In this document: one piece after another, positions 1 through 64,000 of the stretch
Layout of the letters: the number at the start of each line of letters is the position of its first letter
How positions within the stretch are numbered: the first letter of the stretch is position 1
NCBI GenBank assembly: GCA_951406725.2
Contig: OX597815.1
Coordinates: 10,788,001-10,852,000 of the forward strand
DNA length: 64,000 bases
Direction of reading: 5' to 3'
Origin: Octopus vulgaris
Lineage: Eukaryota
The notes under the pieces: model-generated
The model's input: the letters and a program-made list of their open reading frames with translations, nothing else
Told to the model about the DNA's origin: nothing
Database searches by the model: none
Position numbers and translations under genes: made by a program

Positions 1-499
1 AAAATTCTCATAGAGTGAGAGAGTCCGGAAGTGTATAGTATTAAATTTACATCTAATATGGGAAAAAATATTTCGAAAGAAATTCTATCCATGGCCAGCA
101 TATTAAAAAATACATTTAAAGATTAAATTTATAAACAACTTATAAACAAGAGCAAGAAAAAAAAATTGAATTTTTTTTTCTTTGAGTCTTAGCTGTTTCA
201 GCCTTTCCCAGTTTTTTTTTTTTCTGTATTATACATTCTTTTGTTTAGAGGTGAAGCTGATTATATTGCTGTTTATGTTTATATTTTCAGTAAACCCAAC
301 AAAGGTGTATTTGTGACATACAACAAAATTGTTATGGCTTGGGTGCCGTGCTAACCGGGAAAACTTCTAGGATGCAGAACCTGTTTATATCATCATGCGA
401 CCTTTGGAAGAATTACTGTGCCAAACCGGAAAATTGAAAGTATTTCCTACATCGATCTAATTGTTCTAGCTTTTAGATTCGGTCATAATCGAGCAAAAA

Positions 500-1020
500 T
501 AGACACATGATCAGTATCGACTTATGAATAGTGTCAGGCTGTAATGAGGATGAAGCTAAGAATGATACGAACTTATGATCAGAACCTGTGTACTATAACT
601 AGTGTGGATTTATGATTGAGTTAATCAGTGTGAAATTATCAATCGAAGTGAATAGTAGGACCAGTATTTACATACCTATGACCAATGTTGTCTTATGACG
701 ACTGTGGATTTATGACTAGTATTAAGCCGTGTTCAGTGTGAATTTTTACTTTCTGAGTCAGTATAAATCTTGAACCTGTGTTGACTTATTACCAATACGA
801 ATTTATGACTAGTGTTGATCAGAGAAAAAGATGATCAATATTAACGTATGACTAGGATTAATACAAACTATGATTATTATGAACCTATGACCAGTATGGG
901 CCAGTGACTTATGACTAATATCAATCATTATGAAACTGTGATTAATGCGAAGTTACGACAAGGAACAATGTCTACTTACGACCAACTTAGACCTATGATT
1001 AATGTGCAGCTATGATACAT
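500..1020. repeat. Degenerate ~16-17 bp minisatellite (TATGACyAGTGTkRAyT-like)
   Basis: Recurrent tatgac/tatgat cores, e.g. tatgaccaatgttgtct tatgacgactgtggatt tatgactagtattaagc. Confidence 0.6.
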
Positions 1021-1460
1021 ATGAAATACAGAAGTATCCTGAATGTAGCTGTTCGTGTTGATATGTCTTAATTAACATTATTAAATTTTAAAGGTCTAAT
1101 TGAATTTATACCTAAGCAAAAGAGTTCAAATCTTCAAAGAAGGGATAGCGGATTTTGTGACTTTATACAGCATTCAGCAGAATTGAATTTAGGATGCTGG
1201 CTAAATAAAATGGCTACTATCTACGATCGAAGTATATAGTTTCATCCCCCTTGGTTATAACTTCAAATGGCTGCAGGAAGCAATATTATTTTTTCTTTCT
1301 TCGGGGATCGTTAATTTATGTACCAATAATTCACTGGTGTCCATTCAATAAATTATTCCATCTGTTTAGAAATACTGTGCATATAAGAAACCAATTTGTA
1401 GATAAGTCATATATGTGTGCGTGTAAAAATAAGCTTATGCTATGTGTATGTATGTATGTA

Positions 1461-1700
1461 TCATATCTGTCGGGCATGTGGAAGAGAGTGTAATTCGGCA
1501 GGAGGACTTAAACGACATGCAAAGGTACATGAAACCCAGTTACAACTACAGCCGGCTATTACCAGTAAAGGTTTTAGTTGCCAATTTTGTACAAGACATT
1601 GTAGATCTTTGGCTGGGCTAAAAAGTCACTTTCGATCACAGCACAAATAACAGTTAAGCTTCGTGCAATGGCCATACTCGATAACGAGGGGGCAGTCATG
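1461..1700 (+). mobile_element. 3' end of an RTE-type LINE with two C-terminal C2H2 fingers, inserted in (TATG)n
   Basis: CRACGRECNSAGGLKRHAKVH and CQFCTRHCRSLAGLKSHFRSQH, then a stop and a short 3' UTR running into the microsatellite. The CxxCxRxCxSxxGLxSH finger is typical of RTE ORF ends. Confidence 0.6.
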
Positions 1701-1890
1701 TATGTATGTATATATATATGTATATGTATGTATGTATGTATATATGTGTATATGTATGTATGTATGTATGTATATATATATGTGTATATGTATGTATGTA
1801 TGTAGGTAGGTAGTTAGGAAGATCGGGTGGCAGGTAGATAGGTAAATAAATAGTTAAGTACGCATGTTTGTATGTAAATATATTTAATAC

Positions 1891-1963
<73 letters not shown>
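1698..1963. repeat. Compound microsatellite (TATG)n/(TA)n/(GA)n
   Basis: Seen directly in the sequence. Confidence 0.95.
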
Positions 1964-2386
1964 AATGGGAGACATAAGAGACAGAAAGAAAGATGGAGCA
2001 TGGGAGAACTTAACCGGAATGACATGTGAAAAAAAAAATCAAGTTACATATATTAAAATAAATACACATATTCTTCCTATGGTTTTTCAAGATACGAATC
2101 CACATTTCCAACGGAAAATTGTATCGAATTATATATCTTCTCCTGAACCTCATCAACCAATAATAGATGTAACAGAATGACGAGTATAAGATTATTATTA
2201 CTTTTATGCATGCTGGCGTTGATACAATTTTTGGAAGCCATCAGAATATGCCGAGACTAACCGAAAATTTCAAATGAAGAACTACATATGTCATCCCTCT
2301 ATATGAAAATTTAAGCATTTTTAATTAATCAACCTTCAAAATTGTACATTAATAATAAATTTCAGAAAAGGGTTTTAATAATAGAA

Positions 2387-2573
2387 TGGCTGAGTGGTAA
2401 GTAACTTGCTTACAAACCACATGGCTCCGGGTTCAGTCCCACTGCGTGGCACCTTGGGTAAGTGTCTTCTACTATAGCCTCGGGCCAACCAAAGCCTTGT
2501 GAGTAGATTTGGTAGACGGAAACTGAAAGAAGCCCATCGTATATATCTATATCTATCTATCTATCTATCTATC

Positions 2574-2618
<45 letters not shown>

Positions 2619-2826
2619 GTGCGTGTTTCTGTCTGTGTTTGTCCCCGCAACATCGCTTGACAACCGATGCTGGTGTGTTTACGTTCCCGTAACTTAGCGG
2701 TTCGGCAAAAAAGAGACTGATAAAATAAGTACTAGGCTTACAAAGAATAAGTCCTGGGGTCGATTTGATCGACTAAAGGCGGCCACAGTCACATGATTGA
2801 AACAAATAAAAGAGTAAAGAGTAAAG
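2387..2826 (+). mobile_element. tRNA-derived SINE family A (CORE-like left part, internal microsatellite, GTAAAAGA tail)
   Basis: A/B-box-like head (tggctg.gtggtaag...gggttcagtccc) and CORE-like ccttgggcaagt motif. Near-identical copies at 25745, 46343, 49885, 52849, 56351 and 59205. Confidence 0.85.
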
Positions 2827-3364
2827 ATTAAAATATTTGTGTATTATCCCTCAAAAGGTTGACTTTTTACTATTTCGTTGGGCTCACTAAAAACTGCATC
2901 TATGAAATATTCTGGTTACGTTTAGAAGTACATTCGCGCCCGTGCATATTCATACAATTATATACATATAAACATATAGGCCATCATGCTATCTAGTCAA
3001 TTAGTGCCTCTTGGTATGATTAGAGACATGCACAGAAACCCTGTGATATTGCCACGTCGGTAAAACCAGCATATATAATAGTAAGTTCTCCAAGCTGGTT
3101 GCACAAGTCGGAGAGGTGTAGCAAACAATCACAAAAATTACAAGTCACCTACGAAGTATTCACATAGCAGGTATATAATTCGAAGTATTTAAAATTGCTA
3201 AGGCGGATATTGCAATCCATGGAGTAGCCAACTGCCATGTCGTTGGAGTATTCTTCTGTTCATATAAAGTTTTACTACTTCAATAATTTTCATTCATCAT
3301 TGAAAGCGAGAGAGAGTGGGGCAGAGAGCGTTTGTATTGTCAGAGTAAAGAAACATCGACAGCA

Positions 3365-3746
3365 GGAGGCACAATGGCCCGATGGTTAGGGCAGTGGACT
3401 CGCGGTCGGAGGATCGCGATTTCGATTCCCAGATCGGGCGTTGTATGTGTTTATTGAGCGAAAACACCTAAAGCTCCACGAGGCTCCGGCAGGGGTGTGG
3501 GGGTGGCGACCCCTGTTGTACTCTTTCGCCCCTACCTTCTCTCACTCTTTCTTCCTGTTTCTAGTCCCCGACTTCCTACGCAACCGCTGAACCTTAATAC
3601 GCATTCATCTATCCGTCGATGCTCTCGGTGTCGGGGGCTGACCTGCTTTCTCTTCTGCGGGTCTTGCGAATAGCAAAGGACCACGTTTTGGACTTCTCCC
3701 ACTCTGGGACGAAGACCGCTTCGCTCAACAAATAAACAAACAAATA
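3365..3746 (+). mobile_element. tRNA-derived SINE family B (Arg-like head)
   Basis: tRNA-like head ggaggcacaatggccc...ggactcgcgg...ttcgattccc, (AAAC)n tail and TSD aaa(c/t)atcgacagca. A reverse copy lies at 9998-10372. Confidence 0.85.
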
Positions 3747-4362
3747 AAATATCGACAGCAAGAAAAAGTAGGTATAAACAAACAACTGAAGTGAAATGAA
3801 ATAAGCTTTGTTACTGAAAATTTTAGTGATGATGGTGGTGGTGTGTTGATAGTGAAAAGTTTTTTTGTTTTTTTTATTGTGACCATCGCTTAACGCATGC
3901 GCACAAGAGCAATTGTTTATCGTTTGCTCGCTTGAAAATTGAAATTTGTTTATAAGAGTTAATTTAGCCTAAGCTATGGATTCGTAAGAAACACGGTTGC
4001 AAGCTGCCCGAGAAAGAATGTGCAGATATGGAGCACGGATCGGAGAGGAACAGCGAGAAGATATAATAAAAAGAGAAGATAGACTACACCGACGGAAACG
4101 TGAGAAAATGAATGTAGGCGAACGTCAAGTATATTCAAAGCTAAACTAAGAATACTATAAAAATGTAAGTCATCCTTTCTGTCTTAAATAGGTCCGCTTA
4201 TTTTTTCATTCCGTGGAATTTACACGTGTCCCAGTAGTTTATTGATTAAACTGGTAACAATACGGTGGTACGAAGCAAGAACGGTTGTAAACTACGTGAC
4301 CTTTCCACGGCAAAGAAAAGCCCCCTACGAAATAATCACTGAATCTTTTTTTTTGTGGGGGG

Positions 4363-4779
4363 GGATCTTTTCGGTTTGAATGACAGTTTTTTCTAGCGGT
4401 GTCATATGAAATTGCCACCCATAATTATGACCCTAGTATCGATCTATTGCATTTCAATCTGTTTTAGGGTTAGGGTTAGGGTGGGGGGAAGGGTATCTTT
4501 TTTTCTTCACAAATGTAAATAAACCCAATCTGTTTCTTAAACGAGGGACATATTCATACGGCACAGAATGTTTTCACCTCAACAGACGTCATTGATTGGT
4601 TGAAATTGCAGAAATTGAAGAAAAAAAACCAGCAAATATCTTACAAACCATAGAATTTTCTCAATAAAGCCAAGAGAAAAAGATGTTTTATAAACACATT
4701 CTACCAGTATACGAAGTTTAAAAGTGTTTAGTTACGTGGAAATTATTTTAAAAAACTGCCGGTCAAACCGAAGAGATCC
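4363..4779. mobile_element. GGATC-terminated MITE (family M1) with internal TTAGGG repeats
   Basis: TIR GGATCTTTTCGGTTTGA.../...TCAAACCGAAGAGATCC. Highly similar copies at 15390 and 49514. Confidence 0.85.
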
Positions 4780-5014
4780 ATTTTTCTTCTTCTCTTCAAT
4801 AAAGAATTTCACCCTAAACATATTCCTTTCCGCATCTTCCATTGATGAATTAATTTCCATTGTACACTTCTTGCGCTTTGAGGATCCCTAAAGATCTGCT
4901 AAACTAGTCTCCAGCAAGAAAAAAAAAAACACATGGGTGATCATATATTTTGTTTCAAAAATGTGTGTAAGAGATATGAAGTCACTGAATATGAATTGAA
5001 CGGTAAGAGGACAC

Positions 5015-5417
5015 GGCGAGCTGGCAGAATCGTTAGCACGCCGGGCGAAATGCGTAGCCGTATTTCGTCTGCCGTTACGTTCTGAGTTCAAATTCCGCCG
5101 AGGTCAACTTTGCCTTTCATCCTTTCGGGATCAATTAAATAAGTACCAGTTACGCACTGGGGTCGATATAATCGACTTAATCCGTGTGTCTGTCCTTGTT
5201 TGTCCTCTCTGTGTTTAGCCCCTTGTGGGTAGTAAAAGAAATAGGTATTTCGTCTGTCGCTACGTTCTGAGTTCAAATTCCGCCGAGGACTTTGCCTTTC
5301 AACCTTTCGAGGTCGATAAATTAAGTACCAGTTACTCACGATGTAATCGACTTAATCCGTTTGTCTGTCCTTGTTTGTCCTCTTTGTGTTTAGCCCCTTG
5401 TGGGTAGTAAAAAAATA
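5015..5417 (+). mobile_element. SINE family C (Meta-domain-like), dimeric copy
   Basis: Head ggcgagctggcagaa, B-box gagttcaaattc and Meta-like gcctttcatcctttcggggtcgataaa motif. The body is duplicated. TSD ggtaagaggacac. Confidence 0.85.
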
Positions 5418-5626
5418 GGTAAGAGGACACTGCAAGCGACCATTATTACTGGAGGCTGGAACTAGACCTTTCCAGTCACATGTTTAGCTTCTTTCACTAC
5501 ATGCATTAATTATTTTCTTTTCCCTCGTTACCTCATTAGTTTACTCGTTTCATGTGATTATTTTATCAATTTATATTCTAATGCCCACGCAGAAGAAATC
5601 ATCACTTCTTCACGGATTGATTATAA

Positions 5627-5816
5627 CACACACATACACACTCACGTATACACACACAAACACACACGTACGCATGCTTGCATACATACATACATACGTA
5701 CATACATACATACATACATACATACATACATACATACATACATACATGCATACATACATACATACATACATACATACATACATACATACATACATACATA
5801 CATACATACATACATA
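5627..5816. repeat. (TACA)n/(CA)n microsatellite
   Basis: Seen directly in the sequence. Confidence 0.95.
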
Positions 5817-5863
5817 GGTATTGTTACCTACACCCCAACGCTTAAGCTGTGTATCTTTGTTAG

Positions 5864-6314
5864 ACACTAGCTACTTCCTAGCAGGAAGGGTAATTAAAAA
5901 TAGAAGAAAAAATACATACATACATACATAAACCGAGCGACAAGCATCGAAATACTTACAAATACTCACTCCCACACAAACAAACACTTACACACAAGAA
6001 CAACAGACACACTCATACTCAACAAAGACACAAACAATACACAGAAAGAATGCAATAAGAATGCATATCGAGTCACTGTTTCTATATGAACACTAGCTAC
6101 TTCCTAGCAGGAAGGGTAATTAAAAATAGAAGAAAAAATACATACATACATAAACCGAGCGACAAGCATTGAAATACTTACAAATACTCACTCCCACACA
6201 AACAAACACTTACACACAAGAACAACAGACACACTCGTACTCAACAAAGACACAAACAATACACCGTAAGAATGCAATAAGAATGCATATCGAGTCACTG
6301 TTTCTATATGAACA
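5864..6314. repeat. Tandem duplication, ~226-bp unit x2
   Basis: cactagctacttcctagcagg... starts at both 5865 and 6091, and the two units are nearly identical. Confidence 0.9.
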
Positions 6315-6849
6315 TATATCTCTAAAAGTCTCACTACAATACCACCCAAAGATCTTTATTCTTCCACCACACTCAACAAAAGAAATAGCCTTATAGTTTA
6401 TAAAGACTATGTTAGGGAACACCAACGGAACCTTATAATTTCTAAAAACCTTATTGTTCTAAAAGAAACCCTTATAATTTCTAAAAACAATGCTAGGGAA
6501 CACCAACGGAAGAACAACCCTAACCCTAACCCTAACAACTGTAGCTCAGTCTACTATGTCCACTTCCACCCGGACTTACAAGCTTATATGAATGGGTTGA
6601 AGTGGAAACAATGCAACATGCCACCAAATAAAAAAAAGCACTGGGCGATCCTCGGGTAGAGGGGTCGCTTTTCAGAAAATACCATGAACCCACAATTTAC
6701 ATTAACAACAATAATAACACAACAGATAAACTGGTAGCAACGTGGAATCTTACTCGGCATCGTTAGAAGTGCTAAAAAGGTTCCCAACTTCCAGACACAT
6801 TTATATGGAATTAAAAAAAATATCTAGACAAGTGTTACCAAATCACAAG

Positions 6850-8755
6850 ACGGTAAATCTAAACCTGGGGAAAATCTTGTTTCAGCCTGTGTTAGTAACA
6901 TAATGTCTGGTCCGACTGTACAGACCTACACCGAAGTAGAAATTTCAGCTGCAGTGTTATCTTCCGGGATTGTCTCGTTGCTCTTTTTACAAGTACGCTT
7001 TTCGTTTGAGCAGGATGCCTGGGTTTCACCCCTCTTTTGAACCCCTGCCTAGTTCCATCCTCCAGTAACAGTAATCAATTTGTAATGTCCTCCAAACTTT
7101 CGATTCATATTTAGAGACTTCATGTCACTTACAGACATGTTTTTAAACGAAAGAAAAGAGTTATCCATGTGTTTTCTTGCGGAAACTAGCTCAGCAGGTC
7201 TTGGAGAATTCTCACACCTTCTGTGGCTTACGTGACCTATGTAGCGGAGAGGTCATTGTTGAAAGAAGATAAAGAGGTTCCGTGTCTGGGAGTGGCCATA
7301 ACCTCATTGCTGGTGACTCGGTCAGTTCACTTGACATCGAGTCTGCAAAATTGGAAAGGCGCTTCATTTACTTGTTATTCTCCCAGACTCTCTTTGTTAG
7401 ACCGTCGAATACTGAGGCTGTTCCTCCGCTCCGTTTGTCATCTCAGAATGTACGGAAAAATTGTCCGTTTTGAAGTATCCAATACATGTGAACTCGCGAC
7501 CTACCTCTAACTCGCAGCTGTTGAAGGTATTAACAGGGGATTGCTCAACGCTAGACAGGCTCTTAACAACAGTCTTTGAAGACGTTGCTATTGATCCTCG
7601 CAGTATATTTCAAGTGCTAACTTGTCTGCGAACACTGTGTCCCTGATGAGTACTTCATGTATAAATGTTTTTACCCTCAAACACTATAGATTAAGTAGCT
7701 TTCGATCTGATCTGATGTGAAAGTAGATATCGCCAGTTGATGTTCCAAACACATAACCCTGTATGCCAGCGAAGAAGATGCCAAACAGAGCGTGGGCAAG
7801 CAACACAGCTGTTTTCTACTGCTGCAGATAGTAAAAACTTCCAAAGAAGAACCGTCAAACAGAACGCGCTCTTAATATCTGTAAACAATGACTGAACTAT
7901 ACTGAGAAACTTCGGAGAACAGTCGATCCTAGAGATAGCTTTAAGCTGGAAATTTCTATAGGGGGAAACGCCTTCGTGACGTCAAGGAAAGTGACAAACA
8001 ATTGTCTTTGTTTTGTATTTTTCTTGAGGTTGCTGAAAAGCGATTATATCGATTGTGAATGATCGTGTTTTTTTTTTCTTTTTTTTTTTCATTCTTCTCA
8101 GGAGAGATGCTCGGCAAAAATATTCCTCTGTAATTGTTACAGTCGCTTCTCTTCTCTTTGTTCTTGCGGCACTGCCCCCCTTCTTTCTGACACTGATGCA
8201 AATTCCATTGCAGGTGGTTTAACAAGATTCCCTTCACACTTCTAATGACCTCTCCGAAAATTCTGTCCAGTCCTCGTATCTTGCAATGCGCAGATTATCG
8301 ATGGCTTTATTTTTTTTCTACAGTCGGTACCGCATCCAATTCCACTACGAGAAAATTCACCCCGTCTGGTGTGCCGAGTTAGATGCTCGTTTTGTGGAGT
8401 AAATTTCAGTGTAATATTCCATAATCTCGCCATCTGATGGCCTTTGTCTATAGCGGTTTTATTTGATATAATTTTTGTGATGCTGTCTTACTTTGGGTTG
8501 GGCCACGGATGTAGAATGCATGAAATGAGGACTAAATACCTTCACAAAATTATATACACTAGTCGTTTGCACAGTATCTGGATATTTTGGCGGTCTTGTT
8601 TCTGTCATAAATTCCTACGGAAGTCTCTACCTGTCAACTTCCTGGTATCATTAGAAATCTTTTCCTCATTAATGACATCGCTGAAATTTAGTTGTTTCAG
8701 AAACTCTCATCTTATTGCATTGTCCTTTCTCAGTATCTTTTATTAATACCAATGT
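6850..8755 (-). mobile_element. Heavily decayed RTE/BovB-like LINE reverse-transcriptase region
   Basis: Minus-strand remnants RSDCNNYRGIFL, VLIRDTVFADK (FADD region) and LEVGREFTCIG (LEVVxxFTYLG-like), with many frameshifts. Confidence 0.7.
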
Positions 8756-8760
8756 GGAAA

Positions 8761-8981
8761 CCCATTAATGCATAGCGTCCAGAAAAATAGACGCAACGAA
8801 AATTACTATTACTTGTTTCGTACGTGTGTATAGTTGGTTTGTTTGTACACAGCGCTTGCTCGCTCATAGAGCACTAGTTTAGAGGCAGACTATACCAAAA
8901 ATAAGCTTAATAGGTAGTTTACTTAACACGCAATAATAATTTTTCCTGCGTTCATTTTTCTGGACGCTATGCATTAATGGG
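8761..8981. mobile_element. piggyBac-like MITE (CCC...GGG termini)
   Basis: ~45-bp inverted termini cccattaatgcatagcgtccagaaaaat / atttttctggacgctatgcattaatggg. The TTAA TSD is not intact. Confidence 0.65.
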
Positions 8982-9069
8982 TTTTTAAATCGTCTGAGGA
9001 TTTCTAAAACATCTAATGCTAACATTTCAGCGTTTAAAATTACATATGTCGCTGGTTGTTGGTCGCAAG

Positions 9070-9983
9070 TGCAGGACAGAAGCCCTCTAGGACAAAAGTC
9101 CTCTAGGAAAAAACCACTCCATGACAAAAGCTTCCTCGGACAAAAGCCCCATAGTTAAAGTATGAAAGTGGACAAAAGCCCCTTGGACAAAAGCCTCCCG
9201 GTTCTCAGACATATCTTTTTTGACAAAAAAAAAATGCTTTTTTGAAGCATTATAAATAAATGACAAAGGTGTGTGTATATATTTATGTGTATGCATTTTA
9301 TAATAATGAAATTATTGCATACAGTGCTCAAGTGCACCACAACTTGTCAAAATGTGCACATATTTACTCGATTGCTTCTATGTAGCTGTTATGTTTTTAC
9401 ACATTCCTTGAAGTGTGCTCTGTTATTCTATTCTACTTATTTAATTTCGATTGAATATATTTTGTTAAGTTAAAAATAGGAATTTTGGAAAATGAGTTTT
9501 TTTTTTTACAACCGCGATTTCCGTTTTTTCTTACGTGAAATTATATAAAGAAAAGTTTTAAAGATTTGGCTGTTATTTCTACCATGTGGAGAGACCTTCT
9601 AGGCGTAACTTCATGTGTTGGTTGAAAATCACCTAATGGCTGCAACAAGTAAAAAAGAAGAAAAAAACGAAATGACAGAAGTGGTTTTGATCAGGCTTAA
9701 AAAAATTCTGAGTTCCATACAGCCATCTAAAAATTATTCAAGGTGGTGCTCCAGCACAGGCGATCGTTGTCTAATAACTGCAACAAGTAAAAAAAATTAA
9801 AATTCTGGGGTCGATACGTTCAACAAAAAATTCTTCAAGGCGGTGCCTGCCCCAGCATGGCCACAGCCTAATGACTGAAGGTGAAAAGAAGAAAAAAATA
9901 GCGAAAAATATTACAATGCGACTTTTGCCCACTTTCATACTTTAGTTATGGGGCTTTTGTCCTAGGGTCTTTTGTCTGGACCC
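9070..9983. mobile_element. Non-autonomous TIR element with subterminal GGACAAAAGCCCC repeats (MULE/foldback-like)
   Basis: Left ggacaaaagcccccatagttaaagtatgaaagtgg is inverted at right as ccactttcatactttagttatggggcttttgtcc. Related to 18640-19870. Confidence 0.6.
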
Positions 9984-9997
9984 CGTTTCTTGCTGCT

Positions 9998-10372
9998 TGT
10001 TTGTTTGTTGAGTGAAACTGTCTTCGTCCTATTAGTGGGAGAAGTCCAAAACGTGGTCCTTTGCTATTCGTAAGACCCGCAGAAGAGACAGCAGGTCAAC
10101 CCCCGACACCGAGAGCATCGCCGGATGAATTAATGCGCATCCAGGCTCAGCGGTTGCGTAGGAAATCAGGGACAGAAAACAGGAAGAAAGAGTGAGAGAA
10201 AGTAGTTGGGGCGAAAGAGTACAACAGGGGTCACCACCACCCCCCTGCCGGAGCCTCGTAGAGCTTTAGGTGTTTTCGCTCAATAAACACACACAACGCC
10301 CGGTCTGGGAATCGAAACCACGATCCTCCGACCGCAAGTCCGCTGCCCTAACTATTGGGCCATTGCGCCTCC
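9998..10372 (-). mobile_element. SINE family B, reverse copy
   Basis: Reverse complement of 3365-3746. TSD-like gttt(c/g)ttgctgct. Confidence 0.85.
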
Positions 10373-10824
10373 ACTGTTTGTTGCTGCTCGAGTTGAGCCG
10401 GGCAGTGACGATATATTTCTTTGGCTGCGTAAACAACAAATGGAGCGAACCCGCGAACATTTAACAATAATATTTATTGCCAAACAGAAGATATTTGGTG
10501 TAGGTTCTTTACAACGAGCAATATAAATCATTGCCGACTGGGATAGAGAGGGAAACTGTGATGAGTCCGAAGACTTTACTTATGGGATATTATGTGAATG
10601 TTCAGACTGGGCATGTCCAAGAACCTGGAGTTATTCTGCGCTAATATCAATGGTTAGAAAGGTAACGTGTGTTGCTCAGCCACCTTCAACACTCTGCCAT
10701 TAGCGGTTTTTTTTTTATAAAGGACAAAAAGAACATTCAAGAAAACCATATCACACCGCAACCTCACAATGATTGGTCACGTGAAGCTATGGCGGTTCGC
10801 TCGTGGTGTCGGACCGAGTATTTA

Positions 10825-10943
10825 GCGGGTCAATTAAATAAGTACCAGTTACGCACTGGGGTCGATGTAATCGACTTAATCCCTTTGTCTGTCCTCATTT
10901 GTCCCCTCTGTGTTTAGCCCCTTGTGGGTAGTAAAGAAATAGG
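10825..10943 (+). mobile_element. 5'-truncated SINE family C
   Basis: Body and tail aagtaccagttacgcactggggtcgat...aaagaaatagg. Confidence 0.8.
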
Positions 10944-11385
10944 TATGGGATGGAGGACAGCTTGACAGGGGCTGGCAAAGTCTCTATCCACCCCTTCTCG
11001 AAATACAGCTACTTCAACCAATTTACCACCAGTGCTTAGCATGAACACCTACCACATCTCTGCAAACTACTATCATCTCTTAGACTTCGTAGCACTTCAA
11101 GTCAGCTGACTGGTGAAAGCTCTACTAAGTTGTATTCCCATCATCTGTAGTAGAATATGGGCTTCATTCAGCTTACCGAAACCATGCCACTCTGCACAAC
11201 TATTTGGACTCAAACCATTTTGGTTCTGCTGTATTGACAATAAGACTTCGCTATACTGAAGAAATGCGGGCGCGCGCACACACACACACAAACGTAAACA
11301 GAAAATGTAATTTACTGAAACAGTTAAACGGAGTTATCTCCCTTCGTATTGTACGCATACCACGAAAGCATACTATTATCAAAAA

Positions 11386-11759
11386 CTAGCAGTTTCGCCC
11401 GGCGTTGGTCGGGTTTGTTTCGACCCTTTAGAATTGGAATTTTTGAAAAGTAAAACTTTTTGCATTATGTAGCTTGTTATTCTCTTTAAGTGAACATTTT
11501 TCTGGTTGAAATACACCGACAAATGGCGACACAGCAGTCAAAAAATAGTAAAAATAAGGCACCTTTTTGATGTAAATAATTTTTGATGTTAACATGGTCC
11601 GATTTGAATTTTTTCTTCTACGGAAGGAAGAGCAAGCCTTCTTCTATCATACTGTCAATTTTGGTCAACTTTCACCGCAGGGTCTCTGAGGAGATGGTGT
11701 TAGTTGAAGGCTACCAAACCTGCTATACACAGATAGCTTCAGCTTCATATAGAGAGAGA
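11386..11759 (-). mobile_element. Non-autonomous Helitron (family H1)
   Basis: On the minus strand: 5'-TC start, subterminal GC hairpin, CTAG-3' end, inserted between A and T with no TSD. Copies at 35189 and 57480. Confidence 0.8.
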
Positions 11760-11761
11760 TA

Positions 11762-12175
11762 AGGTAGTGAGCTGGTAAAATCGTTATCACACTGGACAAA
11801 ATATTTAGCAATATTTCTTCCTGCTTTACATTCGAAATTTTTCAGGAATCGATGGAATAAGCACCAGCTAAGCACAGAGGTCAATATAATCAACTAGCTC
11901 CCCACTCAAAATGTCAGGCCTTGTGCCTGTATCAAAAAGGGTTATTATTGACGAAAATCCTTGTTCATAACGGCAATGAACTGGCAGAATCCGTAAAGTG
12001 TCATAAAAAATGTTTTACAATAGTTGTTCCAATTCTTTACATACTGGGTTCTAAACGTGCCAAAATTTACTTTACCTTTAATAATTCCAGGGTCCAGTTA
12101 AGTATTGCAGGCAATGATACCAACTAATCACTGGACCTCAAAAATAAAGGCCTTTTGTCTAAATCACAAATCAAT
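11762..12175 (+). mobile_element. Two old diverged SINE C-related copies
   Basis: Diverged ggtagtgagctggtaaaatcgtta and ggcaatgaactggcagaatccgta heads, with an alternative ggccttgtgcc tail. Confidence 0.55.
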
Positions 12176-12310
12176 ATTAATAAAGAAAATATTGTCATTG
12201 ACAAAAAAAGCAGGAAGGGTTTTCATTCTGATTTATTGAAAACATAACTTTACAAGCTGGAGCACCTGGCATTGTATTGGAAGGAACATGTATACACACA
12301 CACATGTATA

Positions 12311-12353
<43 letters not shown>

Positions 12354-12604
12354 GAATAAAAATTTATATATAAAGAGACGAACACAGAAAACAGACAGGT
12401 AATTCAAAGCCTTTAATCTTCAGTCAGAAACCGGATCATCATAGCAAATTTCGGCTGATTAATTCTGATATTTGCTCCAACACGGCCAGCCCCAAGGAAA
12501 AACTAAGCTGTGAGCATTAGATTTCTTGGTAAAAGGAATGAATATAAAACGCAACAGAGACAAATAACGACTTTAGACAAAATGAGACAAAAATAACTTA
12601 TCTA

Positions 12605-12685
<81 letters not shown>

Positions 12686-12879
12686 TGCACACGTGTGTGT
12701 GTGTATTTTGAATACCTAGAAGAAGCTGCTTTATTCCCACTCATCAAAGTCAATAGAGCTTTGTCCAGGACGACAATGTCGGTTATGTTGGCCATGAACT
12801 GTAACACTCTCTTCAGCAGAGGTAGCCATATCAATGCTCATCATCTTCTCCTGGCTTTCAGCTTGTATATATATATATA

Positions 12880-12941
<62 letters not shown>

Positions 12942-12944
12942 CTG

Positions 12945-13809
12945 CTGAGGATAAAGCTCGCAAGAAAAAGCCACGTTGGATGTGTAATGTCAATACTCGA
13001 CAGAGTGTAAGTGCCTTGAGAGAAAAGTTGGACCTAAGAACATCAACGCAGAGACGTGGTAACACGTATTAAGTATTATGAAGATAGTTGTATGAAAAAG
13101 GCCACAAGCGGTTGATGGAACCTGTGGAAGAGGTAGACCCAGGAAAACCTGGGACGAGGTGGTGAAGAACGACCTTCGCGCTTTGGGTCTCACCGAGGAA
13201 ATGACCAGAGATCGAGACCTTTGGAAGTATGCTGTACGCGAGAAGACCCGGCAGGACACGTGAGGCCATAACCCATGGCCCCTACCTGGGACGTAGTCAG
13301 TCCACCTGTGTATACCTTCCTTCTTGGGACACATAACTCTACTTGTGAAGACCTGCTGAGGCAAGTGAAAATCAAATCAAATCAAAATCGATGAACATCA
13401 ATGGAATTTGTATTTTGTGGTACCAGTGCCGGTGGCACATAAGAAAACCATCCGAACGTGGCTGTAGCCAGTACCGCATCGACTGGCCTCCATGCTGTGG
13501 GCACGTAACAAACACCATCCGATCGTGGCCGTGCCAGCCTCGCCTGGCCTCCGTGCCGGTGGCACGTAAAAAACACCATCCGAGCGTGGCCGTTCGCCAG
13601 CCTCGTCTGGCACCTGTGTCGGTGGCACATAAAAAGCACCCACTACACTCACGGAGTGGTTGGCGTTAGGAAGGGCATCCAGCTGTAGAAACACTGCCAG
13701 ATCTGACTGGCCTGGTGCAGCCTTCGGGCTTCCCAGACACCAGTTGAACCGTCCAACCCATGCTAGCATGGAAAGCGGACGCTAAACGATGATGATGATG
13801 ATGATGATG

Positions 13810-13810
<1 letters not shown>
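12945..13810 (+). mobile_element. RTE-clade LINE 3' end: ORF terminus plus long 3' UTR with 63-nt module array and (GAT)n tail
   Basis: Encodes ...DGTCGRGRPRKTWDEVVKNDLRALGLTEEMTRDRDLWK, a typical RTE C-terminus. The UTR ends ggcgttaggaagggcatccagc...aaacgatgatgatg. Confidence 0.85.
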
Positions 13811-13841
<31 letters not shown>

Positions 13842-13859
13842 GTATATATATGTGTGTAT

Positions 13860-14545
13860 AATAATAAGTAGAATAATTTAGAGAAGTTCTTGGGACAGTA
13901 TTATGTATATTTGAAAGAATGAGTAGATTTGGCTTTTCAAGTTAGTAATTTTTATTTTAATCTTTAAAATAATATAATTAGATGGTTGGGATATTCGAGT
14001 ATGAGTGAGGAATTTGATAGGAATAAAGAGTTAAATTGTAGATTTATAAGGTTATTAGGATTACCTAAGGGGTATTTATAAGGTTACTGGGGTTACCTAA
14101 GGGGTATTTATAAGATTACTGGGGGTTACCTAAGGGGTATTTATACCTAAGGGGTATTTATAAGGTTATTGGGGTTACCTTAGGGGTAATGCCTAAACGG
14201 TCATACAGTCGTTTAGGCATTTGGATTTATGGTAGAATTTGAATGTGTGAAAAAAGCGGTTTTCTTCGTGGGATTGAACTTGAATTCGTGTGGTTGAAAA
14301 GCCAACTTCTAAACCACAAAGTGTGTTTGTGCTTGTTTGTGTGTGTGCGTGCGCATGCGCGTAAAAGAGAGACCCTACACGCTATTATTGCTTAAAGATC
14401 AGAAGTTAAAAATACAATTAATACATTTTTAAATGGATTATTTTATGGAATATTATCGCTAATGTTCGTGTTTTTAAGTCTTGCAAATTTATTGAGCAAA
14501 ACCGTTTTATGCAGAGAGAGTGTTAAGGGAGATAACTCTAATATA
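13860..14545. mobile_element. C-depleted repeat-like segment with ~30-bp internal tandem repeats and a captured SINE head
   Basis: Repeats of gtatttataaggttactggggttacctaagggg at about 14040-14190, a 12-bp hairpin at 14188-14221, and a reverse SINE-A-like head at about 14267-14335. Confidence 0.5.
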
Positions 14546-14737
14546 GCACTACTAACTGCCAAGATGAATCTCTCATTTCTGCCGGCAAAACTTAATACTG
14601 ATAAAATTTACAAAATAAAATGACTTCATCTGCCATAAGAAGAAACAAGTTCTAACATTTTGTATATGGTACTTCACTGAACCATCAGAACTCACGTTAC
14701 TTCGAAACTTATACATAAAAAGAATTTCATTAAATAT

Positions 14738-14955
14738 ATATTTATTGCCCACAAGGGGCTAAACATAGAGGGGACAGACAAAGGGATTAAGTCGATTAGA
14801 TCAACCCCAGTGTGTAACTGGTACTTAATTTATCGACCCCGAAAGGATGAAAGGCAAAGTCGACCTCGGCGGAATTTGAACTCAGAACGTAGCGGCAGAC
14901 GAAATACCGCTAAGCATTTCGCCCGGCGTGCTAACGTTTCTGCCAGCTCGCTGCC
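14738..14955 (-). mobile_element. SINE family C monomer
   Basis: Reverse complement of the family C sequence, flanked by aatttcattaaatata duplication. Confidence 0.85.
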
Positions 14956-15389
14956 AATTTCATTAAATATAAACAACGTTGCTGATACCCGAGAAAAATG
15001 TTAGGTTACGTATAAAACTGACAAATATTCATTTGGCTTGTAAATACTGGTCTCAACACTCTCCGTGGCAAGAGTTACACGAAATAGACTACCTTTAATG
15101 GGGGTCTTCTTGCAGTCGACCAGAGTGAAATATGATGGCGGCTTCCTTGCAATAGCTGGCAATTTCAATACACAACACCATGATGGCTTCTCTGGAGTAT
15201 ATGGTGCCTAATGAGTATAATCCGAGAAATGGTAAGGTATCAAGATTTCCGGTGTTCTGTGATGCAAATGACATCGGCATCTATAATACTTCAGGAAGCG
15301 AGCTAGGTGTTTGATCCCCTTCGAATAAGAGGAGCAAACGAGTCAGATAGACTATGCTATCTCCAGGGAACAAGATAAGCGGATAATTG

Positions 15390-15803
15390 GGATCTTTTCG
15401 GTTTGAACGGCAGTTTTTTCTAGCGGTGTCATATGAAATTGTCACCCATAATTAAGACCCTAGTCTCGATCTATTGCATTTCAATCTGTTTTAGGGTTAC
15501 GGGTGGGGGAAGGGTATCTTTTTTTCTTCACAAATGTAAATAAAACCAATCTGTTTCTTAAACGAGGGACATATTCACACGGCACAGAATGCTTTTTTTA
15601 CCTCAATAGACGTCAGTGATTGGTTGAAATTGCAGAAATTGAAGAAAAAAACCCAACAAATATCTTACAAACTATAGAATTTTCTCAATAAAGCCAAGAG
15701 AAAAAGATGTTTTATAAACACATTCTACCAGTAAACGAGGTTTAAAAGTGTTTAGTTACGTGGAAATTATTTTTTAAAAATACCATTCAAACCGAAAAGC
15801 TCC
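15390..15803. mobile_element. MITE family M1
   Basis: Same TIRs and internal sequence as 4363-4779. Confidence 0.85.
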
Positions 15804-16439
15804 AAGAATTGCAAATGCTATGTGTATCCCAGATAAAGAAAGTACCTCTCTACGCAGACTATGGATTAGTGACATCAAAATACTGCTCGTCCAACTGAGA
15901 AACAAAAGGTAATTTGGAGATGAAAACTGAAAGAACCATCTGCTACTCTTAGACTTATATACGAAATAATACGACAGAATAGTGAGAGGAAGTAGAGAAT
16001 TATATGATTGAAGGAAAAAACTGGAAGTTTCTGCAAGACAATTTGCTGAAGGCTACAGACCTATCTGTGTTGCGTGAATTTCAAATAATAATTTGCTGTG
16101 TCCGAAAGGAATTGCAAATCACAATAGTTTCTGAGACGAACTAGGAAGTTTTGAATTCTCCATGGTTACAATAATTTTATATTCCCAATATGGGAATACT
16201 GATTGAATGAATTTAGATATTGATTCACAGTAACGCCCATGTAAAAAATATTGACTTCTGATACAAGTTCTCCATGTTTTGACCAAAGCAAATTTCCTAA
16301 GAACAAAGAAACTTCATACAAAAAATGGTGTCTAAACTTTTCCACACGAGTGTTCAAGTAATCTGAGTATCAAAAAGTATTGTAACTCCTTAAAAGTGAA
16401 GTCATGCTCGCCTAACTTTTACAGCTTTCCCTTAAGCTT

Positions 16440-17740
16440 CGGTTAATACATTTAAAAGTGGGGAGACAGAGGACCAGTATTGCAAACTACTAACACTCAG
16501 AAAATGGCTTGGTCTGCCGAAACCACAGAATACAACTGCACTATATGGAAAACCCGTGCTGCAACTGCCAATAATAAGGCAGGAAAGGCAATGACAGTAA
16601 TGATGCTAAGGTATTCAAAAGATCAGAGCATCCGGGAAAACCCTCCAAAGGTACGAACAGGGAGGAAATGGAAGGCGGAAGAGGCAGTAAACAAGGCGAT
16701 CGGAAAACTAAGGCACGCAGATATAGTCGGAGCGACGCAAGACGCAAGAACCGGCCTAGGGTCGCACAATTTCGGGCCATTTTGCAAGAGCAGTATAAAA
16801 GAGATGAAAGAGGCAGTGGTATACGAAGTGAGAAAGGAGGAAGAAGAAAGGCGAAATGTACATTTGGTGCAATGCAGTCAACAGGGACAGTGCCTGAGAT
16901 GGGAGGAATATGTGATCAACCGCAGAATATCATGGAAGGAACTTTGGGCTTGGGAACAAGCAAGAACATCCTTCCTGATCAAGGTCTACCTTCGACGTTC
17001 TACCCTCACCGGCGAACTTAGTCCGGTGGAACATAAAAACAACCGATGAGTGTAGATGCGGAGAGAAAGCGACGGTTAGACATGTTCTGTCAAATTGCAG
17101 ATTAGCACTAGAAAGACATACATGGCGGCATAATCAAGTCCTCGGCGTCATAAGCGCAGCACTCAAGGAGATCGAGAGGTACAATAGGGGAGAGTACCCA
17201 AAAGTAGAAAAGCGCAGGAAAGTATACTTCCACAAGGAAGGAAGAGGATATAAAACCAGGCCTACAAGTAAAATATACGAGATAGAGGAAAGATGGAAGG
17301 GATACTGGGAGGTGGCCACGGATTTGGAAAGACAAGTAATATTCCCACTAATAAAAACGACAAAAAGACCAGATTTAGTCCTATGGAACGGAGAATAGGA
17401 ATTTTACTAGAACTGACAGTACCTTGGGAAGAGAACATCGGCAATGCAGAGGAACGAAAGGAGAAGAGGTACGAAAAACTAATCGAAGAAGGCAGAGAAC
17501 AGGGATGGGATGTCGAATATTACCACCTGGCAGTGGGGGCTAGAGGCTTCATTGAAAGGAAAATGACAACGCTTTTCAAAAGAAGATTTGTTTTTTCTAA
17601 CCCCGAGCTGCGTAAACTAATAAGGGGAGTACAGGAGGCGGTCGAAAAAGCCAGCTTCTATATATGGCTGAAGCGAGAAGACCAAAAATGGCTTGAAAGT
17701 CATTACATGCCGGCGGGAAATAACATCTTTAGGTGAGACA
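16440..17740 (+). mobile_element. Hero-like non-LTR retrotransposon 3' fragment (CCHC plus restriction-like endonuclease), frameshifted
   Basis: Motifs GRKWKAEEAV, CRCGEKATVRHVLSNC, WRHNQVL, KRPDLVLWN, ELTVPWEEN, KEKRY and VGARG are split across frames. Confidence 0.85.
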
Positions 17741-17919
17741 AGCTGACACTGAATTAGATTCGCTGACTGACAGGTGACGTTCGTTTAGAGAATGCGTGGA
17801 CTAAGACTACGCGCCTTCATTGGTCAGTTAAGGTGAGACAGTGTCACGTGACAACTTGCTGGGGCTGCCTGCTGGAGCCTAGCGGTAGGTATTTAAAGGG
17901 AGAAATTTGACAAGTCTGT

Positions 17920-18600
17920 CAGCCAGGGAACAGAAGAAAGAAGACATGCACCCAACACCAGAGATGAAGACACCTCCGAAAGAGGCGGAGGCGCGCAAGG
18001 ACAAAACGGTAGAGGAGTAGGGGCCGAAACCGGACGTGGTTCCTCCTGATGATGTCTTGAGCTAACTGGATCCTATAAAGGAGCTGTTGTGGTTGCAGAC
18101 CACGAAACACGGTTGTAATTCCTTCCTAGTGGCCCTCCAGGCCACAAGAACGGGTCATAAAAATTGGCAAGGGCAGAACCTGGATATGATTATCCAGGAG
18201 ACCCGGAAGATATCGAAAATTTAATAGAAACTATCGGTATAGAAGATGTGATGATCAGGGTTAGAGTGGAGGGCAGGACCCCGCGTTGCTACAAGTGTGG
18301 CCTAAGGGGCCACATTAGAGCGGACTGTCTTTCACCGCCCAAAAAACCTCAAGAAAGACCTGTGTGTAGGGAGGAAGTCGTACCACCAGTGCCAACAAAA
18401 TAAATGGAAGAAGCAAACAAAGAAGGGAATGAATGGGAAACGGTCGGAAAGAGAAAAGGAAAAAAGAGGAAAAAATACATAATGTGGACGTAGACCCCCA
18501 TCCCACGCCCACCCAACAACCACCCACACTCACTTTGCGCCACTCTCCCCCTACAGCCGCCAAACCTCCCCACTCTCCTCCGACACGAGATTGGGACAAA
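17920..18600 (+). mobile_element. Degenerate gag/ORF1-like fragment with CCHC zinc knuckle
   Basis: RVRVEGRTPRCYKCGLRGHIRADC (CX2CX4HX4C), followed by Lys/Pro-rich low-complexity sequence. Confidence 0.65.
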
Positions 18601-18639
18601 AGCTCCATGGTTATATCTTTCGTTTTTAGAATTTTTAGT

Positions 18640-19870
18640 TGAACGTATCGACCCCAGAGTTTTTTATTTTTTTGCTTGCTGCAGTCATTAGACTGCGGCC
18701 ATGCTGGGGCACCACCTTCGGGAATTTTTTGTCATTTGTATCGACCCCAGAATTTCTTTTAGATGATTTTCAACCTAGAAGGTCTCTCGACACACTAGAA
18801 ATAACAACGAAATCTCTTGAAGCTTTTTTACAACCCCACCCACTATCGGTTGTAGTTTTTGGTTATTCTTCGTTTTTTTTTTTTTAATTTTCTAAAAAAT
18901 CTTTTTATTTGTTTCAGTCATTGGACTGCAGCCATGCTGGGGCACTGCCTTGATGAATTTTTAGCAAAATGTATCGAACCCAGAATCTTTTTAAAGTGAT
19001 TTTCAACCAGCACATAAAGTTAAACTTAGATCTCTCCATATGCTAGAAATAACAGCCAAATCTTAGACATTTTTTCTCATAATTTCACGTAAACAAAAGC
19101 GGAAATCGCGGTTGTAAAAAACAAATTATTTTTCGAAATTCCAATTTTTAAGTAAACAAAATATATTCAATCGAAAAACGTTGTCAAAACATCTATGTCC
19201 CTCACAATGGTAATTTCCGTGTGTTTCAATTATTTTCCTCCTTTTTAGAATAATTTTGAAGTTTCAAAATGAAAATAAATCAACCTTAACATCAATAATA
19301 GAATAAGAGAACACAAGACTCTTTACTACTTGATGTACAAATTGTCTGAATTCTAACAAAAGGGAAAGCATTTACTTCAAGAAATGTGAAGAAAAATAAA
19401 AACGATAAGAAGTACGTTTGAATGACTAGCCTTCTGTTAGACCTTCGACGGCCGGAGAAAGTTCAAAAGATCAACTTATTCTCACTAGTCTGAAAGTGCT
19501 GAGAGAAGTAAACAAAAGACTTTAAATATATATTTTAAAATGCTGATTTTTCTGCGACCAAATATTCTTCAAGCTAGTGCCCCAGCATGGCCGCAGTCCA
19601 ATGAATGAAACACGTAAAAAGATTTTTTAGAAAATAAGAAAAAAAAAAACAAGGAGTTATAAAAAAATTTTAAGTGATTTGGCTGTTATTTCTTGCACGT
19701 GGAGATACCTTCTAGGCTTAACTTCAAGCGCTGGTTGAAATTCATTTAAAAAAGATTCTTTTTTTTTCCATTTTCTATTTTGATTAAAAAAAATATAACC
19801 GTGGGTCTTTGGTCACTTTCACACTTTAACTATGGGGCTTTCGTCATAGGGGGACTTTTGTCCTACACTC
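18640..19870. mobile_element. Foldback/TIR element related to 9070-9983
   Basis: 19080-19175 is the reverse complement of 9440-9545. 19560-19870 resembles 9560-9985. Arms 18890-19070 and 19570-19760 are inverted relative to each other. Confidence 0.6.
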
Positions 19871-20229
19871 ATTTTTGCATACCTGTTCGGCGTAGTGGAC
19901 TGCTTTTTCTTTTTTATTTTTTTTATCCATTTTCTATTTTGATTTAAAAAAAAAAAATTCTGACGGTAAACTCAAGGATAACGAAACTAATTTGTCATTA
20001 AATAAAGCGAACGAAATGAATCTAAATAAAATCTCATTTATTTATATACAGTTTTTTTTTATACGCATTTAATATTGTATTATATCATTTCGAGTGCGTT
20101 GAGGGAATTGCTAAAAAGAATGCGAAAGTGTGGCTAATAATAAATTTGTGCCTCTGCATTTATAGACCTTTAATTGGCAACACATTGTTGACTTTCTGTT
20201 GTGTCTGGGGAGAGTCAGTTTCTTTTTGT

Positions 20230-20304
20230 GCCTTATTATGTAACACAATCACCGGTAAATTTTCCACTCTTTTCTTATTTTGGCGATCCTTCGGTATAGG
20301 TACC
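20230..20304 (+). other. Candidate non-coding first exon of the 24140 zinc-finger gene
   Basis: Non-repetitive, CpG-containing stretch ending in TACC|GTAAGT, which could pair with the acceptor at 24120. The 5' boundary is arbitrary. Confidence 0.3.
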
Positions 20305-20387
20305 GTAAGTACCGGATGTGGCTTTGTTTACGTTTCTGAAGATAACAGAAACCCTTTTCTCCCACCTCTGACCCTAATCCTAATCCC

Positions 20388-20431
<44 letters not shown>

Positions 20432-20599
20432 ACTTTCTTGAAATGTATCCGGTACTTCCGATACCTATACCGAAGTTACGCCCTTATTTTTATTTTCCTA
20501 AAATTTTCGTTGCCTCTTGCAACCTTTTCAATAGTCTTGACTCTGTCCCTTATTTACATTGTGTTCCCTTTTGTTTGTTTGTGCGCGTGTGTGTGGGTC

Positions 20600-22480
20600 A
20601 GTGTGTGTGTGTGTATGCATATGTATATATATGTATGTATGTGTGTGTATGCATATGTATATGTATGTATGTATGTGTGTGTATGCATATGTATATATAT
20701 GTATGTATGTGTGTGTATGCATATGTATATATATGTATGTATGTGTGTGTATGCATATGTATATATATGTATGTATGTGTGTGTATGCATATGTATATAT
20801 ATGTATGTATGTGTGTGTATGCATATGTATATATATGTATGTATGTGTGTATATGCATATGTATATATATGTATGTATGTGTGTGTATGCATATGTATAT
20901 ATATATATGTATGTATGTGTGTGTGCATATGTATATATATGTATGTATGTGTGTGTATGCATATGTATATATATGTATGTATGTGTGTGTATGCATATGT
21001 ATATATATATATGTATGTATGTGTGTGTATGCATATGTATGTATATGTATGTTTGTGTGTGTATGCATATGTATATATATGTATGTATGTATGTGTGTGT
21101 ATGCATATGTATATATATGTATGTATGTGTGTGTTTTTGCATATGTATGTATATGTATGTATGTGTGTGTATGCATATGTATATATATGTATGTATGTGT
21201 GTGTTTTTGCATGTGTATATATATGTATGTATGTGTGTGTATGCATATGTATATATATGTATGTATGTGTGTGTTTTTGCATGTGTATATATATGTATGT
21301 GTGTGTGTGTATGCATATGTATATATATGTATGTATGTGTGTGTATGCATATGTATATATATGTATGTATGTATGTGTGTATGCATATGTATATATATGT
21401 ATGTGTGTGTGTATGCATATGTATATATATGTATATATATGTATGTATGTGTGTGTATGCATATGTATATATATGTATGTATGTGTGTGTATGCATATGT
21501 ATATATATGTATGTATGTGTGTGTATGCATATGTATATATATGTATGTATGTGTGTGTATGCATATGTATATATATGTATGTATGTGTGTGTATGCATAT
21601 GTATATATATGTATGTATGTGTGTGTATGCATATGTATATATATGTATGTATGTGTGTGTATGCATATGTATATATATGTATGTATGTGTGTGTATGCAT
21701 ATGTATATATGTGTGTGTATGCATATGTATATATATATATATGTATGTATGTGTGTGTATGCATATGTTTATATATGTATGTATGTGTGTGTATGCATAT
21801 GTATATATATATATGTATGTATGTGTGTGTATGCATATGTATATATATGTATGTATGTGTGTGTATGCATATGTATATATATGTATGTATGTGTGTGTGT
21901 GTATGCATATGTATATATATGTATGTATGTGTGTATGCATATGTATATATATGTATGTGTGTGTATGCATATGTATATATATGTATGTATGTGTGTGTGT
22001 GTATGCATATGTATATATATGTATGTATGTGTGTGTATGCATATGTATATATATGTATGTATGTGTGTATGCATATGTATATATATGTATGTATGTGTGT
22101 GTATGCATATGTATATATATGTATGTATGTGTGTGTATGCATATGTATATGTATGTATGTATGTGTGTGTATGCATATGTATATGTATGTATGTATGTGT
22201 GTGTATGCATATGTATATATATATGTATGTATGTGTGTATGCATATGTATATATATATATGTATGTGTGTGTATGCATATGTATATATATGTATGTATGT
22301 GTGTGTATGCATATGTATATATATGTATGTATGTGTGTGTTTTTGCATGTGTATATATATGTATGTATGTGTGTGTATGCATATGTATATATATGTATGT
22401 ATGTGTGTGTTTTTGCATGTGTATATATATGTATGTATGTGTGTGTATGCATATGTATATATATATATGTATGTATGCGT
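20600..22480. repeat. ~1.9-kb higher-order microsatellite, ~34-bp unit GTATGCATATGTATATATATGTATGTATGTGTGT
   Basis: Seen directly in the sequence. It explains the spurious 600-800 aa ORFs. Confidence 0.95.
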
Positions 22481-23740
22481 GTGCATCTGTATGTACGTAT
22501 CCTGCATATTTATGTGCTTGTATGTCCGTGTTTGTGTATATTCTATGTATGTGTGTATGAGCATGTGTTTGTATATGTATGCACCTCTGTCTCCTTGTGT
22601 GTGCATGTCTCTGTGTGTGTGTGTGTTACGTAACCATGTACCATGTTTGTATGTATGGATGTGCATCTTTATATGTGTGGATCCGTGTCTCCATATGTGT
22701 CTGTTCTTATAGCCTATATACCTATCCGTCTGTAAATTGTGGATTTTCTTTACCCCCTAAAACAACCAACAGGGAAATGCAATCATTACGGGATGAATTA
22801 TTGAGTTCATAACAAAACTCTTTGGGAGCACTCGACTGTGTCAAATTTCTGATGTCGTTGAGAATGGTTCCGCCTGTAAGACACAACGGTGTATTATATT
22901 CCAATGTAAATTATAAAGTTGTTTCATAAACTTAGGTCTTGTCCCATCAGAGTGTCTTTATTAACACCCCGTGGAATTAAATCATCTGGTAAGAATTTTA
23001 TTTTGCGTTGCTCTAATCCACTCTGCTGACAAAATTGAGTTGTAACTGTAATTCTTAGGGCCAACCTTATGACATTCTGTGTCGCGCTCAATCTCCCTGA
23101 TAACTACGTTAAGGGTACTCATGTTTGTGGAGTGGTCAGCCACTTGCCTGTTAATTTCATGTTGATCAGATAAAGTGGAACAATCGCCGTCATAACCAAC
23201 AGAGTGCTAGTTAATATCATTCCACATTATTCGTGGTGAACCGTCCTAATTTATTGGCTCACATACACTTGTACATGCCCATCATTTATTTGGAAACATA
23301 CGCCATTCTTTTCCCAGACATCAGTTTTACACCGTTATCTTTTTTTACTTTTACAGCCTCATACCATTCGAAGAATGCCGATTTCACCAGAATGTCTGCT
23401 ACCATTTATTTATAGACATTGATATATTATTTAATTTCTTACATAACAACCATCAAGTATAACCAAAAACTTAATGTAAAACTAAAAATGTTTTTGAGTA
23501 CAACAATGCCTACGACTTGCAGAGTGTCCTGTGAGCAATGAGCATTCTTGGGGTAAGCATAAAATGATTGGATAATTTTCACTTATAAACAGCCCCATGC
23601 TGTTAATTACAAGAAAGTGATTAACAAAATATATTTATACTGACGGACATTTTTCAAGTTTTAAGAAAACTTTGTCAATCAACAGTGGACATTAATCTAT
23701 TTGGTTCATCTAATACAACTGTTTGTACCAATATATATTT

Positions 23741-23931
23741 CTGTGCAGGTGGCACGTAAAAAGCACCCACTACACTCGCGGAGTGGTTGGCGTTAGGAAG
23801 GGCATCCAGCTGTAGAAACACTGCCAGATCAGACTGGAGCCTGGTGCAGCCTTCTGGCTTCCCAGATCCCCGGTCGAACCGTCCAACCCGTGCTAGCACG
23901 GAAAACGGACGTTAAACGATGATGATGATGA
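23741..23931 (+). mobile_element. 5'-truncated RTE 3' tail (one module)
   Basis: Matches 13615-13810 and ends in (GAT)n. Confidence 0.85.
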
Positions 23932-23932
23932 T

Positions 23933-24065
23933 ATTTCTTTATTGCCCACAAGGGGTTAAACATAGAGGAGACAAGCAAGGACAGACAAAGGGATTAAGTC
24001 GATTACATCGACCCTAGTGCGAAACTGGTACTTTATTTATCGACCCCGAAAGGATGAAAGGCAAG
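23933..24065 (-). mobile_element. Truncated SINE family C
   Basis: Reverse family C body and tail. Confidence 0.8.
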
Positions 24066-24139
24066 GAAATATAGTGGTGAGAAAGCTTTAATTAAGTGAA
24101 TCATTTTTTCCTAATCAAAGATCAGCATCCAGAAGGAAG

Positions 24140-25198
24140 ATGTTTTCTTCAAAACCTGAGGGAAATAGGGAAAAACCTTATCGCTGTGAAATTTGTGGAA
24201 AATCTTTTGTGAGCAAGGGAAATTTGAAAACACACAACAGATTACATAGCGGGGAAAACCTGTTATGCTGTGAAATATGTGGTAAATCTTTCATTAAAAA
24301 TTCTAGGCTGACAGTCCATAAGAGAGTACATACTGGTGAAAGACCATATCGTTGTGAAACTTGTGCCAAATCGTTTGTGTCTAATGACCACTTGAAGGCA
24401 CACAGAAGAATGCACTCTGGAGAAAAACCGTTCAATTGTGATGTATGTGGGAAGTGCTTTGTCTCCAACAGTAATTTAACAACGCATAAACGGATACACT
24501 CTGGACAGAATCTGTTTCACTGTGAAATATGCGGGACGTCCTTCGTTGAAAATTCCAGTCTTACAATCCACATACGTAGCCATACGGGAGAAAAACCATA
24601 TTGCTGTCAAACGTGCGGAAAAGCATTCGTGTCTAACAGTAATTTGACGACACACGTTAAAAAACACAACGGAGAGAAACCATTTCGATGTGATATATGC
24701 GGGAAGTCTTTTATTAACAGTTCGAATGTTATAATTCACCAGCGAGCACACACAGGGGAGAGACCCTATCACTGTGAGATCTGCGGAAAATCGTTTTCTG
24801 TTAACTTCAGTCTTGTAGTTCACAGAAGAATCCATACGGGAGAGAAACCGTACCACTGTGAGATCTGCGGGAAATGTTTTGTGTGTAACAGTCATTTAAC
24901 GACTCACAAACGAATTCATACTGGGGAAAATCCGTTTCGCTGTGATATTTGTGGGAAACCTTTCATTGAGAATTCTCAGCTTAGAATCCACAAACGTAGA
25001 CACACTGGGGAAAAGCCTTACCGCTGTGAAATGTGTGAGAAGTCTTTTGTCAATAATAGTGATTTAAAACGCCACGAACTATTGCACAGTGGGGAAAGGC
25101 CTTATCACTGTGGAATCTGTGAGAAGTCCTTTATCACTCGAAGTCACTTGAAGAAACATGAACGGATACACACAGGAGGAATATCCATTGAAATGTGA
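24140..25198 (+). CDS. Tandem C2H2 zinc-finger protein, 12 fingers, no KRAB/SCAN domain visible
   Basis: Intact 352-aa ORF with 12 CxxC-x12-HxxxH fingers and TGEKPY-type linkers. A splice acceptor-like site (ttttttcctaatcaaag) ends at 24120, just upstream of the ATG. Confidence 0.95.
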   Translation: MFSSKPEGNREKPYRCEICGKSFVSKGNLKTHNRLHSGENLLCCEICGKSFIKNSRLTVHKRVHTGERPYRCETCAKSFVSNDHLKAHRRMHSGEKPFNCDVCGKCFVSNSNLTTHKRIHSGQNLFHCEICGTSFVENSSLTIHIRSHTGEKPYCCQTCGKAFVSNSNLTTHVKKHNGEKPFRCDICGKSFINSSNVIIHQRAHTGERPYHCEICGKSFSVNFSLVVHRRIHTGEKPYHCEICGKCFVCNSHLTTHKRIHTGENPFRCDICGKPFIENSQLRIHKRRHTGEKPYRCEMCEKSFVNNSDLKRHELLHSGERPYHCGICEKSFITRSHLKKHERIHTGGISIEM

Positions 25199-25247
25199 GA
25201 AGCCTCCCTCTTGCAAGTCAAGCAACTCATTGAAGAACATTTGTCAG

Positions 25248-25550
25248 TGGAGGCACATGGCCTAGTGGTTAGAGCAGCGGACTCGTAGTCGAGGGATCGC
25301 AGGTTCGAATCTCCGACCGGGCGATGTGTGTGTGTGTTTATGAAAGAAACACCTAAGCTCCAAGCGACTCCGGCAGAAAGCAATAGCGAACTTCTGCTGA
25401 CTCTTTCGCCACGACATTCTCTCACTCTTTCCTCTTGCATCTGTGCAGCTCACCTGCGACGGACCAGCGTCCCGTCCAGGTGGGGAACCTATATTCCAAA
25501 GAAACCGGGGAAACTGGCCCTTATGAGCCAGGCGTGACTTGAGAAGAAAG
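25248..25550 (+). mobile_element. SINE family B-related, same tRNA head with a different 3' part
   Basis: ggaggcacatggcctagtggttagagcagcggactcgtagtcg...ggttcgaatctcc head and aaacacctaagctcca shared with 3365. The 3' half differs. Confidence 0.8.
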
Positions 25551-25744
25551 GAACATTTATCAGAGTAAATTCTGTGTAGCAAATCTCTATAGAATTCTCA
25601 TTTTGTTGTCTCTACATGTGAAATGTGTGAAGGATCATTCAGTGCCATTCTCATTAATCATGATTTGGAAAAGTCTGTGGTACATCCTTATAAATGTGAA
25701 ATCTTGTTGCTCGTCATTCACAGTCATGCTGTTAAGCATCAGCG

Positions 25745-25910
25745 AGGCGCAGGAGTGGCTGTGTGGTAAGTAGCTTGCTAACCAACCACATGGTTCCGGG
25801 TTCAGTCCCACTGCGTGGCATCTTGGGCAAGTGTCTTCTGCTATAGCCCCGGGCCGACCAATGCCTTGTGAGTGGATTTGGTAGACGGAAACTGAAAGAA
25901 GCCTGTCGTA

Positions 25911-25961
<51 letters not shown>

Positions 25962-26163
25962 TTGTGTGTCTGTCCCACTAGCATTGCTTGACAACCGATG
26001 CTGGTGTGTTTACGTCCCCGTCACTTAGCGGTTCGGCAAAAGAGACCGATAGAATAAGTACTGGGCTTACAAAGAATAAGTCCCGGGGTCGATTTGCTCG
26101 ACTGAAGGCGGTGCTCCAGCATGGCCGCAGTCAAATGACTGAAACAAGTAAAAGAGTAAAGAG
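25745..26163 (+). mobile_element. SINE family A
   Basis: Full-length match to 2387-2826. Confidence 0.85.
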
Positions 26164-26169
26164 GAAAAA

Positions 26170-26745
26170 TATTGGTTTCAAATTTTGGGACAAGGCCAGC
26201 AATTTCAGAGGTGGGGATAAGTTGATTACGTTGACTCCACTGCTCAACTTGTACTTATTTTATTGACCACAAAAGGCAAAGTCAACCTCAGAGAAATTTG
26301 AACCCAACATAAAGACAGACGAAATACCTATTTCTTTACTACCCACAAGGGGCTAAACACAGAGAGAACAAACAAGGACAGACAAAGGGATTAAGTCGAT
26401 TACATCGACCCCAGGGTGTAACTGGTACTTATTCAATTGACCCCGAAAGGATGAAAAGCAAAGTCGACCTTGGCGGAACTTGAACTCAGAACATAAAGAC
26501 AGACGAAATACCTATTTCTTTACTACCCACAAGGGGCTAAACACAGATAGGACAAACAAGGACAGACAAAGGGATTAAATCGATTACATCAACCCCAGAG
26601 TGTAACTGGTACTTATTTGATTGACCCCAAAAGGATGAAAAACAAAGTTGACCTCGGCAGGACTTGAACTCAGAACGTAACAGCAGACAAAATACTGCTG
26701 AGCATTTCGCCCGGTGGGCTAACGATTCTGCCAGCTCGCCGCCTT
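26170..26745 (-). mobile_element. SINE family C multimer (head, two young bodies and one older body)
   Basis: gacgaaatacctatttcttt junctions at about 26318 and 26500. Confidence 0.8.
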
Positions 26746-27349
26746 AAATGGATGAAATGCCATTAAGCATTTTGTCTGGCATGCTAATGACTCTGTCACT
26801 TTACATTTGAGAAAAATATTGTTGTGACTTGTTGAAAACTTTCTTTTAACAATGTAAATAAGAAATGAAAAAATGCTTGTTAAATTTTTTTTCAGTGATA
26901 CTCATGACAAAAAATTCACATTTTTATGTAAATTTGTAATTGGTTTTAATTAAAATCTTGTAACGATATTTGTTGATTTTTTCTTTTTTTTTTTTTTTTT
27001 CAGTTTTTCAAAATTGATTAACCCCTGAAAACACTTTGAATGTGTAAAATGTTTGATAAAATATTCTTTAATAGCAAATATCTCTGAACAGGAATGAAAC
27101 TAAGTGATGCTCAGAGTTGAGGACTGTGAAAGAATTATTTTCTGGACTAGTTGTATCTGTGTGAGATTCTAGAAGAATTCTAAGTCACTGAAGACTTGTT
27201 TCTAGTGAAGTGTATGACCTTGGTGCAAAAAACAGACACTGTCAAAGGGTTGAAGGATTCAGAAAGCAGCATTGGAGACAGATATATTTTGAAGGGTGGA
27301 AGAGAGAGACTTTGAGCCTAAGTTACTGGAAGTCATTGTTCCTAACATC

Positions 27350-27646
27350 CGGACTGACTCCTGTGCAGGCCAGTGCTGCTGGACTGACTCCTGTGCAGGT
27401 GGCACGTAAAAAACACCATTTTCAAGCGTGGATGTTGCCAGTACCGCCAGACTGGCCCTCGTGCCGGTGGCACTTTAAAAGCACCCACTACACTCTTGGA
27501 GTGGTTGGCGTTAGAAAGGGCATCCAACTGTAGAAACTCTGCCAGATCAGATTGAAGCCTGGAGCAGCCATCTGGTTCGCCAGTCCTCAGTTAACTCATC
27601 CAACCCATGCTAGCATGGAAGGCGGACGTTAAACGATGATGATGAT
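27350..27646 (+). mobile_element. RTE 3' tail (two modules)
   Basis: Same UTR family with a (GAT)n end. Confidence 0.85.
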
Positions 27647-28016
27647 ATGCAGACTCTGCTTTTCAGTGTACTCTGGACAAAAAGATAAGAGGTGAAAGTG
27701 TTGTCTCAAAGAAAAATAAGATGTGTGTTTTCAGTGCTGTATGAGGTAATATGTTGAATATAAGTTGGACCAGAGCCTACAGATATTCAAGAAGGGGGAA
27801 TTTTTCGGTGGTTTTGGATTGTTCTTTTGGCAGTCACAATAGCTATAACTTCCTGCTGGTTTGTTACAAAGCAAATTTAGTTAAAATCATAAATCAGTGG
27901 ATCGTTTTAAACCAGGCAATGTGATATGCCTACAGCCAAGAAAAAGAAAGGAAGAAAAAATGATCTCCTGAAAGTGGCCCTCTGTATGCTTATTTGGTCT
28001 GCAATAATAATAATAA

Positions 28017-28445
28017 TCATCATCATCATCGTTTAACGTCCGCTTTCCATGCTAGCATGGGTTGGACGGTTCAACTGGGGTCTGGGAAGCCCGAAGGCTG
28101 CACCAGACCAGTCAGATCTGGCAGTGTTTCTACAGCTGGATGCCCTCCCTTACGCCAACCACTCCGTGAGTGTAGTGGGTGCTTTTTATGTGCCACCGAC
28201 ACAGGTGCCAGACGAGGCTGGCGAACGGTCACACTCGGATGGTGTTTTTTATGTACCACCAACACAGGTGCCAGACGAGGCTGGCAAACGGCCACGCTCT
28301 GATGGTGTTTTTTATGTGCCACCGACACAGGTGCCAGACGAGGCTGGCAGACGGTCACGCTCGGATGGTGTTTTTTATGTACCACTGACACAGGCGCCAG
28401 ACGAGGCTGGCGAACGGCCACGCTCGGTTGGTGTTTTTTACATGC
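28017..28445 (-). mobile_element. RTE 3' tail with homogeneous 63-bp module array (about 4.5 units)
   Basis: Repeated ggtgttttttatgtgccaccgacacaggtgccagacgaggctggc. Confidence 0.9.
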
Positions 28446-30379
28446 AATAATAATAATGCGTACTTTAAACAACCCAAGCATTTACAACAATGCATTAACA
28501 GTATCAAGCACTTAGTTAGATGTAGGCTAACATATGCAGTATAATGAGCCAAAAAGAACTATTTTCAGTTAAATGAAATTACGATTGTACATCTCCTGCA
28601 TTCATCCTTGGCTGATACCAAATTTTCAAACATGCTTCACCTCATTCTTGTCTCAAATTCCAATTTCTACCATGGGAAATGAGTGAAGCATCATTCAGTG
28701 ACACTCTCATCATCATCATCATTTAACGTCCGCTTTCCATGCTAGCATGGGTTGGACGATTTTGACTGAGGACTGGCGAACCAGACGGCTGCACCAGGCT
28801 CCAATCTTGATCTGGCAGAGTTTCAACAATGATGATGATGGAGGCCTCTAAAAAGGCATCAGGCTTTCAAATCCAAAGCAGACTCTAATGTAGCAAAATA
28901 GTTGATACCCAATGATAATAATGCAGGACCAAAAAGGACCACCATTGAACTCTTGAGGTAGAAAGAAGGCACTGTTCACTAAAGGATAAAGAGGAACAGT
29001 TCTGGAGCCCTCTCTTTCACTGAGCTAAAACTGACATGTCTGATTGAACTGCAGGTGGTATTTCTGTTTTAAATCGTGTTTGAGAACTATCCTGAGGTGA
29101 GCATGGGTGCTCACGAATGTCCATGTAGCATGAATACCTGCTTCACACTTCGGTTTACTGACAACACAAAAGTGAACAAGTGTAAATTTCGATAAAGGAT
29201 TATGGAAGACTGATGGCAAAGGCATTTTCGATGTGAAGCGCCGCAAAGAACACACAAATGCTATGAAATCGGCATTTGGCTTAACGAAATTGAAAATCTT
29301 AGCATCACAGAGCAGAGAACGAATGCAGGGGAGGATACTCTCAGAAGAAAATTTGTTCACAAACTGTGTGAGACATTTCAAAAGAAGAAAAACCATCGCT
29401 ACCAATGACAGAGAGATGCCGTCTTCAAACTGTTGAAGAGCAAATATTACCAATCCTAGAACCAGTTCCTACAAGAAGGGGAGTGATCGCCTTTCTGGCA
29501 TTATCTGGAGTAAAGGTTGTGCTTAAATAGTCCGTGGCAAATGGCTGTTTCCTTCACAGCTGATACGAAAATCTCAGCATTATACCGAGCAAAGGTATAA
29601 AGAAAAGTGATGAGGCGAACTGCCCGCGACTGTTTCGGTGGTGCTTCCTAAATTTCTTAGAGAGGAGCACCAGTTTTCTCTGATGTATAATTAAAGATGT
29701 GTGCATACCTCAATTTTTTTTTTTTAAACTATTCTCTTATCGTTCCTTTCCATTTTCTTACTATTTTCTTTTGTGAATCGTGTTCTTTCAGTGCACAAGT
29801 TTTCTAATTAGCCTTTTGATACTCCCTACGTTAATTATGTTAACACTAAATTATCATATAACAGACAAGATCGACAATTCTGTAGTTTGTCATTTGTACT
29901 TTATAGTAACATAAATGGTATTTTATTCCCTATTGTCTCGATTTGAGTTGCAATGACGTTTTTAAAATAAAATTCGAATCTGTAAGAAAATTCTCAAATA
30001 AATAGTTTTCTGCACCTAACCGGCATATCTACACAAGGGAATCCGCCCGACTTTGTTTCCTCATAACTTCCAAAAAAAAATTGGATATTTTTACCGAAAT
30101 TTTCTACAAACATGCTTCAGTTAAGCTCTATTACAATGGCGAGAGCTGGGTTTGTCAGTTCCTGTTACATTTGAGGATAGACGGAAGCAGAGAGTATGGG
30201 ACAATCTGCATTCAGGTGTCACTTTCAGCTCTCTCTTTGATCAGTCTGATCAACTTTCAAGGTGTCGCCAACTTTCAGCTTGTGCAAAATTCTCGGGTGA
30301 CATAAAAATGTCTGCTACCAACCCTTTATGGACTTTTGATATTTACCTATACAGTGCCAATTGACTAGATTTTTTAAAA

Positions 30380-31500
30380 CGATTTTATTTTGTCTGCCAC
30401 TTAGAGACAACCCAGTCGTCTACAAGTATTCTTGCAACTCGAATATTTATCTAAATTGGATGATTTACCCAGAGATCCTCATGTTGCCTGTGATAAGCAA
30501 CTGAACGTCAATATACTTATCCTACAGAACACTTCTTAGTTTTAAAGAAATCTTCAATAATTAATATAGAAGACAAACGCTTGAATAGTTCAGGTGACTG
30601 GATTGATGCCCTGCCTGTGGCCAGCATTGGAGGTCTACTCAGTCTCGGTGAACTCCGCATCTCCATCGCACTCAGTGTGGGAGCTGACATCTGCAGGGGA
30701 CTGAGATGCCACTGTGGTAGATCCACAGGTCTTCACAGTCTGTCTTTCCACCTAAATGCTGGTCGCTTCGCACATCACACCGAGCTAAACCTAATCATTA
30801 AGCGGACCCTGGCTTGGATCAATATCCCTCAGTTCTGGAGCCGATGGGGTAATTTAGAAGTGATAGAAAGAGGCCAGCTGGTCTTACAATCTGTCCGTGG
30901 GTTAGAGGTAGGTGTCTCATTTGGGATGCCACAGTCTGAGACTATTTTGCTCCCTCCCACATCCTGGGTATTACAATAAATGGGAGGGTCACTGCTTCCC
31001 TAGCCAAACGGAACAAAACTCTGAAGTATCCAGACCTAACAGTGAACTGTCTCTTCCGAACTCTGGCATTTGAAGCATTCGGTGAAACTGGGCCACAAAC
31101 TGCAAAGTTCTTAGGATCTTTTCCTTTTGATAGACAGAATTCAACACAATTTCTAGTTAACTAAACAATTTGAAACTTCGTATACTGGTAGAATGTGTCA
31201 AAAGAAAACATTATTTTCATTTGGCTTTTTTGATAAATTTATAATTCGTTTGTTTAACGTAGTTTAATTTTTCTTTTGACACATTCTACCAGTATACGAA
31301 GTTTCAAATTGTTTAGTTAACTAGAAATTGTGTTGAATTCTGTTTATCAAAAGGAAAAGATCCAGGTCTTATCATTGGCAGCTCATCTCACTGAGGTGTC
31401 AGGTGATGTCCATGAGAGCGCTTGGCTTTTCCAACGCCTTAGTCTCGCCATCGCCTGTGGTAATGCTACAAGCATGCTGGCTTGCTTCGGTAGGTTCCGT
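30380..31500 (+). mobile_element. CRE-like non-LTR retrotransposon 3' fragment (RLE), interrupted by a MITE
   Basis: SGDWIDALPVASIG...LRISIAL, CHCG...GLHSLS, RPAGLTICPW...LIWDATV, AFEAFG, AWLFQRLSLAI..GNA. Confidence 0.8.
31114..31363. mobile_element. GGATC-terminated MITE (family M2), ~95-bp TIRs
   Basis: Near-perfect long inverted arms. 8-bp TSD agttctta/aggtctta. Confidence 0.9.
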
Positions 31501-32610
31501 TGAACCTTGTGGTGTGCGACCAGTTAAAGCATTTGGTGCTGCATTGTTGTTTTTTCTTTTTGGTTTTTCTCTCTTACTGCCCCACAAATGATTTCAAGGT
31601 AGTTTTAAAGATTTGGAAGAATTAGAAGAAAGTTCCCCGGTAATTTTCTTTCATGCAAATGTTAATGTTAATTTATGAATTTGCCAGCAAAATCTTATAA
31701 AATTACAATATTCTAAAAAATTCTGATTATATCGGAATTTGTTGTGAAAAAAAAAAAAATTTCCCTGGGTCAGGAGAAGGGTTACGTAAAATTCACAGGA
31801 ATTGACTGTTTCTTCATGACTTTCAGAAAAATGGGTACCTTAATGAAATTTTCTACGAACACCTCTCTAACTAGGTAGATTACGATTATAAAGGAATTTG
31901 ATACGTACAAAAAAAACAAAAAAACTGGTAGATTCGCTTGCACAGCATTTGTACTGGCGCACATGACATATATCTACAAAATGAAACTTGAAATTTCGAA
32001 AAAGAAAAATATGATATGTGTCAATAATGTAGGTGTACATACTCACTATTTTTCTTTTCACTTCAAATTCCAATATAATAGTTTTTTGCTCATTCTGAAA
32101 GGTAACTGTAGAAAATTGCATTGAAAAATAGCTGTTTTTCCCAACTGTTATAAGAAAACAAAGCCGATTTATGAAATTTCTGAAGCTCCTTTTCTCAACC
32201 ACCGTCAAAATTTTTCACCCCGTCTAATGCTGGCAATTCACCTCCAAGTTGTGTTCTCTGCACCCGTATAAATTGCTGTTTGAAGACCATCGAATGTCAC
32301 TTGTATAGTCTAAGCTATCACGGGAGCTGCGTTGGTATTACTAAGGTTCCAAAAGTTTTCCAAAATGGACATGCAATCAGTGCCACTTCAGCTCCAATAG
32401 ACTTCGTAGGGCAGATCCTTGAACGATTTTGACTGAGGGCTGGCGAACCATATGGCTGCACCAGGCTCCAATCTTGATCTGACAGTGACAGGACAGCAAA
32501 CGAAAATATCTGATTGTTTCTCAAACGCATACAGGTGAAACTGACAAAAATGAGGTGGTACAAACATTCAGAAAATAGGCACTTGAAGTTTTAAGCAGAC
32601 GATCCCATCC

Positions 32611-33829
32611 GGATCTTTTCAATTCTGAAGCCAGGACCACAGATCTTTCTACTTAACTAAATATTCTGAAACTTCGTATGCTGATAGAGTCTAGCAAAAC
32701 AAGACACAGGTTGGAACTAGTTTATTTGAGAAAAATCTATTTTATGACTTTAATCGTAGATTAAAACTGCGAATTTTAACCAATCAGATTGTTTGTTTTC
32801 ATGTGTAAAACTTGACTGCATTCTATTAGTGTGACGTAGAAAGCGCTTTTGTGACGTACTAACGTTCGGAAAACTGTAAACAAACACAGAACGTAACGGC
32901 AGACGAAATACGGCTACGCATTTCGCCCGGCGTGCTAACGTTTCTGCCAGCTCTTTGCTTTTTTAATATTAAATTTCGGCGAAGTTTCACTTGTCGTAGC
33001 ACAAGTTTTCCGTCGATTTCCGTAAAAAACTTTTATTTTTTTACATAAGTAATGAGAGCGAAAGAGACTAAGAGGAAGCGATTTTATGACGAGGGAAGTT
33101 TGTCTTTGAAGTTACCGTCTAGGGGAAGCATTGATGTACATGTGTGTGTGTGTGTGTGTTTGATGGGGTGTGGGAGACAGTATGTTGTGTAAGTGAAGTG
33201 CTTCTGTTAGTGTGTGTGAAGAGACAGAGAGAGTAATGTGTGAAAGAGAGAGATAACTGAAATTTTTTACTCGGTGTATGTGTATATGTATGTCTGCATG
33301 TATGTGTGTGTGTGTATGTATCTATGTATGTATGGCCGATTCATTGTAATTACGATGAATCGGCCATACATACATACACACACACACATACATACACACA
33401 CACACATACTTACACATACATACACACACACATACATGCAGACATACAGAATGGAAACATTTTCAATTTAATACATGTGGCTTATTAACTAGTTTTAAAT
33501 ATTGTTATTAGAAGGTGGCTGACTATAGGATCCTGGAAACATGAGTACGTTAAATAATTAGAAGAATGCGCTTGTTTACATTTAAGATGTTTAATACGTC
33601 ACGAAATTGGCGGTCGAGACGGAGTAAATAAAATAAAGCCGAATGACGGAATATCATTGGTTAAAATTCTAATTATTAAACAACGTTAAACTTAGAAGTT
33701 ACAATTCCGTTTTCATTCTGGTTTACAATTAAGTTTACTTTTGACACATTCTACCAGTATACGAAGTTTCAAATTGTTTGGTTCAGTAGGAAAAATTTGA
33801 AAAAACTGGCTTCAGAATAGAAAAGATCC
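32611..33829. mobile_element. GGATC-terminated TIR element (family M3), 1.2 kb
   Basis: ggatcttttcaattctgaagccag ... ctggcttcagaatagaaaagatcc, with the same subterminal motif as M1 and M2. No clear TSD. Confidence 0.7.
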
Positions 33830-34224
33830 AAAGTTAGTCTCTGTTGTACTTTTACAAGAACCTACAACCGACTCCCGACTGAGAATAATCAACTTGGTTG
33901 ACACTCAGTGAGAGTGAGCCAAGTTGATGAAACCAGTTGTGTGTAGCCCCTAGTATACTTGCAAGTCATGTATTACAGGGGTAAAGTTTGCTCTGTACAT
34001 GACTTTTGAGGTCACATCATGCATGTACACTTTCCATGATATTGACAGCAGTCATTCCTCTCCAATTGCCACATTTGCTCATGGTGTCTTATGTAGGTGT
34101 GCAAGATGACTACCACGTCCCCATTTCAGAATCGAGAACATTGATAAAACAGTCAAAAGTAGAATTAAAAGGTAAGATTTTACACTTAGAATGTCACTAA
34201 CCATTGACTACTAAGAACTACTAT

Positions 34225-34675
34225 GTGCTGACAGCACCATACGAGTGTGATCATTGACAGAGCGGCTAACTGGTTTCCGTGCCAGTGGCACATAAAATGG
34301 CACCATTAGAATGTGATCATTACCAGTGTTGACTTACTGGCAATTGTGCCCGTGCTAGTAGGGTGCCAAGAGCACCATCCAAGCATGATCGTTGCCAGAG
34401 CAGCCAACTGGCTTCTGTGCCAGTGGCAGGTAAAAGGGCACCATTCGAGCAAGGTCATTGCCAGTATTGCCTGACTGGCCCCCATGCCGGTGGCACGTAA
34501 AAAGCACCCACTACACTCTCGGAGTGGTTGGCATTAGGGAGGGCATCCAGCTGTAGAAACTCTGCCAGATCAAGACTAGAGCCTGGTGTAGCCATCTGGT
34601 TTGCCAGCCCACAGTCAAACCGTCCAACCCATGCTAGCATGGAAAGCGGACATTAAACGATGATGATGATGATGA
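34225..34675 (+). mobile_element. RTE 3' tail with heterogeneous module array
   Basis: About 4-5 diverged modules followed by the conserved UTR end and (GAT)n. Confidence 0.85.
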
Positions 34676-35188
34676 TAATATATTATATATTAAATTGTCT
34701 TGTTTAATCATTTAGTGTACCTTCACACTGAGTGATTAGAAGAAGAAATATTGAAGTCATCATCTATACGTCCATCTTTCATGTTGGCTTGGATTGGATG
34801 GTTTGACAGGATCCAATAGATTCAAGGACTGCATTGTGCTCCGATGTCTGCTTTGGTATTGTTTCTACATCTGGATGCCCTTCCTAATGGCAACCACTTT
34901 ACAGAGTGTTCTGGGTGCTTTTTTAGCTCCTATAATGATGTCGCTCTGCAGCTAGCAAGTCTAAGATACCCTTTGGTTGAGTGGGGGCTACAGTGGAGAT
35001 GAAGTTGGCTTTCTGCTAGATGTGAAGGGTAAGTATAAAAGAAGGGACCAAAACAGAACAAGTTTCTTGCTGTAAAGGAGCACATGGTTACTCACATTAT
35101 AGAAGAATGGATGAGAGTAACTAGGTTGGAACTGGAAAGAGATAAGATAGTGGTAACAAGGTGTCAGTGTGGACCATCAAGGTTAAAA

Positions 35189-35578
35189 TCTCTCAATATA
35201 TAAAGCTGAAGTTGTCTGTGTATGGCAGGTTTGGTAGCTTTCAACTATCTCCTCTGAGACCCTGTGGTGCAAGTTGACCAAAATTGAGAGTATGATAGAA
35301 GAAGGCTTGCTCTTCCTTCTATGAAAGAAAAAAATTCAAATCGGACCATGTTAACACCAAAAATTATTTACATCAAAAAGGTGCTTTTTTTCTATGAAAA
35401 TCCCTATTTTTTACGATTTTTTGACTGCTGTGTCATTTTTCGGTGTATTTCAACCAGAAAAATGTTCACTTAAAGAGAATAACAAGCTACATAAGGCAAA
35501 ATATTTACTTTTCAAAAATTCCAATTCTAAAGGGTCGAAACAAACCCGAGCAACGCCGGGCGGCGATACTGCTATTAG
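35189..35578 (+). mobile_element. Non-autonomous Helitron H1
   Basis: A|TC start, body matching 11386 and 57480, cccgagcaacgccggg hairpin near a degenerate 3' end. Confidence 0.8.
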
Positions 35579-36626
35579 TGAATAAAAATGAATAGAGACA
35601 GAAGAATAGGGCGTATGGGTGGGTAGATGTTGTAAAAGTATATGAGGAAAGTGAGGGATGGCTATAGTTGGGGAATGGTAATGTATGAAGAAAAATGGTC
35701 AATAATAAAGAAATGCCGGAGGGAAGAGTTGGCGATTCCTATAGAGACTGAATAGGATTGAAGAGTAGATATAATGAATGGGAGACGAAGCTGGAGGAAG
35801 GAGAAAGGGAGGTAACCTGTGTGTAGGTAGACGAAAGAAGTAGATGTGATGCATGAGGGATGTATCTCTAGTAATAAATGTGTCGGTATCTCTGTATAAC
35901 ACAACCGTTTACTGGTATTACGTTATGGTCATGTCAGTATAAAACATTTTAGATGTAAATTATTACAGAAGAGGAATGATCTACTTGAATAACACAATTG
36001 AAATGCTATCGCCTTTCATTGTCTTTAAAACGCGAATATAAGGATATTTGACAATTTCCCCTAATATCAGGCTGATCTTTTGTGTGTGTTATCAATTTAT
36101 TTCCTTTGTTACACGTTCTGAATGAAGAATTATATTTCTTTACTACCCACAAGGGGCTAAACACAGAGGGCACAAACAAGGACAGACAAAGGGATTAAGC
36201 CAGTTATATCACTCCAATGCGTAACTGGTACTTAATTTATCGACCCCGAAAGGATGTGTGAAGAATTAACTTATTCAGCACACAATTATGATTCAGAGGT
36301 GTCTCTCACTTTTTTTTTGTATTTCAAGGACTACACTGGCGATGTGTCGTTATTTTCGTTTCTCAGGTAGAAGGGGTAGTTTGGTAGCTATTTCTACCAA
36401 GTCGAACAACTACATAGAGTCTCCTACATTAAAAGTTAATTTGTTAGGCGATGTGTTTTGGTCTACAGTCGGGGTTATACATTTGAAAAAAGTTAAATAA
36501 AAGATTCGTTTGTGGATTTGGTTTGCAAGATTCTTTATAAGAGTTCGTGTGCCTTCTTATGTTGTTACATAATAAGGCACAAAAAGAAAATGACTCTCCC
36601 CAGACACAATAAATAAAAGGTGTTCT

Positions 36627-37037
36627 GAGCTGGCAGAAACGTTCGCACGCCGGGCGAAATGCTTAGCCAGTATTTCGTCTGCCGTTACGTTCTGAGTTCA
36701 AATTTCGCCGAGGTCGACTTTGCCTTTCATCCTTTCGGGGTCGATAAATTAAGTACCAGTTACGCACTGGGGTCGATGTAATCGACATAATACCTATGTC
36801 TGTTCTTGTTTGTCCCCTCTATGTTTAGCCCCTTGTGGGTAATAAAGAAATAGGCATTTCGTCTGCCGTTACGTTCTGAGTTCAAATTCCGCCGAGGTCG
36901 ACTTTGCCTTTCATCCTTTCGGGGTCGATAAATTAAGTACCAGTTACGCACTGGGGTCGATGTAATCGACATAATACCTATGTCTGTCCTTGTTTGTCCC
37001 CTCTATGTTTAGCCCCTTGTGAGTAATAAAGAAATAG
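36627..37037 (+). mobile_element. SINE family C dimer
   Basis: Head followed by two bodies. TSD aggtgttctg. Confidence 0.85.
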
Positions 37038-37319
37038 GTGTTCTGGGTGTATTAAACTAAGTTTGGGACCTTCAAAGCTATAGCACCGGTGTTATTCAAG
37101 CAGAGGGACAAAGAGTCACCGACACCGTTCATTCAATTAATGTTACGTCGACCGACTTAATTGCATCTTTGTTTGGGTTGAAAGTGAATTCCTCTATTTA
37201 TTTCAGTCATCGGACCACAACTGTGATGTAACAACGTTTATGATTATTTCCTGAAAGTCCAAAAGTTCGCCAGTCTTACCTCTTTCAACCTGTGCCCGTT
37301 TCTTTCATTAATTATTGTT

Positions 37320-37540
37320 GGGGAGATCGTCGTTAACGATTGTTAGTAATTATATCATTAATGTTTATATCTTGTCTGAGGTGAACGATGATGTTTATAA
37401 ATGTACCACGTTAGGTTGAACGTTAAAGCTCATAAGCAGTATACTGTGTTTGGTGAACGGTAATATTTATAATTGTATCATCTTGAGGTGAACGTTGATA
37501 TTTGTAATTATATTATGTCATGCTATAACGAACGTTAATA
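37320..37540. repeat. Degenerate ~36-37 bp minisatellite
   Basis: Recurrent ggtgaacg(a/t/g)t(g/a)at.tttata units. Confidence 0.55.
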
Positions 37541-38324
37541 CAAGAGTCGCAGGTCCACCACCTTCATAATTATGTCTTTCATTTCGTCATGGACCACTAC
37601 AACACAAGCTGGTTGCACCAATTTTACAAGTGCTTTGGAAATGGATTTTAATCACAATCCAATGAATGACTAATATTCTTGATCTTTTTTTTACGTTTAA
37701 ATGGAAAAGAGAGTTTTATTAATATTGCCATCTCTTCACACGTTGTACGCTTTTTTACTATCTGGGTGGACGACCCCGGTCTATTAGGACAACACACAGA
37801 GTTTTCTTTTCTCTCTAATCTGTCTTCTATCTTATCTTTTTTCTAACTGATTATTCCGTTTTCCATGACACAACATGAATGTGAAAAAAACTTGTGTGTA
37901 TCTGTCATTTATACATACTCTATATTCTTAACGTACATAGCATACATTTACAATATCTACATTTCATGACAGAATTATATGTATATTGCAATGTTTGTCG
38001 TTTGAAAAGGATCCAGTCAGCAACAAACATTCGAGTGTAACAGAAAAACCTTGCATAATTTCTACACATGTAAATGAAATCCTCTCAGATACAAGCCAAG
38101 AAACTGAACCCAATTAAAATTGATACTTGCAGAGAATTCTCAACTTATAAAATAATTAATATGGAGTATATTAATCATTAGACACTTCTTATACCATTGT
38201 TATTGAACAATATAGATTCAGTTACAAGGATCTACAAAAGTGAAAAATCTTTACAGAGTGAGTCCATTAGAACATCGGCCAGTGGAAGGATTATTGAATA
38301 TCAGAGTGACATTTGTAAAAAAAA

Positions 38325-39890
38325 ATGCTTTCTTCGAAATGTGAAGTCATCACACGCAAAGAAACACACAACAAGAAGAAACTATACCACTGCGAAATAT
38401 GTGGAAAATATTTTGTTTCCAACAGTAATTTAACAACACATAAGAAAATACATACTGGGGAAAAACCGTTCCATTGTGAGATCTGTGGAAAATCCTTCAT
38501 AAATAGTTCAGAACTTGCTATCCACATCCGTAGACACAAAGGAGAAAAGGCTTACCAATGTGAGGTGTGTGGAAAATCTTTTATCACGAATGGTGATTTA
38601 AAAATACATGAACGGATACATACTGGGGAAAGACCTTTCCACTGTGAAATATGCGGAAAAGCTTTTGTTAATAGATCACAGCTTGTTGTCCACGTACGGA
38701 GACACACGGGGGAAAAAACTTATCATTGTGAGGTGTGCGGAAAATCCTTTATTACCAATGGTGACTTAAAAGTACATGAGAGGGTTCACACTGGGGAAAA
38801 ACCGTTCCACTGTGAAATCTGCGGAAAATCTTTTGTAAATAGTTCGCATCTGGTTGTCCACATTCGTCGACACACGGGGGAAAAGACGTATCATTGTAAA
38901 GTGTGCGGAAAATCTTTCGTTGCTAACGGTGACTTGAAAATACACGAACGAATACACACTGCGAAAAGTCTGTTCCACTGCGAAATTTGCGGAAAATCGT
39001 TCACCCACAATTCCCATCTTGTCATCCACATAAGTCGACACACGGGCGAAAAACCCTTTAATTGCGAAATATGCGGACAATCTTTCTTCACGAACGGACA
39101 CTTAAAAACACACGGCAGGATCCATACGGGGGAAAAACCGTTCCAGTGCGAAACGTGTGGAAAATCTTTCATTTATAATTCTAAGCTTACAATACACAAA
39201 CGTAGCCACACCGGCGGAAACTCATATTGTTGCGAAATTTGCGGAAAGTCGTTTATCAATAACTACAAACTTTCGATCCACAAACGTAGCCACACCGGAG
39301 AAAAGCCATATTGCTGTCAGATCTGCGGAAAATCCTTCGCTGCTAGCAGCAGCCTAACAACGCACAATAGGGTTCATACTGGAGAAAACCTTTTCCACTG
39401 CGAGATCTGCGGAACGTCTTTTACCACAAACGGTAGGCTTACAATTCACAAACGTAGTCATACTGGAGAAAAACCTTATCACTGTGAAATCTGTGGAAAA
39501 TCTTTTGTGTCCAACAGTAATTTAACAGCACATAATAGAATTCATACGAGAGAGAAACGGTATCATTGTGAAATCTGTGGGAAGTCTTTCATGAACAATT
39601 CGGATGTTGTTATTCACAAACGAGCACATAGCGGGGAAAAGCCGTATCCCTGCGATGTGTGTGGAAAGTCGTTCTCTGTTAATTCAAGCCTCGTAGTTCA
39701 CAAGAGGAGACATACTGGGGAAAACCCATTTCATTGTGAGATCTGCGGAAAATCTTTCACTCAGACTTCTAGTCTTGTCGTTCACAAAAGGATTCATACG
39801 GGAGAAAAACCTTACCACTGTGAGATATGTGGGAAATGTTTTGTCTCGAACAGTAAATTAACGATACACACAAAAATACACACTGGATAA
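38325..39890 (+). CDS. Tandem C2H2 zinc-finger protein, 18 fingers, paralog of 24140-25198
   Basis: Intact 521-aa ORF with 18 C2H2 fingers and TGEKP linkers. It shares recognition-helix motifs (VSNSNL, SVNxSLVVH) with the upstream gene. Confidence 0.95.
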
Positions 39891-39913
39891 CGACTCATTT
39901 CGTTATATGTAGA

Positions 39914-40550
39914 AGGCAACGAGCTGGCAGAATTATAAACCTGCGGCGAGATGGCAGAGACGTTAGCACGTCGGGCGAAATGCGTAGCCGTATTTCGTCT
40001 GACGTTACATTCTGAGTTCAAATTCCGCCGAGGTCGACTTTGCCTTTCATCCTTTTGGGGTCGATTAAATAAGTACCAGTCACGCACTGGGGTCGATGTA
40101 ATCGACTTAATCCCTTTGTCTGTCCTTGTTTGTCCTCTCTGTGTTTAGCCCTTTGTGGGTAGTAAAGAAATAGGAATTTCATCTGCCGCTATGTTCTGAG
40201 TTCAAATTCTGCCGAGGTCGACTTTGCCTTTCATCCTTTCGGGGTCGATTAAATAAGTACCAGTTACGCACTGGGGTCGATGTAATCGATTTAATCCTTT
40301 TGTCTGTCCTTGTTTGTTCCCTCTATGTTCAGCCCCTTGTGGGGCAATAAAGAAATAAGAATAATAAACCTGTGGAGTGAAGTTCTTCACAGCATTTTGT
40401 CTGTCTTTATGTTCTGAGTTCAAGTTCTGCCAAGCTTCACTTTGCTTTTCATCCTATGTGGGGGTCGATGAAATAAGTACCAGTTGAATATTGTGGTCAA
40501 TATAATCAACTTCCCACTTCCTCGAAATTGCTGGCTTTGTGCCAAAATTT
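39914..40550 (+). mobile_element. Young SINE C dimer nested inside an older related SINE, immediately after the zinc-finger stop codon
   Basis: The outer head ggcaacgagctggcagaat is split by the TSD gaat(t/a)ataaacctg, and the old body resumes at about 40375. Confidence 0.8.
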
Positions 40551-40559
40551 TAAAAACCG

Positions 40560-41035
40560 TTATGAGATAAGTGGGAAATATTCAGTTGTAAATTCTTATA
40601 TTGCAATCTGTGAATGGACACAGGCAGGTAAAATGTCATTTTTTTATGGAATATGCAAGAAATTTTCTGTCTTCATCGGTATTTAATAACACAAGAATTT
40701 CACACCTGAGGAAAATTCTATCCTTACTAACTTCTGAGGAAAACTATTCTCTGTTAATTCGTGTCTAGTTTAAAAATGGAAACACTCTGGAAAAACTCAG
40801 TTCATTGTGAAATATGGGAAAACTATCATAGAAAATTTTATTTTTGTAATTCACAAAGAATATGCATTGGAAAAAGGAAAACTTACCATTATAAAATGTG
40901 TAGAAAATTGCTGTGAAATGTGTTGGAAATCTTTGGTCTTGATAACAGTTTAAAATGTCTTGAATCATGCAGGGAAACCCTACCACTGAAATATTTGAGA
41001 AATCCCTTATCACTTGTAAAATCACTTGTAAAAGT
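40560..41035 (+). pseudogene. Decayed C2H2 finger remnants downstream of the 18-finger gene
   Basis: Broken finger and linker-like DNA: cattgtgaaatatgggaaaa, ggaaaacttaccattataaaatgtgtagaaaa, tgctgtgaaatgtgttggaaatcttt, gggaaaccctaccactgaaatatttgagaaatcc. Many stops and frameshifts. Confidence 0.6.
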
Positions 41036-41044
41036 AGAAATACA

Positions 41045-41557
41045 TCTCTATATATATATTAGGTTATCCCAAAAGTTTGTAAACACTTGCGAAAATTTAA
41101 TTTTTACTCGCCAAGTACTAACAAAAACAACAAAAATTATTCCTCAAAATAAAGACCATTATTTTCCAAGACTTTCTACGAACTTTTGGGACAACCTTAT
41201 ATAAACGGCAAAATGTCTGTGTGTGTGTGTATCCTTTGTACAAATCCACAATTTTTCAGTTAGAAGGCTCGCACTTTCTATGGTCATTCAAAACCGTCCA
41301 AGGTTGGTCATGCACATCTTTACATTTCTCCAGTCACCCCGCAAAGCCATTAAAAAATCAATAGAAGTGACTTTTTTGTGAATTTTCTATCCAAAACCCA
41401 ATCAAAATGCCCGAAACTTGATACGCCAATTGAATGCCAGCTAGCTGTATGTGATTGGTCGGAGATTTGGACAGTACTCGCGTGTATGTGCGCATGCACG
41501 CAGCTGTATATGCATGCACTAGCACTATGACCTGGCGTTGCTGGGTCATAGTGCTAG
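41045..41557 (+). mobile_element. Non-autonomous Helitron (family H2) with a nested mariner MITE
   Basis: A|TCTCTATATA start, long 3' hairpin gcactatgacctggcgttgctgggtcatagtgc, CTAG|T end. Confidence 0.75.
41059..41198. mobile_element. Tc1/mariner-type MITE
   Basis: TIR aggttatcccaaaagtt / aacttttgggacaacct in a TA context. Confidence 0.7.
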
Positions 41558-42257
41558 TGTTATATAAATCCTTCCATGGCAAACTAAACTTTTTGTTTTT
41601 TCCAACAATTATGTTATGTTGAAAGTTTTGATTTTTCTCTTTGGATTTTCATCTTGTACATCATCATCCTTATCGTTTAACGTCTGCCTCCCATGCTGGC
41701 ATGGATGGAACGGTTTAACAGGAGCCAGCCTCGCAGAAGCCTGCACCAGATTTCACTGACTATTTTGGCAGGATTTTTACAGCTGGATGTCCTTCCTAAC
41801 ACCAAACGCCCTTATATGTATGGCACCTGAAGAACAAAGGGACCCCAATTGCAATCACATGGAAGATCCTACATCAACGGCAGCATGTGTTGCCAGCTGT
41901 GCATAGCAGAATGGGCAAGGATGTTGAAGAACTCCCTCGATCCGAGGAACATCTTAGAATCCTAGATGAAGTCTTCAGACCATGCTTACACTTCAGGCAA
42001 TTCCTACTGAAAACCTGGGACCCACAACCTGATTGGATGGATTCCAGTTAATGGTCTAAGGGAGGCAATCTCTTGCACTTTCTTGTTCGTGTGATCAATA
42101 ACTAGCCATGAAGCCTTTTCTCCATCCGCTTTGAAGAGAGGTTATATGCCACCGGTCATTAGGATCTGACGCGACGTATTTAAAGTTAAGCGCTTTATGG
42201 ATGCGAAACCATAGTAACCTTATAAACCAGCCGTAACTATCTTTATCTATAGAGGAT

Positions 42258-42590
42258 AAAGGGTAAAAGACCCCCTCCGGTCATGAATGACCATTAGATT
42301 GCGGGATTGTGCCTAGAGTTACCCTCTGAGGTACAAGTCATGGCAAGGTTGTTTGTAGAGGATCAGCAGTCGCCCATGCGCACTTACCTTTCCTCTCCAT
42401 GCCACCGATGTTAGGGAAAGCAAAGGATGATACAGCTTGACACGAGTGACGTTGCAACTCATTTCTACAGCTGAGTGAACTAGAGCAACGTGAAATAAAG
42501 TGTCTTGCTCAAGAACACAATCACAAGCCTGGCTCGAGAATTGAACTTACTACCTCATGATTGTGAACCAGACTCTATAACCACTGTGCC
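42258..42590 (-). mobile_element. Old tRNA-derived SINE (separate family)
   Basis: Reverse tRNA-like head at about 42530-42590 and a tgtgttcttgagcaagacacttta CORE-like motif. Confidence 0.6.
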
Positions 42591-42601
42591 ATATATATAT
42601 A

Positions 42602-42944
42602 TAATTTATATTACAAATAAGAAAATGGAGAAACACATTAGTTGCTTTATCAGTTTTAGGATATTAGAATGTTGACTTATTTATTTAACAAAACGAAATA
42701 AATAAGTCAACATTCTAATATCCGAAAGTTGATGAACCAACTAATGTGCTTCTCCATTTTCTTATTTGTAATATAAATTAATGGTAAAATATTTCTTTAC
42801 CTTCACCCATTTAATACAATAAGTAAGTTAATTGCATTGCAATTAAAAACAGTTGTGTATTAATAATTTGGGTGTTATACCAACAGTATATTGGATATGT
42901 ATTATCCCTTAGTGAGTTGGATCCACAACCCCTAACTTACTTGG

Positions 42945-42946
<2 letters not shown>
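42602..42946. repeat. (TA)n-embedded fold-back element: 85-bp inverted arms plus tail
   Basis: Arms 42602-42686 and 42696-42780 with a 9-nt loop. Confidence 0.85.
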
Positions 42947-42982
<36 letters not shown>

Positions 42983-43506
42983 ATACTTCTTAATAAGGAA
43001 TAACAAGAAATTATCAGGTATACCTCATATCGAAAATATGTATATATATTGTAATAATGCCCTCTATATAATATGTATATATGACTGTAATATCTGTGTG
43101 TGTGTTAGTATTTGTGAGATGTCCTTCCATTAAAATAAGAAAAAAATCTTTGTGAATTATAAACTTATAGTTGATAAATTAATTCACTTTTGCCATTAAA
43201 GCGTCTTAGAAAGAACGTTTCATTATGATGAACAAAACTATGGAGTAAAGCTTTACACTTGGGAAATTTCTGAAATTCATTCTTTTACAAAAGACATGGT
43301 AAACAAACAAATCTGTACCAGAGAAAAAAAAAATTACCGAGGTGACTTACTGAAAAATATTCTCAACGAATAGACATAAAAAGAACAAATAACTGAGATA
43401 TACTTGCAAAATAATTGTTGAAATATATATTTATATGTAAATTAGAAACTTGTAATTAAAACCTTGTAACCTTGATATTTGTTGATTGGTATTTTCTGAG
43501 CAGTAA

Positions 43507-43738
43507 GGTGGCGAGCTGGCAGAAACGTTAGCACGCCGGGTGAAATGCGTAGCCGTATTTCGTCTGCTGTTACGTTCTGAGTTCAAATTCCGCCGAGGTC
43601 GACTTTGCCTTTCATCTTTTCGGGGTTGATAAATTAAGTACCAGTTACGCACTGGGGTTGATGTAATCAACTTAATCCGTTTGTCTGTCCTTGTTTGTCC
43701 TCTCTGTGTTTAGCCCCTTGTGGGTAGTAAAGAAATAG
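43507..43738 (+). mobile_element. SINE family C monomer
   Basis: TSD ggtattttctgagcagt. Confidence 0.85.
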
Positions 43739-44234
43739 GTATTTTCTGAGCAGTTCAAGGTGTCTTTTTCAAAATTCTTTGGCATCCCTCTTCCATAAGT
43801 TCTACTCTCTCCAAGACAGTAGAACCTGTGGACAGGTGAAACTAAGGAAGACTTAGGACAAAGTAACAAAGACTGACCTGAAGATACATCTCACAGAGGA
43901 GATGATAAAGAATCATTCTGACTGGTGATAGGTGGTGCTACAGTAGACATGTCCACCTATGGAAAGGGTAGTGATTAAGAATCCATAACACATGTATGGG
44001 TGTGCATCTATATGTTTGTATACTATTCTCCTCCAACCCTATCTTACTGCCTGTCACCATATATCCCTTCAAGAATCTCATCTCTTCATCACTCACAGTA
44101 CATACTCCTAAGCTCTCTCTATTGCCACCCAGCAACATCTCTTACCTTTATCTCAGTACCCCTCTTACATCTAGGATGCCCTCTAGCATTTCTTTCCATT
44201 GTACCCGCTGTTCTTAAAGATACCTATTGAGTCA

Positions 44235-44578
44235 AGTACATCAACATCAAAATAATAATTCAAATGGAAATTGTAGTTAAGACACCCGTGCTGGTGAAAC
44301 GTAAAAAGCACCGTCCGAATGTGGCAGATGCCAGCGCTGCCTGGCTGGTGTCAACCGATCGTGGCCATTTGCCAGCCTGCTCTGCCCCCTGTGCAGGTGG
44401 CACGTAAAAAACGTCCACTACACTCACGGAGTGGTTGGCGTTAGGAAGGGCATCCAGCTGTAGAAACACTGCCAAATCAGACTGGAGCCTGGCCTGGTGC
44501 AGCCTCCATGGCTTCCAGACCCTGGTCGAACCATCCAACCCATGCTAGCATGGAAAATGGACGTTAAATGATGATGTT
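44235..44578 (+). mobile_element. RTE 3' tail (two modules)
   Basis: Same UTR family. Confidence 0.8.
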
Positions 44579-45066
44579 GTACCCCACCCACTGTTTCTCT
44601 CACCTCTTTCACTCTTTCCTTCATTTCCACCATCTCCTTATCTACTTTACTTCTACAGTACTCTCACTCTGCTCTTCTTCTTCGTCCTACCTCTGTAGCA
44701 CTCTGCAGTATTCTACTTGCCATGCTCCCTCTGCCTCTTTTTGTCACACAGTCTCTCCAGCTTCTCTGCCTCTGCAATGTCCCAATCCACTCCTCATTTC
44801 TCCCTCTCTGACCTACCTGCACACCCTTACATCTCTCTTTCAATGATTTAAGATTCCTCTTGACCCTTTCCTGCCCCCATTTTCTCACACCTGTCTATAC
44901 TCACCCTTTATAATGTTGGATAGCTCTAGACTCCCCCTTTACACAATCTTCCTCATCACCTTTACAACACTATCCCTCTCTTTTTCTCAACCTGCCATTA
45001 ATCCCTTATTTCTCCCTATTCCTTGCCATACTTGTTTCTCTCCTAGGATCATTGCTCACTCTCTCT

Positions 45067-45470
45067 TCAGTTCCCCTCAGTTGAAGGGGCCACTTTAGGG
45101 CCTTAGTCTTTGAGGTAATAATCACCAGCAATGGTGCTACAAAAAAGCACTCAGTACTTTCTGTAAAGTGGTTGGCATTAGAAAGGGGATCCAGTGATAG
45201 AAACCATGCTGAAGGGGCCATTAGTGAACAATGCAATCCTTCAGTTCCCCTCAGTTGAAGGGGCCACTTTAGGGCCTTAGTCTTTGAGGTAATAATTACC
45301 AGTGATGGTGTTACAAAAAAGCACCCAGTACATTCTGTAAAGTGGTTGGCATTAGAAAGGGGATCCAGTGATAGAAACCGTGCTGAAGGGGCCATTAGTG
45401 AACAATGCAATCCTTCAACTCATCAGACCCTGTCAAACCATTCAACCCATACTAACATGGAAGTCAGATT
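45067..45470 (+). repeat. Tandem duplication (~173 bp x2) of an older RTE-tail variant
   Basis: tcagttcccctcagttgaagggg occurs twice. Each unit has aaaaagcac.cagtac...gtggttggcattagaaaggg. Confidence 0.75.
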
Positions 45471-45674
45471 TTAAATAATTGATCGGTTAAAAATTTCCAT
45501 GTTCTGCTGCTATTTTTCAACTAGTTGGCAAAATCCAAAGATCTCTCTTTGTGCAGTATGCCATTGTCATGGTTGTTGTTATTTAACTCAAGGTTAGTTC
45601 TGAGTGAACTGACCTATGATCAAGGGTTCCAACTTCAAAATTTCCATTTTTTTGTATATCTTTGTATATCGAAA

Positions 45675-46040
45675 TCGATCAAAAATCAATGGAAATTGTA
45701 GTTGTGATACCAGTGCTGGTGGCATGTAAAAGAAACATCTGAACGTGGCTATTGCCAGCGCTGCCTCCACTGGCCTCCGTGCCTGTGGCACGTAAAAAAA
45801 AAAAGCACCAACCGATCATGGTCACTGCCAGCCTCGCCTGGCACCTGTGTCGGTGGCACGTAAAAAGCACCCACTACACTCATGGAGTGGTTGGCGTTAG
45901 CAAGGGCATCCATCTGTAGAAACACTGCCAGATCAGAATGGAGCCTGGTGCAGCCTCCTGGCTTCCCAGACCCCAGTCGAACAGTCCAACCCATGCTAGC
46001 ATGGAAAGCGGACATTAAACAATGATGATGATGATGATGA
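45675..46040 (+). mobile_element. RTE 3' tail (three modules)
   Basis: Same UTR family with a (GAT)n end. Confidence 0.85.
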
Positions 46041-46342
46041 TAATAGATGTTTCCTTTTTTGAAGAGGGGGGCATTTTGCTGTTTCTTCCATTAACTAAAT
46101 CATCACATAAATGTCTTGGGCATTAACTGTAAGGTTGATAGCAGAGTGGATTTGTGAAAGCAGAGCATGAGTCTTAAATGTGTCTTTTACTTCAGATTTT
46201 GTAGAAATGGTTGAAATGCCGATTCTATGTTTGATTTTATGGTCCACCTCATTCTGGTGATGCTAGAATTCTGCAGGTAGGTGGGAATTCTCATGTATGT
46301 ATATATATATTTTTTTTTGTTACCTTTTTCTAGGTTATACTC

Positions 46343-46710
46343 ATTTTACTCTTTTACTTGTTTCAGTCATTTGACTGCGGCCATGCTGGAGCACCGCCTT
46401 TAGTCGAGCAAATCGACCCCAGGACTTATTCTTTGTAAGCCTAGTACTTATTCTATCGGTCCTTTTTGCTGAACCGCTATGTGACGGGGACATAAAGACA
46501 GTTGTCAAATGATGTTGGGGGGACAAACACAGACACACAAACATATAAATATACATATATACGATGGGCTTCTTTCAGTTTCCGTCTACCAAATCCACTC
46601 ACAAGGCTTTGGTCGGCCCCAGGCTATAGTAGAAGGTGCCACACAGTGGGACTGAACCCAGAACCATGTGGTTGGTAAGCAAGCTACTTACCACCACAGC
46701 CTCTCCTGTG
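46343..46710 (-). mobile_element. SINE family A
   Basis: Reverse complement match to family A. Confidence 0.85.
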
Positions 46711-47176
46711 TTATAATAACATCCATATTTGGATGGGGGTTGTTGAGTAGCATACTTTCTTTTTTATTTGTTGCTGTTATGGTCAAGTTTATTTGTTACA
46801 TTGTTGATTTTTTATAATCAGGATTGCACATTCGAAGTTCAAATTCCCCTGAGGTTGACCTCATCTTTCATCCTTTCATGGTTGATAAAATAAGTACCAG
46901 TTGAGTACTGGAGTCAGTGTAATCGGCTTACTCTGTCTCCTGAAATTGCTGGCCTTGTGCCAAAATTTGACCAGAAGGTAGAGCAGTTCAATGATTGAAA
47001 CAGACAAAAAAAAAATAAAAGAATAATAAAATGGCTAAAACAGCAGTTTGTTTGTCCATAGAAAAACACATCAGCGATGAACCTTTCTTTTCTTATCAAC
47101 TATTGCAAGTCATTGACTATTGCAGTTTGGAATAGCCAAGAAATTATGTCTATATATGGTTTTAAAGACATAATAT

Positions 47177-47615
47177 TCATCATCATCATTGTTGTTGTTT
47201 AACGTCCGCTTTCCATGCAGGCATGGGTTGGATGATTTGACTGAGGACTGGTGAACCAGATGGCTGCACCAGGCTCCAATCTTGATCTGGCAGAGTTTCT
47301 ACAGCTGGATGCCCTTCCTAATGCCAACCACTCCAAGAGTGTAGTGGGTGCTTTTTATGTGCCACCGGCACTAGGTCCAGTCAGGAGGTACTGGCAACGG
47401 TCACGGAAAATCATGTTTTTTTTCTGTTTTTACGTATCACCTGCACACCGGCACAAGTGCCAGTACGGCAACACTGGTAATGATCATGCTTGAATGGTGC
47501 TTTTTATGTGCCACCAGCATGAAAACCAGTTAGCTGCTCTGGCAACGATCATGCTTGGATGGTGCTCTTAGTGCTCCACTAGCACGGATGCCAGTCATCG
47601 AATTTGATTTCAATT
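47177..47615 (-). mobile_element. RTE 3' tail, reverse
   Basis: (CAT)n followed by the reverse UTR with several modules. Confidence 0.8.
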
Positions 47616-47639
47616 CCGGATATTTGGATTTCAAATTTA

Positions 47640-47930
47640 TGAGAAGTAGTTGCTGGCTTCTGTTACCTAGGTAACCAAGTCAGTAGTGAGGGTAGATGCT
47701 CCGAGTGCATAGCTGCTAGAATAAGAATAGGCTGGGCAAAGTTCAGAAAGCTCCTACCTCTGCTGGTAACAAAGGACCTCTCCCAGAGTGAAAGGTAGAT
47801 TGTGTAATACCTGTGTGTGAACAGCCATGCTACATGTCAGTGAAACATGGGCTGTGACCACCGAGGACATGTGTAGGTTTGTAAGAAATGAGACTAGTAC
47901 GCTTTGCTGGGTATGTAATGCCAGTGCATG
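47640..47930 (+). mobile_element. RTE reverse-transcriptase fragment
   Basis: EVVAGFCYLG...IAARIRIGWAKFRKLLPLL...SETWA. Confidence 0.8.
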
Positions 47931-48745
47931 CATGATTAGTTTCTTCTAGACAATATAGATTACTAGTATACAGATACCAAAATGCTAATCATTTCCAATT
48001 AGCCAAATTAGGATTTTTAAACAAATAAGAAGCATTCTCTTATACCCTGTTTCAACTTTTAAACTAATGCTATTAAGCATAACTATATAACATTTAACCT
48101 ATGTGTTTTATAGTTTGGTTTAAAATGAGATCCAGATCTGTGAAAAACATGTCTAAACTATTCAAATTCAATGTAGGGTAGAGTTTAGCTGAAAGCACTG
48201 ATGTAAATGTTAACCTCATCACCATCAACATCAACGTATACAGTCTGTTTTCCATGCTGGCATGGGTTGGATGGCTTGACAGGAACTGGTAAGGCCAGGA
48301 GCTGTACCAGGTTCCATAGTCTATTTTGGCTTGGTTTCTATGGCTGAATGTCCTTCACTTAAAGATAGACTAGCTGTGAAAATCCCCGAAGTAGAAACAA
48401 TACTGCATATTCATAGAATTATTTTTATAATTTGTTTATATTTATTTTATTATAAATGCAAAACAACACCATGGAGGGATTGGTGTAAGCTTAAATAATG
48501 AATCGCGATAGGTGAACTGCAATATGGCGAGGCATTACTGTACATGTACGCAGACATATATACATACAGATATAATAATAATAATGATATAAAAACATAT
48601 CTGGTCATAGGGAAATATCTTATTTGGAAACAGGTGAAGGTTGGTGACATGAAGAGCATCTGGCTGTTGAAAACCCACCTCAACAACCCATGGGAGCATG
48701 GAAAAATGGATGTTAAAATGATGATGATGATATTTATATATATAT

Positions 48746-49078
48746 ATGAGGCTGAGTAAAAAGTAAGCAACATTTTGAAACCTGAAATTCATCACAATTT
48801 ATTTCAACAAAGTAGAAATTTTATTCATCAAAGCAAGTACCATTACAATCAACACATTTTTGCCAATGAATTACAAGTTTGTTTATTCCGGTAACATAAA
48901 AATCTGGAGTTCTGGAGCCGATGGACTCTTTGAATGCACTTTCAGCATCGGTTTGATTTTTGAATTCCTCCTCTCGCAAGAAACCATCAAGGTTCTTGAA
49001 AAATTGGTAGTTGATAGGAGAAAGGTCTGGGGAATAAGCTGGGTGGGGAAGAACTTTGTAGTCAAGTGTATGGTTCTT
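48746..49078 (-). mobile_element. mariner transposase C-terminus and terminal region
   Basis: Minus strand reads VLPHPAYSPDLSPINYQFFKNLD...FYVTGINKLVIHWQKCVDCNG (YSPDL motif). Confidence 0.85.
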
Positions 49079-49513
49079 TAAGCCCGGTGCTTTTGCTGAA
49101 CCGCCAGGTTACAAGAATGTAAACACACTATACACCCAAAGTCAAGTGGTGGTGGTAATCAAACACATACACACGTACCCATACGACGGGCTTCTTTCAG
49201 TTTCCGACCACCAAATCTACCCACAAAGCTTTGGTCAGCTTGTGTTGTTCAAGGCTACACAGTGGGACTGAACCTGGAACCATGAGGTTGGGAAGCAAGC
49301 TTCTAACCACTTTTTTCTTAATTTCCTATTTATGTTTGTAACATCAATATTGTGTAATCTACACTTTGGGAAAGAGATTTCTACAAAATGTCGTTTAAAA
49401 TATGTGTTTTAGAGAATGTAATGAGGAAACAAGACCGGGAGAATAATCTGAACTGCCTAAAAAAATATATATATATACAATAAAATAAATAAAATAAAGA
49501 ACTAACATATTTG

Positions 49514-50093
49514 GGATCTTTTCGGTTTCAACGGCAGTTTTTTCTAGCGGTGTCATATGAAATTGTCACCCATAATTATGACCCTAGTATCGATCTATTG
49601 CATTTCAATCTGTTTTAGGGTTAGGGGTGGCGGGAAGGGTATCTTTTTTTCTTCAGAAATGTAAATAAACCCAATCTGTTTCTTAAACGAGGGACATATT
49701 CATACGGCACAGAATGTTTTTCTTACCTCAATAGACGTCATTGATTGGTTGAAACTGCAGAAATTGAAGGAAAAAAAACCCAACAAATATCTTACAAACT
49801 ATAGAATTTTCTCAATAAAGCCAAGAGAAAAAGATGTTTTATAAACACATTCTACCAGTATACGATGTTTAAAAGCGCTTAGTTACTCTCTTACTCTTTT
49901 ACTTGTTTCAGTCATTTGACTGCGGCCATCCTGGAGCACCGCCTTTAGTCGATCAAATCGACCCCGGGACTTATTCTTTGTAAGCCAGTACTTATTCTAT
50001 CGGTCTCTTTTGCCGAACCGCTAAGTGACGGGGACGTAAACATACCAGCATCGGTTGTCAAGCAATGCTAGGGGGACAAACACAGACACACAA

Positions 50094-50140
<47 letters not shown>

Positions 50141-50342
50141 CGACAGGCTTCTTTCAGTTTCCGTCTACCAAATCCACTCACAAGGCATTGGTCGGCCCGG
50201 GGCTATAGCAGAAGACACTTGCCCAAGATGCCACGCAGTGGGACTGAACCCGTAACCATGTGGTTGGTTAGCAAGCTACTTACCACACAGCCACTTACGT
50301 GGAAATTATTTTTAAAAACTGCCGTTCAAACCGAAAAGATCC
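49514..50342. mobile_element. MITE family M1 with perfect 8-bp TSD, containing a nested SINE A
   Basis: CATATTTG at 49506-49513 and 50343-50350. A reverse SINE A lies at about 49885-50293. Confidence 0.9.
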
Positions 50343-50580
50343 CATATTTGTAATCTACACTCTCGAAAACGTATTTCTTGCGTTATTTAATTAAAAAAAA
50401 AAAATACAACCTTCAAGAAGTCACGCGGAAACCGAGTCAAGAAGAAGGATGAAGGAATTTTGAAATTGAACCTGGTAATTCTAAAGAAGTCTTTCTCCCC
50501 CGTATGCAGTTTCAAAGCATGGGCAGATAACTCTATTTGGCGGAAAATAAATGTGACACAAACAGTAAAAGCTTTCAACG

Positions 50581-50912
50581 ATGCACACAGCAAGTGTTAT
50601 AATCTCTGTATTCATCCTACTTCTGTCAGATCCCAGTGGGAAATATCCCGTGCAGGCCGAACATAATGGGATATATCCATTCCAAAACACATCCTTGAGT
50701 TTTTCCGCCCGGGTGGACGATTTAGTCAGTCGCTTAACTATAAATGAAACTATTTTGCAGCTTTCACGGGGTGGGTCTGTGTATCCGGGTCCTGCCATTC
50801 CCAGACTTGGAATAAAACCATATCAATGGGACACGGAATGTCTCCGTGGAGATGCTGACGCAGGGCCGGCTACTTCTTTTCCTCAAGCCATTGGACTGTC
50901 CGCAGCTTTTAA
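50581..50912 (+). CDS. Glycoside hydrolase family 3 (beta-D-xylosidase/beta-glucosidase-like), coding exon 1
   Basis: Hydrophobic signal-like N-terminus, then YPFQNTSLSFSARVDDLVSRLT...IPRLGIKPYQWDTECLRG...ATSFPQAIGLSAAF, typical of the GH3 N-terminus. Ends at an AA|GTAAGT donor (phase 2). Confidence 0.9.
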
Positions 50913-52109
50913 GTAAGTATCGTTAATCTAATATTTTATTGCATTTATATTCTTTTTCTATTTTGTTTTCGTCGTCTTTCATTCTTAATGAGAGGCACAT
51001 TTCCACAAGTTTGGTAGGAGGGGTTTTATCCGTTCTCTCAGCATTACCCATCTACTAGTAATTTATCGCCCTCGAAAAGATACTCGATCTCGGTGATATT
51101 TGACCTTTGAACTACTAGGACCTCATTAAATTAATCTAGCTATCCCTATAAACCATTCCAAAAGCACATTTTATTTTTCTCTAAAATCTTGTTTCACATA
51201 TGAATATATATATAAACAAAGGACCATAAGTTGTGCTAATTCTCCTTGGAAACAATTTTTGGTGGTTGAACCATAGCGGATCTATTTTTAGCGCAAGAGT
51301 CGACCACATAGTGGACACTATCTTATATTTGTGTATAAACAAAGGACCTTTATGTGGTAATACGACCTGCTAGAAATAGCAACGCATTTTACCATGTCCT
51401 ATCTTACAAAGGCACATTGGGTAATATAATTCTAGATATCCTTACAGGTTTGCTCCCTCTGGGCAGTTCTGGAGCTAAACAATAAAAGAATATACATATA
51501 TTGCTCATGTATATCGTAAAATACAGCCATTGCGAATTATATACTTCCTTTTATCATAATACAAGGCTTTAGGTAGTAATATTTGTTTATTTACTGACAC
51601 TTTTCAGACATTGGTATATTGACGAATTATATTCCCGCATTTCAGCAACAGTTTTTTCACTGGCCTTAGAGCCCTCGCCCCTTTTATTGTCTGTCATTCA
51701 CCCTTTCAAGTCGTATTGGAAACATCTTGCTACTGAACTTGCCGACCTGGGTTTTTTTTTTTAACGTATTTTACTTCCAAATTGCGAACTTTAGACTGTA
51801 ACAGTCTGCAGAAGTGTAAAGTTACTCCTTCCTTTTAATCTCCTTCCATCCTCATAACACACCCAAGCCGACGAGGCGGGACCCTCAAGCTCGCCCTGCT
51901 AGAAAACGTAGTCAAATATCCCCCAAATAACACCTGTTTCTTTTGAAAAAAATGTTTTTTTATTGTTTTCCCCTAAGACAAGACACGGTGGATAATGTCG
52001 TGCCAATGAAGAATTTTTTTTCCATATATAACAAATGAATGTAATGTACATCTTTTAGAGCATTTTTTAAATAAGATTTTGCTGTCAAATTTTTAAATTA
52101 ACATAAATA

Positions 52110-52529
52110 GGTACTACTAGCGAACAGTGGTCCCGGTGCGCGCACTCGCGCATCCGCGCTAGTTAGTCGTAAGTAGTCGATCCTACAACGACTTTTTAAC
52201 CCTAACCCTAACCATAATCTTAGTTTGTTTATAAAAATAATTTATTTACTTAGTTTAAAAAATTATTTACTTTGTTCGAAAAATATTTAATTTGTGTAAA
52301 AAAATTATATACATTGTTTAAAAAAAAATAATTTATTTACTTGGTTTTAAAAATTATTTACTTTACGTTTTATTTACTTTGTTCGAAAAATATTATTTAA
52401 TTTTCTTTGATGTGTATTCAGCCTTGAAATACAAACATACACACAAGTCGTTGTAGGATCGACTGCTTACGACTAGCTAGCGCGGATGCGCGAGTGCGCG
52501 CACCGGGACCACTGTTCGCTAGTAGTACC
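52110..52529. mobile_element. GGTAC-terminated MITE with 85-bp GC-rich TIRs (Merlin- or MULE-like)
   Basis: TIRs at 52110-52194 and 52445-52529. 9-bp TSD ACATAAATA/ACATAAACA. Internal TAACCC repeats. Confidence 0.9.
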
Positions 52530-52547
52530 ACATAAACATTTATTTAC

Positions 52548-53925
52548 ATGAAAGAAAATTACCGAAGAACTTTCGGCGGAGGTAAAGGACATGGAGCGTA
52601 CTCCACCCTTTTTTCCCCCCTACAGAAACCCACTTTTCCGACTGCGGAATCTGCAAAGAAAAAAAAAAAAAAAAAGAATCGGCATTTCAAAACTTTAATC
52701 CCCCCCCACCCCCATCATGGTTTTCATTTATTAAAAAATTTTGTTTTGGCAAAATATGTAGAAAGATGCGGAGATTGTCATTCTAAAAAAAAAATAATTT
52801 TGTAAAATTTAAATTTTTCAAAAAGAAAAATAAATAAGGTGTTGGATTGGCTGTGTGGTAAGTAGCTTGCTTACGCACCACATGGTTCCGGGTTCATTCC
52901 CACTGCGTGGCACTTTGGGTAAGTGTCTTCTACTATCGCCTCGGGCCGACCAAAGCCTTGTGATTGGATTTGGTAGACAGAAACTGAAAGAAGCCCATCG
53001 TATATATGTATATATATGTATGTGTGTTTGTGTGTGTCTCTCCAACATCGCTTGACAACCGATGGTGGTGTGTTTACGTCCCCGTTACTTAGCGGTTCGG
53101 CAAAAGAGACTGATAGAATAAGTACTAGGCTTGCAAAGAATAAGTCCTGGGGTCGATTTGCTCGACTAAAAGGCGTTGCTCCAGCATGGCCGCAGTCAAA
53201 CGACTGAAACAAGTAAAAGATTAAATAAATACCCCTCCCCTTCTACTAAAATAGCAGATGTAAAAAGTATCTAAACAGAAAACTCGACTTGGTAGAAATA
53301 GCAGCTAAACAACGAATCGCGTTTCCAAAATTTAAATTTCTCCCACCCCTTTTTTTTCTTTGCCAGAGGGGTGGAGAGGGGGAAACTAAAAATTTTGAAA
53401 ACGTGTTTTTGGTGTTTTTTCAAAATCTTCAATTTGTAAGTATGCTGCAACCGGAGAGTTCGACAAGCTAGAAACAACAGCCAAACTGAAGATCCACTTT
53501 CTAAATACGAATTACCAAAAAAGAAAAAAATTTTTTAAATGTAATTTTGTTGTCGTGTGTGTGTGTGTGCAAAAAGCTAATTTTCACATACCTCTCTTAA
53601 TTTCAGATAACCCTCAACCACATGTTCATTTTCTGTCACATGCTCTGGCAGATGGGAAGGTGTTTATTTATTTATTTATTTTTGAAAAAATTGAAATTTT
53701 CCAAAAATCATAATCTCCGTATTTTTTTATGCATTTCTCAAAAAAAAAAGTGAAAAATTGGAGGTGGTGGTTGGGGTTTAAAATTTTGAAATGCTGATTT
53801 TTTTGCAGATTCGGAATAACCGCAGTCGAAAAAGTGGGTTTCTATAGAAAAAAAAAACGAAAACGAAAGTGGGTGTGGTCCATGTTCTTTACCTCCACCA
53901 AACTTTCACCTAATTCTTCCAAATC
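52548..53925. mobile_element. Old foldback element (~250-bp diverged inverted arms) containing a SINE A (about 52849-53222)
   Basis: ggaggtaaaggacatgga...agaaacccacttttccgactgcgg is inverted at ccgcagtcgaaaaagtgggtttcta...tccatgttctttacctcc. Confidence 0.7.
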
Positions 53926-54009
53926 TTTCTATTGAAACTGTATTGAAACCATTTTTGGGGAATTAAAAAAAAATTATCACAGCAACTGGTCGCATACCAC
54001 ACAATTTAA

Positions 54010-54520
54010 CGTCTTGGTTCCCAAACTTTTTCAAAATTTCTGTCCTACGGCTACCCCCTCCCATTTCTTTGAAGCTTCGCGGAACCCCATCACTGCCCCA
54101 AAAGGAAAAAAAAAAATCAGAGAAGATGAATAAAGCAAAATGACCTTGTGTAAAATGATTTTTCATGAGATAAAATTTTACTGATAAAATAAAAAATTTC
54201 AATGAGATTGGTGGACTTGTTTGGTCTGTAATATGTCCTCAATGTTAGGCTGCGTCTTTGATAATGCAACCCTCATGTCATGCGCAACATCCAGTTTATT
54301 GCAAGCCTTTGTTTTAATTGCGAATAAAGTTGCAAAAGCTGTCTCACATTTGTATGTTGTTGCAAATGGAATGATGAATTTGACGGCCAATTTGGTGACA
54401 TCTGGATTAGATTGCATTATTTCAATCTAGAATTCACTGCAACACATGTGACAGAAGGCGTTTTTTTTTTTGCACTTCCATCATTCAAGTCGATGAACTA
54501 TTCTTGAATGATTCGCCTCG
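54010..54520 (-). mobile_element. hAT (Charlie/Buster-like) transposase C-terminal fragment
   Basis: IPFATTYKCETAFATL..IKTK..NKLDV..DMRVALS..QPNI......Q.H.SH. Confidence 0.85.
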
Positions 54521-54792
54521 CAAATAATTTTATTTGCTAAAGAAATCTGAAACCTAGGTATAACCATACAAAAATAACAAGGTAAAAGTTTTTATTTTTC
54601 ATTCCCTTTGAAAATTGCTATTAAATTGTGGTTTTGGTAGTTTTGACTGCTTCTTCTAGCATGTAAAAATTACCTGTAAAAGGGTAGTTTTCTCTTGTGT
54701 TTATATGTACACTATTTTATTTTGAGAATATGTTGTCTTTTGACTTTTTATACATGCTAGGTCACTGGTGGGGAAATTTCTAAAAATATTCA

Positions 54793-54822
<30 letters not shown>

Positions 54823-54829
<7 letters not shown>

Positions 54830-55148
54830 GAGTTAACCACTATGTGGATAACTCTAGTGCTAAAAATAGCTCCGAAGCAACCACAGAAGATCTCCGAAGC
54901 AACCACAGAAGATTCGTTATATTTCACTTTCCTTCCGTTAAATGTATGTTGATTCTAGTTGGAAACAGATCTTCTGTGGTTGCTTCGGAGCTATTTTTAG
55001 CACTAGAGTTATCCACATAGTGGTTAACTCTCTAATAATTTATGTATAAATTTGTATTTTCTCCGTAGTTTTTTGTGCTAAGCCACTCGGTGTTAAATTA
55101 ATGGTATTATTAAATTAATATCGATTTTTCACCCTCATTTGTAAATAA

Positions 55149-55150
<2 letters not shown>
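54823..55150. repeat. (TA)n-embedded fold-back element: perfect 71-bp inverted arms plus tail
   Basis: Arms 54823-54893 and 54967-55037. Confidence 0.9.
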
Positions 55151-55184
<34 letters not shown>

Positions 55185-55723
55185 GGGTGGGGGCTGTTTG
55201 TATACATTTATCTATGTGTGCATGTGTTTGTAGATGTTCATATTTAAAGTTAGTATTTCTGTGTAGAAGCACTAGTGTCATATCAGTTTATTAGCCAAAG
55301 AACTTTATCCTCTTTGTTGCTTATCACTATCAGTTTGACTATTTTCAAGACTGCTTTACCCAGGGTTAGGTGGACTTATGTTACTCCATTAAAAAAATAT
55401 AACAAACACTGTTGTGTTTGTGTGGGTGTGTGAGCAAATTATTCTGTTGGACGTATGAACTCAAAGAGACGCCCAAGTAGTTAAGACTGGTTCATGGCAA
55501 TAATTTATTGGTTCTCTTTTTTTTAGTTATTTTAGTTATTTTAAGAGATGAAAACACAAAATATAGATTAGGCTCTTCATAATCAGTTTTATCTCCACTA
55601 CTTGCATTTGCCAATAGATGAATTACAATAAATATTGATTCTTATCAGAGGTGCAAGGCCTCAAAAGCTTAGGGAAGAATAGGCGGTCACTTTGACCTCA
55701 GTACTCAATTAGGTATTTTATTT

Positions 55724-56108
55724 TGTGTCGGTGGCACATAAAAAAAACACCATCCGAGCATGGCCGTCTGCCAGCCTCGTCTGGCACCTGTGTCGGTGGC
55801 ACATAAAAAACACCATCCGAGCGTGGCCGTCTGCCAGCCTCGTCTCGCACCTGTGTCGGTGGCACATAAAAACACCACACGAGCGTGGCCGTCTGCCAGC
55901 CTCGTCTGGCACCTGTGTCGGTGGCACATAAAATCACCCACTACATTCTCGGAGTGGTTGGCGTTAGGAAGGGTATCCAGCTGTAGAAACACTGCCAGAT
56001 CTGACTGGCCTGGTGTAGCCTTCAGGCTTGCCAGACCCTAGTTGAACCGTCCAACCCATGCTAGCATGGAAAGCGGACGTTAAACGATGATGATGATGAT
56101 GATGATGA
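55724..56108 (+). mobile_element. RTE 3' tail with 63-bp module array (4 modules)
   Basis: Units start at 55724, 55789, 55852 and about 55914. (GAT)n end. Confidence 0.9.
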
Positions 56109-56350
56109 TCCAGGAAAAATGAAAAGCAAAGCTAATCTTGGCTGTATTTGAACTATGATCGTAAGCAGTGAAATAGCTGGGTCATTAGAGTTTAGGATAA
56201 AATGTTTTGCTGTATTTGTTCTGACTCAGTACACTGAGTTCAAATTCAACTTAGGTCAGTTTTGTTTTTTGTGTGTTCAGGGTCGATAAAGTATCGGTTG
56301 AAGGAGACAGAGGCATCGATTGACAAGAATTGTTAAAATTTTAGATAAAT

Positions 56351-57075
56351 AGGCGCAGGAGTGGCTGTGTGGTAAGTAGCTTTCTAACCAACCACATGGT
56401 TCTGGGTTCAGTCCCACTGCGTGGCACCTTGGGCAAGTGTCTTCTGCTATATCCCCGGGCTGACCAATGCCTTGTGAGTGGATTTGGTAGACGGAAACTG
56501 AAAGAAGCCCGTCATAGGCGCAGGAGTGGCTGTGTGGTAAGTAGCTTGCTAACCAACCACATGGTTCTGGGTTCAGTCCCACTGCGTGGCACCTTGGGCA
56601 AGTGTCTTCTGCTATATCCCCGGGCTGACCAATGCCTTGTGAGTGGATTTGGTAGACGGAAACTGAAAGAAGCCCGTCATAGGCGCAGGAGTGGCTGTGT
56701 GGTAAGTAGCTTGCTAACCAACCACATGGTTCTGGGTTCAGTCCCACTGCGTGGCATCTTGGGCAAGTGTCTTCTGCTATAGCCCCAGGCCGACCAATGC
56801 CTTGTGAGTGGATTTGGTAGACGGAAACTGAAAGAAGCCTGTCGTATATATGTATATTATGTATATATATATGTATGTGTGTCTGTCTCCCTAGCATTGC
56901 TTGACAACCGATGCTGGTGTGTTTACGTCCCCGTCACTTAGCGGTTCGGCAAAAGAGACCGATAGAATAAGTACTGGGCTTACAAAAGAATAAGTCCCGG
57001 GGTCGATTTGCTCGACTAAAGGCGGTGCTCCAGCATGGCCGCAGTCAAATGACTGAAACAAGTAAAAAGAGTGAA
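56351..57075 (+). mobile_element. SINE family A with triplicated 165-bp head
   Basis: aggcgcaggagtggctgtgtgg starts at 56351, 56516 and 56681. Confidence 0.9.
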
Positions 57076-57475
57076 AAAAAAAAAAAAACAAAAAAAGGAG
57101 TAAATTGTCCTACAGTATCTTTTCTGGTTCTTTGTATTCTGATGGTAATGCTTGCATCTTAGAAGAGAACTTTCCAGCTGCAGAAACCCATGATCAGCCA
57201 AGATTGAAGGAGTTTCCTGTTCGACAATGTTTGTTTTTCCTCACTACAGATATAGCCGTCACTAACTGAAGTTTTATGGCTTTCCACATTCAGTGTATTG
57301 GCACTTGTTTCCAAATGTATCAAAGTAGTTGTTTGCTGTAGATCTGATAATCTATTTGTATTTTAAAATGTTTTTCTTCATGTAATATTCAGAAGCTAAG
57401 TCAGCTTAGTGGAGTCCATCTTTCTCCATTTCTTGAAGGACTTGAACTCAGAACTGAAAGCTAATGAGACACTTG

Positions 57476-57479
<4 letters not shown>

Positions 57480-57531
<52 letters not shown>

Positions 57532-57908
57532 AAGCTGAAGTTGTCTGTGTATGGCAGGTTAGGTAGCCTTCAACTAACACTATCTCCTCCGAGACCCTGC
57601 GGCACAAGTTGACCAAAATAGAGAGTATGATAGAAGAAGGCTTGCTCTTCATTCCGTAGAAGAAAATTTCAAATCAGACCATGTTAACACCAAAAATTAT
57701 TTACATCAAAAAGGTGCTTTTTTCCTATGAAATTCCCTATTTTATACGATTTTTTTACTGTTGTCTCACCATTTTTCGGTGTATTTCAACCAGAAAAATG
57801 TTCACTTAAAGAGAATAACAAGCTACATAATGCGAAATTTTTACTTTTCAAAAATTCCAATTCTAAAGGGTCGAAACCAGCCCAAGCAACGCTGGGTGAT
57901 ACTGCTAG
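57480..57908 (+). mobile_element. Non-autonomous Helitron H1
   Basis: A|TC start with (TC)n(TA)n, 3' hairpin cccaagcaacgctggg, CTAG|T end. Confidence 0.85.
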
Positions 57909-58218
57909 TTAATTATAAAGAAGTATTGCTCGACTACTGCCTTAGTTAAATTTACCTTGTATCTTTGTGCCAATTAAGCACTAGTTGCAATTTAATTGAC
58001 TATATGTTTCCTGTAAAGTCTGTGGCCTTGAGCCATTATTAGAAATAGGTTGTATGTTACTGCTTCTGCTGCTTACAATGGTGAGCCAGGTAGATTGAAT
58101 TAATGAGTTTAGTCCCAGGTTAACTCCAATTCAGCAGATCTATGATAAAATGTATTTCATATATGACCACCATGACCACCCTGTCTTTTTAAGGGAGATT
58201 TTGTGTTGTTTGACGAAA

Positions 58219-58420
58219 ATCATCATCATCATCATCGTTTAACGTCTGTTTTCCATGCTAGCAAGGGTTGGACGGTTCAACTGGGGTCTGGGAAGCCAGA
58301 AGGCTGCACCAGACTCCAGTCTGATCTGGCAGTGTTTCTACGGCTGGATGCTCTTCCTAACGCCAACCACTCCATAAGTGTAGTGGGTGTTTTTTATGTG
58401 CCACCGGCACAGGTGCCAGG
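58219..58420 (-). mobile_element. RTE 3' tail, truncated
   Basis: Reverse UTR with one module. Confidence 0.85.
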
Positions 58421-59204
58421 GGAAAACTTGGCTACTATTTCTAGTAGAAAATGTGATTGTTTAAAGACATTCTTAGGACAATACTGGGGATTAGATACAA
58501 ACTGTTGACGCTTTAGCTTAAAGATTAACTCTGTTGCTTCTACTATCTTTGACTTTGTGAGAAAAAACATTTGTTAAATTAATAAGAATTATGTTCTCAC
58601 ATTTTACATAGTTATTCTAAGTATTTATCAAAAGCTTTCCAAATTTTTACTGTATTTTATAATCTAAAAGAAGAATCTTAACAGTTCAATGAATTTTGTC
58701 ATCTCCATAATAAACTAGTTAAATGTCTAAGTTGTTCTTAATCCCTTGAACCGTGAACCCTCTACCAGGTGTGCATGTAAATAACAACAGAGATCAGCTA
58801 CGTGGCAGAATGGAATCTAGTCTGGCAAGAAATGGTAAAAAAAAAAAAATCATTGTTTCTAGAACTTTCAGTTGGCAAGTCCAAAGGGTTAATAAGATTA
58901 TTGTTTTTGGATTATTAGCCAGATGTGTCTATAAAAGAATTTGTGTGTCAACTGTTTAGTAGATAAGAGAATTAGTTTACAAATAAATGGTTCTAGTTTG
59001 AATCCAGTCTGATGCCATCTACATAACCTGATGAAGACTTGAAATCAAACCAGTTGAAACATAGTGAAGATGAAAGAACAAATTCTGAGTGATTCATGGA
59101 AATGTGGACCTTAAATAATGATGATGGGGATTTTCATCTAGAAAGATGAGATTAATCGTCTGAAAAATTACTATTTTATTCACAATAAAATATTCTTTAA
59201 ATAT

Positions 59205-59582
59205 AGACATAGGAGTGGCTGTGTGGTAAGTAGCTTGTTTACCAACCACATGGTTCCGGGTTCAGTCCCACTGCGTGGCACCTTGGGCAAGTGTCTTCTA
59301 CTATAGCCTCGGGCCGACCAAAGCCTTGTGAGTGGATTTGGTAGACGGAAACTGAAAGAAGCCTGTCGTATATATGTATGTGTGTGTATATGTTTGTGCG
59401 TCTGTGTTTGTTCCCCCCCAACATCGCTTGACAACCGATGCTGGTGTGTTTACATCCCCGTAACTTAGCGGTTCGACAAAAAAGACCGATAGAATAAGTA
59501 CTAGGCTTACAAAGAATAAATCCTGGGGTCGATTCGTTTGACTAAAGGCGGTGCTCCAGCATGACTGAAACAAGTAAAAGAG
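59205..59582 (+). mobile_element. SINE family A
   Basis: Match to family A. Confidence 0.85.
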
Positions 59583-59589
59583 TATAGCT

Positions 59590-60420
59590 GAGGATACAAA
59601 AGAATTGCAGAGGTTTAAATGTTGAGGTGTAGTGTTGGCGAATCTCAGGAAGCATGGAAGTTTTGAAGGATGCAGTGCTCCGACAACTAACAACCGATGC
59701 CGGCAGTTTGTTCCATGCTTCAGCAACTCTTAGCGTGGAAAAATGTTTGCAAAAGTCATGGGAGCTGTGCTGTTTTCTGACTTTTTAAACATGTCCACAG
59801 GTGTTAGACAGGTGGAGTTTGAAAAGGTGCTCAGAGTAATTGTTGCGTGTGTATGGAGGGAAGAAAATCAGGTGTAGTGTTGGCAAATCTCAGGAAGCAT
59901 GGAAGTTTTGAAGGATGCAGTGCTCTGACAACTAACAACTGATGCCGGCAGTTTGTTCCACGCTTCACCAACTCTTAGCATGAAAAAATGTTTCCGAAAG
60001 TCATGGGAGCTGTGCTGTTTTCTAACTTTGTAAACATGTCCACAGGTGTTAGACAGATGGAGTTTGAAAAGGTGCTCAGAGTTATTGTTTGTAAGATGGT
60101 TAATAATTTAATGGGTGTCTGCCAAGTCAGCTGCCAGATGTCAGAGTTTCAATGTATCCATGCCCAGGGAAGTAAGGCGTTCAGAATATGGCAAATGCCT
60201 GATGGAGGGTATTCTCTTGGTTGCACGTCGCTGAACGGCTTCCAGGCGATTAATATCCTGGGCAAGACAGGAATTCCAGACCGGTGATGCAAATTCCAGG
60301 TGAGGCCGCACCATAACTATATAAAACCTCAGATAGATAGCTAGAGAGCAGCTCATAAAGGATTTGGTAAGTGATGCCAAGACATCCTCAGCCTTCTTGG
60401 CAATTTTTGCAATGTATACA
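59590..60420 (-). mobile_element. CR1/L2-group LINE 3' fragment with internal ~245-bp duplication
   Basis: MVRPHLEFASPVWN...INRLEAVQRRATK...PYSERL. 59625-59845 is repeated at 59870-60085. Confidence 0.85.
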
Positions 60421-60423
60421 GTA

Positions 60424-60726
60424 CTAGCAGTATCGCCCGGCGTTGCTCGGGTTTGTAAGGGAAATAACTATATAAGCATTTTTAGAGAGTTATAGCCAAA
60501 AAATAGCAAAAAAATGCATTAAAAATGGAAAAAAAATTATGGTAAATTTTTTTTTAAATCGTTGACTCATCGTAGACATTTTTAGAGAGTTGCTTCCCTT
60601 ATATAATAAAGAAAAAAATGCATTAAAATGGGAAAAAATGATGGTAAATTTTTTTTTAAATCGTAGACTCATCGTAGACGTGCGCTAAGACAGACACTCG
60701 CACAACTTCACTTTTATATATATAGA
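60424..60726 (-). mobile_element. Non-autonomous Helitron sharing the H1 3' end but with a different body
   Basis: ctagcagtatcgcccggcgttgctcggg end and ...ttttatatatataga|t start on the minus strand. Confidence 0.8.
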
Positions 60727-61045
60727 TAACACTTCTATTTTCATAAAGGTTCTTCTTGGAGGTTACCTAGCTTTCTTAAAGTTGCTGCAGACTCTCCTTC
60801 ATATACCACCCCTTTGTCTTAAGCACTGCAAAACACATTAGATTACGTAGTTGTAGATAATACCGAAAATGTTAGGATGGTTGTAACTGGAATGCTTTTG
60901 ATTATAGGTTTTGCTCAATCAAGGTTTATTTGAAACAACAACAACTAATACAAGTTCATCGTATTCCTTTGATTTCACCTTTTAACAATGATTTTGTCAT
61001 CAAGCTTTTCTGTGATTGCTTTTCATGTTATCTCTGTCATTGTAG

Positions 61046-61205
61046 CACCCATTTGCTCTACGATGTCGCTGAAGCTGTTGGCAGTGAAGTGCGGGCCAAA
61101 CATATTGACTACATGCGGAAACATCAGATGGGTACACACACCGGGATGAGTTGTTTTAGTCCTGTCATCAACATTGTCAGGCACCCACTGTGGGGAAGAA
61201 CACAG
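61046..61205 (+). CDS. GH3 beta-xylosidase-like gene, coding exon 2
   Basis: TGTAG|C acceptor is phase-compatible with exon 1 (AA+C = Asn). Encodes THLLYDVAEAVGSEVRAKH...CFSPVINIVRHPLWGRTQ (GH3 P-x-x-N-I-x-R-x-P-x-W-G-R motif). CAG|GTAAAA donor. Implied intron 50913-61045. Confidence 0.9.
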
Positions 61206-61836
61206 GTAAAATTAAACATCAAATAATTCTTTAAAAAAACTTCTTGTTTATTTATTAAAATGTTTTTTTACCATCCATTTATTGCAATTTTTCTATTAAA
61301 TTTAGACCAGCTTTGTTCATGGCCTACTTATACCAGTATATCCACTTCTATAATTATTAACTTGTATAGTTATTGTACTTGTTGACATTAGTAAGTTTCA
61401 TATTGTGGTGTTGGATGAATAATTTATCAAAGTGGTGGGAAAGAAACTATTCACACGATGCACTACAATCACTGTTACATGGGGCTCAACACTCTCTCGT
61501 AACTGTTCACAATCAGTTGCTCCTAAACAATTGCTCCTGTCAACTCAAAACTCAAACAATTCTTTATTGTATTGAAATGCGTCAGTTCACTTTTAGTCAC
61601 ATGGGGGTGGTAGGAATCCTTCCACAACATCTCCCCTTTTGAGAGTTAGCCTCCCATAACTTCTGTAGCATCTGGCCAAAGTATTCTGCCCATTTTACAT
61701 TCAAAATGTTCATAACCAGGCTCTCTAATCTACTCTCCCCTTTTGGAGAATTAAATTCTATTTAGAGTTTTAATATATCTTACACTTAGGGTTTAATTCC
61801 AGTGTTTCCATTCTTCTCCTTTTTTTGGTGCATGAA

Positions 61837-62178
61837 CATCATCATCATCGTTTAACGTCCGTTCTCCATGCTAGCATGAGTTGGACGGTTCGACCGGGGT
61901 CTGGGAAGCCAGGGGCTGCACCAGGCTCCAGTCTGATCTGGCAGTGTTTCTACAGCTGGATGCCCTTCCTAATGCCAACCACTCCGTGAGTGTAGTGGGT
62001 GCCTTTTACGTGCCACCTGCACAGGTGCCAGTGGGGTCCGGCATCGGCCACGATCGGTTGGAGCTTTTAACGTGCCACCGGCATGGAAGCCAGCCAAGGC
62101 GGCGCTGGCAACGGCCATGTTCGGATGGTGCTTTTTATGTGCCACCGGCACAGAAGCCAGTCGGGGCGGCGCTGGCAT
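61837..62178 (-). mobile_element. RTE 3' tail, reverse (three modules)
   Basis: Reverse UTR family. Confidence 0.85.
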
Positions 62179-62189
62179 GTAGTTTGAAT

Positions 62190-62890
62190 TTGTTTGGGTG
62201 TTGGTACCTCAAATGTGTCCATGGGAATTTCATCTCTCATGACAGTTTCTTTTGTGAATCTTTTATTAAGTTGGTTTATATGTCTGTTATGTTCAAAATT
62301 TTTTCCTTTTACCAGGAATAACATTCTTCCAATCTGTTTAATAGTTACTGTTCTACTCGCTTCCTTTACCATATCTATAGGTTTTAAAAACAATTTTGTC
62401 ACCTAAATGGAAGAATTTTGAAGTATATTTGTTGTTTGCCTTTTTTTTCTATTTTCACTCAGTATCAACTTCCCAAAGACGGATCTGATCTTTCTAGCAA
62501 ACATCAATTCTGCAAGTGACATTCCAGGCTGCGTATTCAGATTAGGTGTTATTCAGTATTTCTATTCTTAGAAATTGTTGAAGTGCAAAGTCGTCCGTTA
62601 CTTCATTGTTCGCCTTTTTTAAAACTCTCTTAAAAGTATCAACGAAATGGTCTGCTTGTTCATTTGACCTCGGATGAGACAGCGGAGTGGTCACATGTTT
62701 GATAATGAGCATTTTACAAACTTGTTTGAACTTGTCTGAAGTAAATTGAATTCCATTGTCAGACACAATGGTATCAGTAATACAATATTTGGCGAACAGT
62801 TCATGTAAAAACTTACTGTAACTGCAGATGTTGGCTTTTTACATTTATGCACTTGAGGTCAGTTTGAAAAACTGTCCACCACAACAGTAA
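62190..62890 (-). mobile_element. Ty3/Gypsy integrase fragment
   Basis: SDNGIQFTSDKFKQ.C....IKHVTTP..HPRSNEQA..FVDTFKR, a degenerate rve core. Confidence 0.8.
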
Positions 62891-63276
62891 GATAAAATTA
62901 CAAACTATAATTTATCGTTCAGTGACATTTGGAAAAAAATTCCTTACTAAATAAGTTCTTTTAATTTCTAGAATATAAAAAAAAAATCATGTACGTTAGC
63001 ACGGAAAACGGATGTTAAACGATGAGGATGATGATGATGATGATGGTGTGTCTTATTCATATATTTTGACATGAACTTCCTACTTCTGCGCTTTTGCAAA
63101 GAAGACTCTAAAATGCTACGAGATGTAATGGTAATTAATTGAAAGCATTGAGGGATTTAATAGCAAGGAAACTTTTTTATAAGCCAATATAGAAATATAT
63201 ATGTGTGTGCGGGTGTGTGTATTTCCTCAAAATTGATTGTTCCCTCCATCTCTCTCTCTCTCTCGCTTCTGCTCTC

Positions 63277-63316
<40 letters not shown>

Positions 63317-64000
63317 TAATCATATCAAAGGGAAATAGAAGTTAATAGAAATTTTCATTTCCAGTGGTCTAACGTGTAAAAATTTAGTCCAAAGACTATG
63401 TATTAGTCATAAAATACAGTGTACATTTAAACACATAAGGAATCCACTCATGGGATTCAACATGCTAGAAAGAACAGCTAGGTTCTATAACCACAAAATT
63501 AGGGAAAAAATTCGACAGGAATGAAATGAAAAAATAAAAATATTTTACCATCTAATTTCCTGGACTAATTGGTTTCTGATTTTAGTTTAGCAAGTAAATA
63601 ACTTTTACTCGCGAGGTGAAATTGTTTTCAACAGGGACACATATATATATACTGTAAAAACCCATGTACTTTACGTACTTTTTTTTTGCGTAAATTACAT
63701 GGGTAGATCGTTTCCAGAATTATTTTGAAATTTTTTGTTTGGAAAAAGATTTACAAAACGAAAACATTCGTACTGGAAGTTGACTTATTTAATGTCAGAA
63801 TAAGTTTTTAGAGAAAAAATAATGACTTAATTATGATGAAGTTGACTTTTATTTATACTGGATTTTAAAATGCTTAATTTTTTTGCATAAATTTACTAAA
63901 ACCGTTAAATGGTTAACTACTTTTTGAAGTCTGATGTTCATGCTGGTAAATAGGGTCTGAACCTGAAACCATATGGTTGGGAAGCAAGCTTTTTACCACA

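What the first reader, a model, noticed from the sequence alone, without database searches (positions are those of the whole stretch)
13420..13645. RTE LINE 3' UTR built from a variable-copy array of ~63-nt predicted pseudoknot-plus-hairpin RNA modules
Seen in sequence: about a dozen RTE tails (13420, 23741, 27390, 28175 rev, 34230, 44286, 45710, 47350 rev, 55724, 58385 rev, 62000 rev) carry 1-5 copies of YGTGC-N-GGTG-GCACR-TAAAAAR-CACC, then a linker, then GCCAG-(variable loop)-CTGGC. Inference: the first part folds as a compact H-type pseudoknot (S1 CGUGC/GCACG, 1-nt L1, S2 GGUG/CACC, A-rich L3), similar in geometry to luteoviral frameshift pseudoknots. Support: the L1 base varies (C, A at 23747, U at about 44292), and S1 swaps C-G for U-A in ctgtgtcggtggcaca. 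The GCCAG/CTGGC stem is conserved while its loop changes (cctcgt, taccgcatcga, agcagccaa, tattgcctga, cgctgcctcca), giving a repeat-and-variable-insert architecture. Possible roles are RT recognition, exonuclease blocking or processing into small RNAs. Caveats: the C-G to U-A swap can also arise from CpG decay, and some copy-number differences reflect 5' truncation.
Basis: partly seen in the sequence, partly recalled or inferred. Interest (0 to 1): 0.75.

Follow-up and report, generated by a model that had tools for sequence, protein, structure and literature searches.

The report
Repeated RNA knots in retrotransposon tail
A very common octopus jumping gene carries one to six tandem copies of a short motif in its untranslated tail that is predicted to fold into a tiny RNA knot; the last copy stays intact in every subfamily examined, the extra copies are likely slippage-made duplicates that often decay, and the knot's job is untested.

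Summary
All 11 listed loci are 3' ends of an RTE-type LINE, and complete arrays hold 1-6 modules (24 arrays). The 26-nt core can form 9 Watson-Crick pairs in H-type geometry (2 of 3000 shuffles). Across subfamily masters the predicted stems vary less than the loops (3/18 vs 23/34 columns, p=0.001), and 7 of 7 terminal masters keep every pair. Real covariation was not found: the C-G to U-A swap looks like CpG decay, at least 5 of 19 internal module types have lost a whole stem, and nested folds beat the knot in context. The variable loops are mutated homologues, not captured inserts. Distant RTE relatives share the terminal stem-loop but lack the array, so the core is not the ancestral RT-recognition signal. 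New: the 44-nt block behind the last core is 40/44 identical to the 5' UTR of a distant RTE, so this tail is a captured 5'-UTR domain with a slippage-amplified structured core. Fold and function are untested.

The parts
12942..13263 (+). 3' end of the RTE ORF (5'-truncated, broken copy); stop codon 13261-13263
   Evidence: near-full-length relatives L091/L095/L098 have EN + RT + PHD-like finger
13264..13424 (+). unique 3' UTR segment between stop codon and array
13425..13490 (+). module 1; outer S1 pair A.A and S2 reduced to 3 bp (subfamily trait)
   Evidence: type seen in 27 modules
13491..13551 (+). module 2; S2 5' strand shifted (at most 3 bp) and one S1 mismatch in this copy
13552..13614 (+). 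module 3; intact core 13552-13577 (S1 13552-56/13562-66, L1 13557, S2 13558-61/13574-77), linker, GCCAG/CTGGC hairpin 13598-13611
13615..13640 (+). terminal core, all 9 pairs possible (one U-G); the copy kept intact in all subfamily masters
13641..13657 (+). short predicted hairpin with variable loop between core and conserved block
13656..13699 (+). conserved block; 40/44 identical to the 5' UTR of a distant RTE, also in SINEs of other animals
13696..13711 (+). GCCAG/CTGGC hairpin after the block, the same stem as in the modules
13743..13787 (+). terminal stem-loop shared with distant RTE relatives; likely RT-recognition signal
13788..13810 (+). (GAT)n tail
23741..23932 (+). truncated copy, terminal core only (L1 = A)
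27369..27646 (+). copy with 2 cores
28007..28445 (-). copy with 4 near-identical cores (63-bp period, 90% matches)
34230..34683 (+). older subfamily copy; includes a module whose S1 3' strand is replaced (plain hairpin)
44286..44579 (+). copy with 2 detected cores (L1 = T at 44292)
45668..46048 (+). copy with 3 cores
47177..47596 (-). older subfamily copy, at least 3 cores
55724..56109 (+). copy with 4 near-identical cores; its 5' end falls at the first S1 base
58219..58423 (-). copy with terminal core only
61831..62176 (-). copy with 3 cores
45133..45378 (+). two decayed copies of the older sister family B (core plus block)

Best explanation
This is the 3' UTR of an abundant octopus RTE-type LINE whose 26-nt core is predicted to fold as a small H-type pseudoknot and likely serves as an accessory cis element that stiffens the LINE RNA and helps its own protein hold it, with only the last copy under strict selection and the upstream copies likely made by reverse-transcriptase slippage between repeated cores. 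Shown: (1) the tail is ORF stop, unique spacer, 0-5 extra modules, terminal core, hairpin, conserved block, terminal stem-loop, (GAT)n; (2) the terminal stem-loop is ancestral and shared with distant relatives whose 3' UTRs are otherwise very short; (3) the block sits in the 5' UTR of distant RTEs, so this lineage gained a 5'-UTR-derived domain in its tail; (4) the core was amplified in several unit sizes (about 20, 26, 63-67 and 100 nt) in different families; (5) stems change less than loops among subfamily masters, terminal masters keep all pairs, internal ones often break. Inferred: capture through a bipartite (5' UTR + 3' end) RTE RNA by template switching; duplication during reverse transcription; the knot fold, with the A tract in the S1 minor groove; the accessory protein-binding or stability role.
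For: Geometry: 9 Watson-Crick pairs, 2/3000 shuffles with the A tract fixed, 0/3000 full shuffles; it matches the published description of small frameshift knots (S1 GC-rich 5-6 bp, L1 1-2 nt, A-rich loop; PMC5449628 passages). Masters: non-CpG variable columns 3/18 in S1+S2 vs 23/34 unpaired, p=0.001; 3/18 vs 18/26 leaving out the A tract and L1, p=0.0008. Terminal masters: 7 of 7 keep all pairs, changing only L1, wobbles and L3 (71 of 324 tails clustered). In sister family B the junction base is C, which loses the inner S1 pair and gains an inner S2 pair (C-G in 26 of 54 rows); subfamily B3a has a non-CpG A-U at the outer S1 pair (7 rows; one event). L134 holds 18.7 head-to-tail copies of a 26-nt unit, the bare core. 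Relatives: no convincing core in 94 loci, terminal stem-loop in 6. Block in RTE 5' UTRs: L382 40/44, ahead of an ORF 47% identical to the octopus endonuclease start, E 4e-35; L401 21/27. In L382 an H-type knot of unrelated sequence lies right before the block (6/400 shuffled windows). Precedent: a 3' UTR pseudoknot bound by R2Tg protein (PMC12222951 passages).
Against: No covariation above relatedness; RNAalifold predicts 0 pairs on the 54-copy alignment. No compensatory change among 15 canonical internal masters except one CpG-type swap. In family B (hand tally of the first 100 of 1,459 matches) the outer S2 pair is G-C 43, G-U 15, A-U 7, U.U 22, A.C 6, U.C 3, other 4, and 19 of 24 rows with A at the outer S1 position face A, so S1 is often 3 bp; L144 repeats a unit of about 20 nt that lacks the S1 5' strand. 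With crude penalties the knot wins only for the isolated core; in context nested folds are 1.7-9.3 kcal/mol lower in 9 of 10 comparisons, triples not counted. The whole UTR folds no better than shuffles (z 0.33). L382 and L401 come from one contig, and only 1 of these 2 5' UTRs has a strict knot. The stems were chosen from the same sequences, so the conservation contrast is partly circular. No test of protein binding or stability was possible.
Confidence: 0.5

Rival explanations
1. No pseudoknot: the core is a plain hairpin or a sequence-specific protein site, its complementarity comes from short duplications and template switches, and the array is a nearly neutral by-product of slippage.
For: Family B cores start with a duplicated hexamer, some units lack the S1 5' strand, and 4 of 19 family A types keep only an S2-type hairpin. 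Nested folds win in context. No covariation.
Against: Both stems are conserved in masters while L1 between them varies by transversions. Both GUG strands can pair at once only in the knotted order. The family B junction change trades one pair for another.
Confidence: 0.33
2. The knots block 5'-to-3' exonucleases (xrRNA-like), leaving short 3' RNAs that still carry the recognition stem-loop and are copied back into the genome as built-in SINEs.
For: 5' ends of genomic copies are over-represented at module positions 0-2: 17/146 vs 23/500 simulated uniform cuts, p=0.003. Loss per 100 nt is 0.70 in the array vs 0.12-0.28 downstream.
Against: After removing 5 non-junctions by hand the excess is 12/141, p=0.06. 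Most ends are spread over the module, with a second excess in the A tract (11/146 vs 10/500) that points to microhomology with AT-rich targets. Loss rates upstream of the array are similarly high (0.39-1.5, small n and marker misses). No Rfam match.
Confidence: 0.1
3. The modules are self-cleaving ribozymes or precursors of 60-65 nt small RNAs.
For: RTE elements often carry ribozymes, at the 5' end (PMC8501958 passages; PMC5786205 text). The period is regular.
Against: No Rfam hit over 13420-13790 at E up to 10 other than one snoRNA at 12.8 bits. No hammerhead, HDV or twister core seen by eye (motifs recalled). Cleavage in the 3' UTR would cut the ORF off from its priming tail.
Confidence: 0.04

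Closest known systems
Bipartite RTE elements and RTE 5'-UTR segments in SINE bodies (Kojima 2018, PMC5786205; results and discussion text, supplement parts 14-15 read)
   Same: An RTE 5'-UTR-derived conserved segment joined to an RTE 3' end and reused across elements.
   Different: Here it sits in the 3' UTR of an ORF-bearing LINE, behind an amplified core. The block was not found in that supplement's text (its Fig. S4 is a picture and gave nothing).
R2Tg 3'-UTR pseudoknot (PMC12222951, passages)
   Same: Small pseudoknot in a LINE 3' UTR, as predicted here.
   Different: The R2Tg knot is single, lies in the last 67 nt, is bound by the protein and is required. This core ends about 147 nt before the tail, is repeated, is absent from relatives and is untested.
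Luteoviral/retroviral -1 frameshift pseudoknots, BWYV and SRV-1 (PMC5449628, passages)
   Same: GC-rich 5-bp S1, 1-nt L1, short S2, A-rich loop over S1.
   Different: Lies 160 nt or more behind the stop codon, so there is no frame to shift; base triples not shown.
RTE-2_OV, octopus brain LINE (PMC9115989, passages; supplement files 5-8 not searched)
   Same: Octopus RTE with EN, RT, a zinc finger and UTRs of about 600 nt.
   Different: Its 3' UTR is described as mostly microsatellite from the ORF end. Whether it is this family was not tested.
Typical RTE 3' UTRs (PMC2887409, passages)
   Same: Simple-repeat tail, many 5'-truncated copies, slippage invoked for repeat growth.
   Different: Described as extremely short; this one is about 525 nt with a 63-nt repeat.

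Membership tests
RTE-clade LINE | single ORF with APE endonuclease followed by RT | tested here: met
   (Exo_endo_phos below the curated cutoff, RVT_1 E 8.5e-19, PHD-like finger)
RTE-clade LINE | simple-repeat 3' tail and mostly 5'-truncated copies | tested here: met
RTE-clade LINE | RT phylogeny places it in the RTE clade | not tested
RTE-clade LINE | target-site duplications | tested here: inconclusive
   22 candidates among 194 copies, few credible; flanks are often microsatellites
Bipartite RTE (5' UTR part + 3' end) | segment homologous to an RTE 5' UTR joined to an RTE 3' end | tested here: met
   both 5' UTRs come from one contig
Bipartite RTE (5' UTR part + 3' end) | non-autonomous, no ORF | tested here: not met
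   families A and B both follow an RTE ORF end
Luteoviral-type frameshift pseudoknot | 5-6 bp GC-rich S1, 1-2 nt L1, A-rich loop | tested here: met
   sequence
Luteoviral-type frameshift pseudoknot | slippery heptamer just upstream within a translated frame | tested here: not met
   array starts 161 nt after the stop codon
Luteoviral-type frameshift pseudoknot | base triples and protonated L1 cytosine (recalled) | not testable with these tools
   needs structure; L1 is not fixed as C
R2-type 3' UTR recognition pseudoknot | lies in the terminal ~70 nt and is conserved among relatives | tested here: not met
   core ends at 13640, tail starts at 13788; no convincing core in 94 loci of relatives
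R2-type 3' UTR recognition pseudoknot | bound by the element's protein and needed for TPRT | not testable with these tools
   needs biochemistry
xrRNA (exoribonuclease-resistant RNA) | 5' ends pile up at the 5' edge of the fold | tested here: inconclusive
   genomic 5' junctions only, p=0.003 raw and 0.06 curated
xrRNA (exoribonuclease-resistant RNA) | ring-like fold around the 5' end (recalled) | not testable with these tools
   no Rfam match
Retrotransposon self-cleaving ribozymes (HDV-like, twister, hammerhead) | match to a family model or catalytic core | tested here: not met
   cores also looked for by eye from recalled motifs
Repeat-spacer array with captured inserts | unrelated inserts between invariant repeats | tested here: not met
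   loops align as homologues and the flanking stem varies

The most novel reading that the evidence does not exclude
The knots are exonuclease roadblocks that a LINE evolved and multiplied in its own tail, in front of a captured 5'-UTR domain, so that partly degraded transcripts become short, stable, self-made SINE RNAs; this would explain roughly 10^5 short insertions and be a cellular, transposon-borne xrRNA array.
Probability: 0.1. Interest if true: 0.85.

Novelty: new variant of a known kind. Interest (0 to 1): 0.48.

Why it matters
It describes the cis-acting tail of one of the most abundant repeats of this genome (28,729 exact terminal matches; about 200,000 cores by extrapolation from 42 per 600 kb). 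It gives a clear case of an ORF-bearing LINE taking a 5'-UTR domain into its 3' UTR and amplifying a structured core there. The 44-nt block is 91% identical between elements whose proteins are 47% identical, which marks it as the strongly selected and still unexplained RNA element. The 26-nt core is small enough for direct probing. No description was found in searches, but repeat-library entries could not be searched.

Tried and rejected
Rfam: nothing relevant on 12900-13900, six loci holding other families or the L382 5' UTR. Modules in this LINE's own 5' UTR: none in 25 loci; the hits in 4 loci were neighbouring tail insertions. RT stall at the knot: rejected, since 0/146 junctions lie at positions 25-31 just 3' of S2 vs 55/500 simulated. 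Searches were cruder junction callers with artefacts and were replaced. 'Module = internally deleted terminal unit': plausible by eye, but the local score was reached by 1231/2000 shuffles. Ceph/RTE-5' domain of PMC5786205: shows a 3+5 bp knot geometry by eye, but its motif was not found in G000 or in 300 loci; homology unproven. V, Vhc, Meta, Nin and Snail SINE domains: the block was not found in the texts and supplement files searched (file 1 of PMC4758252 not searched). Twister at Perere-3 5' ends: only a short resemblance to family C. Expression: no RNA holder listed; 20 runs of 4 coded organisms hold the stretch as contigs only, so ends, strand and small RNAs could not be read. Viral contigs: no relative of the protein. 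A scan of viral contigs for the block was not run, so its presence there is open. TSD-based junction refinement failed. Hammerhead notes from the scan concern other elements.

Full report
Setting. The window is G000:C2:10788001-10852000 of a 2.8-Gb genome. The LINE protein's labelled close hits are Octopus vulgaris (92%) and O. bimaculoides (78%). The flagged stretch lies in a 5'-truncated copy (about 12942-13810) whose ORF end reads ...GRPRKTW...RQDT-stop. Of 20 extended copies, 3 reach 3.5 kb or more and encode endonuclease, RT and a PHD-like finger in one ORF region. The RTE assignment rests on architecture; no tree was built.

Observation. All 11 listed copies are real. The core is far above chance (28 hits in the window, 42 in 600 kb of evenly spaced stretches, 45 in 200 kb nearby; shuffles 0-2) and very abundant (28,729 exact terminal matches, control 0). 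Of 165 tails in unbiased stretches, 127 keep the terminal core and 24 reach the unique UTR upstream; those complete arrays hold 1-6 modules. So copy number varies by subfamily, but mostly by truncation.

Is it a pseudoknot? The core at 13552-13577 forms 9 Watson-Crick pairs in H-type order; 2/3000 shuffles with the A tract fixed do as well. Single copies decay neutrally, so pair counts on them have little power. The outer S1 pair shows the CpG pattern (U-G 132, C-G 113, U-A 82, C.A 44 of 410 modules). A 54-copy alignment of families A and B gives 79.6% paired cells, a covariation score reached by 7/500 shuffles, and no excess of doubly changed pairs (106/500); the alternative register gives 21/500; RNAalifold finds no pair.

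Subfamily masters. I therefore compared masters. 238 of 474 internal modules (including loci chosen by similarity) fell into 19 types. Among the 15 canonical types, non-CpG variation touches 3/18 stem columns and 23/34 unpaired columns (p=0.001); 3/18 vs 18/26 without the A tract and L1, and 6/28 vs 23/34 with the third stem after correcting two wrongly masked columns. The changes that do hit stems are not compensated. Four types replaced the S1 3' strand, one lost the S2 3' strand, and others carry single mismatches. All 7 terminal masters (71 of 324 tails) keep every pair and vary in L1, one wobble and L3. This contrast is partly circular because the stems were read from the same sequences.

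Sister family B. This older family also follows an RTE ORF end. It swaps the junction base so that S2 gains and S1 loses a pair, and one subfamily has A-U at the outer S1 pair. But U.U occupies the outer S2 pair in 22 of the first 100 of 1,459 matches, and the outer S1 pair is usually open (hand tally). B arrays repeat the bare 26-nt core (18.7 copies), a unit of about 20 nt without the S1 5' strand, or the whole unit of about 100 nt.

Energies. With a penalty of 7 or 10.8 kcal/mol and no triples, the knot competes for the isolated core (-4.2 to +2.1) but loses to nested folds in 9 of 10 in-context comparisons. One module folds better than shuffles as a nested structure that pairs the linker with the GCCA strand (z -2.45). 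The whole UTR does not (z 0.33). I put the knot in the terminal copy at about even odds.

Variable loops. The loops align as point and indel variants of one sequence, and the flanking stem has mismatches in 6 of 19 types. They are not captured inserts.

Relatives. An alignment of 21 proteins fetched 80 metagenome loci (of 523 confirmed) and 14 from genome contigs; the metagenome matches are 38-53% identical. In the 54 loci whose 3' flank I printed, the UTRs that could be recognised are short. Across all 94 loci there were 6 loose core hits, none resembling the motif, and 6 with the same terminal stem-loop (two of them one contig). The array is therefore a lineage-specific gain, and the stem-loop at 13743-13787 is the likely RT signal (inference).

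The block. The segment at 13656-13699 recurs 22 times in those loci. In L382 it matches 40/44 and lies directly ahead of an ORF 47% identical to the octopus endonuclease start. L401, on the same contig, is a second RTE with the block ahead of its ORF. It also occurs in tRNA-headed and other SINE-like elements. This fits the reuse of RTE 5'-UTR segments described in PMC5786205, here inside an ORF-bearing LINE's 3' UTR. The octopus element's own 5' UTR lacks both core and block. An H-type knot of unrelated sequence precedes the block in L382 (6/400 in shuffles) but not strictly in L401, and it may correspond to the hairpin at 13641-13657 rather than to the core.

Function. Genomic 5' ends were compared with 500 simulated uniform cuts. 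There is a mild excess at the first S1 bases (17/146 vs 23/500; 12/141 after removing 5 non-junctions, p=0.06), an excess in the A tract, and none just 3' of S2. This argues against RT stalling at the knot, leaves exonuclease blocking open, and may reflect microhomology with AT-rich targets. RNA ends and small RNAs could not be examined. No ribozyme or other Rfam family fits.

Verdict. A real, apparently undescribed, lineage-specific LINE tail: ancestral terminal stem-loop, captured 5'-UTR domain, and a constrained knot-capable core amplified by slippage. It works, if folded, like the accessory pseudoknot of an R2 3' UTR, but it is not a member of the frameshift, R2, ribozyme or repeat-spacer classes by the tests above.

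Papers seen. PMC5786205: text parts 2-3 and supplement parts 14-15. PMC9115989, PMC13282606, PMC8501958, PMC4758252, PMC4824008, PMC12222951, PMC2887409 and PMC5449628: passages, with supplement searches for PMC9115989, PMC8501958 and PMC4758252. Unseen supplement files and figure alignments could hold this family's sequence.

Noticed in passing
window 13656-13699; L382:3132-3175; L401; L305, L346, L395, L397: The block is shared by RTE 5' UTRs, tRNA-headed SINEs and other SINE-like elements of several animals, often with a hairpin directly before it. It was not found in the SINE-domain papers searched and may be the more important RNA element.
   Followed up: partly
module positions 25-31 in family A copies: 5' truncation points avoid the 7 nt right after S2 (0/146 vs 55/500 simulated) and favour the A tract; unexplained.
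   Followed up: partly
L134:1509-1997; L145; L144: Family B cores form minisatellite-like arrays with 26-nt (18.7 copies), about 33-nt and about 20-nt units.
   Followed up: partly
L150, L051, L067, L267 (family C): An old element family with the same block and tail but no core. Its upstream part resembles the start of the published Ceph/RTE 5'-UTR domain, which by eye also has small H-type knot geometry.
   Followed up: partly
L277, L287, L289 (5' UTR of this LINE): Pyrimidine-rich 5' UTR with a TATA-like box and its own short tandem repeats of variable number.
   Followed up: no
L382 / L401 (G001:C269): Three RTE segments head to tail on one 4.6-kb contig inside a prokaryote MAG; animal-type retrotransposon DNA contaminates several such assemblies.
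   Followed up: partly
window 24092-25198 and 38319-39890: Two long C2H2 zinc-finger array exons.
   Followed up: no
window 16456-17736: Fragments of a different LINE ORF, with motifs recalled as restriction-like endonuclease type; not checked against Pfam.
   Followed up: no
window 5060-5421, 26277-26695, 36672-37038, 39992-40362, 56349-56843: SINE-like units of 165-184 bp in tandem dimers or trimers.
   Followed up: no
window 20601-22495: 1.9-kb minisatellite of 34-bp period built from AT/GT microsatellite units.
   Followed up: no
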